Assembly: GCA_019358935.1 (NCBI GenBank)
Contig: JAHHIK010000026.1
Span: 1 to 64,000 of the forward strand
Direction of reading: 5' to 3'
DNA: 64,000 nt
Source: Tolypothrix carrinoi HA7290-LM1
Lineage (GTDB): Bacteria > Cyanobacteriota > Cyanobacteriia > Cyanobacteriales > Nostocaceae
Shown: piece after piece, positions 1-64,000 of the stretch
How positions within the stretch are numbered: position 1 is the first letter of the stretch
How the letters are laid out: every line of letters begins with the position of its first letter
The notes under the pieces: generated by a model
The model's database searches: none
What the model was told of the DNA's origin: nothing
The model's input: the letters and a program-made list of their open reading frames with translations, nothing else
Made by a program: the position numbers and the translations under genes

Positions 1-71
1 TAAAATCTCAACTGTCTGCAAAATTGTTTTGGCTATGCCAAAAAGCATTTTGCAGACGTTTCGCTTTTACT

Positions 72-123
72 TCGCTTACATCCCCAGGCTGTAGAGCCGT
101 GGGGAATTACGCGAGTTAGTTAA
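72..123. mobile_element. Possible IS200/IS605-type end hairpin remnant
   Basis: Hairpin TCCCCA-GGCT-GTAG-AGCC-G-TGGGGA (81-105) in a CTTACATCCCC...TTACGCGAG context, resembling IS200/IS605 ends. No transposase inside the window. Confidence 0.4.
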
Positions 124-133
124 AAAACTACTA

Positions 134-698
134 ATGGTATCAACTTTATCATCCAAACTTTCGCTCTTAATAATTTCTGCAATTGCCAGAAACCAAACCA
201 GCTAGCGAATATATTGACGGGAAAATTTACCAAAAACCAATGGCTCAGGGTAAACATAGCATAATCCAAACTCGTTTATCATCTGCTATCAATCAGGTAA
301 GTGAATCACAAAAGCTAGCGTTAGCATTAACCGAGTTACGCTGCACATTTGCAGGACGTTCTTTAGTTCCAGATATTACTGTATTTGAATGGTCACGCAT
401 TCCAACTGATGAAAATGGAGAGATTGCTAACAGATTTGAAAGCTATCCAGATTGGACAATTTAAATTTTATCACCCGATCAATTTCCTAACCGCGTCATT
501 AATAAAATTATTTTCTGTATTAACCAGGGAACAAAACTAGGTTGGTTCATTGATCCCAATGATAAATCAGTGATGGTATTTCAACCTAATCAATTGCCAG
601 CAGTGAAGTATGATAATGAGAAATTACCTGTTCTCGATGTTTTAGCAGATTGGCAGATACGAGCAGCAGATATCTTTAGCTGGCTAAAAGTTAATTGA
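134..698 (+). pseudogene. Uma2 family (DUF820) endonuclease pseudogene
   Basis: ATG at 134 (MVSTLSSKLSL), frameshift near 167-172, then LPETKPASEYIDG...PDWTI. An in-frame TAA at 462-464 sits where E of 'PDWTIEILSP' is expected. The frame continues ILSPDQ...LGWFIDP...IFSWLKVN to TGA 696-698. Confidence 0.85.
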
Positions 699-758
699 TT
701 TCGTAGTAAGCACGGAGAGTGCTTTAAATAAGCACGGAGAGTGCTTACTACTAAAAAT

Positions 759-1586
759 CTAAACTTTAACGCTCAAATCGCGATTTAAAACTTGATTTAA
801 CTTACCGCTGCGATAACCTTCTAAATCCAAAGTAACGTAGATAAATCCCAACTTTTGAAATGCAGAAACAATTGTTGGTAAATCTGTCGTTAACACAAAC
901 TCTTTGATTTGTTCTGGTGGTAATTCAATGCGTGCGGTATCTCCATCAGAACGCACCCGCAAATTCTTTAAACCCAACTTACGCAGATAAATTTCCGCTC
1001 TTCCTACTCGTTGTAACTTAGCAACAGTAATTTCTTCACCGTAGGGAAAACGCGAACTCAGACAAGGTTGAGCAGGTTTATCCCACCAAGGTAAACCCAA
1101 TTGTTGCGAAAGTTGACGAACTTCAACTTTAGAAATATTAACTTCAGCTAAAGGCGATCGCGCACCTCTTTCTTTTGCTGCCTGAATTCCTGGGCGATAA
1201 TCATGTAAATCATCAGCATTCACTCCATCCACAACATAGGGATAACCCAACTTCAAAGCTAAAGGTTTGAGAGTGTCGTGCAATTCACTTTTACAAAAAT
1301 AACAGCGGTTGACAGGGTTGGATGTGTAATTAGGATTTTCCATCTCGTGCGTCTGAACGATTTGATGAGAAATCCCAATAGTTGCCGCTTGAAGAATCGC
1401 GTCTTCCAACTCCTCAGGCAAAAGACTCGGAGAAACAGCCGTCACGGCAAAAGCGCGATCGCCTAAAATATCATAAGCAATCTTAGCAACCAAAGTGCTA
1501 TCAATCCCACCAGAGTAGGCAATTAAAGCCTGCTCCATTTCTTTAAACAAAGTTCTTAGTTGCTCAAGTTTCTCTGTCAGCATCAT
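759..1586 (-). CDS. larE: ATP-dependent sacrificial sulfur transferase LarE family (PP-loop)
   Basis: PP-loop SGGIDS; RCYFCK, DYRPG and PCLSSR motifs. Start placed at MMLTEK. Confidence 0.85.
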   Translation of the reverse strand: MMLTEKLEQLRTLFKEMEQALIAYSGGIDSTLVAKIAYDILGDRAFAVTAVSPSLLPEELEDAILQAATIGISHQIVQTHEMENPNYTSNPVNRCYFCKSELHDTLKPLALKLGYPYVVDGVNADDLHDYRPGIQAAKERGARSPLAEVNISKVEVRQLSQQLGLPWWDKPAQPCLSSRFPYGEEITVAKLQRVGRAEIYLRKLGLKNLRVRSDGDTARIELPPEQIKEFVLTTDLPTIVSAFQKLGFIYVTLDLEGYRSGKLNQVLNRDLSVKV

Positions 1587-1644
1587 TTGCAGATCCACCC
1601 AAAACCGTATTCAGCCTAACAAATTCTATTGTAAGCATGTGGTA

Positions 1645-1831
1645 GGGGGAATGGGGCAATGGGCATTGGGCATTGGGAATTGGGAATTGGGCAATGGGCA
1701 TTGGGCAATGGGCATTGAGAATCGGATAAATTCTTCCTTGTCTCCTTGTCTCCTTGTCTCCTTGTCCCATGCCCCATGCCCTATGCCCCATGCCCATTCC
1801 CCCATTACCCATTCCCCATTACCCATTCCCC
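1645..1831. repeat. Heptamer/nonamer tandem repeats (STRR-like), arranged as inverted arms
   Basis: (TGGGCAT/TGGGAAT)n, (CCTTGTCTC)n, then (CCCCATG/CCCCATT)n running into the hrmK stop codon. Confidence 0.9.
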
Positions 1832-3576
1832 ACTTTGCTGTATTTTGCTACCAAAGTTGCTAAAAGTGCCAAATCAATCGGTTTAGAAATATAGTCATTG
1901 ACTCCACCGGTGAGACAGATTTCGCGATCGCCTTTCATTGCCATTGCGGTTTGGGCTACTATCGGAATCGTTTTATACTGCTGATTTGATCGTAGTTGCT
2001 GTACTAGTTTCAAGCCGTTTTCATCTGGTAAGTACACATCCATTAAAATCACCGCAGGCTGTAACTGTGTGAGAGCTTGCCACATTTCGGCAGCATTTTT
2101 TACCCAAGTTACCTGATAACCCAATTTTTCGAGATAAGTTTTTATAAGTTTGGCATTGGGCAAATCATCTTCCACTAGCAAAATCTTTGAAGATGAGATA
2201 TTATTTAGATTCCCCCCATTTCCCCCTACTTCCGTAGAGACGTTCCCCCTGAACGTCTCTACCCCCTCTTTCTGCGTCAGGGGAAGTACGATGGTAAAAC
2301 GCGAACCTTGATTAACTTTAGATTCTACTTTCAACCAGCCACCGTGAATTTCGACGAGTTTCTGAGTTACTGCTAATCCTAAACCAGTACCTTCATCACG
2401 ACCGATAGCAGCATTGGCAATTTGGAAATAAGGTTGAAAAAGTTCAGTTTGGTCTTCTTTGGAGATGCCAGCACCAGTGTCCCAAACTGTAAAATACATA
2501 AATTCACCCTTGACGGCTACCTTTAACCCAACGCTTCCTGTGGTTGTAAACTTGAGAGCGTTGAACAGCAAATTTAACAGCATTTGCTTGAGTCGCAAAG
2601 AGTCGGCTACGAGAGTTGTGATATTCGCATCTACCTCTAGACGCAGTTTCAAATTTTTATTAGCGGCTTTTTCTTTCAGGAAAGCGAAAACATTGCTACA
2701 TAGTGTTGGTACATTTACGGTTTCCCATTGCACTTCTAGCTGATTTGCTTCAATTTTTGAGAGATCCAAAATATCGTTAATTAAAGCTAGCAGGTGCTTG
2801 CCGCTGGACTGAATAATATTTAAATACTCTTGGTGACGTTCTCTTGTGGGATCGTAGCCTTGGGCTAAGAGTAGGTGAGTGAAACCGATAATAGAACTTA
2901 GCGGTGTGCGTATTTCGTGGCTGGTATTTGCGAGAAACTGGTTTTTTAGTTGATTAGTGCGCTGTAATTGCTGATTAAAGCTTTCTAGATGTTGAGAACA
3001 TTCCTGCAAAGATTTTATTTGTCGCAGTTGTGCCAAAGCTACCGCACATTGATTGGCGGCGCGAGCCATCAATTTTGATGTAAGTTTAACTTGTGGTGGT
3101 TTTAGTGACTCGCTATTAGATTCTTGTAATTCTGTGGCGATAATTAACCAGCTCGCAACACCTTGCAAATCCTCAGCTAACCGCCAAGCACTCGGCGGTT
3201 GTTGGTTTTCTAATTGCTGTAAATCTTGAATGTCTATTGCTTGATCGAAACTCAATTGCAGCTTTTTTCCGGTGTTGGAAATAAGGAAGGATGAGGACTC
3301 AGAAGCATAGCAAATTTTGTAAGTTTCTTGTGATTGAAACAAGGCGATCGCCACTTCACTATACTGTAAAGCACTATTGAGTTCGTTTACAATTGTCTGG
3401 AAAATTTCTGCTTCTGTAGTACAACTAGAAAGCAGGCAATCATTGAGGCGACTTTGCAACTTATTTAAAGTGCATTCGAGCCACAAATCGGCGCGAAGTT
3501 GCTCGATTGAGGTCAAAAGTTTTGTAGTTATATCTACCTGAGAATTCTGTTCTGGTAAGCTTGAATACTGCTGCAT
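1819..3576 (-). CDS. hrmK: Hybrid histidine kinase/response regulator HrmK
   Basis: HisKA H-box (FLANTSHEIRTPL), HATPase (GTGLGL) and C-terminal REC domain. The N-terminus MQQYSSLPEQN matches my recollection of Nostocales HrmK. Confidence 0.8.
   Translation of the reverse strand: MQQYSSLPEQNSQVDITTKLLTSIEQLRADLWLECTLNKLQSRLNDCLLSSCTTEAEIFQTIVNELNSALQYSEVAIALFQSQETYKICYASESSSFLISNTGKKLQLSFDQAIDIQDLQQLENQQPPSAWRLAEDLQGVASWLIIATELQESNSESLKPPQVKLTSKLMARAANQCAVALAQLRQIKSLQECSQHLESFNQQLQRTNQLKNQFLANTSHEIRTPLSSIIGFTHLLLAQGYDPTRERHQEYLNIIQSSGKHLLALINDILDLSKIEANQLEVQWETVNVPTLCSNVFAFLKEKAANKNLKLRLEVDANITTLVADSLRLKQMLLNLLFNALKFTTTGSVGLKVAVKGEFMYFTVWDTGAGISKEDQTELFQPYFQIANAAIGRDEGTGLGLAVTQKLVEIHGGWLKVESKVNQGSRFTIVLPLTQKEGVETFRGNVSTEVGGNGGNLNNISSSKILLVEDDLPNAKLIKTYLEKLGYQVTWVKNAAEMWQALTQLQPAVILMDVYLPDENGLKLVQQLRSNQQYKTIPIVAQTAMAMKGDREICLTGGVNDYISKPIDLALLATLVAKYSKVGNG
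2234..2262. repeat. GTAG-type palindromic REP-like element inside hrmK
   Basis: GTAGAGACGTTC-CCCCT-GAACGTCTCTAC. Related copies at 5300-5329, 43971-43999, 48603-48632, 48655-48684 and 57885-57914. Confidence 0.85.
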
Positions 3577-3633
3577 GGTCAACTAGACCGCTGAACAAAT
3601 ATTAGTTTCGATCAAGGTGCGAATCAGGTTTTA

Positions 3634-3649
3634 TGTATATTGGGATACA
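3634..3649. promoter_or_regulatory. Candidate NtcA-binding site
   Basis: TGTA-TATTGGGA-TACA matches TGTA-N8-TACA, about 60 bp upstream of hrmK. Confidence 0.4.
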
Positions 3650-3905
3650 AATCCTTTTTACTTATAACTCATAACTAGTAGTGTCTAGTGTAACGGTATG
3701 CATAAATGACATTAGTAGAAAACACAGTAAAAAATAGCGATAACAAAACAAACTGGCTTTGGTGAACCGATACAATGCTGGGGACGGATACAAGAAGCAC
3801 TCGTATCCTTCTAACAAGCATCCACACAAGTCACTCATGTGGTTTTAACACATAAATCGACAAAATGGCATTTTTTTTTACTAAGGTAATTAAAGACTGG
3901 GGAGT

Positions 3906-4351
3906 AGGGCATTGGTAATTGGTAATTGGTAATTGGTAATTGGTAATTGGTAATTGGTAATTGGTAATTGGGCATTGGGCATAGGTTTGGCTGTGCGTTG
4001 CGGTGAGTCAAGGCAGCGCGGTTGCCTGTAGGGTCTATTCGTAGTGGCGAACCCGCTCGTGAGGTCACGAACGTTGTAGCACCTGCCGTCATTGGGCATT
4101 GGGAATTGGCAATAAAAAGAAGCTAGACGTATTTCACAGCCACACATAGACCATGCCCGATGCCCACTTGGACGATGCCCCATTCCCCATTCCCCATTCC
4201 CCATGCCCCATGACGGCAGATGCGTGACTGTCGGCAGAGCCGCCCAACGCACTGCCTCCCCCATGCCCCATGCCCCATTCCCCATTACCCATTACCCCAT
4301 TCCCCATTCCCCATTCCCCATTACCCATTACCCATTCCCCATTACCCATTA
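3906..4351. repeat. Heptamer arrays with two embedded hairpin elements
   Basis: (TTGGTAA)n and (CCCCATT/ACCCATT)n arrays, with GGCAG...CTGCC-armed elements at 4011-4089 and 4213-4258. Confidence 0.85.
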
Positions 4352-4353
4352 CT

Positions 4354-5226
4354 ATGAATGCACAACTAGCTCAATTAATTGTTAACGGAATTGCAGTAGG
4401 GAGCATTATTGCTCTGGCAGCCGTTGGACTTACTTTAACCTATGGGATTTTACGGTTATCTAACTTTGCCCACGGTGATTTTCTCACATTGGGAGCTTAT
4501 TTTACATGGCTCTTAAATACTCTGGGGATAAATATTTGGCTGTCGATGTTACTGGCAGGGGTGGGAACGGTAGCGGTGATGGTGTTGTCAGAAAAGCTGC
4601 TGTGGTCAAGGATGCGCTCTATCCGTGCTACTTCCACTACTCTGATTATTATGTCCATCGGACTGGCATTATTTCTTCGCAATGCCATTATCTTGATTTG
4701 GGGGGGTAGTAACCAAAATTACAATTTGCCGATTACCCCTGCTTTAGACATTGCGGGTTTAAAAGTGCCGCAAAATCAATTGCTGGTTTTGTTCTTAGCG
4801 ATGTTGGCAATTTTAGCCCTGCATTATCTCCTGCAAAATACCAAAATTGGTAAAGCTATGCGAGCCGTTGCGGACGATTTGGATTTGGCGAGAGTCTCTG
4901 GTATCAATGTTGACTATGTTATTCTCTGGACTTGGATAATTGCGGGGACGCTCACATCCTTGGGAGGCAGTATGTACGGGTTAATTACAGCTGTGCGCCC
5001 GAATATGGGATGGTTTTTGATTTTACCTATGTTTGCCTCAGTGATTTTGGGCGGAATTGGCAATCCTTATGGAGCGATCGCAGCGGCTTTTATCATCGGT
5101 ATCGTTCAAGAAGTCAGCACCATCATCCCTGGACTGGGTTCTCAGTATAAACAAGGTGTGGCGCTGTTCATTATGATTTTGGTGCTGCTAATTCGTCCCA
5201 AAGGTTTATTCAAAGGTACGATTTGA
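4354..5226 (+). CDS. natD: Neutral/branched-chain amino acid ABC transporter permease (LivH-like)
   Basis: GLTLTYG..NFAHG, GKAMRAV and RPKGLF motifs. The ORF-track N-terminal extension is repeat-derived; real start MNAQ at 4354. Confidence 0.85.
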   Translation: MNAQLAQLIVNGIAVGSIIALAAVGLTLTYGILRLSNFAHGDFLTLGAYFTWLLNTLGINIWLSMLLAGVGTVAVMVLSEKLLWSRMRSIRATSTTLIIMSIGLALFLRNAIILIWGGSNQNYNLPITPALDIAGLKVPQNQLLVLFLAMLAILALHYLLQNTKIGKAMRAVADDLDLARVSGINVDYVILWTWIIAGTLTSLGGSMYGLITAVRPNMGWFLILPMFASVILGGIGNPYGAIAAAFIIGIVQEVSTIIPGLGSQYKQGVALFIMILVLLIRPKGLFKGTI

Positions 5227-5366
5227 GCAACACAAATGTCAAAGTTAGGAGTGAGGAGTCAAGAGTCAAGAATTAACAGCTTTATAACTCATAACTCCCG
5301 TACAGACGTTCCGGACGGAACGTCTCTACCGCGCTGCGGGGCGCCTCCTAACTCAACCTCCGGGGA

Positions 5367-5528
5367 TTAAATGTTAATCAGATGGAAGTAAAATGCTGCT
5401 ATCAGGAAGTTACCAGCTAGGAGAAATAAACTGATTGCGGTGCGAAAGGGAAACGGAGCTTTAGCCCCGGTTTGAGCAACTTCTGCGCCGACTTTTTGAT
5501 TTGCAGGTTTCTTGGCTTGAGCCGTCAT
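5367..5528 (-). CDS. psaX: Photosystem I subunit PsaX
   Basis: Not in the ORF track. Translates to MTAQAKKPANQKVGAEVAQTGAKAPFPFRTAISLFLLAGNFLIAAFYFHLINI, with the PsaX signature FRT...NF..AA.YF. GAGAGG RBS upstream. Confidence 0.9.
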   Translation of the reverse strand: MTAQAKKPANQKVGAEVAQTGAKAPFPFRTAISLFLLAGNFLIAAFYFHLINI

Positions 5529-5652
5529 AATTTCCTCTCCTAATTACAGTCTTCTTAACAAATAGCAAAGAGTCGTCATATTTAGCGACACTCATCAAAA
5601 ATATTTTTGTGGATTTTGTACCCTAAAACAGCACCAGTCAACAAAATGTATC

Positions 5653-5820
5653 ATTGGGCATTGGGAATGGGTAATAGGTAATGGGGAATGGGGAGAGGGG
5701 GATGGGGAGATGGGGAGAAAGAAGAATTATTCCCCTTGTCTCCTTGTCCCCTTGTCCCCCTTGTCTCCCTTGTCCTCCTTGTCCCCCTTCTCCCCCTCCC
5801 CCACTCTCCCACTCTCCCAC
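5653..5820. repeat. STRR-like tandem repeats
   Basis: GGGAATG/GGTAATA heptamers and CCCCTTGTC-type repeats. Confidence 0.85.
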
Positions 5821-5822
5821 TT

Positions 5823-6731
5823 TCAAAGAGGGCTTTCTCCGGCGTGGTAGGAACTGCGAACTAGAGGAGCAGAACGAACGTGGCTAAATCCCATATCTTG
5901 TGCTATAATGCCAAGCTCATCAAATTCTTTGGGTGTCCAATATTTTTGTACTGGCAGATGTTCTAAAGAAGGACGCATATACTGACCGATAGTCAGGCGA
6001 TCGCATCGAACATTCCTCAGATCCGCCATTGTTTCGATGACTTCATCAATCGTTTCACCGTGTCCCAGCATCAAACCTGATTTGGTGGGAATTGTCGGCT
6101 GAATCTCTTTGACTAGAGAAAGTACCCTTAGTGAGCGATCGTACTTCGCACCTCGCCTTACTGGACCTTGCAACCGTCGCACCGTCTCAATATTGTGGTT
6201 GTAACAAGCAGGGTGCGCTTTGACAATCATTTCTATCCGTTGGCGTTGATTTTCTTCACCAGCACCCGCACCACCCCAAAAGTCAGGTGTCAGCACTTCG
6301 ATTTGAGCTTCTAGGTTCAAAGCGCGGATAGTTTCCATCGTCTTCACAAAATGACCCGCTCCTTGATCTGGCAAATCATCACGAGCGACAGAAGTTAATA
6401 CTACATAACGCAATCCCAAAAGCTGAACTGATTCTGCTATTTTTTGCGGTTCTCTTGAGTCCACAGGCATCGGTGCATGACCTTTATCTACTTGACAAAA
6501 AGCGCAAGACCGCGTACATGTTGGACCCATGAGTAAAAAAGTTGCCGTTTTTTGGGCGTAGCATTCCCCGCGATTCGGGCAACGTCCTTCTTCGCAAATC
6601 GTGTGAATTTGGCGCTGCTTAATAATGCGTTGTACCGTCGAGAGTTCACTAGCTTTGCCAATCGGACGACGTAACCACGTTGGCATTGCCATAATCTCTG
6701 ATTTAAGTTCGGCTGGTTGCGAAGAGGTCAT
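5823..6731 (-). CDS. lipA: Lipoyl synthase
   Basis: [12 protein letters not shown] auxiliary-cluster motif, CTRSCAFC radical SAM motif and RSSY C-terminus. Start MTSSQ at 6731. Confidence 0.95.
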
Positions 6732-6741
6732 AAATAATTCA

Positions 6742-6957
6742 AGGGAAAGGGGAAGGGGGAAGGGGGGGCAGGGGGGCAGGGGGGCAGGGGGACAAGGGGA
6801 CAAGGGGGAGTGGGGGGACAAGGGGGACAAGGGGGGGCAGGGGAGGCAATCTTATCGCTTTTTTGAGAAATATTTCTTCTTTCTTACCCATTACCCATTA
6901 CCCATTACCCATGCCCAATTCCCAATGCCCTATGCCCCATGCCCATTGCCCAATACC
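6742..6957. repeat. STRR-like tandem repeats
   Basis: GGGGGCAG/GGGGACAA repeats, then ACCCATT/GCCCAAT heptamers. Confidence 0.85.
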
Positions 6958-7151
6958 CTGTGATTTAAATATCACATTTACACAAATCTCACAGAATATC
7001 AGTATACGCTCTGTAAAATACCTAAATTATTGTCACTTCTCCCAGAAATTACTATCCCCCAATCAATATAAATGTCATATATAGTGGGAAGATTCTCAAC
7101 CTTAATTGGCATCGCCATCTCAACTTAAAGTTTCTGTTAGAGTAATCAGTC

Positions 7152-7742
7152 GTGGCAAGTAACAAGATTTTAGTTATCGATGACACTACAGTTGTCAGGG
7201 TGAAAGTACGGGAAATGTTGCCTCCGGGCAATTTTGAGGTACTGGAAGCAAAAGACGGCTTAGAAGGATTAAATTTCATTCGTCAGGAAAAACTCAGCCT
7301 GATTATGTTGGATTTCCTTTTGCCGAAAATGAGTGGCTGGGAAGTTTTCCAGCAGATTCAAGCTCAACCAGAATTAAGAAAGATTCCCTTGGTTCTTATG
7401 TCTGGTCGTAAAGAAGAGGTGACGGAGAAAATCCCCGAACCCTTTGAATATTTTGAGTTTCTCGGAAAGCCTTTTGACCAAAAGCAACTAATTGCCTCAA
7501 TTAAGTTGGCGATGACAAAAGCTAAACAGCCGCGTCCGGAACCAGCCTCAGTAGCAGTTGTTGCTGCGAAAAATGGAGCTGTAAATTCTAGTGCGATCGC
7601 TCCTGGCGGGTCTTTGACCATCGCTCCTACTGCCGAAATTGCTGCATTAAATGATAAAATTGTCAAGATGCAAGCGGAAATTGATGGTTTAAAGAAACAG
7701 TTAACTCAAGTTGTGACTTTTATTAAACAGAAAATAAAATAG
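7152..7742 (+). CDS. Response regulator (REC domain + coiled-coil tail)
   Basis: ILVIDD, IMLD, LMSG and KPF receiver motifs, followed by a low-complexity linker and a coiled coil. Confidence 0.9.
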   Translation: MASNKILVIDDTTVVRVKVREMLPPGNFEVLEAKDGLEGLNFIRQEKLSLIMLDFLLPKMSGWEVFQQIQAQPELRKIPLVLMSGRKEEVTEKIPEPFEYFEFLGKPFDQKQLIASIKLAMTKAKQPRPEPASVAVVAAKNGAVNSSAIAPGGSLTIAPTAEIAALNDKIVKMQAEIDGLKKQLTQVVTFIKQKIK

Positions 7743-7933
7743 CGATCGTTTCTTTTCTCAAAACCTTCGTCGCTAAGGCTTTCACAAGATTGTTGCCATT
7801 TAGGAAAATCTCAAATCCGCTTTTAAATTTATTCAGCCTACCGATACCCACAAAGCAAAAGGTAAAGGTAGGCTTTTTATTGTTTAGACTACAAAAATCA
7901 GTTATACCAATTGACTAAATATACATAACAATC

Positions 7934-8029
7934 AGGACTCACGCAATCTGACAAAATCGCTTATTTGCGGTAATTCATGAATTACCGCTACTGTATAATG
8001 TGCCTTACAATTATTTTTGCGTAAGTCCT
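7934..8029. mobile_element. MITE-like element with AGGACT(T/C)ACGCA terminal inverted repeats
   Basis: AGGACTCACGCA...TGCGTAAGTCCT, with an inner palindrome GCGGTAATTCATGAATTACCGC. Same TIRs at 44837-45088. Confidence 0.65.
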
Positions 8030-8366
8030 AACAATTTTACTTAATTGGTAAAAATTTAAACACTAAAAAATCAGGTTTATTACTTATGAAAAATTATTTA
8101 GTATTGTTATATGTACCTCTAAATTACTTCATTTTTAAATATTTAAATCAATAAAACAAATCTTTTTTTTGGACATTTGCCAGATTTGAGCTTGATTCTA
8201 CGGAAAAAATCAGCTTGATGAGGCTTCAAATATCAATTTTTTTAAATATTAGTTATTAACTATGAAAACATGCAAAATCTCAAAACTTTTCTGGTAAATA
8301 ATGATAGTAACAGCCCTAAAATGGGAAGACTAACACATAGAAACAAAATAAAGAGAATAAGCTGCG

Positions 8367-11300
8367 ATGGTGGCATTATTAGATACATTATTTACTTTAA
8401 CTGGCTATCGCTTTACTGAGCAAATCTACTCAGGCAGTAAAACTATAGTTTGTCGTGGCATCAGAGAACAAGACCAAAAGTCAGTCATTATCAAACTGAT
8501 GCGGAATGAATATCCTACCTTCAATGAAATTGCCCAATTCCGCAATCAATACACCATCAGCAAAAATCTCAACCTGACTGGTATAGTCAAACCTTATGAA
8601 TTGGAAACCTACCGCAACGGCTATGCCTTAATATTAGAAGATTTTGGCGGTATTTCCCTTAAAGATGCGTTATTGTTTAAATCAGAAGAGGGAAAAAATC
8701 CGAATTTTCTCGATCGGTTTTTTCATATCGCCATAGAAATTACTTCAACTCTTGAAGGAATGCATCGCAATCGCGTCATTCATAAAGATATCAAACCCGC
8801 CAACATCCTAATTAACCCAAGCACCCTAGAAGTAAAACTCATCGACTTTAGTATAGCCTCACTTTTGCCAAGAGAAATTCAATTTATCACCAATCCCAAC
8901 GTCTTAGAAGGCACCTTGGCTTACATTTCTCCTGAACAAACCGGACGAATGAACCGAGGTATAGATTATCGCAGTGACTTTTATTCCCTTGGTGTCACCT
9001 TTTTTGAACTCCTCACAGGCAAATTACCTTTCATCACCGCTGACTCAATGGAGTTAGTTTACTGTCACATTGCAAAACTTCCACCAAAAGCAAACTCAAT
9101 TAACCCCGACATTCCCCCCATATTGTCGGAAATTATTAGCAAGTTGATGGCAAAAAATGCCGAAGATCGCTATCAGAGTGCTTTGGGGTTAAAGCATGAC
9201 TTAGAAGTGTCAAGACAGCAATGGCAAGAGACAGGAAATATAGCATTCTTCGAGTTAGCACAACAGGACATCTGCGATCGCTTCCTCATCCCGGAAAAAC
9301 TCTATGGTCGTCAACGTGAAGTTAAAACTCTACTCGCTGCAATCGATCGCGTAACAAGTGGAACCACGGAAATGATATTAGTCGCGGGTTCCTCTGGTAT
9401 TGGCAAAACAGCTGTTGTCAACGAAGTTCATAAACCTATAGTCCGGCAGCGCAGTTACTTCATCAAAGGCAAATTTGACCAGTTTCAACGAGACATTCCC
9501 TTATCAGCATTAGTGCAAGCATTTCGCGATTTAATCGGTCAACTGCTAAGTGAAACTGATGCCCAAATTGAATATTGGAAAATTAAAATTCTCTCAGTAC
9601 TGGGTGAACAAGGTCAAGTCATTACTGATGTAATTCCCGAACTCGAAAGCATTATTGGTAGGCAACAGCCAGTTACTGAACTTTCTGGCAATGCTATTCA
9701 AAATCGTTTCAATTTCTTGTTTCAAAAGTTTATCCGTGTCTTTACCACAAAAGACCATCCTTTAGTAATTTTTCTGGATGATTTGCAATGGGCAGATAGT
9801 ACCTCTTTAAAATTTATTGAATTATTAATGAGCGAAACCACAACAGTAAATCAAAATCCTTCTTTATCTTCTCTCCTTTTAGGTGAAACAAATAAAGATA
9901 GAGAAACCGATGGTGGTCTACTGCTGATTGGCGCTTATCGGGATAATGAAGTTGACAAAGCACATCCGCTTGAGTTGACAATCAAACAAATTGAACTTTC
10001 CCAAGCAATCATTAATACTATTACTCTAGAGCCATTAAATCAGGGTGATTTAAATCTATTGATTGCTGATACCATGCGTTGTGAAGAAAAAGTTGCTATC
10101 CCTCTCACGCAAATGGTATTTGCTAAAACCAAAGGCAATCCATTTTTTACCCATCAATTTCTCAAGTGTCTGCATAGTGATGGACTAATTGAATTTAACT
10201 TTGAACTCGGTTATTGGCAGTGCGATATTCCTCAGGTAAAAGCATTAGCTCTCACAGATGATGTAGTAGAATTTATGGCACTACAACTAATGAAGTTGCC
10301 ATCACATACTCAAAAAGTATTGAAACTTGCTGCATGTATTGGTAACGAATTTGATTTAAAAACTCTTACTATTATTCATGAAGAATCTGCCGTAGATACA
10401 GCGTCAGACATGTGGCAAGCATTAATTGAAGGACTAGTTTTTCCTCAAGCTGAATTTTACAAATTTTTTGACAAAAATGCTAATAGTCAGAAGGCAATAA
10501 ATCATGACAAAGAATTAAGCTTACCTAAATATAAATTTGTACATGACCGGGTGCAGCAAGCGGCTTATTCTTTGATTCCAGAAGATAAAAAGCAATCAAT
10601 TCACTTAAAAATTGGCGAACTTCTGTTAAGAAATATTCCAGTAGCCGAACAGGAAGAAAAGATTTTTGATTTAGTCAATCAGTTTAATATGGCACTGCCA
10701 TTAATCACTTTACAGGATGAACGTGATGGATTGGCAAGAATGAATTTGATTGCTGGACGTAAAGCTTTGGCATCAACAGCTTATCCAGCTGCGGTTAAAT
10801 ATTTAACTACTGGAATTGAACTATTAACAGATGATAGTTGGGAGAGAAAATATGAGCTAGCTCTAGGTTTGTATGAGACAGCAGCAGAGGCAGCGTACTT
10901 GGGTGGAGACTTTGAACAAACAGAGCAATTAGCAGAGGTAGTGTTAACACGAGCGAAAACATTACTAGAGAAAGTGAAAGTTTATGAAGTGAAAATTCAG
11001 GCTGATGGAGCGCAAAATCAAGCACTAAAAGCAGTCAATACTGCGCTAATAGTTTTGAAGCAATTAGGGGTAGAGTTTTCTGAGAACCCGAGCCAATCTG
11101 ATGTTCAGCTAGCAATGGCAGAAATAGCATCAGGTTTGACAGATAGGAGCATTGAGGACTTAATTAATCTGCCGGAGATGACAGAAAACAAAATACTCGC
11201 AGTTATGGGTATCTTATCTAGCTCAATTACTCTCGCCTATCAAGCTACTCCTAATCTTTTCCCGCTGATTACTTTAAAACAGATTAACTTATCTTGTAAA

Positions 11301-13979
11301 CATGGCAATACTTCCTTGTCAGCCTATGCTTATGTTGTTTACGGGGTTATGCTCTGCGCGGTATTGAGAGACATTAAGTCTGGTTATGAATTTGGCAAAT
11401 TGGCTTTAAGTCTAGTAGCTAAATTCAATGCTAAAGAAGTCAAAGCTAAAGTTGCGCTTGTATTTAATACAGCTATCTGGCATTGGAAGGAGCATGTCAA
11501 GGATATATTAAAACCTTTATCGGATAGTTACTCTGTCGGACTGGAAACGGGAGATTTAGAATTTGCAGCCCATTCTCTGAACGCTTATTCCTACTGTTCG
11601 TATTTCATCGGTAGAGAACTAACAGGGCTGGAAAGCGAGATGGGAAACTATAGTAATGCCATAGCAAAGATTAAGCAAGAAACAATATTGAATTGGAATA
11701 AAATTTTTCGGCAGAGTATTTTAAACTTTATAGGATTTGTTGCAAATCCCTGTGATTTAATCAGTGAATCCTATGATGAAAATAAAATGTTACCAATCCA
11801 CCTTGAAGCCAACGATACAGTTGGACTTTTATTTTTATATTTCTGCAAGCTTCAGCTCTGTTACCTATTTCAAGAGTTTCCTCAAGCGGTTGAAAATGCC
11901 ACCGTAGCAGAAAAGTATTTAGATGGTGGTACAGGACTGATGGTTGTTCCTCTTTTCCATTTTTACGATTCTCTAACTAGACTAGCTGTGTATTTTAATG
12001 TCGGGGAATCTGAACAAAAAGAAATTATGAAAAAAGTAGCTGCCAATCAAGAAAAGATGCGGCATTGGGCAAATCATGCTCCCATGAATTATCTGCATAA
12101 ATTTTATTTGGTAGAGGCAGAGCGGCATCGCGTCGGGGGTGAATATTTAGAAGCAATGGATGATTACGATCGCGCTATTACCAATGCCAAAGAAAACGAG
12201 TACATTAATGAAGAAGCTCTCGCTCACGAACTTGCTGCTAAATTCTATTTAGAATGGGGCAAACAAAAGATTGCTGCAACCTACCTCACTGATGCCTACT
12301 ATTGCTACGTCCGCTGGGGAGCATTAGCGAAAGTTGAAGACTTGCAAAAACGCTATCCGCAATTACTTGCTCCGATTATCCAGCAAGAAAAACTTAGCTT
12401 TCATCCCAACGAGAAAAGCACTGCTTCTATTGGCATATCATTATCTGCCCCTAATACTAAAGAAACTGTTATTAGCTCTAATACCAGCATCTCACAAATG
12501 CTAGACTTAGGGTCTGTGATTAAAGCTTCTCAAGCACTCTCTGGGGAAATTGAGCTAGAGCAACTGCTTTCTACCTTAATGGCAGTTGTGATGGAGAATG
12601 CTGGAGCTTCTAAGTGTGCTTTGATTTTGAGCGAAGGAGATAATTTAGATTTAACTGTCACCGCAGTCGGTTTTAGTTCAAATGAAGCACCTATTTCTAC
12701 AAAGTTTCCATCAGTTCATTTAGAGTCTAGTTATGATATTCCTGTTACTTTAATTAATTACATCAAACGCACTCTAGAAATCTTTGTCATTGATGATGCT
12801 AAGACTGTTAACTTTTTAATAGCTGATCGCTACATTGTTCGTCAGCAACCCAAGAGCCTTTTGTGTATCCCAATTATCAATCAAGGCAAGTTACTCGGCA
12901 TTCTTTATCTAGAAAATAATTTAACCACAGGAGCATTTACACGCGATCGCGTAGAAATTCTCAAACTCCTCACCACCCAAGCCGCAATTTCTCTAGAGAA
13001 TGCCATCCTCTATAAAAATTTGGCACAAGCTAATGAAAGCTTGGAGGAATACAGCCATACTTTAGAGGAAAAAGTAGACCAAAGAACGCAAGAACTTAGC
13101 CAAATAAATCAAAGTTTGCAACAAGCACTTTCAGAATTACAAAATGCCCAAACCCACTTGATTCAAACTGAAAAAATGTCTAGTTTGGGACAAATGGTAG
13201 CAGGAATTGCTCACGAAATCAATAACCCAATTAACTTTATTCATGGCAATATTTCTCACGCTAGTGGTTATGTTCAAGATTTACTAGATTTGATTGCTAT
13301 TTATCAGCAGGAATATTCCAATCCCTCCCCTCTTCTTGAAGAAAAAGCAGAAGAATTAGACCTAGATTTTCTCATAAAAGACTTGCCAAAGCTTCTAGAT
13401 TCAATGAAAGTTGGTAGCTCGCGCATTCGGAATATTGTATTGAGCTTACGTAACTTCTCTCGCTTAGATGAATCGGAAATGAAGCCTGTAGATATTCATG
13501 AGGGAATTGACAATACCTTGATGATTTTGCAGCACCGACTCAAGGAAAAGAGCGATAGCCCGGAAATTGAAGTTATTAAAGAATACGGACAACTACCGTT
13601 GGTTAGTTGTTACGCCGGTCAACTCAATCAAGCTTTTATGAATATCCTCAGTAATGCGATCGATGCTTTACAAAAGTCAAATGACACAGATGCGATCGCC
13701 ACTGACCGCAAGGTAGGACAAATTCGCATTTGCACATCTATAGTAAATTATGATACCTTGAGGATTCAAATTGCTGATAATGGTCATGGCATGAGTGACA
13801 AGGTGCGTCAGAAAATCTTTGACCCATTTTTTACCACTAAACCGATAGGAAGTGGTACGGGGTTGGGGTTGTCAATTAGCTATCAGGTTGTTGTTGACAA
13901 ACACAAAGGTAAGTTAACCTGTGATTCCACCCCTGGAAAGGGAACTGAGTTTGTAATTGAGATTCCGCTACAACAGTGA
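8367..13979 (+). CDS. Ser/Thr kinase - AAA ATPase - GAF - histidine kinase multidomain sensor
   Basis: HKDIKPANIL, Walker A GSSGIGKT, FLDDLQW, GAF (GILYLENN), H-box AHEINNP and GTGLGL. Confidence 0.93.
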   Translation: MVALLDTLFTLTGYRFTEQIYSGSKTIVCRGIREQDQKSVIIKLMRNEYPTFNEIAQFRNQYTISKNLNLTGIVKPYELETYRNGYALILEDFGGISLKDALLFKSEEGKNPNFLDRFFHIAIEITSTLEGMHRNRVIHKDIKPANILINPSTLEVKLIDFSIASLLPREIQFITNPNVLEGTLAYISPEQTGRMNRGIDYRSDFYSLGVTFFELLTGKLPFITADSMELVYCHIAKLPPKANSINPDIPPILSEIISKLMAKNAEDRYQSALGLKHDLEVSRQQWQETGNIAFFELAQQDICDRFLIPEKLYGRQREVKTLLAAIDRVTSGTTEMILVAGSSGIGKTAVVNEVHKPIVRQRSYFIKGKFDQFQRDIPLSALVQAFRDLIGQLLSETDAQIEYWKIKILSVLGEQGQVITDVIPELESIIGRQQPVTELSGNAIQNRFNFLFQKFIRVFTTKDHPLVIFLDDLQWADSTSLKFIELLMSETTTVNQNPSLSSLLLGETNKDRETDGGLLLIGAYRDNEVDKAHPLELTIKQIELSQAIINTITLEPLNQGDLNLLIADTMRCEEKVAIPLTQMVFAKTKGNPFFTHQFLKCLHSDGLIEFNFELGYWQCDIPQVKALALTDDVVEFMALQLMKLPSHTQKVLKLAACIGNEFDLKTLTIIHEESAVDTASDMWQALIEGLVFPQAEFYKFFDKNANSQKAINHDKELSLPKYKFVHDRVQQAAYSLIPEDKKQSIHLKIGELLLRNIPVAEQEEKIFDLVNQFNMALPLITLQDERDGLARMNLIAGRKALASTAYPAAVKYLTTGIELLTDDSWERKYELALGLYETAAEAAYLGGDFEQTEQLAEVVLTRAKTLLEKVKVYEVKIQADGAQNQALKAVNTALIVLKQLGVEFSENPSQSDVQLAMAEIASGLTDRSIEDLINLPEMTENKILAVMGILSSSITLAYQATPNLFPLITLKQINLSCKHGNTSLSAYAYVVYGVMLCAVLRDIKSGYEFGKLALSLVAKFNAKEVKAKVALVFNTAIWHWKEHVKDILKPLSDSYSVGLETGDLEFAAHSLNAYSYCSYFIGRELTGLESEMGNYSNAIAKIKQETILNWNKIFRQSILNFIGFVANPCDLISESYDENKMLPIHLEANDTVGLLFLYFCKLQLCYLFQEFPQAVENATVAEKYLDGGTGLMVVPLFHFYDSLTRLAVYFNVGESEQKEIMKKVAANQEKMRHWANHAPMNYLHKFYLVEAERHRVGGEYLEAMDDYDRAITNAKENEYINEEALAHELAAKFYLEWGKQKIAATYLTDAYYCYVRWGALAKVEDLQKRYPQLLAPIIQQEKLSFHPNEKSTASIGISLSAPNTKETVISSNTSISQMLDLGSVIKASQALSGEIELEQLLSTLMAVVMENAGASKCALILSEGDNLDLTVTAVGFSSNEAPISTKFPSVHLESSYDIPVTLINYIKRTLEIFVIDDAKTVNFLIADRYIVRQQPKSLLCIPIINQGKLLGILYLENNLTTGAFTRDRVEILKLLTTQAAISLENAILYKNLAQANESLEEYSHTLEEKVDQRTQELSQINQSLQQALSELQNAQTHLIQTEKMSSLGQMVAGIAHEINNPINFIHGNISHASGYVQDLLDLIAIYQQEYSNPSPLLEEKAEELDLDFLIKDLPKLLDSMKVGSSRIRNIVLSLRNFSRLDESEMKPVDIHEGIDNTLMILQHRLKEKSDSPEIEVIKEYGQLPLVSCYAGQLNQAFMNILSNAIDALQKSNDTDAIATDRKVGQIRICTSIVNYDTLRIQIADNGHGMSDKVRQKIFDPFFTTKPIGSGTGLGLSISYQVVVDKHKGKLTCDSTPGKGTEFVIEIPLQQ

Positions 13980-13990
13980 GATGGTAGTCG

Positions 13991-15397
13991 CTAAAGGGCA
14001 GGTGTAGCTGCCGTAGTCGCTCTTGACTCTTGCCGCGCACGCCGCCCTGTAAGTATCATCTTGACTCCACTCGCAGGCGCAAGTGTAAAACCTCGTCTTT
14101 GAAGTCTCTCTGGTTGATTATCAGCCAAAGCAAGTTGATAGTGTGACAGGATTGTTGCCAATACTAGCTTCATTTCAAACATAGCTAAAGTCTCGCCAAT
14201 ACAGCGACGGACTCCACCACCAAAGGGCATAAATTCATAGGGAGAAAATTGGCGTTCTAAAAAGCGCTTTGGCTTAAACTGCTCAGGTTCTGGATATAAG
14301 TCTTCACGGCGATGAGTTAGATAAATACTATTAAGTAATACAGTCCCAGGCTCTAAGGGATGTCCCAGTAGTTCACAGGGTTGTTGAACTACTCTGGGGA
14401 AAGAGAACATCACAACAGGGGTAATTCGCAAAGTTTCATTACAGACGGCGGTGAGATAAGGCAACCGGAAAATGCTCATAGGATCTGGGGAATCACCAAG
14501 AGCATCCAATTCTTGAAGCAGTTTTTCACGAACTTGAGGCAAATGGTGAATCCAGTACAATGCCCAAGCCATTGATGTTGATGTCGTTTCATATCCGGCA
14601 AGCATCAGGGTTATCAACTGATCGCGCAATTCCCGATCTGTCATCAGTTGATCTTCTTCATCTCGAACTGACATCAACAAGGAGAGAATATCAATTTTCT
14701 CTGGATCGGGTTTCTCCCTGCGTTCAGCAATTTCAACATAGAGCAATTCATCAATTTGCTGCCGATCGCGCAGAAATTTTCCCCAAGGACTCCAAGCTCC
14801 TAGATCTTTTTGTAAAAACGAGAAAAAGAATAAACTAGACGTGAGTGGAGATTTAAAAGAATCCAACAGCAAGGGCATTAAATGCTTGAGTTGTTCGGAT
14901 CTTCCTTTGTCATACACGCCGAAGACAGTTTGTAAGATAACTTGTAGCGATATATCCTGTGTGATATTACGAGCCGAGAAGAGTTTGTTTAGTGGTAACT
15001 GACTAAGGATTTTTTCGGTCAGATTAGTGATTATCTGACCATAAGCTTGCATCCGTTCTCCATGAAAGGAGGGCATCATAAGTTGTCGCTGTCGTTTGTG
15101 GCGATCGCCATCCAGCATTAGAAGTGAATAGTTCCCTACAAAGGGTTGCATAATTTTGTTCAATTCACCAAGAGCGGCAAACTTCTTGCGATCGTTAGTT
15201 AGAATTTCTTGAATTGCCTGCGGATGATTCACGAACACCACAGTGTCCCCAAAACCAACTACCTCAGCAGTGAAAATGTCAGGAAATTCCTGACCTGCTT
15301 TTTCCATATATCCTACAGGGTCAGCAACCCACTGGAGCTTTTGAAGAAAAGAGGGGGTTTTAAGAATATTGGGTAGTTGATGTGATTTTTTATGCAT
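13991..15397 (-). CDS. Cytochrome P450 (CYP110-like)
   Basis: AGYETT I-helix, ETLR, and heme motif FGGGVRRCIG. Confidence 0.93.
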   Translation of the reverse strand: MHKKSHQLPNILKTPSFLQKLQWVADPVGYMEKAGQEFPDIFTAEVVGFGDTVVFVNHPQAIQEILTNDRKKFAALGELNKIMQPFVGNYSLLMLDGDRHKRQRQLMMPSFHGERMQAYGQIITNLTEKILSQLPLNKLFSARNITQDISLQVILQTVFGVYDKGRSEQLKHLMPLLLDSFKSPLTSSLFFFSFLQKDLGAWSPWGKFLRDRQQIDELLYVEIAERREKPDPEKIDILSLLMSVRDEEDQLMTDRELRDQLITLMLAGYETTSTSMAWALYWIHHLPQVREKLLQELDALGDSPDPMSIFRLPYLTAVCNETLRITPVVMFSFPRVVQQPCELLGHPLEPGTVLLNSIYLTHRREDLYPEPEQFKPKRFLERQFSPYEFMPFGGGVRRCIGETLAMFEMKLVLATILSHYQLALADNQPERLQRRGFTLAPASGVKMILTGRRARQESRATTAATPAL

Positions 15398-15615
15398 AAT
15401 TTTTGCTAATATTTTACCCGCACTTCTGGAATAATACCACTCTGCTTTGGATCTGCAATATTTAAGATTTCCCTAACCTCTTTGAGAAATGAGGTTAGGG
15501 GAAAATAAAGTATTCACAGAAAAATATTGGGTTTATCTGTGGTAAACTTTGGTGAAATGGTATGACTATTGCTCAAAAAAGCCTGGAAAAATTTTCTGAT
15601 TGAATTGGAAAAGAC

Positions 15616-16614
15616 TTAACATTTAAGTAGTTCTAAATCTTTTAGTTTTAAACTTTCTAGCTCTAAATTTTCTCTATTTTGATAGCGAGCAGAGCCAGAA
15701 GACCAATCGAGATTACCACGTATCCAGGCGTGCATTACGGATATGTATTTTGCTAGTTCAGCATCTACCTCTGACCCAAACAATGGAAGAGATTTTTCTA
15801 AACTCATCATTGTTCTTACATCTTGATCGTGCATATTAGCAGTTATGTGAAGCGCTTGTTCAATAGGCATTTCCTGATGATGATGCAAAACTAATATTAG
15901 ATTGTGAACATCAGAATTTGCCTTTTCCCTGGATAGCGAAAAAATATCGTTACACCAAGTAATAATGTTAACTGTCATTAGTTTGAACTTGAGCACAATA
16001 TCGTGCTTTCGTAAAAAATCTGGAATCATCAACTGATTACACAATTCACTCACTGTAATGAAAAGATTTACCCCTACACTTGACCTACGTATTTTAAGAT
16101 AAGTGTCTAGATCGGGCACAATTCCTTGTACGCGGCAAATAGCTTCTTGAACACATCCGTGGAAGTAATCTTCAAAACACCAAACTAAGTGATCGAAAGA
16201 TTGTAAGCTTGATATTTCCAGTGTCCGCTGTCGTAAGTCTCTTAAAGCATAACAATGGAGTATATCCTTGCTCGTAGGTTCTGACCCATTTAATATTTCC
16301 AGAAATCTCTTGTGATGAGACTTTAGCAATTCAGGTTGTTTTTTTAATTCTGACAGATCGCATTGGTCATCCCAAATAAAGACCCAACTCAACCAGTCAT
16401 TTCCAATCTTCAGTTCTTCAAGTTGGCAGTTGGGGTATGCACCTGCGGCTAGTAAAAAAAACTTGGACTTGCGAAAACGCTGATAAACTGATTCATTGTG
16501 TAAGAGGTTGAAGCGACGCAGCCATTCCATTGAATAATCTTCCAAAACATCAGCATACTTGTTTATTTGCGATGGAAATGGGCAGTATAATTCAGGCAGA
16601 ATGAATTCGTTCAT
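15616..16614 (-). CDS. Class I terpene synthase (probable sesquiterpene cyclase)
   Basis: DDQCD aspartate-rich motif, NDIFSLSRE (NSE) motif, WIRGNLDWS and RY. Start MNEFILPELYCPFP. Confidence 0.92.
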   Translation of the reverse strand: MNEFILPELYCPFPSQINKYADVLEDYSMEWLRRFNLLHNESVYQRFRKSKFFLLAAGAYPNCQLEELKIGNDWLSWVFIWDDQCDLSELKKQPELLKSHHKRFLEILNGSEPTSKDILHCYALRDLRQRTLEISSLQSFDHLVWCFEDYFHGCVQEAICRVQGIVPDLDTYLKIRRSSVGVNLFITVSELCNQLMIPDFLRKHDIVLKFKLMTVNIITWCNDIFSLSREKANSDVHNLILVLHHHQEMPIEQALHITANMHDQDVRTMMSLEKSLPLFGSEVDAELAKYISVMHAWIRGNLDWSSGSARYQNRENLELESLKLKDLELLKC

Positions 16615-17860
16615 AAAAACTCCAGGAATCAAAGGTAAACACACCAGAAAGGGAAACACAATAAATTGACTTCTTGTTAATGCTTGGCAGATAACAGTTC
16701 GCTCTTTACAATTGAAAATCCCAAAAACTGGTATTATCAATTGTGGATCTCCAAAATTGAAACCCTGGCAACGCACCATCTTCCTTAGCCACAACAGAAG
16801 TTCACAAAAACTGAACCTAATTTGAAGAAATCTTTGTTCATATCTGCGAAACTCATTACAATAAAGAAACGCAGAGAAGACAAACTAATCTTTTTAGGTT
16901 TATGCTTTTGTATTGTCAAATTTTCGGTAATAGAATAGGGCTAACTATTACCTCTTGTTCTCACTGAATGCGAGAATTTGTTTTATATTTATTGCCCAAT
17001 ATTTCAATGATTCAATTTTGACCTAAATCAACTACACCGCATTTTGTGAGCGCGTAAAACTGAGCGTTTATGCTGCTAAATGTGGTGTTTGAATGTCAAA
17101 AGTTCATTGGTTTAATTCTAATGTTTTTATTAAAAATCGTATCCGTAATTAAGCTTAATTGTAAAGATAATTTCACATATAAAGATACATCGTTACATTA
17201 AAGACATATACTGAAACATAGTACTTGATATAAAGTATTACAGTTTTTCTCAGAATCACTGCTGTTTGTTTCAGAAGAAAAGTGCGATCGCCAAAATTTT
17301 TTTGACTGAAAAAGCCTGATTTCAAATAGTTACGGCTGTTTACAACAATTGAAAACGCCAATTTTCAAGTTTACTTAACTTTACAATTTTATGTTAAACA
17401 AATCACAATCTAAATTAGTATATTTTCCAAAATGTCAAAATTTCCTGACATAACCGCCGAAGAAAATGTTTTGTCATTTAGCAAAATCAGAAAATCTCTA
17501 ACCGAAAATTTACAAATTATCTATCTATTTGTAGATGCGAAGGTATGTAACAGTCTTAAGTAATAAATTGAACATCAAGCAAATATGAGAATAAAAACAA
17601 GCAAAGATAATCCTAATTGATGATGACAAATTAACCCAGCTTGATGTATTGCATTAACTACAAGCTAAAGAAAGAGCGTAGACGCTGCATCGGTGAGGCA
17701 GTCGCAGACAAGCGCGGTTTCCGTCGCTTAACCAGAATGCGCGATCGCTCTTTCAAATCGTTAGATAGTGAAAATTGGTGTGGGTTTGGGAAAACTGAGT
17801 GAACAGGACAACCTTTAAGTTGCTTTGGTTCTTAGTTGCACTCAACACTCAGGTATAAAC

Positions 17861-20800
17861 ATGACAAACATCAATATTTCTCTTCCTGGCTATCGCATCC
17901 AAGGTGAGTTTATCTACTCCGGCAATAGAACTTTAGTTTATCGCGGGTTGCGGGAGTGCGATCGCCAACCTGTCATCATCAAACTGCTGAATAGCGAATA
18001 TCCCAGTTTCAGCGAACTGGTGCAATTCCGCAACCAATATACTATTGCCAAAAATCTTAATATTCCTGGTATCGTCAAAGCCTACAACTTAGAAACCTAC
18101 CGCAACAGCTATGCACTGGTGATGGAGGATTTTGGCGGTATTTCCCTCAAGGAGTGGAAAGTAGGGAAATCTGATTCTTTAAGTGAATTTTTGCACATAG
18201 CGATTCAAATTGTCTCTGCTTTAGAAGGACTGCATCGCGATCGCATTATTCATAAAGACATCAAACCCGCGAATATTTTGATTAACACCTCTACAGGTGA
18301 AGTTAAACTGATCGACTTTAGCATAGCCTCCCTTTTGCCTAGAGAATTTCCAGAAATTCAAAATCCTAACATTCTCGAAGGTACTCTGGCTTATCTTTCT
18401 CCTGAACAAACCGGACGGATGAACCGAGGTATTGATTACCGCAGCGATTTTTATTCGCTTGGTGTCACTTTTTTTGAACTCCTCACCGGACAGTTACCAT
18501 TTACTTCTAACGATCCGATGGAGTTAGTTCACTTTCATATTGCCAAGCTTGCACCTTTAGTTGAAGACTTGAATGCTTCAATTCCGCACATTTTGTCTTT
18601 AATCGTCAACAAGCTGATGGCGAAAAATGCCGAAGACCGCTATCAAAGTGCTTTCGGGTTAAAGTATGATTTGCAAGTATGCTTAAAGCAGTGCCAAGAG
18701 ACTGGAAATATTGCCAACTTCGAGTTAGGAATGCGGGATGTATGCGATCGCTTCGTCATTCCCGAAAAACTCTATGGTCGTGACAAAGAAGTCGCCACCT
18801 TATTAGCAGCATTTGACCGAGTATGTAGGGGCGAAATTACTCCACCCGGAGAAAATTTTGCAGAAATCTCAAATCACGCCACATGCTTCAACGGAGGTTC
18901 CCAAATCGAACTAATGCTAATAGCAGGATCTTCTGGTATTGGCAAAACTGTTGTTGTTAACGAAGTCCACAAACCCATCGTTAAACAGCGGGGTTACTTC
19001 ATCAAAGGTAAATTTGACCAATTCCAACGTAACATTCCCTTTTTTGGATTTGTCCAAGCTTTTCAAGATTTAATTGAACAATTGCTAGGTGAAAATAATA
19101 CCCAAATCGCCGCCTGGAAAACTAAAATTCTGACAGCATTAGGCGAAAATAGTCAAGTAATCATTGATGTTATCCCCGAACTCGAACGCATCATTGGCAA
19201 GCAATCGACTGTTCCGGAATTATCGGCAAGTGCAGCACAAAATCGGTTTAATTTGCTGTTCCAAAAGTTTATCCAAGTCTTCACCACACCAGAACATCCC
19301 TTAGTCATTTTTCTGGATGATTTGCAATGGGCAGATTTGGCTTCTTTCAAATTAATTCAACTATTAATGAGTCAAGCAGAAAAAGGTTATTTGCTGTTAA
19401 TTGGTGCTTACCGAGATAATGAGGTTACTGCAACACATCGTTTAATGTTGACATTAGATGAAATCAGTACAACTCAAGCAATAATCAACACCATTACTTT
19501 AACGCCTCTTCAACCTAGCGATTTAAATCATCTGATTGCTGACACCTTCAAATGTTCATCAGAACTTACACAACCCCTCACAGAACTAGTCTATCAAAAA
19601 ACCAAAGGTAATCCATTTTTTAGCAATCAATTTCTGAAATTATTGCATGAAGACAGAATTATCAACTTTAACTTTGATGAAGGTTATTGGCAGTGTGATA
19701 TAGCTCAAGTAAAAACCTTAGCTTTCAACGATGATGTAGTTGAGTTTATGGCGCTTCAGTTACAGAAGTTGCCAAACAGCACTCAAGAAATTTTGAAACT
19801 TGCCGCTTGTATTGGCAACCAATTTGACTTAGCCACTTTAGCAAGTGTGTCTGAAAAATCTCAGGTAGAAGCGGCAACTGATTTATGGAAAGCATTGCAA
19901 GAAGGGTTAGTTTTCCCTACTAGCAAAGTTTACAAATTTTTTCAAGATGATAATCAAGATACCAAATTACCAATTACCAATGACCAATTAGCAAATTATA
20001 AATTCCTTCATGACCGAGTGCAGCAAGCTGCTTATTTGCTCATTCCGTCAGACTGCAAACAAGAAACTCACCTAAAAATTGGGCAATTATTGTTGAAAAA
20101 TACTTTAGAAGCAGAACGAGAAGAGAGAATTTTTGAGATTGTTAATCAGTTGAATTACGCGGTGGAAATAATCACCGTTCAGTCAGAAAAAGATGAACTG
20201 GCAAAGTTGAATTTGATAGCAGGACTTAAAGCTAAAGCTTCTACTGCCAATGCTGCTGCTGTTGAGTATTTGATTCTGGGAATAAAACTGCTTTCTGTTA
20301 ATAGTTGGGAAACGAACTACGACTTAAGTCTAGCACTACATGAAACAGCAGCAGAAGCGGCATTCCTCAGCGGCGACTTTGAGCAGATGAAGCAATTATC
20401 ACAAGTTGTGCTGCAACAAGCGAAGAACCTGTTAGATAAAGTGAAAGTTTATGAAATCCAAATCGTTGCTTGTATAGTCCAAAGTCAACAACTAGAAGCA
20501 ATTCAAATAGGGCTATCTATTCTGAAGTTGTTAGGAATCGAACTACCAGATAAACCATTAGAATCAGATTTTACACAGGCATTAGAGGAAGTTACAACCA
20601 GTTTGCAAGGTAAAGAAATTGAGGAGTTAATTGAATTACCTCCGATGATTGAACTTAATTGCAAAGCAGCGCTACGGCTTTTATCAAGTATGTACCCTGC
20701 TGCCCAGCAAGCTGTTCCTGAACTGATGCTACTGATTACATTTAAGATGGTCTATTTATCAGTTAAATATGGAAATGCTCCTGAGTCTAGTTTTGCTTAT

Positions 20801-23305
20801 ATCAGCTACGGGATGCTTCTTTGCGAAATTTTCGGAGACATAAATTCCGGCTATAGGTTTGGCAAACTTGCTCTTTTGCTATCAGATAGATTAAATATCA
20901 AAGCATTGAAAGCTAAGGTAATTGCTATGTTTGCTAGCTTTATGCATCATTTGCAAGAGCATTTAAGCTTGAATTTATCCCGTTGTGTTGAAGTCTATAA
21001 GAGCGCACATGAAGCCGGAGATTTAGAATTTGCTGGCTATTCTATCTGTCAATATGGTTTCCATTTATTATGGGCTGGTAAGGAACTTGAGATGGTAGAA
21101 AAAGAAATGGCTACCTATAATCAGGTACTCAGTTCCATTAAACTACAGGCAGCCCAAACTTACCACAAAATTCATTGGCAAACAGTTCTTAACTTGCTCT
21201 TAAAGGCGGAGAATCACTTTTGTTTAATTGGTACTGCCTACAATGAAAAATTCATGATTCCCGTACATCAAAGTGCCAACGATTTTGTTGCGCTTGGCTT
21301 TCTTTATATTTGTAAGCTAACACTAGCTTATCTGTTTTGCGAATATCAAGAAGCCGAGAAAAATCTAGAATTTGCAAATAAATATTTTACTGCTGTGAAG
21401 GGATTTATCTGTATCCCTATATTTCATTTGTATGATTCTCTAACTAGATTGGCAGTTTTCAATAATGTTTCCCATTCTCAGCAAAATAGCGCCCTTAGCA
21501 AAGTACAATTCAATCAAGATAAATTGAAAAAATGGGCGGATCGTGCCCCGATGAACTACTTACATAAATATTATTTAGTTGAGGCAGAACGACATCGGGT
21601 TTTAGGTGAATATGTTCAAGCGATGGAAATGTACGATCGCGCAATTTCCCTCGCTCGCATGAATGAATACGTCAACGAAGAAGCTTTAGCCAACGAACTC
21701 ACTGCTAAATTCTACCTAGAATGGGGCAAAGAGAAAATCGCCCAAGTCTATCTTATCGATGCCTACTATGCTTATGCTCGTTGGGGAGCAAAAGCCAAAA
21801 TTAACGACTTAGAAAAACGCTATCCACAATTTCTCTCCCCCATTCTCAATCGAGAAAAAATCAGCCGCAAGGACGATGCAAGTATTTGCAAACTAACAAC
21901 TGGAACCGTCACTGCTAGCAGCACAAGTGGTTCATCTCTTTTAGATATGGCAACAGTGATGAAAGCATATCAAGCTCTTTCTAGCGAAATTGAACTTGAT
22001 AAGTTAATCTTCACTTTGATGCAAGTAGTAATTGAAAATTCTGGAGCCGAAAGAGGTGCTTTGCTCAGATTGCAATCGGATAATTTAGTTGTGGAAGCCA
22101 CCGGAAATATCGACCGGGAAAAAATTGTTATTACTGATAATCATCAGATTCCTCACACCGTTATCAACTATGTACAACGCACTCAGCAAACTATAGTTAT
22201 CAACGATATTGCAGTTGAAACAAAATTTGCTAATGACCCTTACATAATCGAGCATCAACCCAAGAGTGTTTTGTGTACTCCCATCCTGAATCAAGGCAAA
22301 CTAATCAGCATTCTCTATTTAGAGAATAATTTGACGAAGAAAGCATTTACAAGCGATCGCATTCAAATTATCAACTTACTTTGCTCCCAAGCTGCTATCT
22401 GTTTAGAAAATGCTCGTCTTTATCAGCAGTCTCAAGAATCCCTGGAAAATCTGAAGCAAATGCAACTTCAACTAGTGCAAAGTGAGAAAATGTCTGCTTT
22501 GGGTAACTTAGTTGCAGGTGTAGCACACGAAATCAATAACCCGATTGGCTTCATATCGGGTAACTTGCAACCTGCTGTTGATTACGTGCAGGATTTGTTT
22601 AACTTGATTGACCTTTATCAAGAGCATTATCCCACCCCTGTAGCTGCAATTGAGTCAGAAATCGAAATTATTGACCTAGAATATCTGCGCTCAGATTTAC
22701 CCAAACTCCTAACTACAATGAAAGAGGGAGTTAAGCGTATTCGTCATATCAGCGCTAGCTTGCGAACCTTTTCTCGTGCTGATAGCGATCGCCCAGTTTC
22801 TTGTAATATCCATGATGGCATCGACAGCACTATTTTGATTCTCAAACATCGCATAAAAGCTAACGAAACTCGTCCCGCGATTGAAGTAGTAACAAATTAT
22901 GGTAATTTGCCTTCAATAGAATGCTACCCCGGACAACTCAATCAGGTATTTATGAATTTGTTAGCTAATGCTATTGATGCTTTAGAAGAGTTTAATATCG
23001 GGCGTAGTTTTAGTGAAATTAAAGCAAATCCCAATCAAATTACAATTAAAACCAGTTTAAATCAAGATAAAAATCATGTCTTGATTTTTATTAAAGATAA
23101 TGGTTTGGGAATGTCAGATGAAGTCAAGCAAAAAGTTTTTGACCATTTATTTACTACGAAACCTGTAGGACAAGGGACAGGATTAGGGTTAGCGATCGCA
23201 AAGTCTATCGTTGTCGAAAAACACGGTGGAACCTTAGAGGTAAAGTCATCACCGAAAGAAGGTGCCGAGTTTGCAATTACAATTCCCATACAGGATAAGA
23301 ATTGA
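17861..23305 (+). CDS. Second Ser/Thr kinase - AAA ATPase - GAF - histidine kinase sensor
   Basis: Same architecture and motifs as 8367-13979. ATG at 17861 preferred over TTG at 17825. Confidence 0.93.
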   Translation: MTNINISLPGYRIQGEFIYSGNRTLVYRGLRECDRQPVIIKLLNSEYPSFSELVQFRNQYTIAKNLNIPGIVKAYNLETYRNSYALVMEDFGGISLKEWKVGKSDSLSEFLHIAIQIVSALEGLHRDRIIHKDIKPANILINTSTGEVKLIDFSIASLLPREFPEIQNPNILEGTLAYLSPEQTGRMNRGIDYRSDFYSLGVTFFELLTGQLPFTSNDPMELVHFHIAKLAPLVEDLNASIPHILSLIVNKLMAKNAEDRYQSAFGLKYDLQVCLKQCQETGNIANFELGMRDVCDRFVIPEKLYGRDKEVATLLAAFDRVCRGEITPPGENFAEISNHATCFNGGSQIELMLIAGSSGIGKTVVVNEVHKPIVKQRGYFIKGKFDQFQRNIPFFGFVQAFQDLIEQLLGENNTQIAAWKTKILTALGENSQVIIDVIPELERIIGKQSTVPELSASAAQNRFNLLFQKFIQVFTTPEHPLVIFLDDLQWADLASFKLIQLLMSQAEKGYLLLIGAYRDNEVTATHRLMLTLDEISTTQAIINTITLTPLQPSDLNHLIADTFKCSSELTQPLTELVYQKTKGNPFFSNQFLKLLHEDRIINFNFDEGYWQCDIAQVKTLAFNDDVVEFMALQLQKLPNSTQEILKLAACIGNQFDLATLASVSEKSQVEAATDLWKALQEGLVFPTSKVYKFFQDDNQDTKLPITNDQLANYKFLHDRVQQAAYLLIPSDCKQETHLKIGQLLLKNTLEAEREERIFEIVNQLNYAVEIITVQSEKDELAKLNLIAGLKAKASTANAAAVEYLILGIKLLSVNSWETNYDLSLALHETAAEAAFLSGDFEQMKQLSQVVLQQAKNLLDKVKVYEIQIVACIVQSQQLEAIQIGLSILKLLGIELPDKPLESDFTQALEEVTTSLQGKEIEELIELPPMIELNCKAALRLLSSMYPAAQQAVPELMLLITFKMVYLSVKYGNAPESSFAYISYGMLLCEIFGDINSGYRFGKLALLLSDRLNIKALKAKVIAMFASFMHHLQEHLSLNLSRCVEVYKSAHEAGDLEFAGYSICQYGFHLLWAGKELEMVEKEMATYNQVLSSIKLQAAQTYHKIHWQTVLNLLLKAENHFCLIGTAYNEKFMIPVHQSANDFVALGFLYICKLTLAYLFCEYQEAEKNLEFANKYFTAVKGFICIPIFHLYDSLTRLAVFNNVSHSQQNSALSKVQFNQDKLKKWADRAPMNYLHKYYLVEAERHRVLGEYVQAMEMYDRAISLARMNEYVNEEALANELTAKFYLEWGKEKIAQVYLIDAYYAYARWGAKAKINDLEKRYPQFLSPILNREKISRKDDASICKLTTGTVTASSTSGSSLLDMATVMKAYQALSSEIELDKLIFTLMQVVIENSGAERGALLRLQSDNLVVEATGNIDREKIVITDNHQIPHTVINYVQRTQQTIVINDIAVETKFANDPYIIEHQPKSVLCTPILNQGKLISILYLENNLTKKAFTSDRIQIINLLCSQAAICLENARLYQQSQESLENLKQMQLQLVQSEKMSALGNLVAGVAHEINNPIGFISGNLQPAVDYVQDLFNLIDLYQEHYPTPVAAIESEIEIIDLEYLRSDLPKLLTTMKEGVKRIRHISASLRTFSRADSDRPVSCNIHDGIDSTILILKHRIKANETRPAIEVVTNYGNLPSIECYPGQLNQVFMNLLANAIDALEEFNIGRSFSEIKANPNQITIKTSLNQDKNHVLIFIKDNGLGMSDEVKQKVFDHLFTTKPVGQGTGLGLAIAKSIVVEKHGGTLEVKSSPKEGAEFAITIPIQDKN

Positions 23306-23362
23306 GAATTGGGAATTGGTAATGGGTAATGGGTAATTGGTAATTGGTAATGGGGAATTGGG
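23299..23362. repeat. Heptamer array (GGTAATT/GGGAATT)
   Basis: Fills the whole gap between the kinase stop and the four-helix-bundle start. Confidence 0.9.
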
Positions 23363-23728
23363 ATGACAAGACCAGATTTTGAAAAATTGGAAGTTTATAG
23401 ATTAGCTGAGAAACTTGCCAATCAAATTTGGCATATAGTTCAACAATGGGACTACTTTGCTAAAGATACTATTGGCAAGCAAATTGTCCGCGCTGCTGAT
23501 AGCGTCTGTGCCAACATAGCAGAGGGGCGAGGACGTTATAATTATCAAGATAATCGGCGTTTTCTAAAAATTGCCAGAGGTTCTTTGTATGAAACAATCA
23601 ACTGGCTGAGACTAGCTTACGCTCGCAAGTTATTGACCGATGAACAGGTAAGCAAGTTTAAACCAATCCTTGACGAACTACCACCTAAGTTAAACGCTTA
23701 CCTAAATTCTATAGGAAATAGGGAATAG
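23363..23728 (+). CDS. Four helix bundle protein (23S rRNA-IVP/S23-like family)
   Basis: FEKLEVY, QIVRAADSVCANIAEG and FLKIARGSLYET motifs. Confidence 0.9.
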   Translation: MTRPDFEKLEVYRLAEKLANQIWHIVQQWDYFAKDTIGKQIVRAADSVCANIAEGRGRYNYQDNRRFLKIARGSLYETINWLRLAYARKLLTDEQVSKFKPILDELPPKLNAYLNSIGNRE

Positions 23729-23950
23729 GGAATTGGGAATTGGGAATGGGGAATTGGTAATTGGGAATGGGGAATTGGTAATTGGGAATAGGGAATAGGG
23801 AATTGGTAATAGGGAATAGGGAATTGAGAATTGGTAATTGGTAATTGGTAATTGAGAATTGGTAATTGGTAATAGTGATGTGCGTTTTTTCCATTACCCA
23901 TTACCCATTACCCATTACCAATTCCCCATTACCCATTCCCCATTCCCCAT
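23712..23950. repeat. Heptamer array followed by an inverted array
   Basis: (GGGAATT/GGTAATT/GGGAATA)n then (ACCCATT/CCCCATT)n between convergent genes. Confidence 0.9.
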
Positions 23951-25513
23951 TTACAACTTTTCTGGCTGCTCGGAATTAACAGCACTTACCTGAGCTTTAA
24001 CAACCATTCCTGGTTGCAAAAATGGAGTATTAGCAACGGAATTGTTAGCCAAGGTAAACAAGGGATTTGACAAAATACCCGCGATAGAAGTCGCGATTAA
24101 AGTTACTATCAAACCTACTTGCAAAGGTCTAAATCCAGGCAAATTCCAACGCACTTCGGGATAATTCTTCACCGCGTCGGACATTTCTTGAGGTTCTTTG
24201 ACTACCATCATTTTGACTACGCGAATGTAGTAGTAGATGGAAACAACGCTGGTAACTAAACCTAGCAAGACTAGCCAATAAAGCCCAGCTTGCCAACCAG
24301 CCCAGAAGATGTAAATTTTGCCAAAGAATCCCGCTAGCGGTGGAATCCCACCCAAGGAAAGCAAGGAAATACTTAATCCCAAAGTCAGCAGTGCATCTTT
24401 TTGATACAAGCCTGAGTATTCGGCGATCTGGTCGGTTCCCGTCCGCAGCGAGAAGAGAATCACGCAAGTAAAGCCGCACAAGTTCATAAACAGGTAAACC
24501 AGCATGTAAAAAATCATACTGGAATATCCCGCTTGCGTGCCAGAAATCAAGCCAATCATCACAAACCCAGCTTGGGCAATAGATGAATAAGCTAGCATCC
24601 GTTTCATGCTGGTTTGGGCAAGGGCAACTACGTTACCCAAAATCATACTCAGAACTGCGAGGGCAATGAAGACGAATCTCCACTCGTTCACAGCTAGGGG
24701 GAAGACTGTTGTTAGCAAGCGGATGGCTAAGGCAAATCCGGCGGCTTTGGAACCGACAGATAAAAAGGCAATCACAGGTGTGGGAGCGCCTTCGTAAACG
24801 TCTGGTGTCCACTGGTGGAAGGGCGCGGCGGAGATTTTGAAGCCAATACCTGCGATCGCGAAAACCAGCGAAATCACCAAACCTAAAGATTGACCAAGGT
24901 TTGCTGTGGCAATACCCGACGCGATCGCATTAAATTCTGTTTGTCCGCCCGATAACCCATACAGCAGCGAAACACCATACAAAAATACTGCTGTACTTGA
25001 GGCACCAATCAACAGGTATTTTAGCGCCGCTTCATTAGAGCGAGTGTCACGCTTGGTATAACCTGTGAGCAAATAAGAGGAGATACTCAGGGTTTCTAAG
25101 GAGATGAAAGTCATCACCAACTCATTTGCCCCAGAGAGAAACATCCCTCCTAGGGTAGCTGTGAGCAAAATAGCGATGAATTCTGCTAAAGCGGTGCCAC
25201 TCTGCTCAACGTAGCGAATAGACATCAGAATGGTAACGATCGCAGACAAAGCAATGATCCCGCGAAAGACGATGCTCAGATCGTCGCCGTTAAAGCCACC
25301 GCTAAACGAGATGGGATTGACATTATCCCATTGAAAATAGAGGGCGACGATGGAGCTAAATAAACCTGCGATCGCCAGATATCCAATCCAGCGTGCGGAT
25401 GTACGCCCCAAAATCAAATCAACAATCAAAACCGTCATCAGGGTGATAATCACAATCCCCTCTGGCAGTATTGTTCCAGCGTTTAACGCTGATGCAAGAT
25501 TAGCAAAATCCAT
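23951..25513 (-). CDS. ndhB: NAD(P)H-quinone oxidoreductase subunit 2
   Basis: [33 protein letters not shown] and [11 protein letters not shown] motifs. Confidence 0.97.
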
Positions 25514-25689
25514 GATATGTATAGGTTTTGGCGATTAGACATTCAGGCTAACTCTGTTCACTCTAGCAATTTTCGCGCCTGAAGTTGCATAAAAAATAGT
25601 AGCTTGTCGTTACTACATACCACTATTGTGCTGTCTAATTAAATTATGTTGAAATTTACCTTTGGTAATTCAAAAATAAAAATAACAAT

Positions 25690-25718
25690 AAGCAGTTCAG
25701 TTATCTGCTGAACTGCTT
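25690..25718. terminator. Hairpin downstream of the RRM gene (probable terminator)
   Basis: AAGCAGTTCAG-N7-CTGAACTGCTT flanked by A/T-rich tracts. Confidence 0.5.
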
Positions 25719-25801
25719 GTTTTAGACTAAATTAGGCTTGACAAAAGCATCTAAATGCTTTCAGCAATATTTGCTACGTTTGCTCTTATTGACTTGAAGA
25801 C

Positions 25802-26101
25802 TTAATAGCGTCTGTTGCCTCTGTCGTAATTGCCACCGCCGCCACGAGAACTTTTCTCCTCGCGTGGTCTTGCTTTGTTAACTTTCATTGCGCGCCCCAT
25901 CCATTCTGCACCATCCAAAGCTGCGATCGCAGCGTCTTCTGCCGCTGATGATTCCATTTCTACGAAACCAAAGCCGCGTGCGCGACCTGTTTCTCTATCT
26001 GTGGGTAATTGAACCCGGCTAACGGTGCCGTATTCTGAAAATACTTTACTGAGGTCGTCTTCTGTGACGCTGTAGGACAGGTTCCCTACGTAAATTGACA
26101 T
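25802..26101 (-). CDS. RRM RNA-binding protein with short Gly-rich tail (Rbp family)
   Basis: RNP2 IYVGNL, RNP1 RGFGFVEM, Gly-rich C-terminus. Start MSIY. Confidence 0.95.
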   Translation of the reverse strand: MSIYVGNLSYSVTEDDLSKVFSEYGTVSRVQLPTDRETGRARGFGFVEMESSAAEDAAIAALDGAEWMGRAMKVNKARPREEKSSRGGGGNYDRGNRRY

Positions 26102-26325
26102 GAAATTCTCCAAAATCCATTGATGCAGATATGTTCATTCGGAGAGGCGCCTGCAATTATTACTAAAAACAAGATCCGTATCGCCGAACTCACTTCATTT
26201 CGATTTTATCCTAACATAAGTTCTTTACAAGAAAGGGTATATCTGCCCATTTATGTTAATTTTTAGTAAAATGTATTACACGTCACTAAATTTATAATTT
26301 TTTTATATTATTCACTCGCTCAAAA

Positions 26326-27335
26326 TCACGTTTGCTGTTGAAATTCCTCTGGATCGATTCCCCAATTTACCCAACAAATCGCTTCACGGGCTGATTGTGT
26401 ATCAGGTGGAACACGCAAAGCATGAATAAATCCCGTAAAGAGTGCAAGTCATTTTTAATAAATAAATTGGCTCGTTGTCAACATCGGCATTGATTTTTAA
26501 TAAAGTGTATTCACCCCAAGCATCTAATTCTATTGCTTGTAACTCCCTGGCTATTCGGTCATAACCAATACCTTGAATTAGCACTCGGCGCAGTTCGGCA
26601 TTATTTTCTGATAAAAGCCATTGAGATTCCCAGGAGTGTGGGTGGATTTTACCATATTTTTCCGGTAAAGTTACACCGTGATGAGAGTAGAGAGCATAAC
26701 CATCGGCAAATTCTATTGCGGGTTTACATAAGTGCATGAAGGCGATTTTGGTTGTCGAAGAGAAGATGAAGAGGGCGATCGCATACAATACAAGTCTTTT
26801 TATAAAATAAAATCCAGCCACAAAATTTAGCTAGAGATTGATAAATAAGCCATTCTCTTTGATTATGATTACAATGCAAAACAGAAATACAGAAGTCAAA
26901 AGTACTACCATAACAAGCTAACAATTCCGGCTTTAAACAATTAAGAACCAATTCCGTATCAAACTCTTTGTCCAGTTGCCTGTCCAATTGGCTTGCGATA
27001 AAATTTAATTGAGTTTCTAACTGACTGCTTGTTTGATTTAGCAATTTTGTCAAAAGTTTGGCATCTACCTGATTATTTATTTGGGTATGGATATCTACCC
27101 ATAATTCTGTACAAAGTTGCTCCCTTATTTGATGATAAGGATGATTTAAGGCAGCGTAAGGACTATCACAACAAATAATTTTTGGTTCATCTAAGCCAAT
27201 ATAAGTATAAGCATCGTTCAATGCTTCCGCAGCTTTATGTCTGTCAATTCGCTTACTTGAAAGTGCAATCTTACGCCATTTATCGCAATAAACTGGAATT
27301 AAAGCTTCTTGTTCCGACGTAAGTTTCTCAATCAT
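26326..27335 (-). pseudogene. DUF6745-type protein with two +1 frameshifts
   Basis: MIEKLTSEQEALIPVY..KW...NRLHA, shift near 26725 to PAIEFADGY...NAELRRVLI...LLKMTC, second shift near 26440 to TGFIHALRVPP...EAICWVNWGIDPEEFQQQT* (TGA at 26326). Confidence 0.75.
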
Positions 27336-27415
27336 TATTACTCTGAAAATACCTCTACTTTATTTTCTCCTTACCAGGTGGAACCTGGGAGCGAGGCTAA
27401 ACGACTAAAAATGTT

Positions 27416-27709
27416 TCAATCAGCCACATAACGCCAGCCTTCAGGCTCATATTCTCTTTGAATTCGCACCATCCAGTTACCTTGGGGAATCGAAATTGGC
27501 TTATGTTCCTCATGTGCCAGTAACGCCTTATCTGAAAACACACGCAGATAAAGGATGTCATCTTTTTGTGACAATTCCGCCTCACCTTCAGTAATGCGGT
27601 GTTTGTGTCCGGTGACTTCACCTTCCGCCAAAATCAAGTGAGGTATCTTTTGTCCTTCGACTTGCGGTACAGGCAGTAAAATAACATCACCTTGTCGAAT
27701 CGGTTGCAT
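27416..27709 (-). CDS. Conserved small His-rich hypothetical protein (DUF6745 neighbour)
   Basis: RQGDV, AEGEVTGHKH, HEEH, QREY and RYVAD motifs. GAGG RBS before MQPIR. Confidence 0.8.
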   Translation of the reverse strand: MQPIRQGDVILLPVPQVEGQKIPHLILAEGEVTGHKHRITEGEAELSQKDDILYLRVFSDKALLAHEEHKPISIPQGNWMVRIQREYEPEGWRYVAD

Positions 27710-27794
27710 AGATTTCCCTCTATAAATGTAGGTAAAATCCCACTTTGCTCTTGCTCTCAAATTTGATTTAATTTTGGCACAATCTCTGAGGAGT

Positions 27795-28058
27795 GGGGAA
27801 TGGGTAATGGGTAATGGGTAATGGGGAATGGGGAATGGGTAATGGGGAATGGGTAATGGGGAATGGGTAATGGGGAATGGGTAATGGGTAATGGGGAATG
27901 GGTAATGGGGAATGGGTAATGGGTAATAGAAAGAAAGAATTGTCCCCCTGTCCCCCTTGTCCCCCTTGTCCCCCTTGTCCCCCCCTCCCCCACTCCCCCT
28001 GTCCCCCTTGTCCCCCTTGTCCCCCCCTCCCCCACTCCCCCACTCCCCCTCCCCCCCT
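27795..28058. repeat. STRR-like tandem repeats
   Basis: (GGGTAAT/GGGGAAT)n and (CCCCCTTGT)n. Confidence 0.9.
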
Positions 28059-28325
28059 CAAGAACTCTCCTTTTCAAAACTGTAGTCGCCAATTATGCAA
28101 GATATAAGTTAATGATTGAGATAACACTAAATTTACACTTCTGCTTTCCCTAGCTATCCTCAAGAAAGGACTATCCTACGGGAAGGGCTACGCTAAGAAG
28201 AGCGAATTTGCAGGGATTTTATCTTGAACGGACAGTTTGTGTGAGGATTAAATCACATCCACATCAAGCTCAGTAATGTTAATTTGACTGTCTAGCTTTA
28301 CAGCTATTATTTTTTTGAAATTTCC

Positions 28326-31007
28326 ATGTCAACTCTCGTCATCGTCGAATCTCCAACCAAAGCTCGTACCATTCGCAATTACCTGCCGAAGGACTATCGA
28401 GTGGAAGCGTCTATGGGTCATGTACGTGACCTTCCCCAGTCGGCTACAGATATTCCCGCTACTGTCAAAGGGGAAAAATGGGCGCAACTGGGGGTAAATG
28501 TAGATGCCGACTTTGAACCGCTGTATATCGTCCCCAAAGACAAAAAGAAAATTGTCACCCAGCTCAAAGATGCCATGAAAGGCGTAACTGAACTGATTCT
28601 GGCAACGGACGAAGACCGGGAAGGTGAAAGCATAAGTTGGCATTTATATCAACTGCTCAAGCCGAAAATTCCGACCAAGCGGATGGTATTTCACGAAATT
28701 ACCTCAGACGCGATTAAAAAAGCGTTGAAAAACTGCCGCAATATTGACGATCGCTTGGTTCGCGCCCAAGAAACGCGGCGAATTTTAGATCGGCTGGTGG
28801 GTTATACGCTGTCGCCGTTGCTGTGGAAAAAAATCGCTTGGGGATTATCTGCGGGACGGGTGCAGTCGGTAGCAGTGCGGCTTTTGGTGAAACGGGAACG
28901 CCAACGCCGCGCTTTCCGTGAAGGTACATATTGGGATTTGAAGGCTTACTTGCAGCATCAAAAGGCTGCTTTCACCTCGCAGTTAGTGACGCTGGGAAAA
29001 ACCAAAGTAGCAACTGGTAGTGATTTTGATGCAGCGACAGGGCAAATTATTGCTGGGCGCAAAGTCGTGCTGCTTTCAGAACAAGAAGCTTCAGCGCTCA
29101 AAGAACGCCTGACAGGTAAACCCTGGAGTGTGACAGACATTGAGGAACGCCCGGTAACACGCAAACCCGCGCCACCGTTTACCACCTCGACGCTGCAACA
29201 AGAATCTAACCGGAAACTGCGCCTTTCTGCGCGGGATACAATGCGAATTGCTCAGAAGTTGTACGAGCAGGGGTATATTACCTACATGCGTACAGATTCG
29301 GTGCATTTGTCAGATCAAGCAATTTCAGCTGCCCGTGATTGTGTTGAAAAGCTTTACGGCAAATCATATCTCAGCCCCCAACCCAGGCAATACACCACCA
29401 AATCCAAAGGCGCACAAGAAGCACACGAAGCCATACGTCCGGCGGGTAGCAGCTTCCGCACGCCGCAAGAAACTGGCTTAGGCGGTCGAGAACTCGCACT
29501 GTATGACTTGATTTGGAAGCGCACCGTAGCCTGTCAAATGGCTGATTCTCGCCAAACTCAAATTACCGTACAGTTGCAAGTTGAGGATGCGGGTTTTCGT
29601 TCTTCTGGTAAGCGAATTGATTTTCCCGGTTTTTTACGCGCTTACGTTGAAGGTTCAGACGATCCCGATGCGGCGTTGGAAGACCAAGAAGTAATTTTAC
29701 CACCGATGAAAGTCGGAGATCATCCAAATTGTACGAACTTAGAGGCGATCGCTCACGAAACTCAACCACCAGCTAGATACACTGAAGCTACCTTGGTGAA
29801 AACTTTAGAAAGTGAAGGTATCGGTCGTCCCAGTACTTACGCCAGCATTATCGGCACAATTATTGATAAAGGTTACGCCCAATTGGTGAATAATGCTCTC
29901 ATACCCACATTCACCGCTTTTGCTGTCACCGACTTGCTAGAAAAACACTTTCCCGACATCGTAGATCCCAGCTTTACTTCCAAAATGGAGCAAACTTTAG
30001 ATGATATTGCTACCGGCGAAGCTAAATGGCTACCCTATCTGCGGGAATTTTATTTGGGAGACAAAGGTCTAGAAACGCTGGTTAGAGAACAAGACAGCCA
30101 AATTGATGCTACCAAAGCTAGAACGGTAGAACTAGAAAATCTCGATGCTAAAGTCCGCATTGGTAAATACGGTCCTTACATCGAAGTCGAAAATGGTAAC
30201 GGTGTTGTTACTGCTTCAATTCCCAAAGACCTCACCCCCGCTGACCTCGACCCGAAAAAGGTAGAAGTTCTACTGCGACAAAAAACTGAAGGTCCCGACC
30301 AAGTAGGGCGTCATCCAGAAACTGGCGAACCGATTTATGTGAAAATTGGCGCTTACGGTCCTTACGTTCAGTTGGGTGACAAGACGGAAGAAAACCCCAA
30401 ACCCAAACAAGCTTCTTTACCTAAAGGTGTTACTCCAGAAAATGTCACTCTGGAGATGGCTGTTGGTCTTTTAGCGCTACCCCGGACATTAGGAGTTCAT
30501 CCGGTTACAGGTGGCAAAATTCAAACAAGTTTAGGACGTTTTGGTCCTTATGTTGTTCATGACCAAGGTAAAGAAGGTAAAGATTATCGCTCTTTAAAAG
30601 CTAGCGATAATGTCTTAACAATTTCTTTAGAAAGGGCTTTGGAATTGTTATCTGAACCGAAAAAAGGACGCAGCAGCACTAATAGTAAATCTAAAGCTGC
30701 TTTACGCGAATTGGGCGCACATCCAGAAGACGGCGAACCAGTCAATATCTACGATGGTCCTTATGGACCTTACATCAAACACGCGAAAACAAACGTGAGT
30801 ATCCCCGAAGGTCAATCGGTAGAAAATGTAACGCTTTCCGCAGCATTGGAGTTGTTAGCAAGTAAAGCATCGTCGGCAAAATCCACACGTAAGACAACGA
30901 GTAAAACTACAACCAAAACCACGCCCAAATCAACCACTACTAAAGCTAAGTCAACGGCTAAGTCGTCTACCACAACTGCGAAAAAACAAGGGCGAAAGGG
31001 AGAATAG
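28326..31007 (+). CDS. topA: DNA topoisomerase I
   Basis: [34 protein letters not shown]-terminal repeats and Lys-rich tail. Confidence 0.97.
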
Positions 31008-31352
31008 GGAACTTGGTAATTGGGAACGTGCGAATTGCGAATTGCGAATTGGTAATTGGACAAAACCATTACCCATTCCCCATTCCCCATTCCCCATTCC
31101 CCATTCCCCATTCCCCATTTTCTATTTGCTTGTGACACAATACCTTTCTTTGGTATGATGCAAGTCTATAGGTTGCTAATGTGATACTGTAGTAAGTATG
31201 GGAGATCGCAACACAAAATTTGACCAATGGCTTATGCCTACAATAAAGTGATGTGTATCAAGCCAGTTTCAAGCCAGAGGTGCGAAATAACGCTAGTTTC
31301 TGCTTAACTGTGAATCAATTATTAAGGTAGTATCTCAGGAGCGCTCAGTCAA

Positions 31353-31490
31353 ATGGACTATATAGATAACATACTGGAGAAGCTGAAAGAATTGGCACGC
31401 AAGCTGATTGAAGCCCTGCTAGGTCCAGAGGCTGAGGCAGAACCGGAACTAATTCCGATTCCTGTAAATGACCGATCGCGCCGTCGCTAA
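31353..31490 (+). CDS. Small hypothetical protein (45 aa)
   Basis: Not in the ORF track. [45 protein letters not shown], with AGGAG upstream. Amphipathic helix plus PIPV motif. Confidence 0.7.
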
Positions 31491-31500
31491 AAGCTCAAAA

Positions 31501-31965
31501 GTGGTTGTATTGACATTAGAATATTTAAGCGTTCTGGTACTACACGGACCAAACCTAAATCTACTAGGACAGCGAGAACCAGGAATTTATGGTTCACTCA
31601 GTTTGGCGGAAATTAATCGCCTGTTAGAAGAAGAAGGAAAAAAACTACAGGCGAATGTTTCTTGCTTGCAGTCAAATCATGAAGGAGTTTTGGTAGATGC
31701 GATTCATGGCGCGTTAGGGCAACATCAAGGAATTTTAATTAACGCCGGGGCGTATACTCATACAAGTGTGGCATTGCGAGATGCGATCGCCGCTGTGAAT
31801 TTACCAACAGTAGAAGTACATTTAAGTAACATCTACCGTAGGGAAGAATTTCGGCATCATTCATATATAGCACCAGTGGCGATCGGGCAAATAAGTGGTT
31901 TTGGTGTCCAAAGCTATTTATTAGGTTTACAAGCGTTGGTACATCATTTAAGAAATAAAACTTAA
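31501..31965 (+). CDS. aroQ: Type II 3-dehydroquinate dehydratase
   Basis: [32 protein letters not shown] and EVHLSN motifs. Start uncertain (GTG 31501 or TTG 31510). Confidence 0.95.
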
Positions 31966-32012
31966 AATTTCAGACTATTGAATATGGGCGGGGGAAAGAG
32001 TGCCCCTACTTT

Positions 32013-32927
32013 ATGCGCTATTCTCTGGAAAGTCGGTTTAGAGGTACAATAATCGGGGCGTTTGTTGGGGATTTAGCCTTCGGTAGTTTTGATGTGCCGA
32101 AAAATTGGCATGAAATTGCGCTTTTAGGTGTGGAAAGTTTAATAACGACTTCGCAACTGAATTTAGATGATTGGATTTGCCGTCAAAAAGCAGAATTTCC
32201 TCATTTAGATAGTAGTTGCGTTTCCTTAAAAGCGATTATTGCTACTTTGCCAGTGGCGCTGTTTTACTTTGACAATACAGTTAAGCTAAGACAAAACTTG
32301 AGTCAGGCGATCGCAATCTGGGATCAAGATTTAGTAGTGCGCGATGGTACACTAGCAGTAGGCTATGCGATCGCTCAATGCTTAACTGAAAAACTAGATA
32401 TAAAAACCCTCATACCTCAAACAATTGACTTTATTGGCGAAACGCCAACTGCTTTACCACAAACTTTATTAAAAGTCAATAATTTATTACTTCAGGGTGC
32501 TGGATTAGAAAGAGTACAAGGGGCGTTAAGCCGAGAAGAAAAGCTAAGTAAAGCTGTTGCTATGGCGTTTTACTGCTTTCTTAGTACCTTAGAAGACTTC
32601 CGTTTGTCAATTTTGCGGGCTACTAACAACAGCGATGCACTGCCCGCTACAGGTGCAATTACTGGTGCTTTATCAGGGGCTTACAACAGCATCACGGGCA
32701 TTCCCGTAAGTTGGCAGATGAAGTTATCTTCAGCAAATTCGACAACATCAAGAGCGAGCAACCGCAAGCAGATGATAGAATTAGCTGATGGACTGGTGGC
32801 TGTCTGGTCAGGAGCGTATGACCTTGCCTCATATCCAGAGGATTTACAAAAACAGGGACATGCAATGTCTGACAAACAGGGTACGCTATGCGTCAGTGCA
32901 GCTCCTCGCGTCATTCGGTTGCGTTAA
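32013..32927 (+). CDS. ADP-ribosylglycohydrolase-like protein (divergent)
   Basis: RFRGTIIGAFVGD N-terminus and GAITGALSGAYN..TGIP..W C-terminal signature. Confidence 0.75.
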   Translation: MRYSLESRFRGTIIGAFVGDLAFGSFDVPKNWHEIALLGVESLITTSQLNLDDWICRQKAEFPHLDSSCVSLKAIIATLPVALFYFDNTVKLRQNLSQAIAIWDQDLVVRDGTLAVGYAIAQCLTEKLDIKTLIPQTIDFIGETPTALPQTLLKVNNLLLQGAGLERVQGALSREEKLSKAVAMAFYCFLSTLEDFRLSILRATNNSDALPATGAITGALSGAYNSITGIPVSWQMKLSSANSTTSRASNRKQMIELADGLVAVWSGAYDLASYPEDLQKQGHAMSDKQGTLCVSAAPRVIRLR

Positions 32928-33280
32928 TCATCAGAATTGGGAATTGGGAAAAAGGTAATGGGTAATAGGTAATGGGTAATGGGTAATAGGTAATAGGTAA
33001 TAGGTAATGGGGAAGATATCGCTCCCCCTCTCCCACTCCCCCCCCTGCCCCCCCTGCCCCCCCTGCCCTCTTCAATTTCCCCAACCGGAAAATTTTAGTG
33101 ATATTTTATATAGGTACTGTACGGGAAACGCTAAAGCTTATTCTTTAGATAGCTATTGTGGCAAATCAACTTAAATTTGAGTATCGCGAGTGAAGTTTCT
33201 ATGGATAGAAAAGTGCGATCGCATGAATGTCAGGGTATCTTGTTTTAAGCTATCAAAGTAAGTAACTGCGGTCATAGGTA

Positions 33281-35884
33281 ATGAAAACGCAGCCATTTCT
33301 TCAATCAATGACCGATAAATTGACCCACTGGCAACGACGTTACAAGACGCTACTAAATAAACGACACTTGCTTGGAAGAACAGGTGTCATCAATGATTTT
33401 CTGCCGGATTTATCTGAAACAAGCGATTCAGGCGATCGGCAAAAACTAAGAGTTTCCAGATCGATGGCGGCGTATAAAACTAATAGAGGCACTTGTGTAA
33501 GCAGATTGGGCTATATTCACCAACGCACCCCGGTTATTTTTGCGATCGCATTAGTGTCCCTCACAGGCGTGATGGGGCATAAATTATACAACACAACAAA
33601 GCTGAAAGCAGGGACTATCGCACCACTAACGATGAAAGCTCCCTACTCAGCTAACATTGAAGATAAGAAAAAAACCGAGCAAGAGCGCAAAGCCGCTACT
33701 AAAAGTTCCTTATCAGTGTTAATGGTCGATGCACAAGTTAACGAAAAAATTCGTCAAGATTTGCAACGATTTTTGGATACGGGTAACGAAATTCGTGCAA
33801 CTGCCGGGTATTTTCCTTTTTTTGACACTTTAGTTTTACCTGTTTCTACCCAGCGTTATCTGCGTTCTTGTTCTAATTCTGAATGGCAAACGCTGCTAAA
33901 AGCCGTAGGGAATACGAACGTGCAGCCGAAGTTCGCACTCAAAACTCAAAAGCAAAGCAGTAAAATTGCCGTCATTAAAACGGCTATAGAAGTGCAAAAA
34001 GATACAATTTTTCTACAGACTGCCGGCGGAAAACTTGATAATATTTCCCAAAAACCTGACTTTGCTCAAGCAGTGGCGGAATTAGAAACTTACCGTTTGA
34101 CGACTTCACAGCAAAACTTGTCCTCACTCACCGCTCAAATCTCCCAAGCCCGCCAAGCATACGCTCAAGCAAACGCCAAACTGTTACAGCTTAAGGCTGT
34201 TAACCCGAAAACAGTATATAATGACACTTTTATTTTGAACTTGTCAGATGAGGACTGGGGAAAAACAGAAACGGGAATTCAACAAAGTGCAGAGCGGATT
34301 CTCGCCCAAGGTATCCCACTAGGACTGCCGCCAAATATCTTACAAGATGCCGTGAGGCTACAAGTGCAGACATCAGTACCACAAGAAGCCGAGTCTTTAG
34401 CAAGAAAACTTTTGCTGATTGTACTCAAACCGAATCTTAAGAAAGATGAAGAACTAAGCAAACAAAGTGGGGCACAAGCTGCTGCTGGTGTGAAACCTGT
34501 GATGGTGTCGATGCGGCAAGGTGAGGTAATTGTCAAAAAAGGAGAGACGATTACTGCTTGGGACTTTGAGGTGCTAGAGCATTATCATTTAGTACGGCGG
34601 GAGATTAACTGGCTGGGTTTGACGAAGCTGGGAGGCTTTGTTAGCGTATATATTGGCATTTTTGCTTTGGTGGAACGGCGAATTAAAACAAAAATGCGGC
34701 AACGCGATCGCCTGTTAATATTGTTGCTGACTATAAGTGTGCCCGGAGTGCTAATAGGTACACCTTATACTACTTGGAGCGCCATTGGTTTATTGTTGGG
34801 TAGCTTCTACGGAGCTAATTTAGGTATAACAGTTATCGGATTGCTGGCTTTACATTTACCATTTAGCTTGGAAATTAGTAGGACTGTGCTTTGGAGTGGT
34901 GCTGCTGGGGGAATACTTGGTAGTTGTATCGCCAAACGTTTGCGATCGCGTGAGGAACTTGCACTTCTTAGCGTCGGTGTTGCCTTAACTCAAGGTGGCG
35001 TTTATCTGATATTCAAGCTGTTAGTCGGTGCAGCATTTGGTTCAGGCTGGTATATCGTACTTAGAGAAGCCGGGTTCTTTGCTTTATCCGGCTTAGTTTG
35101 GAGTGTTGTTGCCTTGGGCTTGAGTCCTTATTTAGAAAAACTTTTTGATTTAGTCACCCCGATTCGTTTAGCAGAACTGGCGAATCCGAACCGTTCTTTG
35201 TTAAAACAACTCGCGACAAAAACTCCTGGGACTTTTCAGCATACCTTGTTTGTGGCTACTCTTGCCGAAGCTGCTGCCAAACACCTTAAATGCAATGTCG
35301 AATTGGTGAGAGCCGGCACATTATACCATGATATTGGGAAAATGCATGACCCTTTGGGATTTATTGAAAATCAAATGGGGGGACCAAATAAACACGACAC
35401 GGAAATAAACGATCCTTGGAAAAGTGCGAAAATTATCAAAAAGCACGTCAGTGAAGGATTGGCGATGGCGCGAAAACACAGCTTACCTACAGCGATTCAA
35501 GCTTTTATTCCCGAACATCAGGGAACAATGCTAATCGCTTATTTTTATCATCAAGCGCAGCAAATGGCAAAAGAAAATCCAAATTTAACAGTGAACGAAG
35601 CGGATTTTCGCTACGATGGACCGATTCCCCAGTCGCGGGAAACAGCAATTGTGATGTTAGCAGACTCTTGCGAAGCAGCGCTGCGATCGCTTAAAGATGT
35701 TACTCCAGAACAAGCTTTAGCGATGGTTAACAACATCCTCCGTGCGAGATGGCAAGATAATCAACTGCTAGATTCAGGTTTAACACGAGAGGAAATGTCA
35801 CAAATTGCCGAAATTTTTGTCGAAGTTTGGCAGCAATTTCATCATAAACGCATTGCTTATCCTAAGTTCAAGCCTTGCAATTAA
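33281..35884 (+). CDS. 7TM-HD phosphohydrolase (PgpH-like, putative cyclic-di-AMP phosphodiesterase)
   Basis: Extracytoplasmic domain, TM bundle, PGTFQH, YHDIGK, EHQGT, YDGPIPQS and MLADSCEAA motifs. Confidence 0.85.
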   Translation: MKTQPFLQSMTDKLTHWQRRYKTLLNKRHLLGRTGVINDFLPDLSETSDSGDRQKLRVSRSMAAYKTNRGTCVSRLGYIHQRTPVIFAIALVSLTGVMGHKLYNTTKLKAGTIAPLTMKAPYSANIEDKKKTEQERKAATKSSLSVLMVDAQVNEKIRQDLQRFLDTGNEIRATAGYFPFFDTLVLPVSTQRYLRSCSNSEWQTLLKAVGNTNVQPKFALKTQKQSSKIAVIKTAIEVQKDTIFLQTAGGKLDNISQKPDFAQAVAELETYRLTTSQQNLSSLTAQISQARQAYAQANAKLLQLKAVNPKTVYNDTFILNLSDEDWGKTETGIQQSAERILAQGIPLGLPPNILQDAVRLQVQTSVPQEAESLARKLLLIVLKPNLKKDEELSKQSGAQAAAGVKPVMVSMRQGEVIVKKGETITAWDFEVLEHYHLVRREINWLGLTKLGGFVSVYIGIFALVERRIKTKMRQRDRLLILLLTISVPGVLIGTPYTTWSAIGLLLGSFYGANLGITVIGLLALHLPFSLEISRTVLWSGAAGGILGSCIAKRLRSREELALLSVGVALTQGGVYLIFKLLVGAAFGSGWYIVLREAGFFALSGLVWSVVALGLSPYLEKLFDLVTPIRLAELANPNRSLLKQLATKTPGTFQHTLFVATLAEAAAKHLKCNVELVRAGTLYHDIGKMHDPLGFIENQMGGPNKHDTEINDPWKSAKIIKKHVSEGLAMARKHSLPTAIQAFIPEHQGTMLIAYFYHQAQQMAKENPNLTVNEADFRYDGPIPQSRETAIVMLADSCEAALRSLKDVTPEQALAMVNNILRARWQDNQLLDSGLTREEMSQIAEIFVEVWQQFHHKRIAYPKFKPCN

Positions 35885-36372
35885 AAGTGACGATATTTAC
35901 ATTTTTGTTGTAAATGTCTATTAAAAATTAGAAGAATGCTTTCTTAATATCAGTAGTTAACAAGATAATGACACAAATTTTAGCATAATTTGGGTATTGT
36001 CTTGCTTATCTAAAATAGAATTTTCAGATTTAATGTATAAATAACAACTATAAAGTTTTATCTATAACTGAAAAATTCATGCGGACATAATTGAGAATTT
36101 ATAATTATTTTCAGATGGGGATTTAAATCCCACCCAATTAAAACTACTTTATTAGGCACCGGGTACAAACCCATTTTTAATTATGAATTATGAATTAATA
36201 ATTATTAATTAAGTTGAATACCTATAGTATGACTGAGAGTACTGATGCTGGCTAGAATGGCAGGATATAAATATAAAGGATGTCTATTAACCGGCAATTT
36301 CAAAAAAACCATTGAAGCTGGATCTCGGTGTGCAAACCATTTTAGTAGCAGTAAATACTTGGAAAATATACT

Positions 36373-37539
36373 ATGTTTAGTGATAAAAAAGACATTATGA
36401 ATAAATCAGCATATATTCTCAGTCTAGGAATAGGTTGGTTTCCCAAAACACCCGGAGGTTTAGAAAGGTATATTTATGAACTAACTAAACAATTAGCAGC
36501 AAATGAAGACAAGGTAGAATTATGTGGTGTCGGATTACCAGAAGCTGAAGAAAATTTGCCGATAAAGTTGACTAACCTAGCTTCTCCAGATAGTCCAATT
36601 TGGCAACGTCTGTGGTCTATTCGCACTAACTTTGAAAAAACGAGAGTAGACACACCAGATGCAATTAATTTACATTTTGCATTGTATAGCTATCCGATTT
36701 TGAATCTTTTGCCAAAAGAAGTGCCAATTACTTTTAACTTTCATGGACCTTGGGCATCTGAAAGTCAGGAGGAAGGAGTTAATAAAGTAACCGCGTTTCT
36801 CAAGCACTGGCTGATAGAAAAAAGAGTTTATGAACGCTGCGATCGCTTCATAGTTCTCAGCAAAGCATTTGGCAATATCTTACATCAACAATATCAAGTA
36901 CCAAATGATAAAATTAACGTAATTCCTGGTGGAGTTGATATTAATCGGTTTCAACCAAATCTATCACCTAAAGAGGCTCGTAGCAAGTTAAATTGGCCCC
37001 AAGATCGCCCAGTAATATTTACATCCCGTCGTTTAGTAAATCGAATGGGGCTTGACAAATTGTTGATAGCGATCGCTACAATAAAACCGAGAATTCCTGA
37101 CGTTTGGCTGGCAATTGGTGGTCGTGGACCATTAGAAGCTGCACTAAAACAACAAACGGCAGAATTGGGACTCGACGACCACGTTCAATTCTTAGGCTTT
37201 TTACCTGATGAAGAATTACCAATAGCTTATCAAGCTGCCGATTTGAGTGTAATGCCCAGTCAATCTTTTGAAGGATTTGGATTAGCAATAGTCGAATCTT
37301 TAGCTTGTGGTACTCCAGTTGTGTGTACTCCGGTTGGGGGAATGCCAGAAATTTTAGAACCATTCTCACCACATTTAATTACTGACTCTATCGAAGTGTC
37401 AGCTATTGCCGAAAAATTAGAAGAAGTATTACTAAGAAAATTGCCAGTACCTTCACGAGAAGACTGTCGTCAATACGCTGTTACACAGTTCGACTGGCAG
37501 AAAATTGCAACTCAGGTGCGCTCGATTCTTTTAGCCTAA
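36373..37539 (+). CDS. Glycosyltransferase family 4
   Basis: GGLERY and EGFGLAIVESLACGTPVV motifs. Confidence 0.9.
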   Translation: MFSDKKDIMNKSAYILSLGIGWFPKTPGGLERYIYELTKQLAANEDKVELCGVGLPEAEENLPIKLTNLASPDSPIWQRLWSIRTNFEKTRVDTPDAINLHFALYSYPILNLLPKEVPITFNFHGPWASESQEEGVNKVTAFLKHWLIEKRVYERCDRFIVLSKAFGNILHQQYQVPNDKINVIPGGVDINRFQPNLSPKEARSKLNWPQDRPVIFTSRRLVNRMGLDKLLIAIATIKPRIPDVWLAIGGRGPLEAALKQQTAELGLDDHVQFLGFLPDEELPIAYQAADLSVMPSQSFEGFGLAIVESLACGTPVVCTPVGGMPEILEPFSPHLITDSIEVSAIAEKLEEVLLRKLPVPSREDCRQYAVTQFDWQKIATQVRSILLA

Positions 37540-37549
37540 ATAAGTATAC

Positions 37550-38695
37550 ATGAAAATTCTCTTTTTAGACCAAAGTGGTAAACCGGGTGGCGCAGAATTA
37601 TGCTTGATAGATATTGCTAAACCTTATAGCGATCGCTGTCTGGTAGGCTTATTTGCAGATGGTTCATTCAAGAATTTACTACAGCAGAATAAAATTCCCG
37701 TGCAAGTTTTAGCAACTCAAGCAATACAAGTTCGCAAAGAAAGCAGCTTGGCACAAGGTTTAGGAAGTTTAGGACAACTTGCGCCGATAATTACTAAAGT
37801 AGTTAAAATTGCGCGTGAATACGATCTAATTTATGCGAATACACAAAAAGCGTTAGTTGTGGGTGCGATCGCTAGTTTTCTCAGCCGTCGTCCTTTGGTA
37901 TATCATTTGCATGATATTCTTTCAAAGGAGCATTTTAGTAAAACTAACCGTCGCATTGCTGTAACTTGCGCCAATCTTGCATCATTAGTAATTGCCAATT
38001 CTCAAGCTAGTAAAACAGCTTTTGTGAAAGCAGGTGGACGCGCAAAGCTCACGGAAATAGTTTACAACGGCTTTGACTCGAAAAATTATCAAATTTCTGA
38101 GTCTGATGTTAAGCAATTACGGCAAGAATTAAGTTTAGAAGGACAATTTGCAGTCGGACATTTTAGCCGTCTTGCACCTTGGAAAGGACAGCATATTTTA
38201 ATTGAAGCACTTGCTAAATGTCCTCAAGAAGTCACAGTGCTTTTAGTTGGTGATGCACTGTTTGGCGAGCAAGATTATGTTGATAGTTTACATCATCAGG
38301 TAACAAATTTAGGATTGGAAAAGAGAGTCAAATTTTTAGGATTTCGTTCAGATATTCCTCAATTAATGTCAGCTTGTGACTTGGTAGCACATACCTCTAT
38401 TTCTCCAGAACCTTTTGGTAGAGTGATTGTTGAAGCGATGCTATGTGGAACACCTGTAGTTGCAGCCGCATCTGGGGGTGCAATTGAATTAGTAGAACAC
38501 GATATTAATGGTTTTTTGGCAACACCAGGAAAACCTCAAGAACTTGCACAAATAATTACCGCTTGTCTTCAAGAACCAGAAAAGACAGCGGCTATAGCTA
38601 ATAATGCGCGAATTACTGCAAGTCAGCGGTTTGATGTGGCAATTATTAATCAGCAAATTGCGGAACTACTTGAGCGTTATTTTGAATGTAAATAA
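37550..38695 (+). CDS. Glycosyltransferase family 4
   Basis: GGAE, WKGQ and EPFGRVIVEAMLCGTPVV motifs. Confidence 0.9.
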   Translation: MKILFLDQSGKPGGAELCLIDIAKPYSDRCLVGLFADGSFKNLLQQNKIPVQVLATQAIQVRKESSLAQGLGSLGQLAPIITKVVKIAREYDLIYANTQKALVVGAIASFLSRRPLVYHLHDILSKEHFSKTNRRIAVTCANLASLVIANSQASKTAFVKAGGRAKLTEIVYNGFDSKNYQISESDVKQLRQELSLEGQFAVGHFSRLAPWKGQHILIEALAKCPQEVTVLLVGDALFGEQDYVDSLHHQVTNLGLEKRVKFLGFRSDIPQLMSACDLVAHTSISPEPFGRVIVEAMLCGTPVVAAASGGAIELVEHDINGFLATPGKPQELAQIITACLQEPEKTAAIANNARITASQRFDVAIINQQIAELLERYFECK

Positions 38696-38706
38696 ACGCT
38701 CTAAAT

Positions 38707-38861
38707 GTAGTAAGCGGCTCTAGCCCTTGAAAGCGTTGGAATTGAGCGGTGAGCCAGCGCGGTCTTGGGGGTTTCCACGCCAGATGCTTCAAGTCTTTTG
38801 ACCGAACGCACTGGCTCCCCATGAGCGACTGGCTCTCCCGTTGGGTAAACCGCTCACTACG
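38707..38861. repeat. Nested hairpin elements
   Basis: Outer element GAGCCAG...CTGGC (38751-38833) contains an inverted inner copy (38777-38817); both lie inside GTAGT...GAGCGGT/ACCGCTCACTAC arms. Confidence 0.75.
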
Positions 38862-38864
38862 TAA

Positions 38865-39239
38865 TTACAAACCAACTAATTCACGAGCTTCAAAATCGTT
38901 GAGTTGTTGAACTATGGCTAATCTCGCTTCTAATTTAGCTACACTAAACTGGTTGCGGAGATATTCTAAATGAGCGATCGCATTTTGTTTTTCTGCGGTT
39001 AATCTAATCAGGGTATCGATTGACTTTTGATATTCCTGATTCACCAATAGTACTTCAAAGCGACGTGCTTTGCGTTGAGCATCATTCTTCAAATCAGATT
39101 CAAAAGCAGAAACGCGATCGGCATTGCCTTCAAATCGGTTAATTTGGTGCTGAACTGCCATCAACTGAGAGTCTACTTCATTCACTCGTTGGGCAGCTTG
39201 AGCGATCGCAGATGGATAATGACTCAGTTGCAACATCAA
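38865..39239 (-). CDS. Hypothetical coiled-coil protein
   Basis: Helical 124-aa ORF with GAGG RBS; second gene of a two-gene unit. Confidence 0.75.
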   Translation of the reverse strand: MMLQLSHYPSAIAQAAQRVNEVDSQLMAVQHQINRFEGNADRVSAFESDLKNDAQRKARRFEVLLVNQEYQKSIDTLIRLTAEKQNAIAHLEYLRNQFSVAKLEARLAIVQQLNDFEARELVGL

Positions 39240-39293
39240 AATAATTTACCTCTAACAAATCTTAATAAACAAAGCTCCGAAACTGTGCCTTAA

Positions 39294-39557
39294 CTAGGCT
39301 ACTTCCCTCAGTTGAGACGGAACACTCACCTCACCAATATTCAGTGATAGCTGTTCAGCATGAGACACTACAGCTTGCTCTAATACTTGAACTTCGATAT
39401 TCACACTCACTAAATAACTGCCAGTATCTGCACCAACCGCTTCCGCAATTAACTTAGCAATGTCCGGACGTTTCGCAGTCAGCGGATCGCGTAGAATACA
39501 ACGATCCCAGTCGTGCTTGGCAGTCGGATTGAGGCTGAGAATATAGTGTTTAATCAT
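39294..39557 (-). CDS. Hypothetical protein
   Basis: 87-aa ORF directly downstream of a TATAAT -10 and a LexA-like box. Confidence 0.75.
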   Translation of the reverse strand: MIKHYILSLNPTAKHDWDRCILRDPLTAKRPDIAKLIAEAVGADTGSYLVSVNIEVQVLEQAVVSHAEQLSLNIGEVSVPSQLREVA

Positions 39558-39640
39558 AAAACAAACCCTTGAATCATATTTCTGTGAAGGCTGTCACACA
39601 GCCTTGATCGCACTTCACCAGGCTTGGACGCTATATATAT

Positions 39641-39659
39641 ATTATAGTACTTATGTACT
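39641..39659 (-). promoter_or_regulatory. -10 box (TATAAT) abutting a cyanobacterial LexA box
   Basis: AGTACTTATGTACT (39646-39659) fits RGTAC-N3-DGTWCB on both strands. Minus-strand TATAAT at 39641-39646. Confidence 0.7.
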
Positions 39660-39842
39660 GTTTTGCCCACAAGCAAACAGCGAGTTTCCTCTCTGAAGCT
39701 GCGTTCATTCGCTAATACGGTTGGGAGGATGCGAAAACAACATCATGAAACAACTAGCTGAAGATAGTTGTTTTCACTGACTAAATAAGTAAAAAGATAG
39801 ATATATGTATATCTATCTTTTGGCAGATGAGGTTTATTTAGC

Positions 39843-40325
39843 ATGATTTCCCCTTGGCAAAGTCCGCTTCCTCTGGAAGAACACAAAACCAGCCGTGTCG
39901 TTGTCTACTTTTACAGCGACAGATTAAGCTTATGGATTCCGATAGTGTTTTTCCAGTTGATAGAGGCGATCGCGCTTCATCATAAAGGACTTTTCAACGG
40001 GGTAGAATTTTTTATTTTCTCACCTGATTTAGACCCTTGCAGTTGGGAAGAGGGGGGGATGGGGAGAGGGGGGGATGGGGAGAGGGGGAGCAGGGGGAGC
40101 AGGGGGAGCAGGGGGAGCAGGGGGAGCAGGGGGAGCAGGGGGAGCAGGGGGAGCAGGGGGAGCAGGGGGAGCAGGGGGAGCAGGGGGAGCAGGAGGAGCA
40201 GGGGGAGCAGGGGGAGAGGGGGAGTTAAAATTACCAATGCCCCATGCCCAATGCCCAATGCCCCATGCCCAATAACTAATTCACCTTGTCATCAAACTGA
40301 GATTTCAGTAATTGAGCATCATTGA
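39843..40325 (+). CDS. Possible small hypothetical protein with repeat-derived (GSR)n tail
   Basis: GAGG RBS. The first ~70 codons are non-repetitive; the rest is read-through of a nonamer array. Confidence 0.35.
40050..40272. repeat. Nonamer array (GGGGGAGCA) x14 plus heptamers
   Basis: 14 near-perfect 9-bp units at about 40084-40209. Confidence 0.95.
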
Positions 40326-42153
40326 CCCAAATCGCTTGTTGAGGCAAAGGAATAGAAACTCCCGCTTGGTCAAAGGCGATTTTCAAACGACGGCGAAATT
40401 CTCGCGCTACATCCCATTGCTTGAGGGGCTGTGTTTTAATCCATACACGAATTATCAAACCGCGATCGCCAAAATTATCTACACCCAAAACTTTCGGCGT
40501 TTCGACAATTTGCTCTTGCCATAGCGGATCTAGATCCATCTTGAAGGCAATATCTTCAATTAATTCCAAAGCCTTGTCAATATTGGTTTGATAGCTAACC
40601 GGGATATTTAAGTCTGCGCGTGACCACCGACTAGAAAGATTGGCAACAATTTTAATTTCGCTATTGGGAATTGTAATTAAGCGTCCTTCTGCATCGCGTA
40701 CCTGAGTCATCCGCAGATTCAGATTTTCTACTAAACCGCCAACTTCTCCCACATTAATCACATCGCCTAAAGCGTACTGGTCTTCCAGGATAATCAGAAA
40801 GCCGTTAATTGCGTCTTTAATTAAACTTTGCGAGGCAAGGGACAGTGCCACACCAACTAAACTGGCACCAGCAAGCAAGGGAATAACATCTATTCCCAAT
40901 ATGGTCAGAGTTAATAAAGTACCAACTACGAGCAAAGCAAAGGTAGCAATACTTTTAGTTACACCAGAAATCGTAGAAACTCGTAACTGTAGCCGTTCGG
41001 TAGTTTCCGGAGTTAGTAAAGTACTGCTGTTGATTAAAGCAGAGGCGAAGCGGTCAGTTAAAGCATAGGTAAGACGCACTGCCACATAAGTTAACAGCAG
41101 CACAATACCTACTTGCAAAGGAATTTTCGCAGCTCTGAGAATTGCGATTTGCAGCGATCGCGTGTAGGGAAATAGACCAAGGATGAAAAAACTGCCCCCT
41201 CCCCAAATCATTGCTTGCCCTAGCTGAAACAGTCGCCGCTTTGCTTCTTGAATATGTCGATTTTGCTGTCGATTCAGCTGTACCGTAATCGGTTTGGTCG
41301 CAGGTGAAGCTGGGGGAGTTGGCTGTACTGAGTTTCTAGATCGGCATTGCCACCTATACATCCCCCAACTGATGACAATCATCCCCAGTGCGACTGCGCC
41401 AGCAATTTTACTTTGGTAAATTAAAAACTCAGTTTTTCGCTCTTCTTTCGCCTGTGGTAATTTTTGCAGCAACAATTGCTTAAGTTCTTCAGCCAAACTT
41501 TCGGGGTCTTGTTGTCTGATGTTGGCATCCTCTTGTGTTACCGTCATCAGATAATTGCCATTGACGCGAATAATTGGTGAACCGTTTGCAGCGTGATCTA
41601 TCTGCACTTTCAGCTTCGCATCAGGCGTTTGAAAGTAGTTTTGGCTAATTGTATCTACAGCTTGTTGAATATCTTCTAAACGCTGTGGAAGATTTGCCCT
41701 TGTATCCGCTATCTGAAATAAACGCCGACCATCCAAATAAATTGAGTCATTGACAATTGTTTTGTCTGAGTCATAAATCTTCAATTTGGGTGATTGCAGA
41801 TCGGGCAAAAACGGTATTTGCGCCGTAGCTTTTGAGACATCAAAATTAGTGACAACCATAAAGGTGGCGATCGCCCCAATTGCAACCCAAATTAATTTTT
41901 GAAGGTGAGTCCAGCGCCGTGCGCGGGTTCCCAAGGCAGCGCGTTGCGGGGGTTCCCCCCGTTGTAGCGACTGCCGCCGCGTTGAGGAGCCAGTGCGTTG
42001 CGTATTTTCCCAAGGCACGTTTTCGGGGGAAGCTTCCCCCGAAAAGCTGCCGCCCCGTTGTAGCACCTGGCGTGCGACTGGCTCTCCCGTTGGGCGCTTA
42101 GATAGTAGAATCCGCATGGCGTAACCTGGCATAGCCAAAAATTTATAGCGCAC
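40276..42153 (-). CDS. MscS family mechanosensitive channel with in-frame repeat insertion near the N-terminus
   Basis: GASLVGVALSLASQSLIKD, GDVINVG and IPNSEI motifs. GTG start after GGAGG. Insertion at 41905-42093. Confidence 0.88.
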   Translation of the reverse strand: MRYKFLAMPGYAMRILLSKRPTGEPVARQVLQRGGSFSGEASPENVPWENTQRTGSSTRRQSLQRGEPPQRAALGTRARRWTHLQKLIWVAIGAIATFMVVTNFDVSKATAQIPFLPDLQSPKLKIYDSDKTIVNDSIYLDGRRLFQIADTRANLPQRLEDIQQAVDTISQNYFQTPDAKLKVQIDHAANGSPIIRVNGNYLMTVTQEDANIRQQDPESLAEELKQLLLQKLPQAKEERKTEFLIYQSKIAGAVALGMIVISWGMYRWQCRSRNSVQPTPPASPATKPITVQLNRQQNRHIQEAKRRLFQLGQAMIWGGGSFFILGLFPYTRSLQIAILRAAKIPLQVGIVLLLTYVAVRLTYALTDRFASALINSSTLLTPETTERLQLRVSTISGVTKSIATFALLVVGTLLTLTILGIDVIPLLAGASLVGVALSLASQSLIKDAINGFLIILEDQYALGDVINVGEVGGLVENLNLRMTQVRDAEGRLITIPNSEIKIVANLSSRWSRADLNIPVSYQTNIDKALELIEDIAFKMDLDPLWQEQIVETPKVLGVDNFGDRGLIIRVWIKTQPLKQWDVAREFRRRLKIAFDQAGVSIPLPQQAIWVNDAQLLKSQFDDKVN

Positions 42154-42307
42154 GCTCAACACCTCCTTAAGCTAAACCTACAGCCATCGTGCAAAATCAG
42201 TCTGGGTAAATGTACCTGTCTAAAGTTTAGTTTTGACAAATCTTTATAATCTAAAAGCTTAAATTTTATATATTTCATCTATCCCAAGACAGATGACGCA
42301 AAAATTG

Positions 42308-42500
42308 TGGGCATGGGGCATTGGGCATTGGGGAGGCAGTGCGGTCTTGGGGTCTCCCCAAGTGGAGCATCTGCCGTCATCGGGCATTGGTAATTTTAAC
42401 TCCCCCTCTCCCCCTGCTCCCTGCAAGAGTGCCCCCTGCTCCCTGCAAGAGTGCCCCATGCCCCATGCCCCATGCCCCATGCCCAATGCCCCATGCCCAA
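42308..42500. repeat. Heptamer arrays with embedded hairpin element (42333-42377)
   Basis: GAGGCAGTGC...GCATCTGCCGT inside TGGGCAT repeats. Confidence 0.85.
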
Positions 42501-42653
42501 TTTCTTGATGAAACATAAAGTTAAGGCAAAGAAAAAGTAAATAAAGTTGACATTATTGCTCTCAAACGTCAAGCTAGTGCAAAGAAGCCTTGATTAGTTG
42601 CTTAAAATTAACTAAGCATAGCTATTCATGGAATACTCTATTAAAGTACGTAG

Positions 42654-43970
<1,317 letters not shown>

Positions 43971-44021
43971 GTAGAGATGTTCCGGCGGAACGTCTATACT
44001 TAGTCTAAATATATTATTTCT

Positions 44022-44049
44022 GGGATAGGTAAATTACCTATCCTTTTTT
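44022..44049 (+). terminator. Intrinsic terminator after ahcY
   Basis: GGATAGGTAA/TTACCTATCC inverted repeat followed by a T-tract. Confidence 0.65.
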
Positions 44050-44276
44050 AATATTTGTAGTGAGGTGAGCGCTGTTAGCGCTCACTACGAATGTTATATC
44101 AGTATATATCCCGAACAAATATAAAAAGTCGATAAACCAGTGTTTTTATATTGACGATAAAAGAATAATTATGCCAAGTTGTAGAAGTTTCTGAAAGTAA
44201 AGCAAATCAGCTTTTTTACAGAAATTTCGATTAATGGGCATGAGTTTATATCAATAAAAACCGGGGTTTTTCTTTC

Positions 44277-44726
44277 ATGAAAATCAAAAAATTACTAGGA
44301 ACATTTTTGCTATCCAATATAGCGATCGCACTTTTTTTATCTGCCAATCCAGCAATGGCAGCAACTGTTAGCGCAAATCATCACTCCACCTCTTCAATCT
44401 TGCTAGCTGACATTAAAACCAAATACGTCAAAGATGCTGACGAAAATCTCGACTCTGCTTTAGAAGCAATGAACAATGCGGCTGATGCTGAAAGCGATGC
44501 AGATGCAGTGCAGTATTTCGACACAGCAATGGAACATTTAAAAAATGCCGCTACTGCTTTGAAAAAAGGAGGAATGCTTGATAATGCAAAAAAAATAGAA
44601 AATGCCATACAAGCTTTAAACGATGCTGTTGAAACTGATTCCGAAAAACAACAAGATAAACTGATTGAAATCGCAATAGATTCTCTCAATCAAGTAGATG
44701 AGGCTCTTAAGGCAGTTTTGAATTAA
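44277..44726 (+). CDS. Secreted alpha-helical hypothetical protein
   Basis: Signal peptide ending in PAMA; acidic helical mature part. Confidence 0.75.
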   Translation: MKIKKLLGTFLLSNIAIALFLSANPAMAATVSANHHSTSSILLADIKTKYVKDADENLDSALEAMNNAADAESDADAVQYFDTAMEHLKNAATALKKGGMLDNAKKIENAIQALNDAVETDSEKQQDKLIEIAIDSLNQVDEALKAVLN

Positions 44727-44836
44727 AACTTAAAAGTGATAAATCAGGATTTAGCATCACTCATAATTTATAAATATTCAACATCTAGGGGCACGCTTTC
44801 AAGCCTGCCCCTATTGCTTGGAATACACTTTTAAAC

Positions 44837-45088
44837 AGGACTTACGCAAAAATTCTCTCTTTTCCTCATTCCTCTGTGAACTCTGCGTCGCGCCAGTCGC
44901 TACAACGGGGGGAACCCCCGCAACGCGCTGGCTTCTCTGCGGTTCGTTTTTTCACTCGTAAATTGGCTGTGCCTTGTTACGCAATTCTTGTGGGCTGCTG
45001 CCTCATCCGATCTGACCGGAGGCAACCTCTTTCCTTCGTGTTCTTCGTGTCTTTGCGGTTCGTTTTTTCATGACTTTGCGTAAGTCAT
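44837..45088. mobile_element. MITE-like element carrying nested repeats
   Basis: AGGACTTACGCAAA...TTTGCGTAAGTC TIRs; internal CTCTGCG repeats and a hairpin element at 44890-44934. Confidence 0.65.
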
Positions 45089-45171
45089 ATTTTTGTGAAA
45101 AACACTGTAATTCCGTAATTCGGAAAACAAGCTTGTATAAATTTAAAGGTAGAACATATGAGAAAGCAAAT

Positions 45172-47250
45172 ATGACCGAACAAACAACTCAAATACCCAA
45201 CTTATACGCTTTATTGATTGGTATTGACTACTATCTACCAGGTCAATTACCGGATGGAGGTTATTATGCGAGCCTTGGAGGATGTGTACGCGATATTAAA
45301 CGGGTAGAGGATTACCTCAAAAAGACGCAGAAGCCGAAGCAAATCTTTAAGCTGACATCTTCTAATACCGGTGCTACGGAACCACCCGAACCTAAAGAGC
45401 AATTGCCTACTTACGAAAATATCGTTGCGAAGTTTCACGCAATTACTGAGATAGCCCAAAAAGACGACCAAGTTTATATTCATTATTCTGGTCATGGGGG
45501 GCGTGCAAAGACAATCTATCCAGAATTGAAGGGTGCGGGACAACCTGATGAAGCGCTTGTACCGATGGATATTGTCAAAACAAATGAACGCTATCTCCGA
45601 GACGTTGAAATTGCAACACTCCTGAAAAAGATGGTGAATAAGGGGTTAGTTGTCACAGTGGTGTTTGATAGCTGTCACTCTGGAGGTACTACACGAGGGG
45701 ATACGGCAATTCGAGGACTGGAAGGAGAACCGGACACGACATCACGACCTACAGACAGCTTAGTGGCATCGCGTGAGGAATTAATTAATAACTGGCTTGA
45801 GATTACAGGGGGAACAGCTCGCAAAGCTAATGCAGGTGATTGGCTTCCGGAATCGCGAGATTATGTTTTGTTAGCAGCTTGTCGCCCTTCGGAGTATGCT
45901 TTTGAGTCTGTATTCAATGGTAAGGAGAGTAATGGAGCGCTTACTTACTGGATGCTAGATACTTTAGCTAACCCAAGTCCAGACTTGACATATAAGTCAC
46001 TTTACGATCGCGTTTACGCCAAAGTCCAAAGTCAATTTCAAACCCAAACACCGATGCTATTTGGCGAGGGTGAACGTCAAGTTTTTGGCAGAAGTTACAC
46101 AAATGTACATTATACAGTAAATGTTCTCAAAGTAGATACTGCTAGAAATCGGGTGCTATTAGATGCAGGTATAGCACAGGGACTGGGTGAAGGGGCAAGA
46201 TTTGCTATTTATGCACCAGGTACAACAGATTTTAGCGAGAAAAACAAGCCGTTAGCGATCGCCCAAGTTTCAGCAGATATTACTCCCGGTGACGCTTGGG
46301 CTGTGATTGACCCAAATTCGCTGCGTGGAAATATTCAGCAAGCATCTCCGGCAATTATGTTATCAGCTGCGATCGCACTTGTGCGGCGAGTTCGTCTGTT
46401 TGAGAAACAAGACGATAGCACGAAATTGATGAAAAGTCAAACGGATGCACTCACAGCAGTCAAAGCTGCAATTCCGAGAACTGGCAAAGGTTGGGTAGAG
46501 TTAGCAAATGAAGGTGAACACTATCAAGTTGCGATTAATACTTCGGGCGAGTATGAAATATGCGATCGCAACGGTACGCCATTTCCCAATTTACGACCAG
46601 CGTTGTTAGTAGGCGATCGTGATGCTGCGGAAAACGTAGTTAAGCGCTTAGTTCATCTTACTAAATACCAGGCTGCCCAAGAACTGGAAAATCTTTCAGT
46701 TTTAACCAACAAGTTGGTAGTTCAGTTAACTGACAAAAACAAAAAGCCATTAGCTGAGCCTACTAAACAAACATTGCAAACTGAAGAAAATACATTTTTA
46801 TATATCAAGAATGAGTCTAACCAAGACTTGAATGTTGTCGTCATGGATCTTCAGTCAGATTGGGCTATTTCTCAACTTGACATATTAGAAGATGGGGCAC
46901 CTTTTGTCACTTTTAACCCGAAGCAAGAAGAATTGATTCGCTTAAGTTTCAAACTGCCAGAGGGGTATAAAGAAGGTAAAGACATCTTAAAGGTATTTGC
47001 GACAGTTGGACCTGCTAAGTTTCGCTGGCTAGAATTACCGTCCTTGGACAAACCGATTAAAGCAAGAAAAGCAGCATTCGATGAATATGACGAGAATACA
47101 CCCAGAGGTGGTGGCGATCCACTTGACAAACTTTTGTCAGCTATTAGTGCCGATCCTGATGAGATACCTCCTACCCGTGAAGCACAATTTATGAGTTCAA
47201 ATCGCGGCTGGACGACAAAAACTGTGACAATCACTGTGAAAGCGGTTTAA
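45172..47250 (+). CDS. Caspase-like protease (peptidase C14) with C-terminal extension
   Basis: ALLIGIDYY, GCVRD and catalytic dyad motifs HYSGHG and FDSCHSG. Start MTEQ. Confidence 0.9.
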   Translation: MTEQTTQIPNLYALLIGIDYYLPGQLPDGGYYASLGGCVRDIKRVEDYLKKTQKPKQIFKLTSSNTGATEPPEPKEQLPTYENIVAKFHAITEIAQKDDQVYIHYSGHGGRAKTIYPELKGAGQPDEALVPMDIVKTNERYLRDVEIATLLKKMVNKGLVVTVVFDSCHSGGTTRGDTAIRGLEGEPDTTSRPTDSLVASREELINNWLEITGGTARKANAGDWLPESRDYVLLAACRPSEYAFESVFNGKESNGALTYWMLDTLANPSPDLTYKSLYDRVYAKVQSQFQTQTPMLFGEGERQVFGRSYTNVHYTVNVLKVDTARNRVLLDAGIAQGLGEGARFAIYAPGTTDFSEKNKPLAIAQVSADITPGDAWAVIDPNSLRGNIQQASPAIMLSAAIALVRRVRLFEKQDDSTKLMKSQTDALTAVKAAIPRTGKGWVELANEGEHYQVAINTSGEYEICDRNGTPFPNLRPALLVGDRDAAENVVKRLVHLTKYQAAQELENLSVLTNKLVVQLTDKNKKPLAEPTKQTLQTEENTFLYIKNESNQDLNVVVMDLQSDWAISQLDILEDGAPFVTFNPKQEELIRLSFKLPEGYKEGKDILKVFATVGPAKFRWLELPSLDKPIKARKAAFDEYDENTPRGGGDPLDKLLSAISADPDEIPPTREAQFMSSNRGWTTKTVTITVKAV

Positions 47251-47275
47251 TCCCAAGTGCGTACAAAGCCTGCCC

Positions 47276-47333
47276 AGAAACCCGGTTTCTTGAAGAAACC
47301 GGGTTTCTGAAGTTTGAAGAAACCCGGTTTCTG
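47276..47333. repeat. AGAAACCCGGTTTCT palindromic repeats (possible bidirectional terminator)
   Basis: Three palindromic units between convergent genes; similar pair at 63029-63066. Confidence 0.7.
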
Positions 47334-47338
47334 AAGAT

Positions 47339-48208
47339 TCAAGCCGCACAAAAAATAGGGGCAGGCTTGAAACCTACCCCTACTTGTGGTATAATCCGCC
47401 CAACTGCGGCGGCTACGAGTCTTAAGCTATCAACTAAATCCACCATGTCTTCTAAAGACAGCGCTTGACGGGCATCAGAAACGGATTTTTCCGGTTCTGG
47501 GTGACACTCGATAATTAACCCATCTGCGCCACAAGCTACCGCAGCTTTCGCCATAGCTGCTACCAATTCGCGTTTGCCTACGGCGTGGGATGGATCTACA
47601 ATTACAGGTAAGTGAGTAATTTGCTTGAGAGCCGCTACAGCCGCTAAATCCAAGACGTTGCGGGTGTAATCATCAAAGCTGCGAATACCTCTTTCGCACA
47701 GTACCACATTTGGGTTGCCGTGACTTAAAATATATTCGGCTGCCATAACGAATTCTTCAATTGTCGCGGCTAAACCACGCTTGAGGAGTATCGGCTTACC
47801 GGCTTGTCCTAAAGCTTTGAGCAAGTCGAAGTTTTGCATGTTGCGGCTACCAACTTGCAGCATATCAGCATGGGTGGCGATCGCTTCAATTTGCGAGATT
47901 GACATAACTTCGGTGACAACTGGGATATTGTAACGCGATCGCACTCTTGCCAAAATTTCCAGTCCTTCTTCTCCCATTCCCTGAAAGGCGTAGGGTGACG
48001 TTCGCGGCTTGTAAACACCGCCACGCAAAGCTTGTACGGGCGCAGCAGATAGCTTTTGGGCGACTGTTTCCATTTGCTCTAAGCTTTCCACCGTGCAAGG
48101 TCCACCGATAATCACCAGTTCTTTACCGCCAAAAGCGACTTTTTCAGAGACATTGACGATTGTTTGGTGGTGAAGATGAGATTGTGAAGCAAGTTTGGCA
48201 TTAATCAT
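47339..48208 (-). CDS. aroF: DAHP synthase, class I-beta, catalytic core only
   Basis: IIGGPC, RGGVYKPRTSPY, LLKRG, CERGIR and VDPSH motifs; 289 aa; AAGGAG RBS. Confidence 0.93.
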   Translation of the reverse strand: MINAKLASQSHLHHQTIVNVSEKVAFGGKELVIIGGPCTVESLEQMETVAQKLSAAPVQALRGGVYKPRTSPYAFQGMGEEGLEILARVRSRYNIPVVTEVMSISQIEAIATHADMLQVGSRNMQNFDLLKALGQAGKPILLKRGLAATIEEFVMAAEYILSHGNPNVVLCERGIRSFDDYTRNVLDLAAVAALKQITHLPVIVDPSHAVGKRELVAAMAKAAVACGADGLIIECHPEPEKSVSDARQALSLEDMVDLVDSLRLVAAAVGRIIPQVGVGFKPAPIFCAA

Positions 48209-48229
48209 CGGTTCGATTCTCCTTACAAT

Positions 48230-48259
48230 AAAAAAGCCCAGAACTTTTAAGTTCCGGGC
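48230..48259 (-). terminator. Attenuator terminator 2
   Basis: Minus strand GCCCGGAACT-TAAA-AGTTCTGGGC-TTTTTT; the G-U pair forms only on the minus strand. Confidence 0.85.
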
Positions 48260-48286
48260 GCGTTCGATACATCAGCATGACGCTAT

Positions 48287-48349
48287 TCACCCGGAGCTTG
48301 CCCCGCGCCAAAAGTAAAAACCATAAAACCAGCTACCGAAATGAGTCAT
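48287..48349 (-). CDS. Aromatic-rich leader peptide 2 (MTHFGSWFYGFYFWRGASSG)
   Basis: AGGAG RBS at 48362-48366; 8 of 20 codons are F/Y/W; in-frame GTG at 48352 is an alternative start. Confidence 0.85.
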   Translation of the reverse strand: MTHFGSWFYGFYFWRGASSG

Positions 48350-48366
48350 CACGCTGAAAATCTCCT

Positions 48367-48401
48367 AAAAAAACAAAAACCGCAGAGTTCGCTCTGCGGT
48401 T
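48367..48401 (-). terminator. Attenuator terminator 1
   Basis: Minus strand AACCGCAGAG-CGAA-CTCTGCGGTT followed by TTTGTTTTTTT. Confidence 0.85.
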
Positions 48402-48431
48402 CACCGGGCTGTTTCCACTGGGAAACTTGAC

Positions 48432-48488
48432 TCACCCCCGGTGAACCACCCTAAACCAAAAATAAAAGTAGGAATTACTGCTTAACAT
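48432..48488 (-). CDS. Aromatic-rich leader peptide 1 (MLSSNSYFYFWFRVVHRG)
   Basis: Six consecutive aromatic codons TAC TTT TAT TTT TGG TTT. Its 3' end carries the antiterminator arm GGTTCACCGGG. Confidence 0.8.
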   Translation of the reverse strand: MLSSNSYFYFWFRVVHRG

Positions 48489-48537
48489 TTGCGCGGTGCT
48501 TTGTTGTGAAATTTCATGTAAAACTACATTAACAAAG

Positions 48538-48567
48538 AACTTATCACAGCACTTCTAACCTTGTCAA
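48538..48567 (-). promoter_or_regulatory. Sigma70-type promoter of the aroF leader
   Basis: TTGACA (48562-48567), 18-bp spacer, extended -10 TGaTAAGTT (48538-48546). Confidence 0.6.
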
Positions 48568-48602
48568 GGCTCCCACCAGACCAAAAAAGAGTTAGAAGTT
48601 AG

Positions 48603-48706
48603 GTAGAGACGTTCCACACCGAACGTCTGTACAAAAGGCGCGGAGTTAGGAGTTGTAGAGACGTTCCACACCGAACGTCTCTACAAAAGGCGCGGAGTTA
48701 TAAGTT
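48603..48706. repeat. 52-bp tandem duplication of a GTAG palindrome unit
   Basis: GTAGAGACGTTCCACACCGAACGTCT(G/C)TACAAAAGGCGCGGAGTTA x2. Confidence 0.85.
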
Positions 48707-48821
48707 ATAAGTTGTAAATTATAAATTATGATTGCGACTCCCCACTCCTCCACTCCCCCACTAAGAGCACTCCTCCACTCCCCCACTCCCCACTAAGAGC
48801 ACTCCCACCTTAAGTTTGATT

Positions 48822-49364
48822 ATGCCTAGTTCCAAAATATTAGCCGTGCCTTTAAATTATCAAGGAGTTTACCCTTGCCCAGTCTGTCGTGTTGGTAAAA
48901 TTCGCGACATGCATTTAATGGAGGCTATGTCTTGTGACTTCTGTCATGAGATTTTTACCGTCAATCTAGAACAACAGCAACTGAAGATGCCTTCTCGTCA
49001 ACCACCGCTGACTTGGCGTTGGAATGGCTTTAATTGGACAGAAACTCAGTTGGAAGGTGTGGAATTGGGTTGGGGTTATGCCCTAGGTGCCGTTGCTTTT
49101 GTGCTTTTTCCGACTATTATCATCGGCATAGTCGCTTACAATTTTCCTTTAGATCCACATGCTCCGATTACTTGGTTGCCTTCTATCTGGACTTGCTTAA
49201 CCTTTTTGCTGCATTTCTCAATTATTGTTTGGCTGTTGATTGAGATTTATCAGGTTCCTCTTGGTGCGTATTGGAGAGGTATCGTCCGATGGAGAGAAGT
49301 CCGAGCGACGGTTACGAGCGCTCGGAACTTCCAAAGAAATAGCGTTATCAGAAACGGGGAATAG
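48822..49364 (+). CDS. Hypothetical Zn-ribbon membrane protein
   Basis: CPVC...CDFC followed by two hydrophobic helices. Confidence 0.75.
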   Translation: MPSSKILAVPLNYQGVYPCPVCRVGKIRDMHLMEAMSCDFCHEIFTVNLEQQQLKMPSRQPPLTWRWNGFNWTETQLEGVELGWGYALGAVAFVLFPTIIIGIVAYNFPLDPHAPITWLPSIWTCLTFLLHFSIIVWLLIEIYQVPLGAYWRGIVRWREVRATVTSARNFQRNSVIRNGE

Positions 49365-49671
49365 GAAATAAGGAATAGAAAATGGGAAATAACCCTCTGT
49401 TTGTACCAGTCGCTAGTATTATTTCTTATGCATTAAAGAAAATTATGTCACTGCGTCAGGTAGCATACAAGTATGTTTTGTTGGGCAGAAAACTACTGCC
49501 GCTTGCGTGAGATATCAAGAAGCGTCAAGTTGCTAAAAATCTCACGGATGGCGGTAAAAAATGGCGGAATATACCGTTATCTACCCAACAAAACCTAAAT
49601 TTGCGCTCAAATTAAGCAAATAAAGGGTTGCATCACTTCACTATTAACTTGATTTTCCACCAAAACGTCTT

Positions 49672-50319
49672 ATGAGCGAGCTGGAGCGGTACTATAGAGT
49701 CTTGGAATTAGAACCCGGAGCAACACTGGAGGAAGTAAACCAAGCTTACAAAGATTTGGTTTTTGTGTGGCATCCCGATCGCATTCCCTTAGATAATCTC
49801 CGCTTGCAACAAAAAGCACAAGATAAGCTGAAAGCAATTAATGAAGCTCGTGATAAATTGCGCTCTTTTAAGGCAAAGTATCAAGTTTCACAAACTTCAT
49901 CACCTTCTCAACCAAAAAAGTCTTCCGAACCAACTCAGCAACCACCAAAGAAAAGCTCAGACTTGAGTGGCAAAGACTACAGTCGGGCAAATTTGAGCAA
50001 CAAAGATTTATCTGGCAGAAACCTGAGTTACTCTAACTTGAATGGTGCTAATCTCAGCGATACTTTTATGCACAAAGTTAATCTTAGAGGCGCAGATTTG
50101 TCGGAAGCAAATTTGTTTCGGGCAAACTTACTTTTAGCCGATCTTCGAGAAGCTAATTTGCGGAATGCGAACTTGATTGGAGCGGATCTCAGTGGAGCAG
50201 ATTTGCGCGGAGCCGACTTTACAGGAGCAAGAATTCGCTCCGGCGATCGCCTGCTTGTAAAACTAATTGGTGCTAATTTGTCTGGCGCAATTATGCCTGA
50301 TGGCACAATTCATGCCTAA
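49672..50319 (+). CDS. DnaJ-domain / pentapeptide repeat protein
   Basis: J-domain WHPD motif; A(D/N)LXX repeats. Confidence 0.92.
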   Translation: MSELERYYRVLELEPGATLEEVNQAYKDLVFVWHPDRIPLDNLRLQQKAQDKLKAINEARDKLRSFKAKYQVSQTSSPSQPKKSSEPTQQPPKKSSDLSGKDYSRANLSNKDLSGRNLSYSNLNGANLSDTFMHKVNLRGADLSEANLFRANLLLADLREANLRNANLIGADLSGADLRGADFTGARIRSGDRLLVKLIGANLSGAIMPDGTIHA

Positions 50320-50513
50320 TTAACGTCACGTTTGTGACATTTAGGCTTTCATCTATTACGTATTTTAACTTGTTACGAAGTTACATTTATTCAACAAATA
50401 GCAATAACAACTTGTATTCTCTCGTTGAAATTCGATCTATGAAACTTTCTTTGAATGTACTGATTAATTAACTATTAACACTTAATTAAAACGGGTTTAT
50501 ATAAGTCATAAAA

Positions 50514-51083
50514 ATGAGCACAGATTTTTCATTGACCTCTTTCCCAAAGCTAGAGACAGAACGTCTTTTTCTACATCAAGAAACCCCAAAGGATGCTGAA
50601 GCCGTCTTTGCTGTGTTTTCTGACCCAAAAGTGACTCAATTTCATGACCTTGATACTTTCACTCTTATCGAGGAGGCATTTGGTGTCATTGAGCGACGGA
50701 CTAAACGATTTGAAATGGGACGTGGAATACGATGGGGAATTACGCGCAAGCAAGACAATACCTTAATTGGTTCCTGTGGCTTTACATGGGATCAACAAGC
50801 AATGGGTGCTGATATGGGTTATGAACTTGCCAGCACCTATTGGAGACAAGGCATTATGACGGAGGCATTGCAAAGTATTCTCCAATTCGCGTTTGATGAG
50901 ATGCGCTTGCGCTTTGTTACTGCCGAAGTCATGTTGGATAATATTGCTTCTAAGAAACTATTGTCTAAGTTAGGCTTTCAGAGTCGGGGTGTGCTGAAAC
51001 AGCATGGATTTTGGAAGGGACAGCATCATGATTTGGAGCAATTTGTACTAACCTTTTCTGAGAATTATTATCATTATAATTGA
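50514..51083 (+). CDS. GNAT N-acetyltransferase (RimJ/RimL family)
   Basis: LETERL, YWRQGIMTEAL and NIASKKLL..LGF motifs. Confidence 0.88.
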   Translation: MSTDFSLTSFPKLETERLFLHQETPKDAEAVFAVFSDPKVTQFHDLDTFTLIEEAFGVIERRTKRFEMGRGIRWGITRKQDNTLIGSCGFTWDQQAMGADMGYELASTYWRQGIMTEALQSILQFAFDEMRLRFVTAEVMLDNIASKKLLSKLGFQSRGVLKQHGFWKGQHHDLEQFVLTFSENYYHYN

Positions 51084-51343
51084 GATTTATATCTTGGCAG
51101 CGCCTTTTTTTTAATCTATTTATATCTTTGTCTTTTTCCAGAAAGAAATTATAGGAGCTTGTATAGCAGTTTGTTTAGGATTCGCGAAAAAACAAGATAC
51201 CCGACTTCTTATAGAAGTCGGGTATCTGAAGATTATCTATTTTTATAAATGAAATAAAATTGCTATATCAATTTATTTTGTGACCAAACCAAGGCGAACA
51301 TCCTTTCTTTGGTCATCACCATACAACGCTTAAGATAAAACTG

Positions 51344-51500
51344 GGTGATGATTAAGATTACAGACAACGGTTTTAGAATTTCCAGAAAATCAAGCAAAGA
51401 TATTTGAAACTTTTTTCACCACCAAACCTATCGGAATTAATACAAATTTAGGCTGATCGATTAGTTACCCAATTATAGTAGAAAAACACGGCGCTATTTT
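51344..51500 (+). pseudogene. Histidine kinase HATPase fragment
   Basis: VMIKITDNG, a frameshift, then KIFETFFTTKPIG...LG*SISYPIIVEKHG with an internal stop. Confidence 0.65.
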
Positions 51501-51802
51501 TAAGCATAGCAAATCTGATATTGGCACATAGTACAACAAAAGCGATCGCATACGCCAATTCCCGCACCAATCTCTAAGCGCGACATCTGCGGAAATTCCC
51601 TACTAGCTATTAGTCACAGTTTCTAGTTTTGCCATATCTACGCTTGTATATCCAGAGGTTTACATCGCGTTAGTTGCAAATTAAACCAATATGCCTTAGG
51701 GCAGAAAAAGCGATTATTTTCATTCTCTGATGTAAGTTGTATTGTCATTCATGACCTGCAATATGAGAAACTTGGCAATATTACCTAAAAATCAAATTTA
51801 AG

Positions 51803-52288
51803 ATGAGCAGCACAATTTCTGATATTACAGTCAAAACCATCAACGGTGAGGAAAAGCGACTAAAGGAGTACGCTGGTAAGGTACTCCTAATTGTCAATGT
51901 CGCTTCTATGTGTGGTTATACCCCCCAATACGAAGGATTAGAAAAGTTAAACCAAATGTATCGAGATGCAGGGTTACGTATCCTCGCGTTCCCCTGTAAT
52001 GATTTTGGTGAGCAGGAACCAGGAAGCAATGAAGAAATTGCCCAATTCTGCACAAGCAACTATGGCGTTACTTTTGAGTTATTTGATAAAGTTCATGCTA
52101 AAGGTTCGCAGCAGCACCCACTTTATGCGCGACTCACTAATGCTGTAGAGCCAACCGGACCGATTTCTTGGAACTTTGAAAAATTTTTAGTCAACAAACA
52201 AGGTGAGGTAGTAGCTCGATTTAAAAGTAGTGTAAAGCCATATTCACCAGATTTAATTGCCACTCTAGAAGGAGAATTAGCAAAATAA
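51803..52288 (+). CDS. Glutathione peroxidase family (Cys-type)
   Basis: NVASMCGYT, AFPCNDFGEQEPG and WNFEKFLV motifs. Confidence 0.93.
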   Translation: MSSTISDITVKTINGEEKRLKEYAGKVLLIVNVASMCGYTPQYEGLEKLNQMYRDAGLRILAFPCNDFGEQEPGSNEEIAQFCTSNYGVTFELFDKVHAKGSQQHPLYARLTNAVEPTGPISWNFEKFLVNKQGEVVARFKSSVKPYSPDLIATLEGELAK

Positions 52289-52435
52289 TTGGGTAATGGG
52301 TAATGGGTAATGGGTAGTGGGTAGTGGGTAATGGGTAGGAGTACTTTTTTACAACGCTCCAACTCACAACTCACAACGCTCCACCTAACAAATAACAACT
52401 AACAATTAACAAATTCGATAATTTCTACCTAAAGT

Positions 52436-53263
52436 ATGATGAATATTGCAATCATTGGTTGTGGTTATGTAGGTTATGCGATCGCTCGATATTGGCAACA
52501 AAATTCATATGACGTTGTCACTGCCACTACAACTACTCAGTCGCGTGTTCCAGCACTGAAATCAGTAGCCCAAAAGGTTGTAGTAGTCTCAGGAAATGAC
52601 CCAGAAGCTCTACAATCGGTATTGCAAAATCAAGATGTTGTACTGCTGAGTATTGGTGCAAAAAGTGCCAATGTCTACGAAGAAACTTATCTCCACACCG
52701 CCAGAAATTTAGTTTCCGTCTTGCGGCAGATTCCTAGTGTACGTCATCTGATATATACAGGAAGTTATGCAGTTTACGGTGACAGAAACGGTGCTTGGGT
52801 TTCGGAAGAAACACCTGTTACACCTGCCAATTCCAATGGAGAAATTCTCAGTCAAACTGAGGATGTGCTGCTATCAGCAGAAAGCGAAAATCTCCGGGTT
52901 TGTATTTTACGATTGGGGGGAATTTATGGACCAGATAGGGAATTGGTAAAAATATTTGGTCGAGCTGCTGGTACAACCCGTCCCGGCGATGGTAATGATG
53001 TAACTAACTGGATTCACCTTGATGATATCGTTGGTGCAATTGAGTTTGTCCGTCAACACAACTTACAAGGTATTTATAACTTGGTTGATGACGCACATCT
53101 TCAAAGTCGAGAATTGCTTGACACTTTGTTTGCCAAACACAATTTACCTCAAGTGATGTGGGATTCTTCCCAAACAAGTAATCGCCCATATAATGCTAAA
53201 GTGTCGAATCAAAAGATAAAAGATGCCGGATATGAATTGATTCATCCAAAAATGATTTTTTAG
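52436..53263 (+). CDS. Atypical SDR / NAD-dependent epimerase family
   Basis: GCGYVG, LRLGGIYGP and NWIHLDD motifs. Confidence 0.88.
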   Translation: MMNIAIIGCGYVGYAIARYWQQNSYDVVTATTTTQSRVPALKSVAQKVVVVSGNDPEALQSVLQNQDVVLLSIGAKSANVYEETYLHTARNLVSVLRQIPSVRHLIYTGSYAVYGDRNGAWVSEETPVTPANSNGEILSQTEDVLLSAESENLRVCILRLGGIYGPDRELVKIFGRAAGTTRPGDGNDVTNWIHLDDIVGAIEFVRQHNLQGIYNLVDDAHLQSRELLDTLFAKHNLPQVMWDSSQTSNRPYNAKVSNQKIKDAGYELIHPKMIF

Positions 53264-53286
53264 TAGATATTAAATTAAGGTTGGGT

Positions 53287-54219
53287 ATGCAACAATTATC
53301 TTCAACAACAGCATCTCCCACCCAATTTTACACTTGGGAGAATTACCGCTGCGCTTACGAAGTTTATCAGCCAATTAATGCAACACCAGAAGGTATTCCC
53401 CTGCTTTTAATTCATCCTATCGGTGTTGGGTTATCACGGCAGTTTTGGCAGCGATTTTGCCGCGAATGGTATAATAAAGGTCATCGCAATATAATTTACA
53501 ATCCTGATTTACTCGGATGCGGTGAAAGTGATAAACCTCATGTGGCTTACACTCCTAGTGATTGGGCAAAGCAGTTGCAACACTTTTTACAAACAGTGGT
53601 GCAAAAACCTGTAATTTTAGTGGTGCAAGGTGCTTTATTTCCTGTTGCTATAGAATTGGTTAAAACAGAAGTAAATTTAATTGCTGGACTTGTGCTTTCT
53701 GGTCCTCCAGCTTGGGCTGTAATTACGAAACAATCACCCAAATGGCAGCAAAAATTAACTTGGAATTTGTTAGATTCGCCTTTTGGTAATCTATTTTATC
53801 GATATGCGCGACGTAAAGAATTTTTACGTTCTTTCTCAATTCGCCAACTTTTTGCTAAGAGCGATGCTGTGGATGAAGAATGGTTAAATACTTTAATTGC
53901 AGGTGCAGAAAATACCCAAACTCGTTATGCGGTGTTTTCTTTTTTAGCTGGATTTTGGCGACAAGATTATAGTAACGCGATCGCTTCCATCAAACAACCA
54001 ACTTTGGTAGTTGTCGGCGAAACTGCTTCCAGCATCAGCCAAGCAGGTAAAAATGAATCACCACAAGAACGCTTGGCTGACTATCTCGCAGTTTTACCTC
54101 AAGGTCAGGGAATCAAAATCACTGGACGAAATGTCCCACCATATGAGTCTACCGCTGAATTTGTCAAAGATATAACCCCATTTATCGATGAAGTTTCTCA
54201 AAGCGTGAAAATATCTTAA
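53287..54219 (+). CDS. Alpha/beta hydrolase fold protein
   Basis: LLLIHPIG, PDLLGCGESDKP and PTLVVVG motifs; canonical GxSxG not evident. Confidence 0.8.
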   Translation: MQQLSSTTASPTQFYTWENYRCAYEVYQPINATPEGIPLLLIHPIGVGLSRQFWQRFCREWYNKGHRNIIYNPDLLGCGESDKPHVAYTPSDWAKQLQHFLQTVVQKPVILVVQGALFPVAIELVKTEVNLIAGLVLSGPPAWAVITKQSPKWQQKLTWNLLDSPFGNLFYRYARRKEFLRSFSIRQLFAKSDAVDEEWLNTLIAGAENTQTRYAVFSFLAGFWRQDYSNAIASIKQPTLVVVGETASSISQAGKNESPQERLADYLAVLPQGQGIKITGRNVPPYESTAEFVKDITPFIDEVSQSVKIS

Positions 54220-54277
54220 TTTCATTGAATTTCGCTTTTTAACCTAGTTTTTTTGCAAAACTGGGTTTTTCGCACGC

Positions 54278-54307
54278 TTGACATGTCATAATCATTATGA
54301 GTACGCT
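54278..54307 (+). promoter_or_regulatory. Promoter with PerR/Fur-type 7-1-7 operator
   Basis: TTGACA 54278-54283, palindrome TCATAAT-C-ATTATGA 54286-54300, -10 TACGCT 54302-54307. Confidence 0.65.
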
Positions 54308-54339
54308 TAATGTGAACTGCTATTTAAGGAGCCAAATTC

Positions 54340-55074
54340 ATGTTGTCTAATAAAGAAGGACAAAAAGTACCACAAGTTACTTTCCGGACTCGTCAGAACA
54401 ACGAGTGGGTGGATGTAACCACCGATGAACTGTTTGCTAATAAGACAGTGGTTGTCTTTTCGTTACCAGGTGCTTTTACACCGACTTGTTCATCTACGCA
54501 TTTGCCTGGTTACAACCAAATGGCAAAAGTCTTTAAGGAAAATGGTGTAGATAGCATCATTTGTATTTCCGTAAATGACGCCTTTGTGATGAACGAATGG
54601 GCAAAAGACCAAGAGTCAGGTAATGTAATATTAATTCCCGATGGCAACGGTGAATTCACTGAAGGCATGGGAATGCTAGTAGATAAAGCAGATTTAGGTT
54701 TTGGTAAGCGATCGTGGCGCTATTCTATGCTAGTGAAGAATGGCGTAGTTGAAAAAATGTTTATTGAGCCAGACGAACCTGGAGATCCCTTTAAAGTGTC
54801 GGATGCAGAGACAATGCTCAATTACATCAACCCCGGAGCGGCAAAGCCCAAAGCTGTTTCTTTGTTTACAAAAGTGGGTTGTCCTTTCTGCGCTCGTGCT
54901 AAGGATATGCTGAAGCAGAATGATATTGATTACGAAGAAATCGTTTTAGGTAAAGGTGCTTCCACACGCTCTTTAAGAGCGGTTACAGGTGCGACAACAG
55001 TTCCCCAAGTATTTATTGATGGTAAGTTAATTGGCGGTTCTGAGGCGTTAGAAGCTTATTTAACAGTAAAATAA
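54340..55074 (+). CDS. Peroxiredoxin type II - glutaredoxin hybrid
   Basis: PGAFTPTCS Prx5 motif; C-terminal Grx [13 protein letters not shown] and GG. Confidence 0.93.
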
Positions 55075-55179
55075 GCCCCCTACTCTACAAGAGTAGGACT
55101 ATACGAACGAAGCCCACGCAGGTGGGCTAAAATTTTTCTAGCCCGCGTAGGCGGGCTTGGTAGGCACAACGCTACACCT

Positions 55180-55392
55180 ATTCGCAATGTTGCCGGCAAA
55201 GGTAGAAGAGGAAGCGTCAGTGATGATTTGGCAATGACTATGTTAGACAATGTTTATGTCATCGCTTTCTTTCCCCCCGAAAAAATGTCTTCAGTGGCAA
55301 ATTATATTAGACCTATTCTGAATAAGTTAGGGGGGACGTGTTTTATTTCCGATGCGGTGGAATTGCTAACAACTAGATGCGTTGGTAGTTAA
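55180..55392 (+). pseudogene. 5'-truncated P-II-like (SbtB-type) gene remnant
   Basis: Open frame IRNVAGKGRRG...NVYVIAF...RPILNKLGGTCFISDAVEL...* with no start codon; preceded by REP-like palindromes at about 55110-55158. Confidence 0.6.
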
Positions 55393-56405
55393 TTTAAGGT
55401 TTTGTCGGCAACGGGTGATTTGTGAATCTGTAATTGTTCCCCGTTTGAGAGATGTGTCCACAACAGCGGCATACAGGCTTTGCAGATTGCTTCGACATGA
55501 CGATGATCGGTTCCACAGCAACCTCCCAACACGTTTAAATTCTTCAATTTATCTCTCAAATCCCGGTATTGATTGCCGAGTTCAAGAGGATTGCCGTCAT
55601 CTAATTCCGTTGCCTCATTCAGTTCTGCATGACTCTTACTAGAAGCATTGGCTCGGATGCCGCGAATTCTGTCTAACCACGGTTCACCAATTTTTAGCAC
55701 ACTTGCGAAGTGAGTTGGATGGGCACAATTAATCATGTAATAGGCAGGTGCATAGTCTGTGGCGACATCGACTTGGGCGATCGCCTCCCCCAAAGTTTGT
55801 TTTGTTGGCAATCTGCCATCGGTTTCAACTGTAAACGAGATCACCACAGGCATCCCGGCTGATTTGGCTGCACGGGCAATACCAATCGCTTCTTCGACAT
55901 AATTCATGGTGATCGCGGTTACTAGGTCTGCATCGGCATCATGAAATGTTTCAATTTGCGGTCGGTGATACTGCTGTGCCTCATCAGAGGTCATCAAGTC
56001 AGCAGGATTATAGCCATCACCACGAGGTCCAAGACACCCACTAATTACCATCCTGGTTTTCTCAGTCTCGTATTTATTCCGAATGTCATGCAGTAGTGCG
56101 ATCGCCCTACGGTTCATATGAGCTAAGGTTTCACGGTCATAACCAAGTTTTGTGCCCCAATCTAAATTTGCACGCCAGGTTGCACTCTCTAGAATAAGTC
56201 CGACTTCATAATCTCTGGCAAGAATGGCATAGGTGCGGAAGTACTTCTCAAGAGCCTTATACCCTGCGTCATACTTTAACAAATCAAACGCCGCGAACTC
56301 AGGTAACTCCAGTTTTTCACGAAAGATCAGCGTGGTTTCAATCCCACCATCAGTAACAAACAAATCACTCGATAATTGTGGCAAATTGTTTCTGTATCGT
56401 GCCAT
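55389..56405 (-). CDS. Homocysteine S-methyltransferase family protein
   Basis: TDGG, GPRGDGY, INC and GGCCGT Zn-binding motifs. Confidence 0.9.
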   Translation of the reverse strand: MARYRNNLPQLSSDLFVTDGGIETTLIFREKLELPEFAAFDLLKYDAGYKALEKYFRTYAILARDYEVGLILESATWRANLDWGTKLGYDRETLAHMNRRAIALLHDIRNKYETEKTRMVISGCLGPRGDGYNPADLMTSDEAQQYHRPQIETFHDADADLVTAITMNYVEEAIGIARAAKSAGMPVVISFTVETDGRLPTKQTLGEAIAQVDVATDYAPAYYMINCAHPTHFASVLKIGEPWLDRIRGIRANASSKSHAELNEATELDDGNPLELGNQYRDLRDKLKNLNVLGGCCGTDHRHVEAICKACMPLLWTHLSNGEQLQIHKSPVADKTLN

Positions 56406-56483
56406 TTTTAGTCTTCCTGTTAGTTGATAAGGTTGACGCTCGCCCCAGATGTAGATGTCGCATTGGAGATTTTTCTTGGTTCT

Positions 56484-56783
56484 TTACCATGCCTGCAAAC
56501 CACCATCTAGGTGCGCCACATTTTGATAGCCCCTGACTACTGTTTGACATAAGACTTCTTGCACTCCCAAAGGGAAAAGGGGAGGCAGTGCGGACCAGAC
56601 CAGCCCCCGACGGGCGCGGTCTAGAGCGATCGATGGGGGACTGGCTCTAGAGTTGGGTCTTGGTGTCGGACTTACGCGAGAGCATCTGCCGTGAAAGGGT
56701 AGGAAAAAAGCTCTCTCACTTCGGGTGCAAAAAAGAATGAGTGCAAGAGGTCTATACATTTGAGTCGCATCAGTTGCCAACAT
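56484..56783 (-). pseudogene. Rhodanese-like gene remnant disrupted by a repeat insertion
   Basis: LILFC...R active-loop-like segment and GYQNVAHLDGGLQAW C-terminal signature, separated by the hairpin element at 56582-56692. Confidence 0.5.
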
Positions 56784-57248
56784 AGCGCTTTGCTTCTCTA
56801 ATTAAATGCAAGCAAAATCAACTTATGCAATGCCTGAGATACGAATGAGCGCAAAAACGGCAACAAACTCTTATTCCTTCTTTTTCGGAGACGCTCCTGG
56901 GCGAAAATGTCCTTCTCTTCTCCTGTCACCAGACGCTGCGCGAACGAGACGCTTGTATACTAAAGGCTCCTTCATGTGCGAACGTAAGGGCGAACCTGGT
57001 TCGTTATTCCGTGAGGGAGTGCCGTAAGTCTTATGAGATATGCCTCCCGGAGTTTGGCGTAATCGTAGGGTTAGCCTAACTTAAATTAAGTGTTAATCTC
57101 CTCTGGATGATCCGCGAGATATTGATAAAAAAATTTATATTTAGAGAGATTTCAGTGTAGAGAAGTTGTATTGCGACATCTTGACAAGCCTTGACTTAAA
57201 CCTTTCATTCTGGTAATCTGAAAAATACCAATCGGTCGGATATGTTTC

Positions 57249-57842
57249 ATGGCTAAAGGCGAAGAAACTAAAGAAAAAATTTTGCAACAAGCTGCGGAAC
57301 TGTTTAATCAACAGGGGTATGCTGGTTCGTCGATTTCTGACATCATGCGGGTGACAGGATTGCAGAAAGGGGGAATTTACAATCACTTCAAAAGCAAAGA
57401 TGAGTTAGCGTTATTGGCTTTTGATTATGCGATCGCTCAAATCAAACAGCATTATCGAGTTGCATTGCGAAGCAAACGTCATGCAATAGAACGCTTGCAA
57501 GCAATTATTGACGTATTTCGCAGCTTTGTAGATAATCCTATCATCAAAGGAGGATGTCCGCTGTTGAATACGGCAGTTGAGAGTGATGATACTCATCCTC
57601 AGTTGCGCGATCGCACTCAACAAGCGATGAATTCTTGGCGGGATATGATTTGCCTAATTATCCAAAAAGGCATTGAAAAAGGCGAAATTCGCCCAGAAGT
57701 TAACGCTGATGAAGTTGCAACTATCATTATTTCCACACTTGAAGGAGCTGTAATGATGACCAAGTTATACCAAGATTCGATTCACATGGAAAGAGTCATC
57801 AAGCATTTGAATAATTACATTGAAACCGACTTGCAAATATAA
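57249..57842 (+). CDS. TetR/AcrR family regulator
   Basis: HTH GLQKGGIYNHFKSKDEL and GGCPLLN. Promoter TTGACT 57191 / TGgTAATCT 57211-57219. Confidence 0.92.
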   Translation: MAKGEETKEKILQQAAELFNQQGYAGSSISDIMRVTGLQKGGIYNHFKSKDELALLAFDYAIAQIKQHYRVALRSKRHAIERLQAIIDVFRSFVDNPIIKGGCPLLNTAVESDDTHPQLRDRTQQAMNSWRDMICLIIQKGIEKGEIRPEVNADEVATIIISTLEGAVMMTKLYQDSIHMERVIKHLNNYIETDLQI

Positions 57843-57993
57843 ATAACCTGTAATTTTATTCTACCTAAATTTTGTTCAATATTTGTAGAGACGTTCCGGA
57901 CCGAACGTCTCTACCAGAAATTAGAAATTGAATATCTAATATTTTTCTTTTTTACAGACCGATTGTACTGAAAGCCTAACCCCCAAAAATCAA

Positions 57994-58749
57994 ATGCAAC
58001 AAAAACCTTTCCGTTTAATCACAATTCCCGTCAGTCATTATTGCGAAAAAGCACGTTGGGCATTGACAAAACTAAAAGTTCCTTACGTCGAAGAAGCGCA
58101 CATGCCGCCATTTTATCGACTTGCAACTAATCGTGTTGGCGGAAAATCTACTCCGGTTTTGGTGACGGAATCCGGCGTTTTTACCGATTCAACTGATATT
58201 TTACAATATCTAGATAAAATTGTCCCAGACAACGCCAAACTTTACCCCATAGACTTTGAATTGCGCCGACAAGTAGAAGAACTAGAAGATTTATTTGATG
58301 AGCAACTAGGACCAGCTACACGTCGTTGGGGTTACTTTTATACGATAAATGATTCCAAGTTTATCAAAAAAAGATGGACTCAGGGCGTTCCTTTTTTTGA
58401 AGAGGCATTATTTCCTGTCGTTTATCCTTTAATGCGTCCGCTTGTTCGCAAAGCTTTTAATATTAATTCCGAATCTGCTACACAAGCTTATGAACAAATT
58501 AACAGCGTTTTTGAGAAAGTAAATGAGTTGTTAGCAGATGGACGTAGTTATTTAGTTGGAGATAACTTTTCAGCCGCAGATATCACTTTTGCCGCGCTTG
58601 CTGCACCCGTGATATCGCCACCAGAACACCCGATAAAGCCGCGTCCTTTACAAGAGCTGCCCGATTCGTTTGCATCAAAAATTAGTGCCTTTAGAGAAAC
58701 TCCAGCGGGTGCTTATGTGTTGCGTTTGTATCGCGATAGAAACAGTTAA
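57994..58749 (+). CDS. Glutathione S-transferase family protein
   Basis: SHYCEKARWAL, TPVL, DSTDI and FSAADITFA motifs. Confidence 0.88.
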   Translation: MQQKPFRLITIPVSHYCEKARWALTKLKVPYVEEAHMPPFYRLATNRVGGKSTPVLVTESGVFTDSTDILQYLDKIVPDNAKLYPIDFELRRQVEELEDLFDEQLGPATRRWGYFYTINDSKFIKKRWTQGVPFFEEALFPVVYPLMRPLVRKAFNINSESATQAYEQINSVFEKVNELLADGRSYLVGDNFSAADITFAALAAPVISPPEHPIKPRPLQELPDSFASKISAFRETPAGAYVLRLYRDRNS

Positions 58750-58776
58750 TTTTATTGTTTGAAATTGGAGGAATTC

Positions 58777-58930
58777 ATGATGTTGAAGTTTTATTATAAT
58801 CCGCGATCGCTATCGGCTGATATTTGAGCCAGCAAATGAACCAATACCCACCAAACCAGATGGTGGACTTGACTGGAAAAACGTGACTGCCGTTAAAATA
58901 ATAGGCGTGGAGGATACCCATGAATCATGA
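58777..58930 (+). pseudogene. Fused remnants: 5' end of a second GST plus 3' end of a HigB-like toxin
   Basis: GGAGG + MMLKFYYNPRS ending at HIP1 (58803-58810). A different frame then reads YRLIFEPANEPIPTKPDGGLDWKNVTAVKIIGVEDTHES*, overlapping the higA start. Confidence 0.7.
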
Positions 58931-60026
58931 GATCCAAAATCAGTACACGCCAGACTACGTTTCTCCTCCAGGGGAGACTCTTCAAGAAATCCTTGAAGAG
59001 CGCGAGATGTCGCAGACAGAACTGGCGGAACGGACGGGTAGACCAAAAAAAACGATTAACGAAATCATCAATGGTAAAGCAGCAATTACTCCAGAAACAG
59101 CATTACAACTAGAGAGAGTATTAGGTATCCCAGCTACTTTTTGGAACAACCGCGAACGACAATACCAGGAAGCTTTAGCAAGAAAAGAAGAAGAAGAACG
59201 ATTGCGTCTTCAAGTAACATGGCTCGACGATATTCCCGTTAAAGCCATGATTAAGTCTGGATGGATTCAGTGCTATCAAGACAAAGTTGAGCAACTGCGG
59301 GAAGTGCTGAATTTTTTCGCCGTCGCTTCCCCTGAACAATGGCAGGGAATATGGCGCAGCAGCCACGTATACTTTCGGAAATCTCAAGCATTTGAAAGTG
59401 ACTTTGGTGATGTTGCTGCTTGGCTGCGTCGGGGAGAAATCGAAGCAGCTAAGATTCCTTGTGCAATCTATAATGCAAACAAATTTAGGGAGGTACTGCA
59501 ACATATCCGTACTTTGAGTATGGAATTACCAGAGATTTTCCAGCCGGAAGTGGTGCGGTTGTGTGCTGAAGCTGGTGTGGCTGTGGTTTTTGTACCACAA
59601 CTTCCCAAAACAAGAACTAGTGGAGCGACTCATTGGTTAAATCCTGACAAAGCGCTGATTCAAATCAGCTTGCGCTACAAAACTAACGACCATCTGTGGT
59701 TTGCCTTTTTCCACGAAGCTGGTCATATTTTGCTGCATGGTAAGCGTGATTTCTTCCTTGAGGGGAAAGGTGTTGCATCTGTCGAGGATCGGGACAAGGA
59801 GCAAGAGGCAAACAAATTCGCAGAGGACATCCTTATTCCTCCTGCTGAGTTAAAGCGATTTCTGGCATCAGGTAAACAACAAAGCAAAGCAGGTATTTTG
59901 GAGTTTGCAGCCCAAATCAGCATCGCTCCCGGAATTGTAGTTGGTAGACTTCAACACGATGGAGTTTTACAAAACAGTCATTGTAATGACCTGAAACAAC
60001 GATTTGAGTGGGCATCTGATGAATAA
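58920..60026 (+). CDS. higA: HigA-family HTH antitoxin fused to an ImmA/IrrE-like metallopeptidase domain
   Basis: PPGETLQE...ITPETALQLERVLG..ATFWNN; HEAGH zincin motif; EQEANKFA. Confidence 0.85.
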   Translation: MNHEIQNQYTPDYVSPPGETLQEILEEREMSQTELAERTGRPKKTINEIINGKAAITPETALQLERVLGIPATFWNNRERQYQEALARKEEEERLRLQVTWLDDIPVKAMIKSGWIQCYQDKVEQLREVLNFFAVASPEQWQGIWRSSHVYFRKSQAFESDFGDVAAWLRRGEIEAAKIPCAIYNANKFREVLQHIRTLSMELPEIFQPEVVRLCAEAGVAVVFVPQLPKTRTSGATHWLNPDKALIQISLRYKTNDHLWFAFFHEAGHILLHGKRDFFLEGKGVASVEDRDKEQEANKFAEDILIPPAELKRFLASGKQQSKAGILEFAAQISIAPGIVVGRLQHDGVLQNSHCNDLKQRFEWASDE

Positions 60027-60260
60027 CTAATTTAATTATTCAATAGCTAAAAAGTATAGACATTCATGTCATTGGAAACTGAAAACAAAAAAATCTTTAG
60101 TTGAAAGGTGAGTTACACTAAAGCTTAACCGAACTTATCTCTACTATCCTTTTCAGCCAAAATGCTTGCCCTATAAAGAATAATTTATTACTCATATACA
60201 TACATTCCCAGCAATTTATCTTTAACTAAATTAACTAAAATAGGAATTAAAAATTTAACT

Positions 60261-61610
60261 ATGCAACAACAACCGATACAAGTGATTGGAGGTGGACTAG
60301 CGGGAACAGAAGCAGCGTGGCAAATAGCCTGTGCGGGAGTCCCGGTGATTTTTTGGGAAATGCGACCAAAACGCTTTAGTCCGGCACATCATACAGAACA
60401 TTTAGCAGAGTTGGTGTGTAGTAATTCCTTTGGGGCAATGGCAAGCGATCGCGCTGCCGGTCTTTTGCATGAAGAATTGCGTCAACTCAATTCTATAGTC
60501 ATTTCCAAAGCTGATGAACACGCCGTTCCCGCAGGTGGTGCGCTAGCTGTAGATAGAGGACAATTTAGCCAAGATTTAACCGAAACTTTAGCGAAACATC
60601 CTTTAATTGAATTTCGTCGCGGTGAAGTTACAGCGATTCCGGAGGGAATTGTCGTCTTAGCAACCGGTCCATTAACCAGTCCCGACTTAGCAGAAGATTT
60701 GCGACGCTTCAGCGGAATGGAATATCTCAGCTTTTTTGATGCCGCTAGCCCCATCATTGTGGGAGAATCGATTAATCGCGATATTGCTTTTATGGCATCG
60801 CGTTACGATAAAGGGGAAGCTGCTTACTTGAATTGCCCGATGAATAAAGAACAGTATTTGCGGTTTTGGGAAGAACTCCGCAAAGCTGAACAAACAGAAT
60901 TAAAAGATTTTGAACGGGAAACGGCGAAGTTTTTTGAGGCTTGTTTGCCCATTGAAGAACAGGCACGACGGGGTGAAGATACCATGCGTTACGGTCCGCT
61001 GAAGCCAGTAGGATTGAACCCCCCCTCTATCCCCCCCGCTTGCGGGGGGGACGAAAGGGGGGGTGGAGAACGTCCTTACGCGGTGGTGCAGTTGCGGCAA
61101 GAAGATAAAGCAGGTCAACTTTGGAATATGGTAGGATTTCAAACTAATCTGCGTTGGGGCGAACAAAAGCGCGTATTTCAGCTAATTCCCGGTTTGGAAA
61201 ATGCCGAGTTTGTCCGTTTGGGTGTGATGCACCGCAACACGTTTATTAATGCACCGCAGTTGATGTCTGCAAGTTTGCAATTTAAACAGCGTCCAACATT
61301 ACTTGCAGCAGGGCAGTTGATTGGTACTGAGGGCTATACAGCAGCATCTGCCGGTGGTTGGCTGGCGGGAACGAATGCAGCGCGGTTAGCGTTGGGTAAA
61401 GAAGCGTTGACGCTACCCAATACAACGATGATGGGGGCGTTGTTTGAGTTTATAAGTTCCGCTTCGCCAAAGCATTTTCAACCGATGCCGCCGAATTTTG
61501 GTATTCTACCAGAATTGGGTGAGAAAGTCAAGAGTAAACCAGAGCGTTACGGGCGTTATCGCGATCGCTCTTTAGCTGACCTGGCTAGTTGGAAAGCTCA
61601 TCAGTTATAG
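60261..61610 (+). CDS. trmFO: tRNA (uracil-54)-methyltransferase TrmFO
   Basis: [32 protein letters not shown] and GTEGY motifs; short repeat insertion at 61017-61064. Confidence 0.95.
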
Positions 61611-61800
61611 GGCAATGGGTAATCGGTAATGGGTAATCGGTAATGGGTAATAGGTAATAGGTAATCGGTAATGGAATCGGATAAATTCTTCCTTGTCCCC
61701 CTTGTCCCCCTTGTCCTCCTTGTCCCCCCTGTCCCCCCTGTCCCCCTCTCCCCCCTGTCCCCCCTGTCCCCCTTGTCCCCCCTGCCCCCCCTCTCCCCTC
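61609..61800. repeat. STRR-like tandem repeats
   Basis: GGTAAT(C/G/A) heptamers and CCCCCTGTC nonamers. Confidence 0.9.
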
Positions 61801-61864
61801 CATTGATACGGTGAGTCGGATTTTGGGAATACTCTTCATGGTGTTTGTGATTATCAAAAACAAC

Positions 61865-63034
61865 ATGAAAGTGCGATCGCTTCCAAAAAATCTGGTATTT
61901 TGCGGCATTTTATGTATATTCTTCGGATTAATGCCAGTATATGCAGCACCGACTGCAAACATTGACACTTTGCGTATTCAGCAACAACAAGTTAAACAAC
62001 AGCGTCAAAATGTTGTCAAAGAACGCGATCGCTTAACAAATCTTCAACAATCAGCACAACAACGTCTCACTGGTTTAAAGCAAAATCTGCAAACCACTGA
62101 CAGTCACATTACTGACAGCGAGTTGCGGTTAAAAGTTGCTAGTGAACGTCTTCAGGAATTGCAAGCTGATTTAGGTGTAGCTGAACAGAATTATCAAAAT
62201 AGACAAACAGCGACGATTGGGAGATTGCGCTTTCTGCAACGTTCCCCAGCATCTGTTGGATGGGCAGTTTTACTACAAAGTCAAAATATCAGCGATTTTC
62301 TTGACCGTCGTCGGCAATTAAAGTTAGTTTATCAAGCTGACCAGAAAATTTTAGCAAAACTCACTCAACAAGCAAACCAGATAAACAAGCAGAAAACCGA
62401 AGTAGAAGAGCAAAAAAATGAAATTGCTTTGATTCATCAGCAGTTGCTAGCACAAAAAGCCGATTATCAAGGACAAGCAGAGTTACAGTCAGATTTGATT
62501 TTACGCTTAAATAGCGATCGCCTAGCTTTAGAAGCCGCGCAAAATCAACTTGATAAAGATTCTCAAGCTTTAAGTGTTTTAATTCAACAAAAGATAGCCG
62601 AAGCGCAAAATAAAACTAACAGCCGCAACAGCATTCTTCTTCGGGGAACTGGTATAATGGCTTTTCCTAGTGATGCTTCTACTAGCAGTCCTTTTGGTTG
62701 GCGAATGCATCCTGTTTTAGGATATCGCCGCTTTCATGCAGGTTTAGACTTTGCCGCTAGCTATGGCAGTACAATTCGCGCCGCAGATTCGGGAACGGTG
62801 ATTATGGCTGGGTGGTATGGTGGTTATGGCAACGCACTCATTATCGACCACGGCAAAGGTATTACTACATTGTACGGTCATACGAGCCAATTGTTCGTTT
62901 CCGAAGGGCAAACAGTGCAGCGAGGACAAGCGATCGCTGCTGTTGGTTCCACCGGTTTATCTACTGGTCCTCACCTCCACTTTGAAGTCCGCAGAGACGG
63001 TACACCCGTAGATCCCGCGAATTTTCTTTCTTAG
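61865..63034 (+). CDS. M23 peptidase / EnvC-like coiled-coil protein
   Basis: Signal peptide, long coiled coil, and HAGLD, YGH and STGPHLHFE M23 motifs. Confidence 0.9.
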   Translation: MKVRSLPKNLVFCGILCIFFGLMPVYAAPTANIDTLRIQQQQVKQQRQNVVKERDRLTNLQQSAQQRLTGLKQNLQTTDSHITDSELRLKVASERLQELQADLGVAEQNYQNRQTATIGRLRFLQRSPASVGWAVLLQSQNISDFLDRRRQLKLVYQADQKILAKLTQQANQINKQKTEVEEQKNEIALIHQQLLAQKADYQGQAELQSDLILRLNSDRLALEAAQNQLDKDSQALSVLIQQKIAEAQNKTNSRNSILLRGTGIMAFPSDASTSSPFGWRMHPVLGYRRFHAGLDFAASYGSTIRAADSGTVIMAGWYGGYGNALIIDHGKGITTLYGHTSQLFVSEGQTVQRGQAIAAVGSTGLSTGPHLHFEVRRDGTPVDPANFLS

Positions 63035-63101
63035 AGAAACCGGGTTTCTTAGAGAAACCCGGTTTCTGTGCCAAAAGATATGTTATACTAGAGATAAATA
63101 T

Positions 63102-63174
63102 GGGCGCGTGGCTCAGTGGATAGAGCAACAGATTCCGGTTCTGTGGGTCGGGGGTTCAAATCCCTCCGCGCTCG
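63102..63174 (+). tRNA. tRNA-Arg(CCG)
   Basis: Cloverleaf GGGCGCG...CGCGCTC-G; anticodon stem ACAGA/TCTGT with CCG at 63135-63137; GGTTCAAAT T-loop; CCA not encoded. Confidence 0.95.
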
Positions 63175-63269
63175 TTATTTTTACAGCAATTAGAGCGATG
63201 CGCTCCGTCAACGCCTTCTCTTTTCTATAAGAGACTGCGCCAACGGCGATCGCCCTAAAAGCCGAATGT

Positions 63270-64000
63270 TTAGTGAAGGTCAAAAGTAACTTTGTACTTC
63301 TTGCCCGATTGAGGAACGTTGCGATTAACTAAATCTGAGACTGTCTTGGTATTTTCAATTATTTCCAAACCCACAGGAGAAAAAGTGTCTTTATTGAAGA
63401 TACTGGGTGATAGTAAAGGATTATTCAGCGCCTCAGAAAAGGCATCAATTCCAATTAAGCGTGCTACTAGGGGAGGGATAGTTGAATTTTTCCGCACCTC
63501 CTCGGCGTAGATTCCCACATAAAACTCAATATTATCAACATGACCATATAATTCTTTGAGTTTCTCTTGAGCAAATTCATCGCCGGTAATTTGCTCAAAC
63601 TTGGTTACTCTGGGGAAACCGCACAATTCCCGATAATCGTTATAGCTTGCCAATTGCAATTGCCGTCCCAATCTGATAGAGGGTAACTCAGTTAACTCAA
63701 CCAATATATCAGGGGTGTTGAATAAACCAATTCTTGTACCTGGTTGGGAACAAGTTTCCTCCATCAATGCTCCCAAACCTTGATCGATGAACATCTTATT
63801 GTTCCACAAAGATGCAGCAATATGAGTTGGTTGACCGTTATAGTTAAAGGTATCCGGGATTGCACTATGCCAGCGATAAACAAAATCAAATTCAATTGTC
63901 ATCCAATTGGGACGATACCAACTTTCCTTCGTAAAAGCTTCCGGATCGGCAAACAACTTAAAGTGATAGGGAGTTATGTGGTTAATGTACTCTTCCATGA
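63270..64000 (-). CDS. Peroxidase-cyclooxygenase family heme protein (fatty-acid dioxygenase-like), C-terminal part
   Basis: EFDFVYRWH, SYNDYR..CGF and LYGHVDNIEFYVG motifs. Gene continues beyond the window end. Confidence 0.85.
   Translation of the reverse strand, partial: MEEYINHITPYHFKLFADPEAFTKESWYRPNWMTIEFDFVYRWHSAIPDTFNYNGQPTHIAASLWNNKMFIDQGLGALMEETCSQPGTRIGLFNTPDILVELTELPSIRLGRQLQLASYNDYRELCGFPRVTKFEQITGDEFAQEKLKELYGHVDNIEFYVGIYAEEVRKNSTIPPLVARLIGIDAFSEALNNPLLSPSIFNKDTFSPVGLEIIENTKTVSDLVNRNVPQSGKKYKVTFDLH

Follow-up and report, generated by a model that had tools for sequence, protein, structure and literature searches.

How is a DAHP synthase that lacks a regulatory domain kept in step with the demand for aromatic amino acids? 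The question was raised by aroF of Tolypothrix carrinoi HA7290-LM1, which lies at 47339–48208 on the minus strand of the 64,000-nucleotide stretch of DNA that we analysed (the window), and for which an earlier note had proposed control by two leader peptides in tandem. DAHP synthase is the first step common to Phe, Tyr, and Trp synthesis. Along the minus strand, the order of elements was a promoter, leader ORF 1, terminator 1, an AGGAG, leader ORF 2, terminator 2, a second AGGAG, and aroF; the two ORFs, the two terminators, the two antiterminator pairings, and both AGGAG sites were all re-located where the earlier note had placed them. Judged by its sequence, the element is very probably a tandem, trivalent attenuator, and we consider it likely that two ribosome-mediated transcription attenuators in series replace allosteric feedback in controlling this auxiliary, regulator-less DAHP synthase.

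The aroF product is a 289-amino-acid type Iβ DAHP synthase consisting of the catalytic barrel only. It scored above the profile cut-off for this enzyme type (PF00793, DAHP_synth_1; TIGR01361), it contained the motifs that we take to be catalytic, and its match to NCBIfam PRK08673 started at profile position 69. The closest structural relatives by sequence, PDB 1vs1 and 1zco, are equally short, barrel-only type Iβ enzymes, presumably archaeal and unregulated. In the Pfam search, the N-terminal ferredoxin-like/ACT domain PF18152 (DAHP_snth_FXD) was absent from aroF and from the enzyme of the Microcoleus vaginatus locus L062; the two T. carrinoi paralogs, of 351 and 354 amino acids, each had it, and by inspection one DAHP synthase paralog sat among trp-like genes. 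N-terminal domains of this type mediate feedback, and because the domain is missing, the short aroF product is probably insensitive to it. A match of at least 67% identity to aroF was present in 50 of 301 genomes sampled from the phylum, with the next match at 53%. In a quick tree, unrooted and unfinished, 34 of 34 short forms fell on one side of a branch with an SH-aLRT value of 100. Viral contigs gave two distant matches, which were uninformative. Chlorogloeopsis has three DAHP synthase genes, which UV regulates differently (PMC7693272).

The leader region stood out by several measures, far beyond what chance would give. Within 47900–49000, the terminator scan listed terminators 1 and 2 and no others, and the 306-nt leader RNA had a fold that beat 100 of 100 shuffles (z = −3.6). 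Among 94 genome-wide candidates consisting of a short ORF, a terminator, and a gene, leaders 1 and 2 ranked at the top with 6 and 7 aromatic codons per 8 codons, the runner-up having 3. An Rfam scan of the locus (Trp, Phe, His, Thr, and Leu leaders and others) gave no family at the gathering score, its five matches (E = 1.2–5.7) falling far below, and the Rfam trp and phe leader models matched neither unit. The putative sigma-70-type promoter (48538–48567, minus strand) consists of TTGACA, an 18-nt spacer, and a TG-extended −10 element, TGATAAGTT (TAAGTT). The promoter named in the earlier note was present in the sequence, but it was absent from the listing of a consensus scan, its −10 element being a poor match to the consensus. 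It is supported by conservation: in 111 of 114 loci the same pattern lay no more than 170 nt ahead of the leader-1 ATG, usually 43–52 nt away.

Leader ORF 1 (48432–48488, minus strand) encodes 18 amino acids, MLSSNSYFYFWFRVVHRG. A Shine-Dalgarno-like site was found before this ORF neither in T. carrinoi nor in any of 114 loci. When unit 1 was anchored on its RNA motif alone, the leader ATG was in frame 0 in 114 of 115 loci and in each of the other frames in 0 of 115, and the 9 codons upstream of the motif included a mean of 6.0 aromatic codons in frame 0 versus 2.3 and 1.4 in the others. The control codons Tyr-Phe-Tyr-Phe-Trp (48456–48470, minus strand), defined by sequence comparison, were aromatic in 568 of 575 cases over 115 loci, all of which had Phe, Tyr, and Trp together (115/115), and the Trp codon was 4 codons ahead of the antiterminator strand in 114 of the 115. 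Antiterminator 1 (48398–48447, minus strand) joins 48447–48437 with 48408–48398 by 11 bp and encloses an inner hairpin (48426–48411). Its 5′ strand lies inside the ORF just beyond the control codons, at a fixed spacing, and it is mutually exclusive with the base of terminator 1 (48367–48402, minus strand; terminator scan). The overlap between the two structures, as the earlier note had drawn it, was confirmed as a pairing but was restricted to the terminator base, and the 6-bp top of terminator 1 may coexist with the 11-bp antiterminator. In 52 unit-1 sequences, 94.7% of the antiterminator-1 cells were paired and both-side changes occurred in 4 of the 11 pairs, that is, the helix covaries; the 8 core pairs of terminator 1 were 100% paired, with one compensatory pair in 4 sequences. 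A small hairpin (48429–48447, minus strand) spans the leader-1 stop codon and shares a strand with antiterminator 1, to which it may be an alternative; 95.3% of its cells were paired in the 52 sequences, with mostly one-sided G-U changes. The score of the unit-1 structure as a whole was reached by 0 of 500 shuffles, a control that is blind to relatedness. In two loci (L099 and L117), a stop codon truncates leader 1 right before the antiterminator strand, and the RNA switch is intact.

Unit 2 begins with the leader-2 ribosome-binding site (AGGAG; 48361–48368, minus strand) immediately 3′ of the terminator-1 U tract; of 111 loci, 59 had a Shine-Dalgarno-like site ahead of leader 2. Leader ORF 2 (48287–48349, minus strand) encodes 20 amino acids, MTHFGSWFYGFYFWRGASSG, and an in-frame GTG lies ahead of its ATG. 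Its control codons (48331–48308, minus strand) specify Phe, Tyr, and Trp, and all three aromatics were present in the blocks of 106 of 106 loci counted, the last Trp being part of the anchor. The last aromatic codon was 13 nt from the antiterminator strand in 95 of 110 loci. Antiterminator 2 (48250–48298, minus strand; 48298–48288 with 48260–48250) takes the entire 5′ arm of terminator 2 (48228–48259, minus strand; terminator scan). This pairing, which the earlier note had placed correctly, contains one C·A mismatch in the T. carrinoi genome. Over 50 sequences, 91.9% of its cells were paired with no covariation signal, only 1 cell having a both-side change; terminator 2 was 94% paired, and its basal pair was compensatory (G-C/A-U) in 18 of the 50. 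In addition, we found a segment absent from the earlier note (48272–48281, minus strand), located 3′ of the leader-2 stop and complementary to the leader-2 start region (48357–48345). The duplex formed by these segments was present in the minimum-free-energy fold of the T. carrinoi leader; for 81 of the 111 loci compared, its strength exceeded that of 95% of shuffles (mean, −11.6 versus −5.4 kcal/mol). Comparison of units 1 and 2 did not establish a common origin; cross-matches between them were weak (E = 0.016–0.96) and attributable to shared codons and U tails.

We pooled 80 and 50 loci and removed 6 duplicates, leaving 124 distinct loci including that of T. carrinoi. The tandem was present in 116 of these, 112 being recognised by pattern and 4 more by covariance models. 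Four loci had a single unit (unit 1 alone in L125 and L129, unit 2 alone in L123 and L128), one (L078) had only unit 2 within its 365 available bases, and in another (L087) an IS605/TnpB gene interrupts the tandem; the sequences of L011 and L025 end about 100 bases from the gene. Carriers included Nostoc, Scytonema, Fischerella, Microcoleus, Floridaenema, Stenomitos, and Hydrococcus. The range of the element is broader than Nostocales. These locus counts overstate independence because the loci are kin, with many from Nostoc and Microcoleus. The attenuation geometry of trp/phe/his type claimed in the earlier note was supported by conserved ORFs, control codons, spacing, and stems; these were shared by many families of the class, and antiterminator 1 and both terminators covaried. 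In genome G164 (L156:215–1474 and L154), an IS605/TnpB gene is inserted at the leader-2 start, and the units are about 1.6 kb apart. In several loci, L004, L012, L019, and L087 among them, short tandem repeats made the spacer that separates aroF from terminator 2 as much as several hundred bases longer, and the units were intact. Genome G050 contained an aroF remnant (L155:1304–1650) that lacks unit 2 and the start of the gene, with unit 1 joined to an internal gene fragment.

Each covariance model (R1 for unit 1 and R2 for unit 2) gave one firm match in the T. carrinoi genome. In 80 further genomes, 53 of them outside the class, firm matches were found in G164 and G050 only, and G137 had two weak R2 matches; these few matches do not amount to absence because about 42 candidates were scored per genome and the leader of L167 was missed. 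In these searches the units were found solely directly before short aroF or an aroF remnant. Among 36 long-form or other paralog loci, both T. carrinoi paralogs included, R1 matched none and R2 gave one weak match, to L167; four of the 36 came from the host class, and leaders farther upstream of long-form genes would escape such a comparison because many of these genes sit inside operons. The L167 leader (L167:617–780; genome G100, outside the class) is single, with the YFYGFYF core of leader 2, an identical promoter type, and a terminator/antiterminator pair. It precedes aroH, a PF18152-bearing aroF, and tyrA in a genome that is 91% complete and 5% contaminated. Since this aroF keeps PF18152, the link between the leader and the missing domain is not absolute. 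Two crude scans limited to ATG starts (94 and 27 candidates) found no convincing leader at other biosynthetic or synthetase genes of T. carrinoi and no tandem Thr leader.

Codon use within the leaders bore on whether the ORFs are translated and what they sense. Tyr codons of the two control blocks varied synonymously (157 TAT/74 TAC and 115/125), Phe and Tyr were swapped within the blocks, and the N-terminal leader codons were free to vary; codons beneath the antiterminator strand were fixed at all three positions. TTT made up 217 of the 221 Phe codons in one block and 288 of the 297 in the other (505/518), against 75% genome-wide. An RNA-only element, either a protein-binding attenuator or a riboswitch with ORFs incidental to a U-rich motif, would fit the U-rich control region and the missing Shine-Dalgarno site of leader 1, but it is very improbable given start codons that were frame-specific (114/115 versus 0/115), third positions that changed synonymously, an invariant TGG, and the lack of an Rfam family at the gathering score. 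The ORFs could also be read for decoding speed over amino-acid supply. All control codons begin with U, and tRNA-Phe, -Tyr, and -Trp share the A37 modification; loss of this modification or broad translation stress would then slow the ribosome at U-starting codons in the same architecture. The TTT preference agrees with such sensing, and MiaA modification has been linked to trp attenuation (PMC13434334). However, the U-starting codons for Cys, Leu (UUR), and Ser (UCN) did not substitute for the aromatic ones, only 7 of the 575 unit-1 control codons being non-aromatic, and the target gene exactly suits amino-acid supply; we regard sensing of decoding speed as unlikely.

Somewhat less probable still is nascent-peptide arrest, in which the peptide itself would stall the ribosome on a small ligand, as in TnaC or ErmBL, and drive the same RNA switch. 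The conservation of the peptides exceeded that expected of composition, with Pro after the last leader-2 Trp in 60 of 71 distinct sequences, and in ermB two leader peptides act together (PMC8274638). Against this, RNA pairing accounts for the C-terminal residues (the Val codon is GTT in 64 of 64), T. carrinoi leader 2 has Arg at the position of that Pro, Phe and Tyr interchange, and the switch is kept in L099 and L117, which terminate leader 1 early. The idea that the terminated RNA or the peptides act in trans as the main product, with attenuation secondary, has a precedent in rnTrpL/peTrpL of Sinorhizobium (PMC7298713), and the promoter is strong and conserved; it is nevertheless extremely improbable, the units having been found, in the genomes scanned, only directly before short aroF or its remnant and once each in the T. 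carrinoi genome. Some action in trans is compatible with tandem attenuation, as the two are not exclusive.

To see how amino-acid-sensing attenuators of this kind might behave, we folded RNA cut at the polymerase position and let the ribosome mask the 13 nt beyond its P site, assuming equilibrium and this footprint. In unit 1, with the ribosome stalled on any of the five control codons, antiterminator 1 kept hold of the terminator base in 113–114 of the 114 loci; it did so in none of the 114 when the ribosome stood one codon past the block, and in 112 without a ribosome. In unit 2, stalls at the beginning of the block preserved antiterminator 2 in 92 of 106 loci, a number that fell to 48 across the block; the corresponding counts were 2 for a ribosome on the stop codon and 39 for no ribosome. 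The earlier note had supposed that two serial gates would give a steeper and tighter response; these models suggest that the gates are non-equivalent, untranslated unit 1 being open and unit 2 mostly shut. The geometry resembles that of the E. coli trpL and pheL attenuators, although unit 1, which is predicted to read through when untranslated, differs in this from the trp leader. In T. carrinoi alone, a 16-nt cover shifted the unit-1 boundary upstream and excluded Trp, and when the cover was set to 11 or 13 nt, antiterminator 2 was weak for stalls on the distal codons. Equilibrium folding of the same leader gave a partial switch in unit 1 and none in full-length unit 2, where terminator 2 always won. 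Because of this outcome and the weak distal stalls, the unit-2 switch would have to be kinetic.

When charged Phe-, Tyr-, and Trp-tRNA are plentiful, the ribosome would cross block 1 and cover the GGUUCAC strand, and terminator 1 would be completed. A shortage of any one aromatic tRNA would stall the ribosome in block 1, so that antiterminator 1 keeps the terminator base and the polymerase continues. Read-through of terminator 1 would expose the leader-2 binding site, and the same test would be repeated at unit 2; transcription of aroF would thus require passage of both gates. The regulated gene encodes the first step for exactly the three residues in the control blocks. Since both gates are needed, the feedback-free enzyme would be added only in aromatic starvation, beside two domain-bearing paralogs. 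The models also allow a more specific reading, which is tentative and which we hold to be somewhat less likely than not, namely a two-stage logic gate in which unit 1, having no Shine-Dalgarno site, is open unless a ribosome crosses in time, and unit 2 opens only when initiation on leader 2 is followed by a stall. The tandem might then answer aromatic starvation and reject general translation failure. Unit 2 would be shut by default because the leader-2 start region is locked by the segment 3′ of its stop. For the M. vaginatus locus L062, 24 RNA runs were available, all as contigs. Of the four compared with the locus, two had a greater summed depth over the leader than over most of the gene, but such contigs cannot rank parts of a transcript or show its ends, and we give this difference no weight. 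The distance from stop codon to terminator was within 12 nt in 18 of 170 cases (median, 44.5), as given by a crude caller with no reference values.

Other features were noted around the locus. Just upstream of the promoter (48603–48706 and 48735–48805), a 52-nt direct repeat containing internal palindromes occurs twice, and there are also short tandem-like repeats. The divergent gene beyond them (48816–49364, plus strand) encodes a 182-amino-acid product in which hydrophobic segments accompany two CxxC motifs, and it had no Pfam or NCBIfam match; its homolog is the divergent neighbour of the aroF remnant in G050 (L155). Three 24-nt palindromic repeats (47272–47337) directly follow the aroF stop between convergent genes, and the gene convergent with aroF (45070–47250, plus strand) encodes a 726-amino-acid protein with a caspase-like (Peptidase_C14) N-terminal domain.

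The element offers a conserved, cloneable test case for attenuation in cyanobacteria, for which a 2016 paper from authors engaged in attenuator surveys saw no reliable data (PMC4833913). The universality of transcription-translation coupling has been questioned (PMC7858274); attenuation needs a ribosome close behind the polymerase, and the element therefore provides a direct test of such coupling in the phylum. It would also suggest how large cyanobacterial genomes divide labour among their three DAHP synthase genes, the natural single-unit loci would let the value of a tandem gate be measured, and a probably feedback-free enzyme and an aromatic-amino-acid sensor would become available for engineering. 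If the two-stage gate is true, cyanobacteria would have working transcription-translation coupling, allosteric feedback would have been exchanged in evolution for RNA-level control across an enzyme clade, and the element could be one of a wider set of cyanobacterial tandem attenuators before stripped-down auxiliary enzymes.

The earlier note knew of no characterised leader-peptide attenuation in cyanobacteria, let alone a tandem form. In the largely open-access literature covered, which also included PMC2965389, PMC11109978, and PMC13613805, we found neither a cyanobacterial leader-peptide attenuator nor a tandem biosynthetic one, and that claim held to this extent. The part that we covered of an attenuator table (PMC1173090) contained no cyanobacterium, and Brenes-Alvarez 2016 (PMC4734099) did not mention the element in its text or six supplements. 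Outside the phylum, leader attenuation of DAHP synthase is known (PMC11802643, PMC4046766, PMC8632094), and for this reason the novelty is confined to three aspects, namely occurrence in this phylum, the serial arrangement, and the association with an enzyme that has no regulatory domain; the mechanism itself is textbook, and these three aspects appear to be undescribed.

Like the present units, E. coli trpL and pheL, as treated in PMC11802643, combine control codons, alternative helices, and a U-tailed terminator, but each senses one amino acid in one unit. Two leader peptides precede one gene in ermB (ermBL and ermBL2), as here; that system, as described in PMC8274638, differs in being antibiotic-induced translational attenuation with no serial terminators and no amino-acid sensing. 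Acholeplasma uORFC-13-1 is a predicted uORF with an intrinsic terminator before aroF, and in this it resembles the T. carrinoi locus, but it is single and Phe-only, being a prediction from 24 sequences of one genus (PMC8632094). The nearest counterpart is aroR-aroF of Corynebacterium glutamicum, where an aromatic-codon leader peptide likewise precedes DAHP synthase and stalling leads to read-through (PMC11802643, PMC4046766). Whereas aroR is a single unit with Phe-Tyr-Phe that responds to Phe and not to Tyr, before a feedback-inhibited AroF (PMC11802643), the element described here has two units, includes Trp, and stands before a domain-less enzyme in another phylum.
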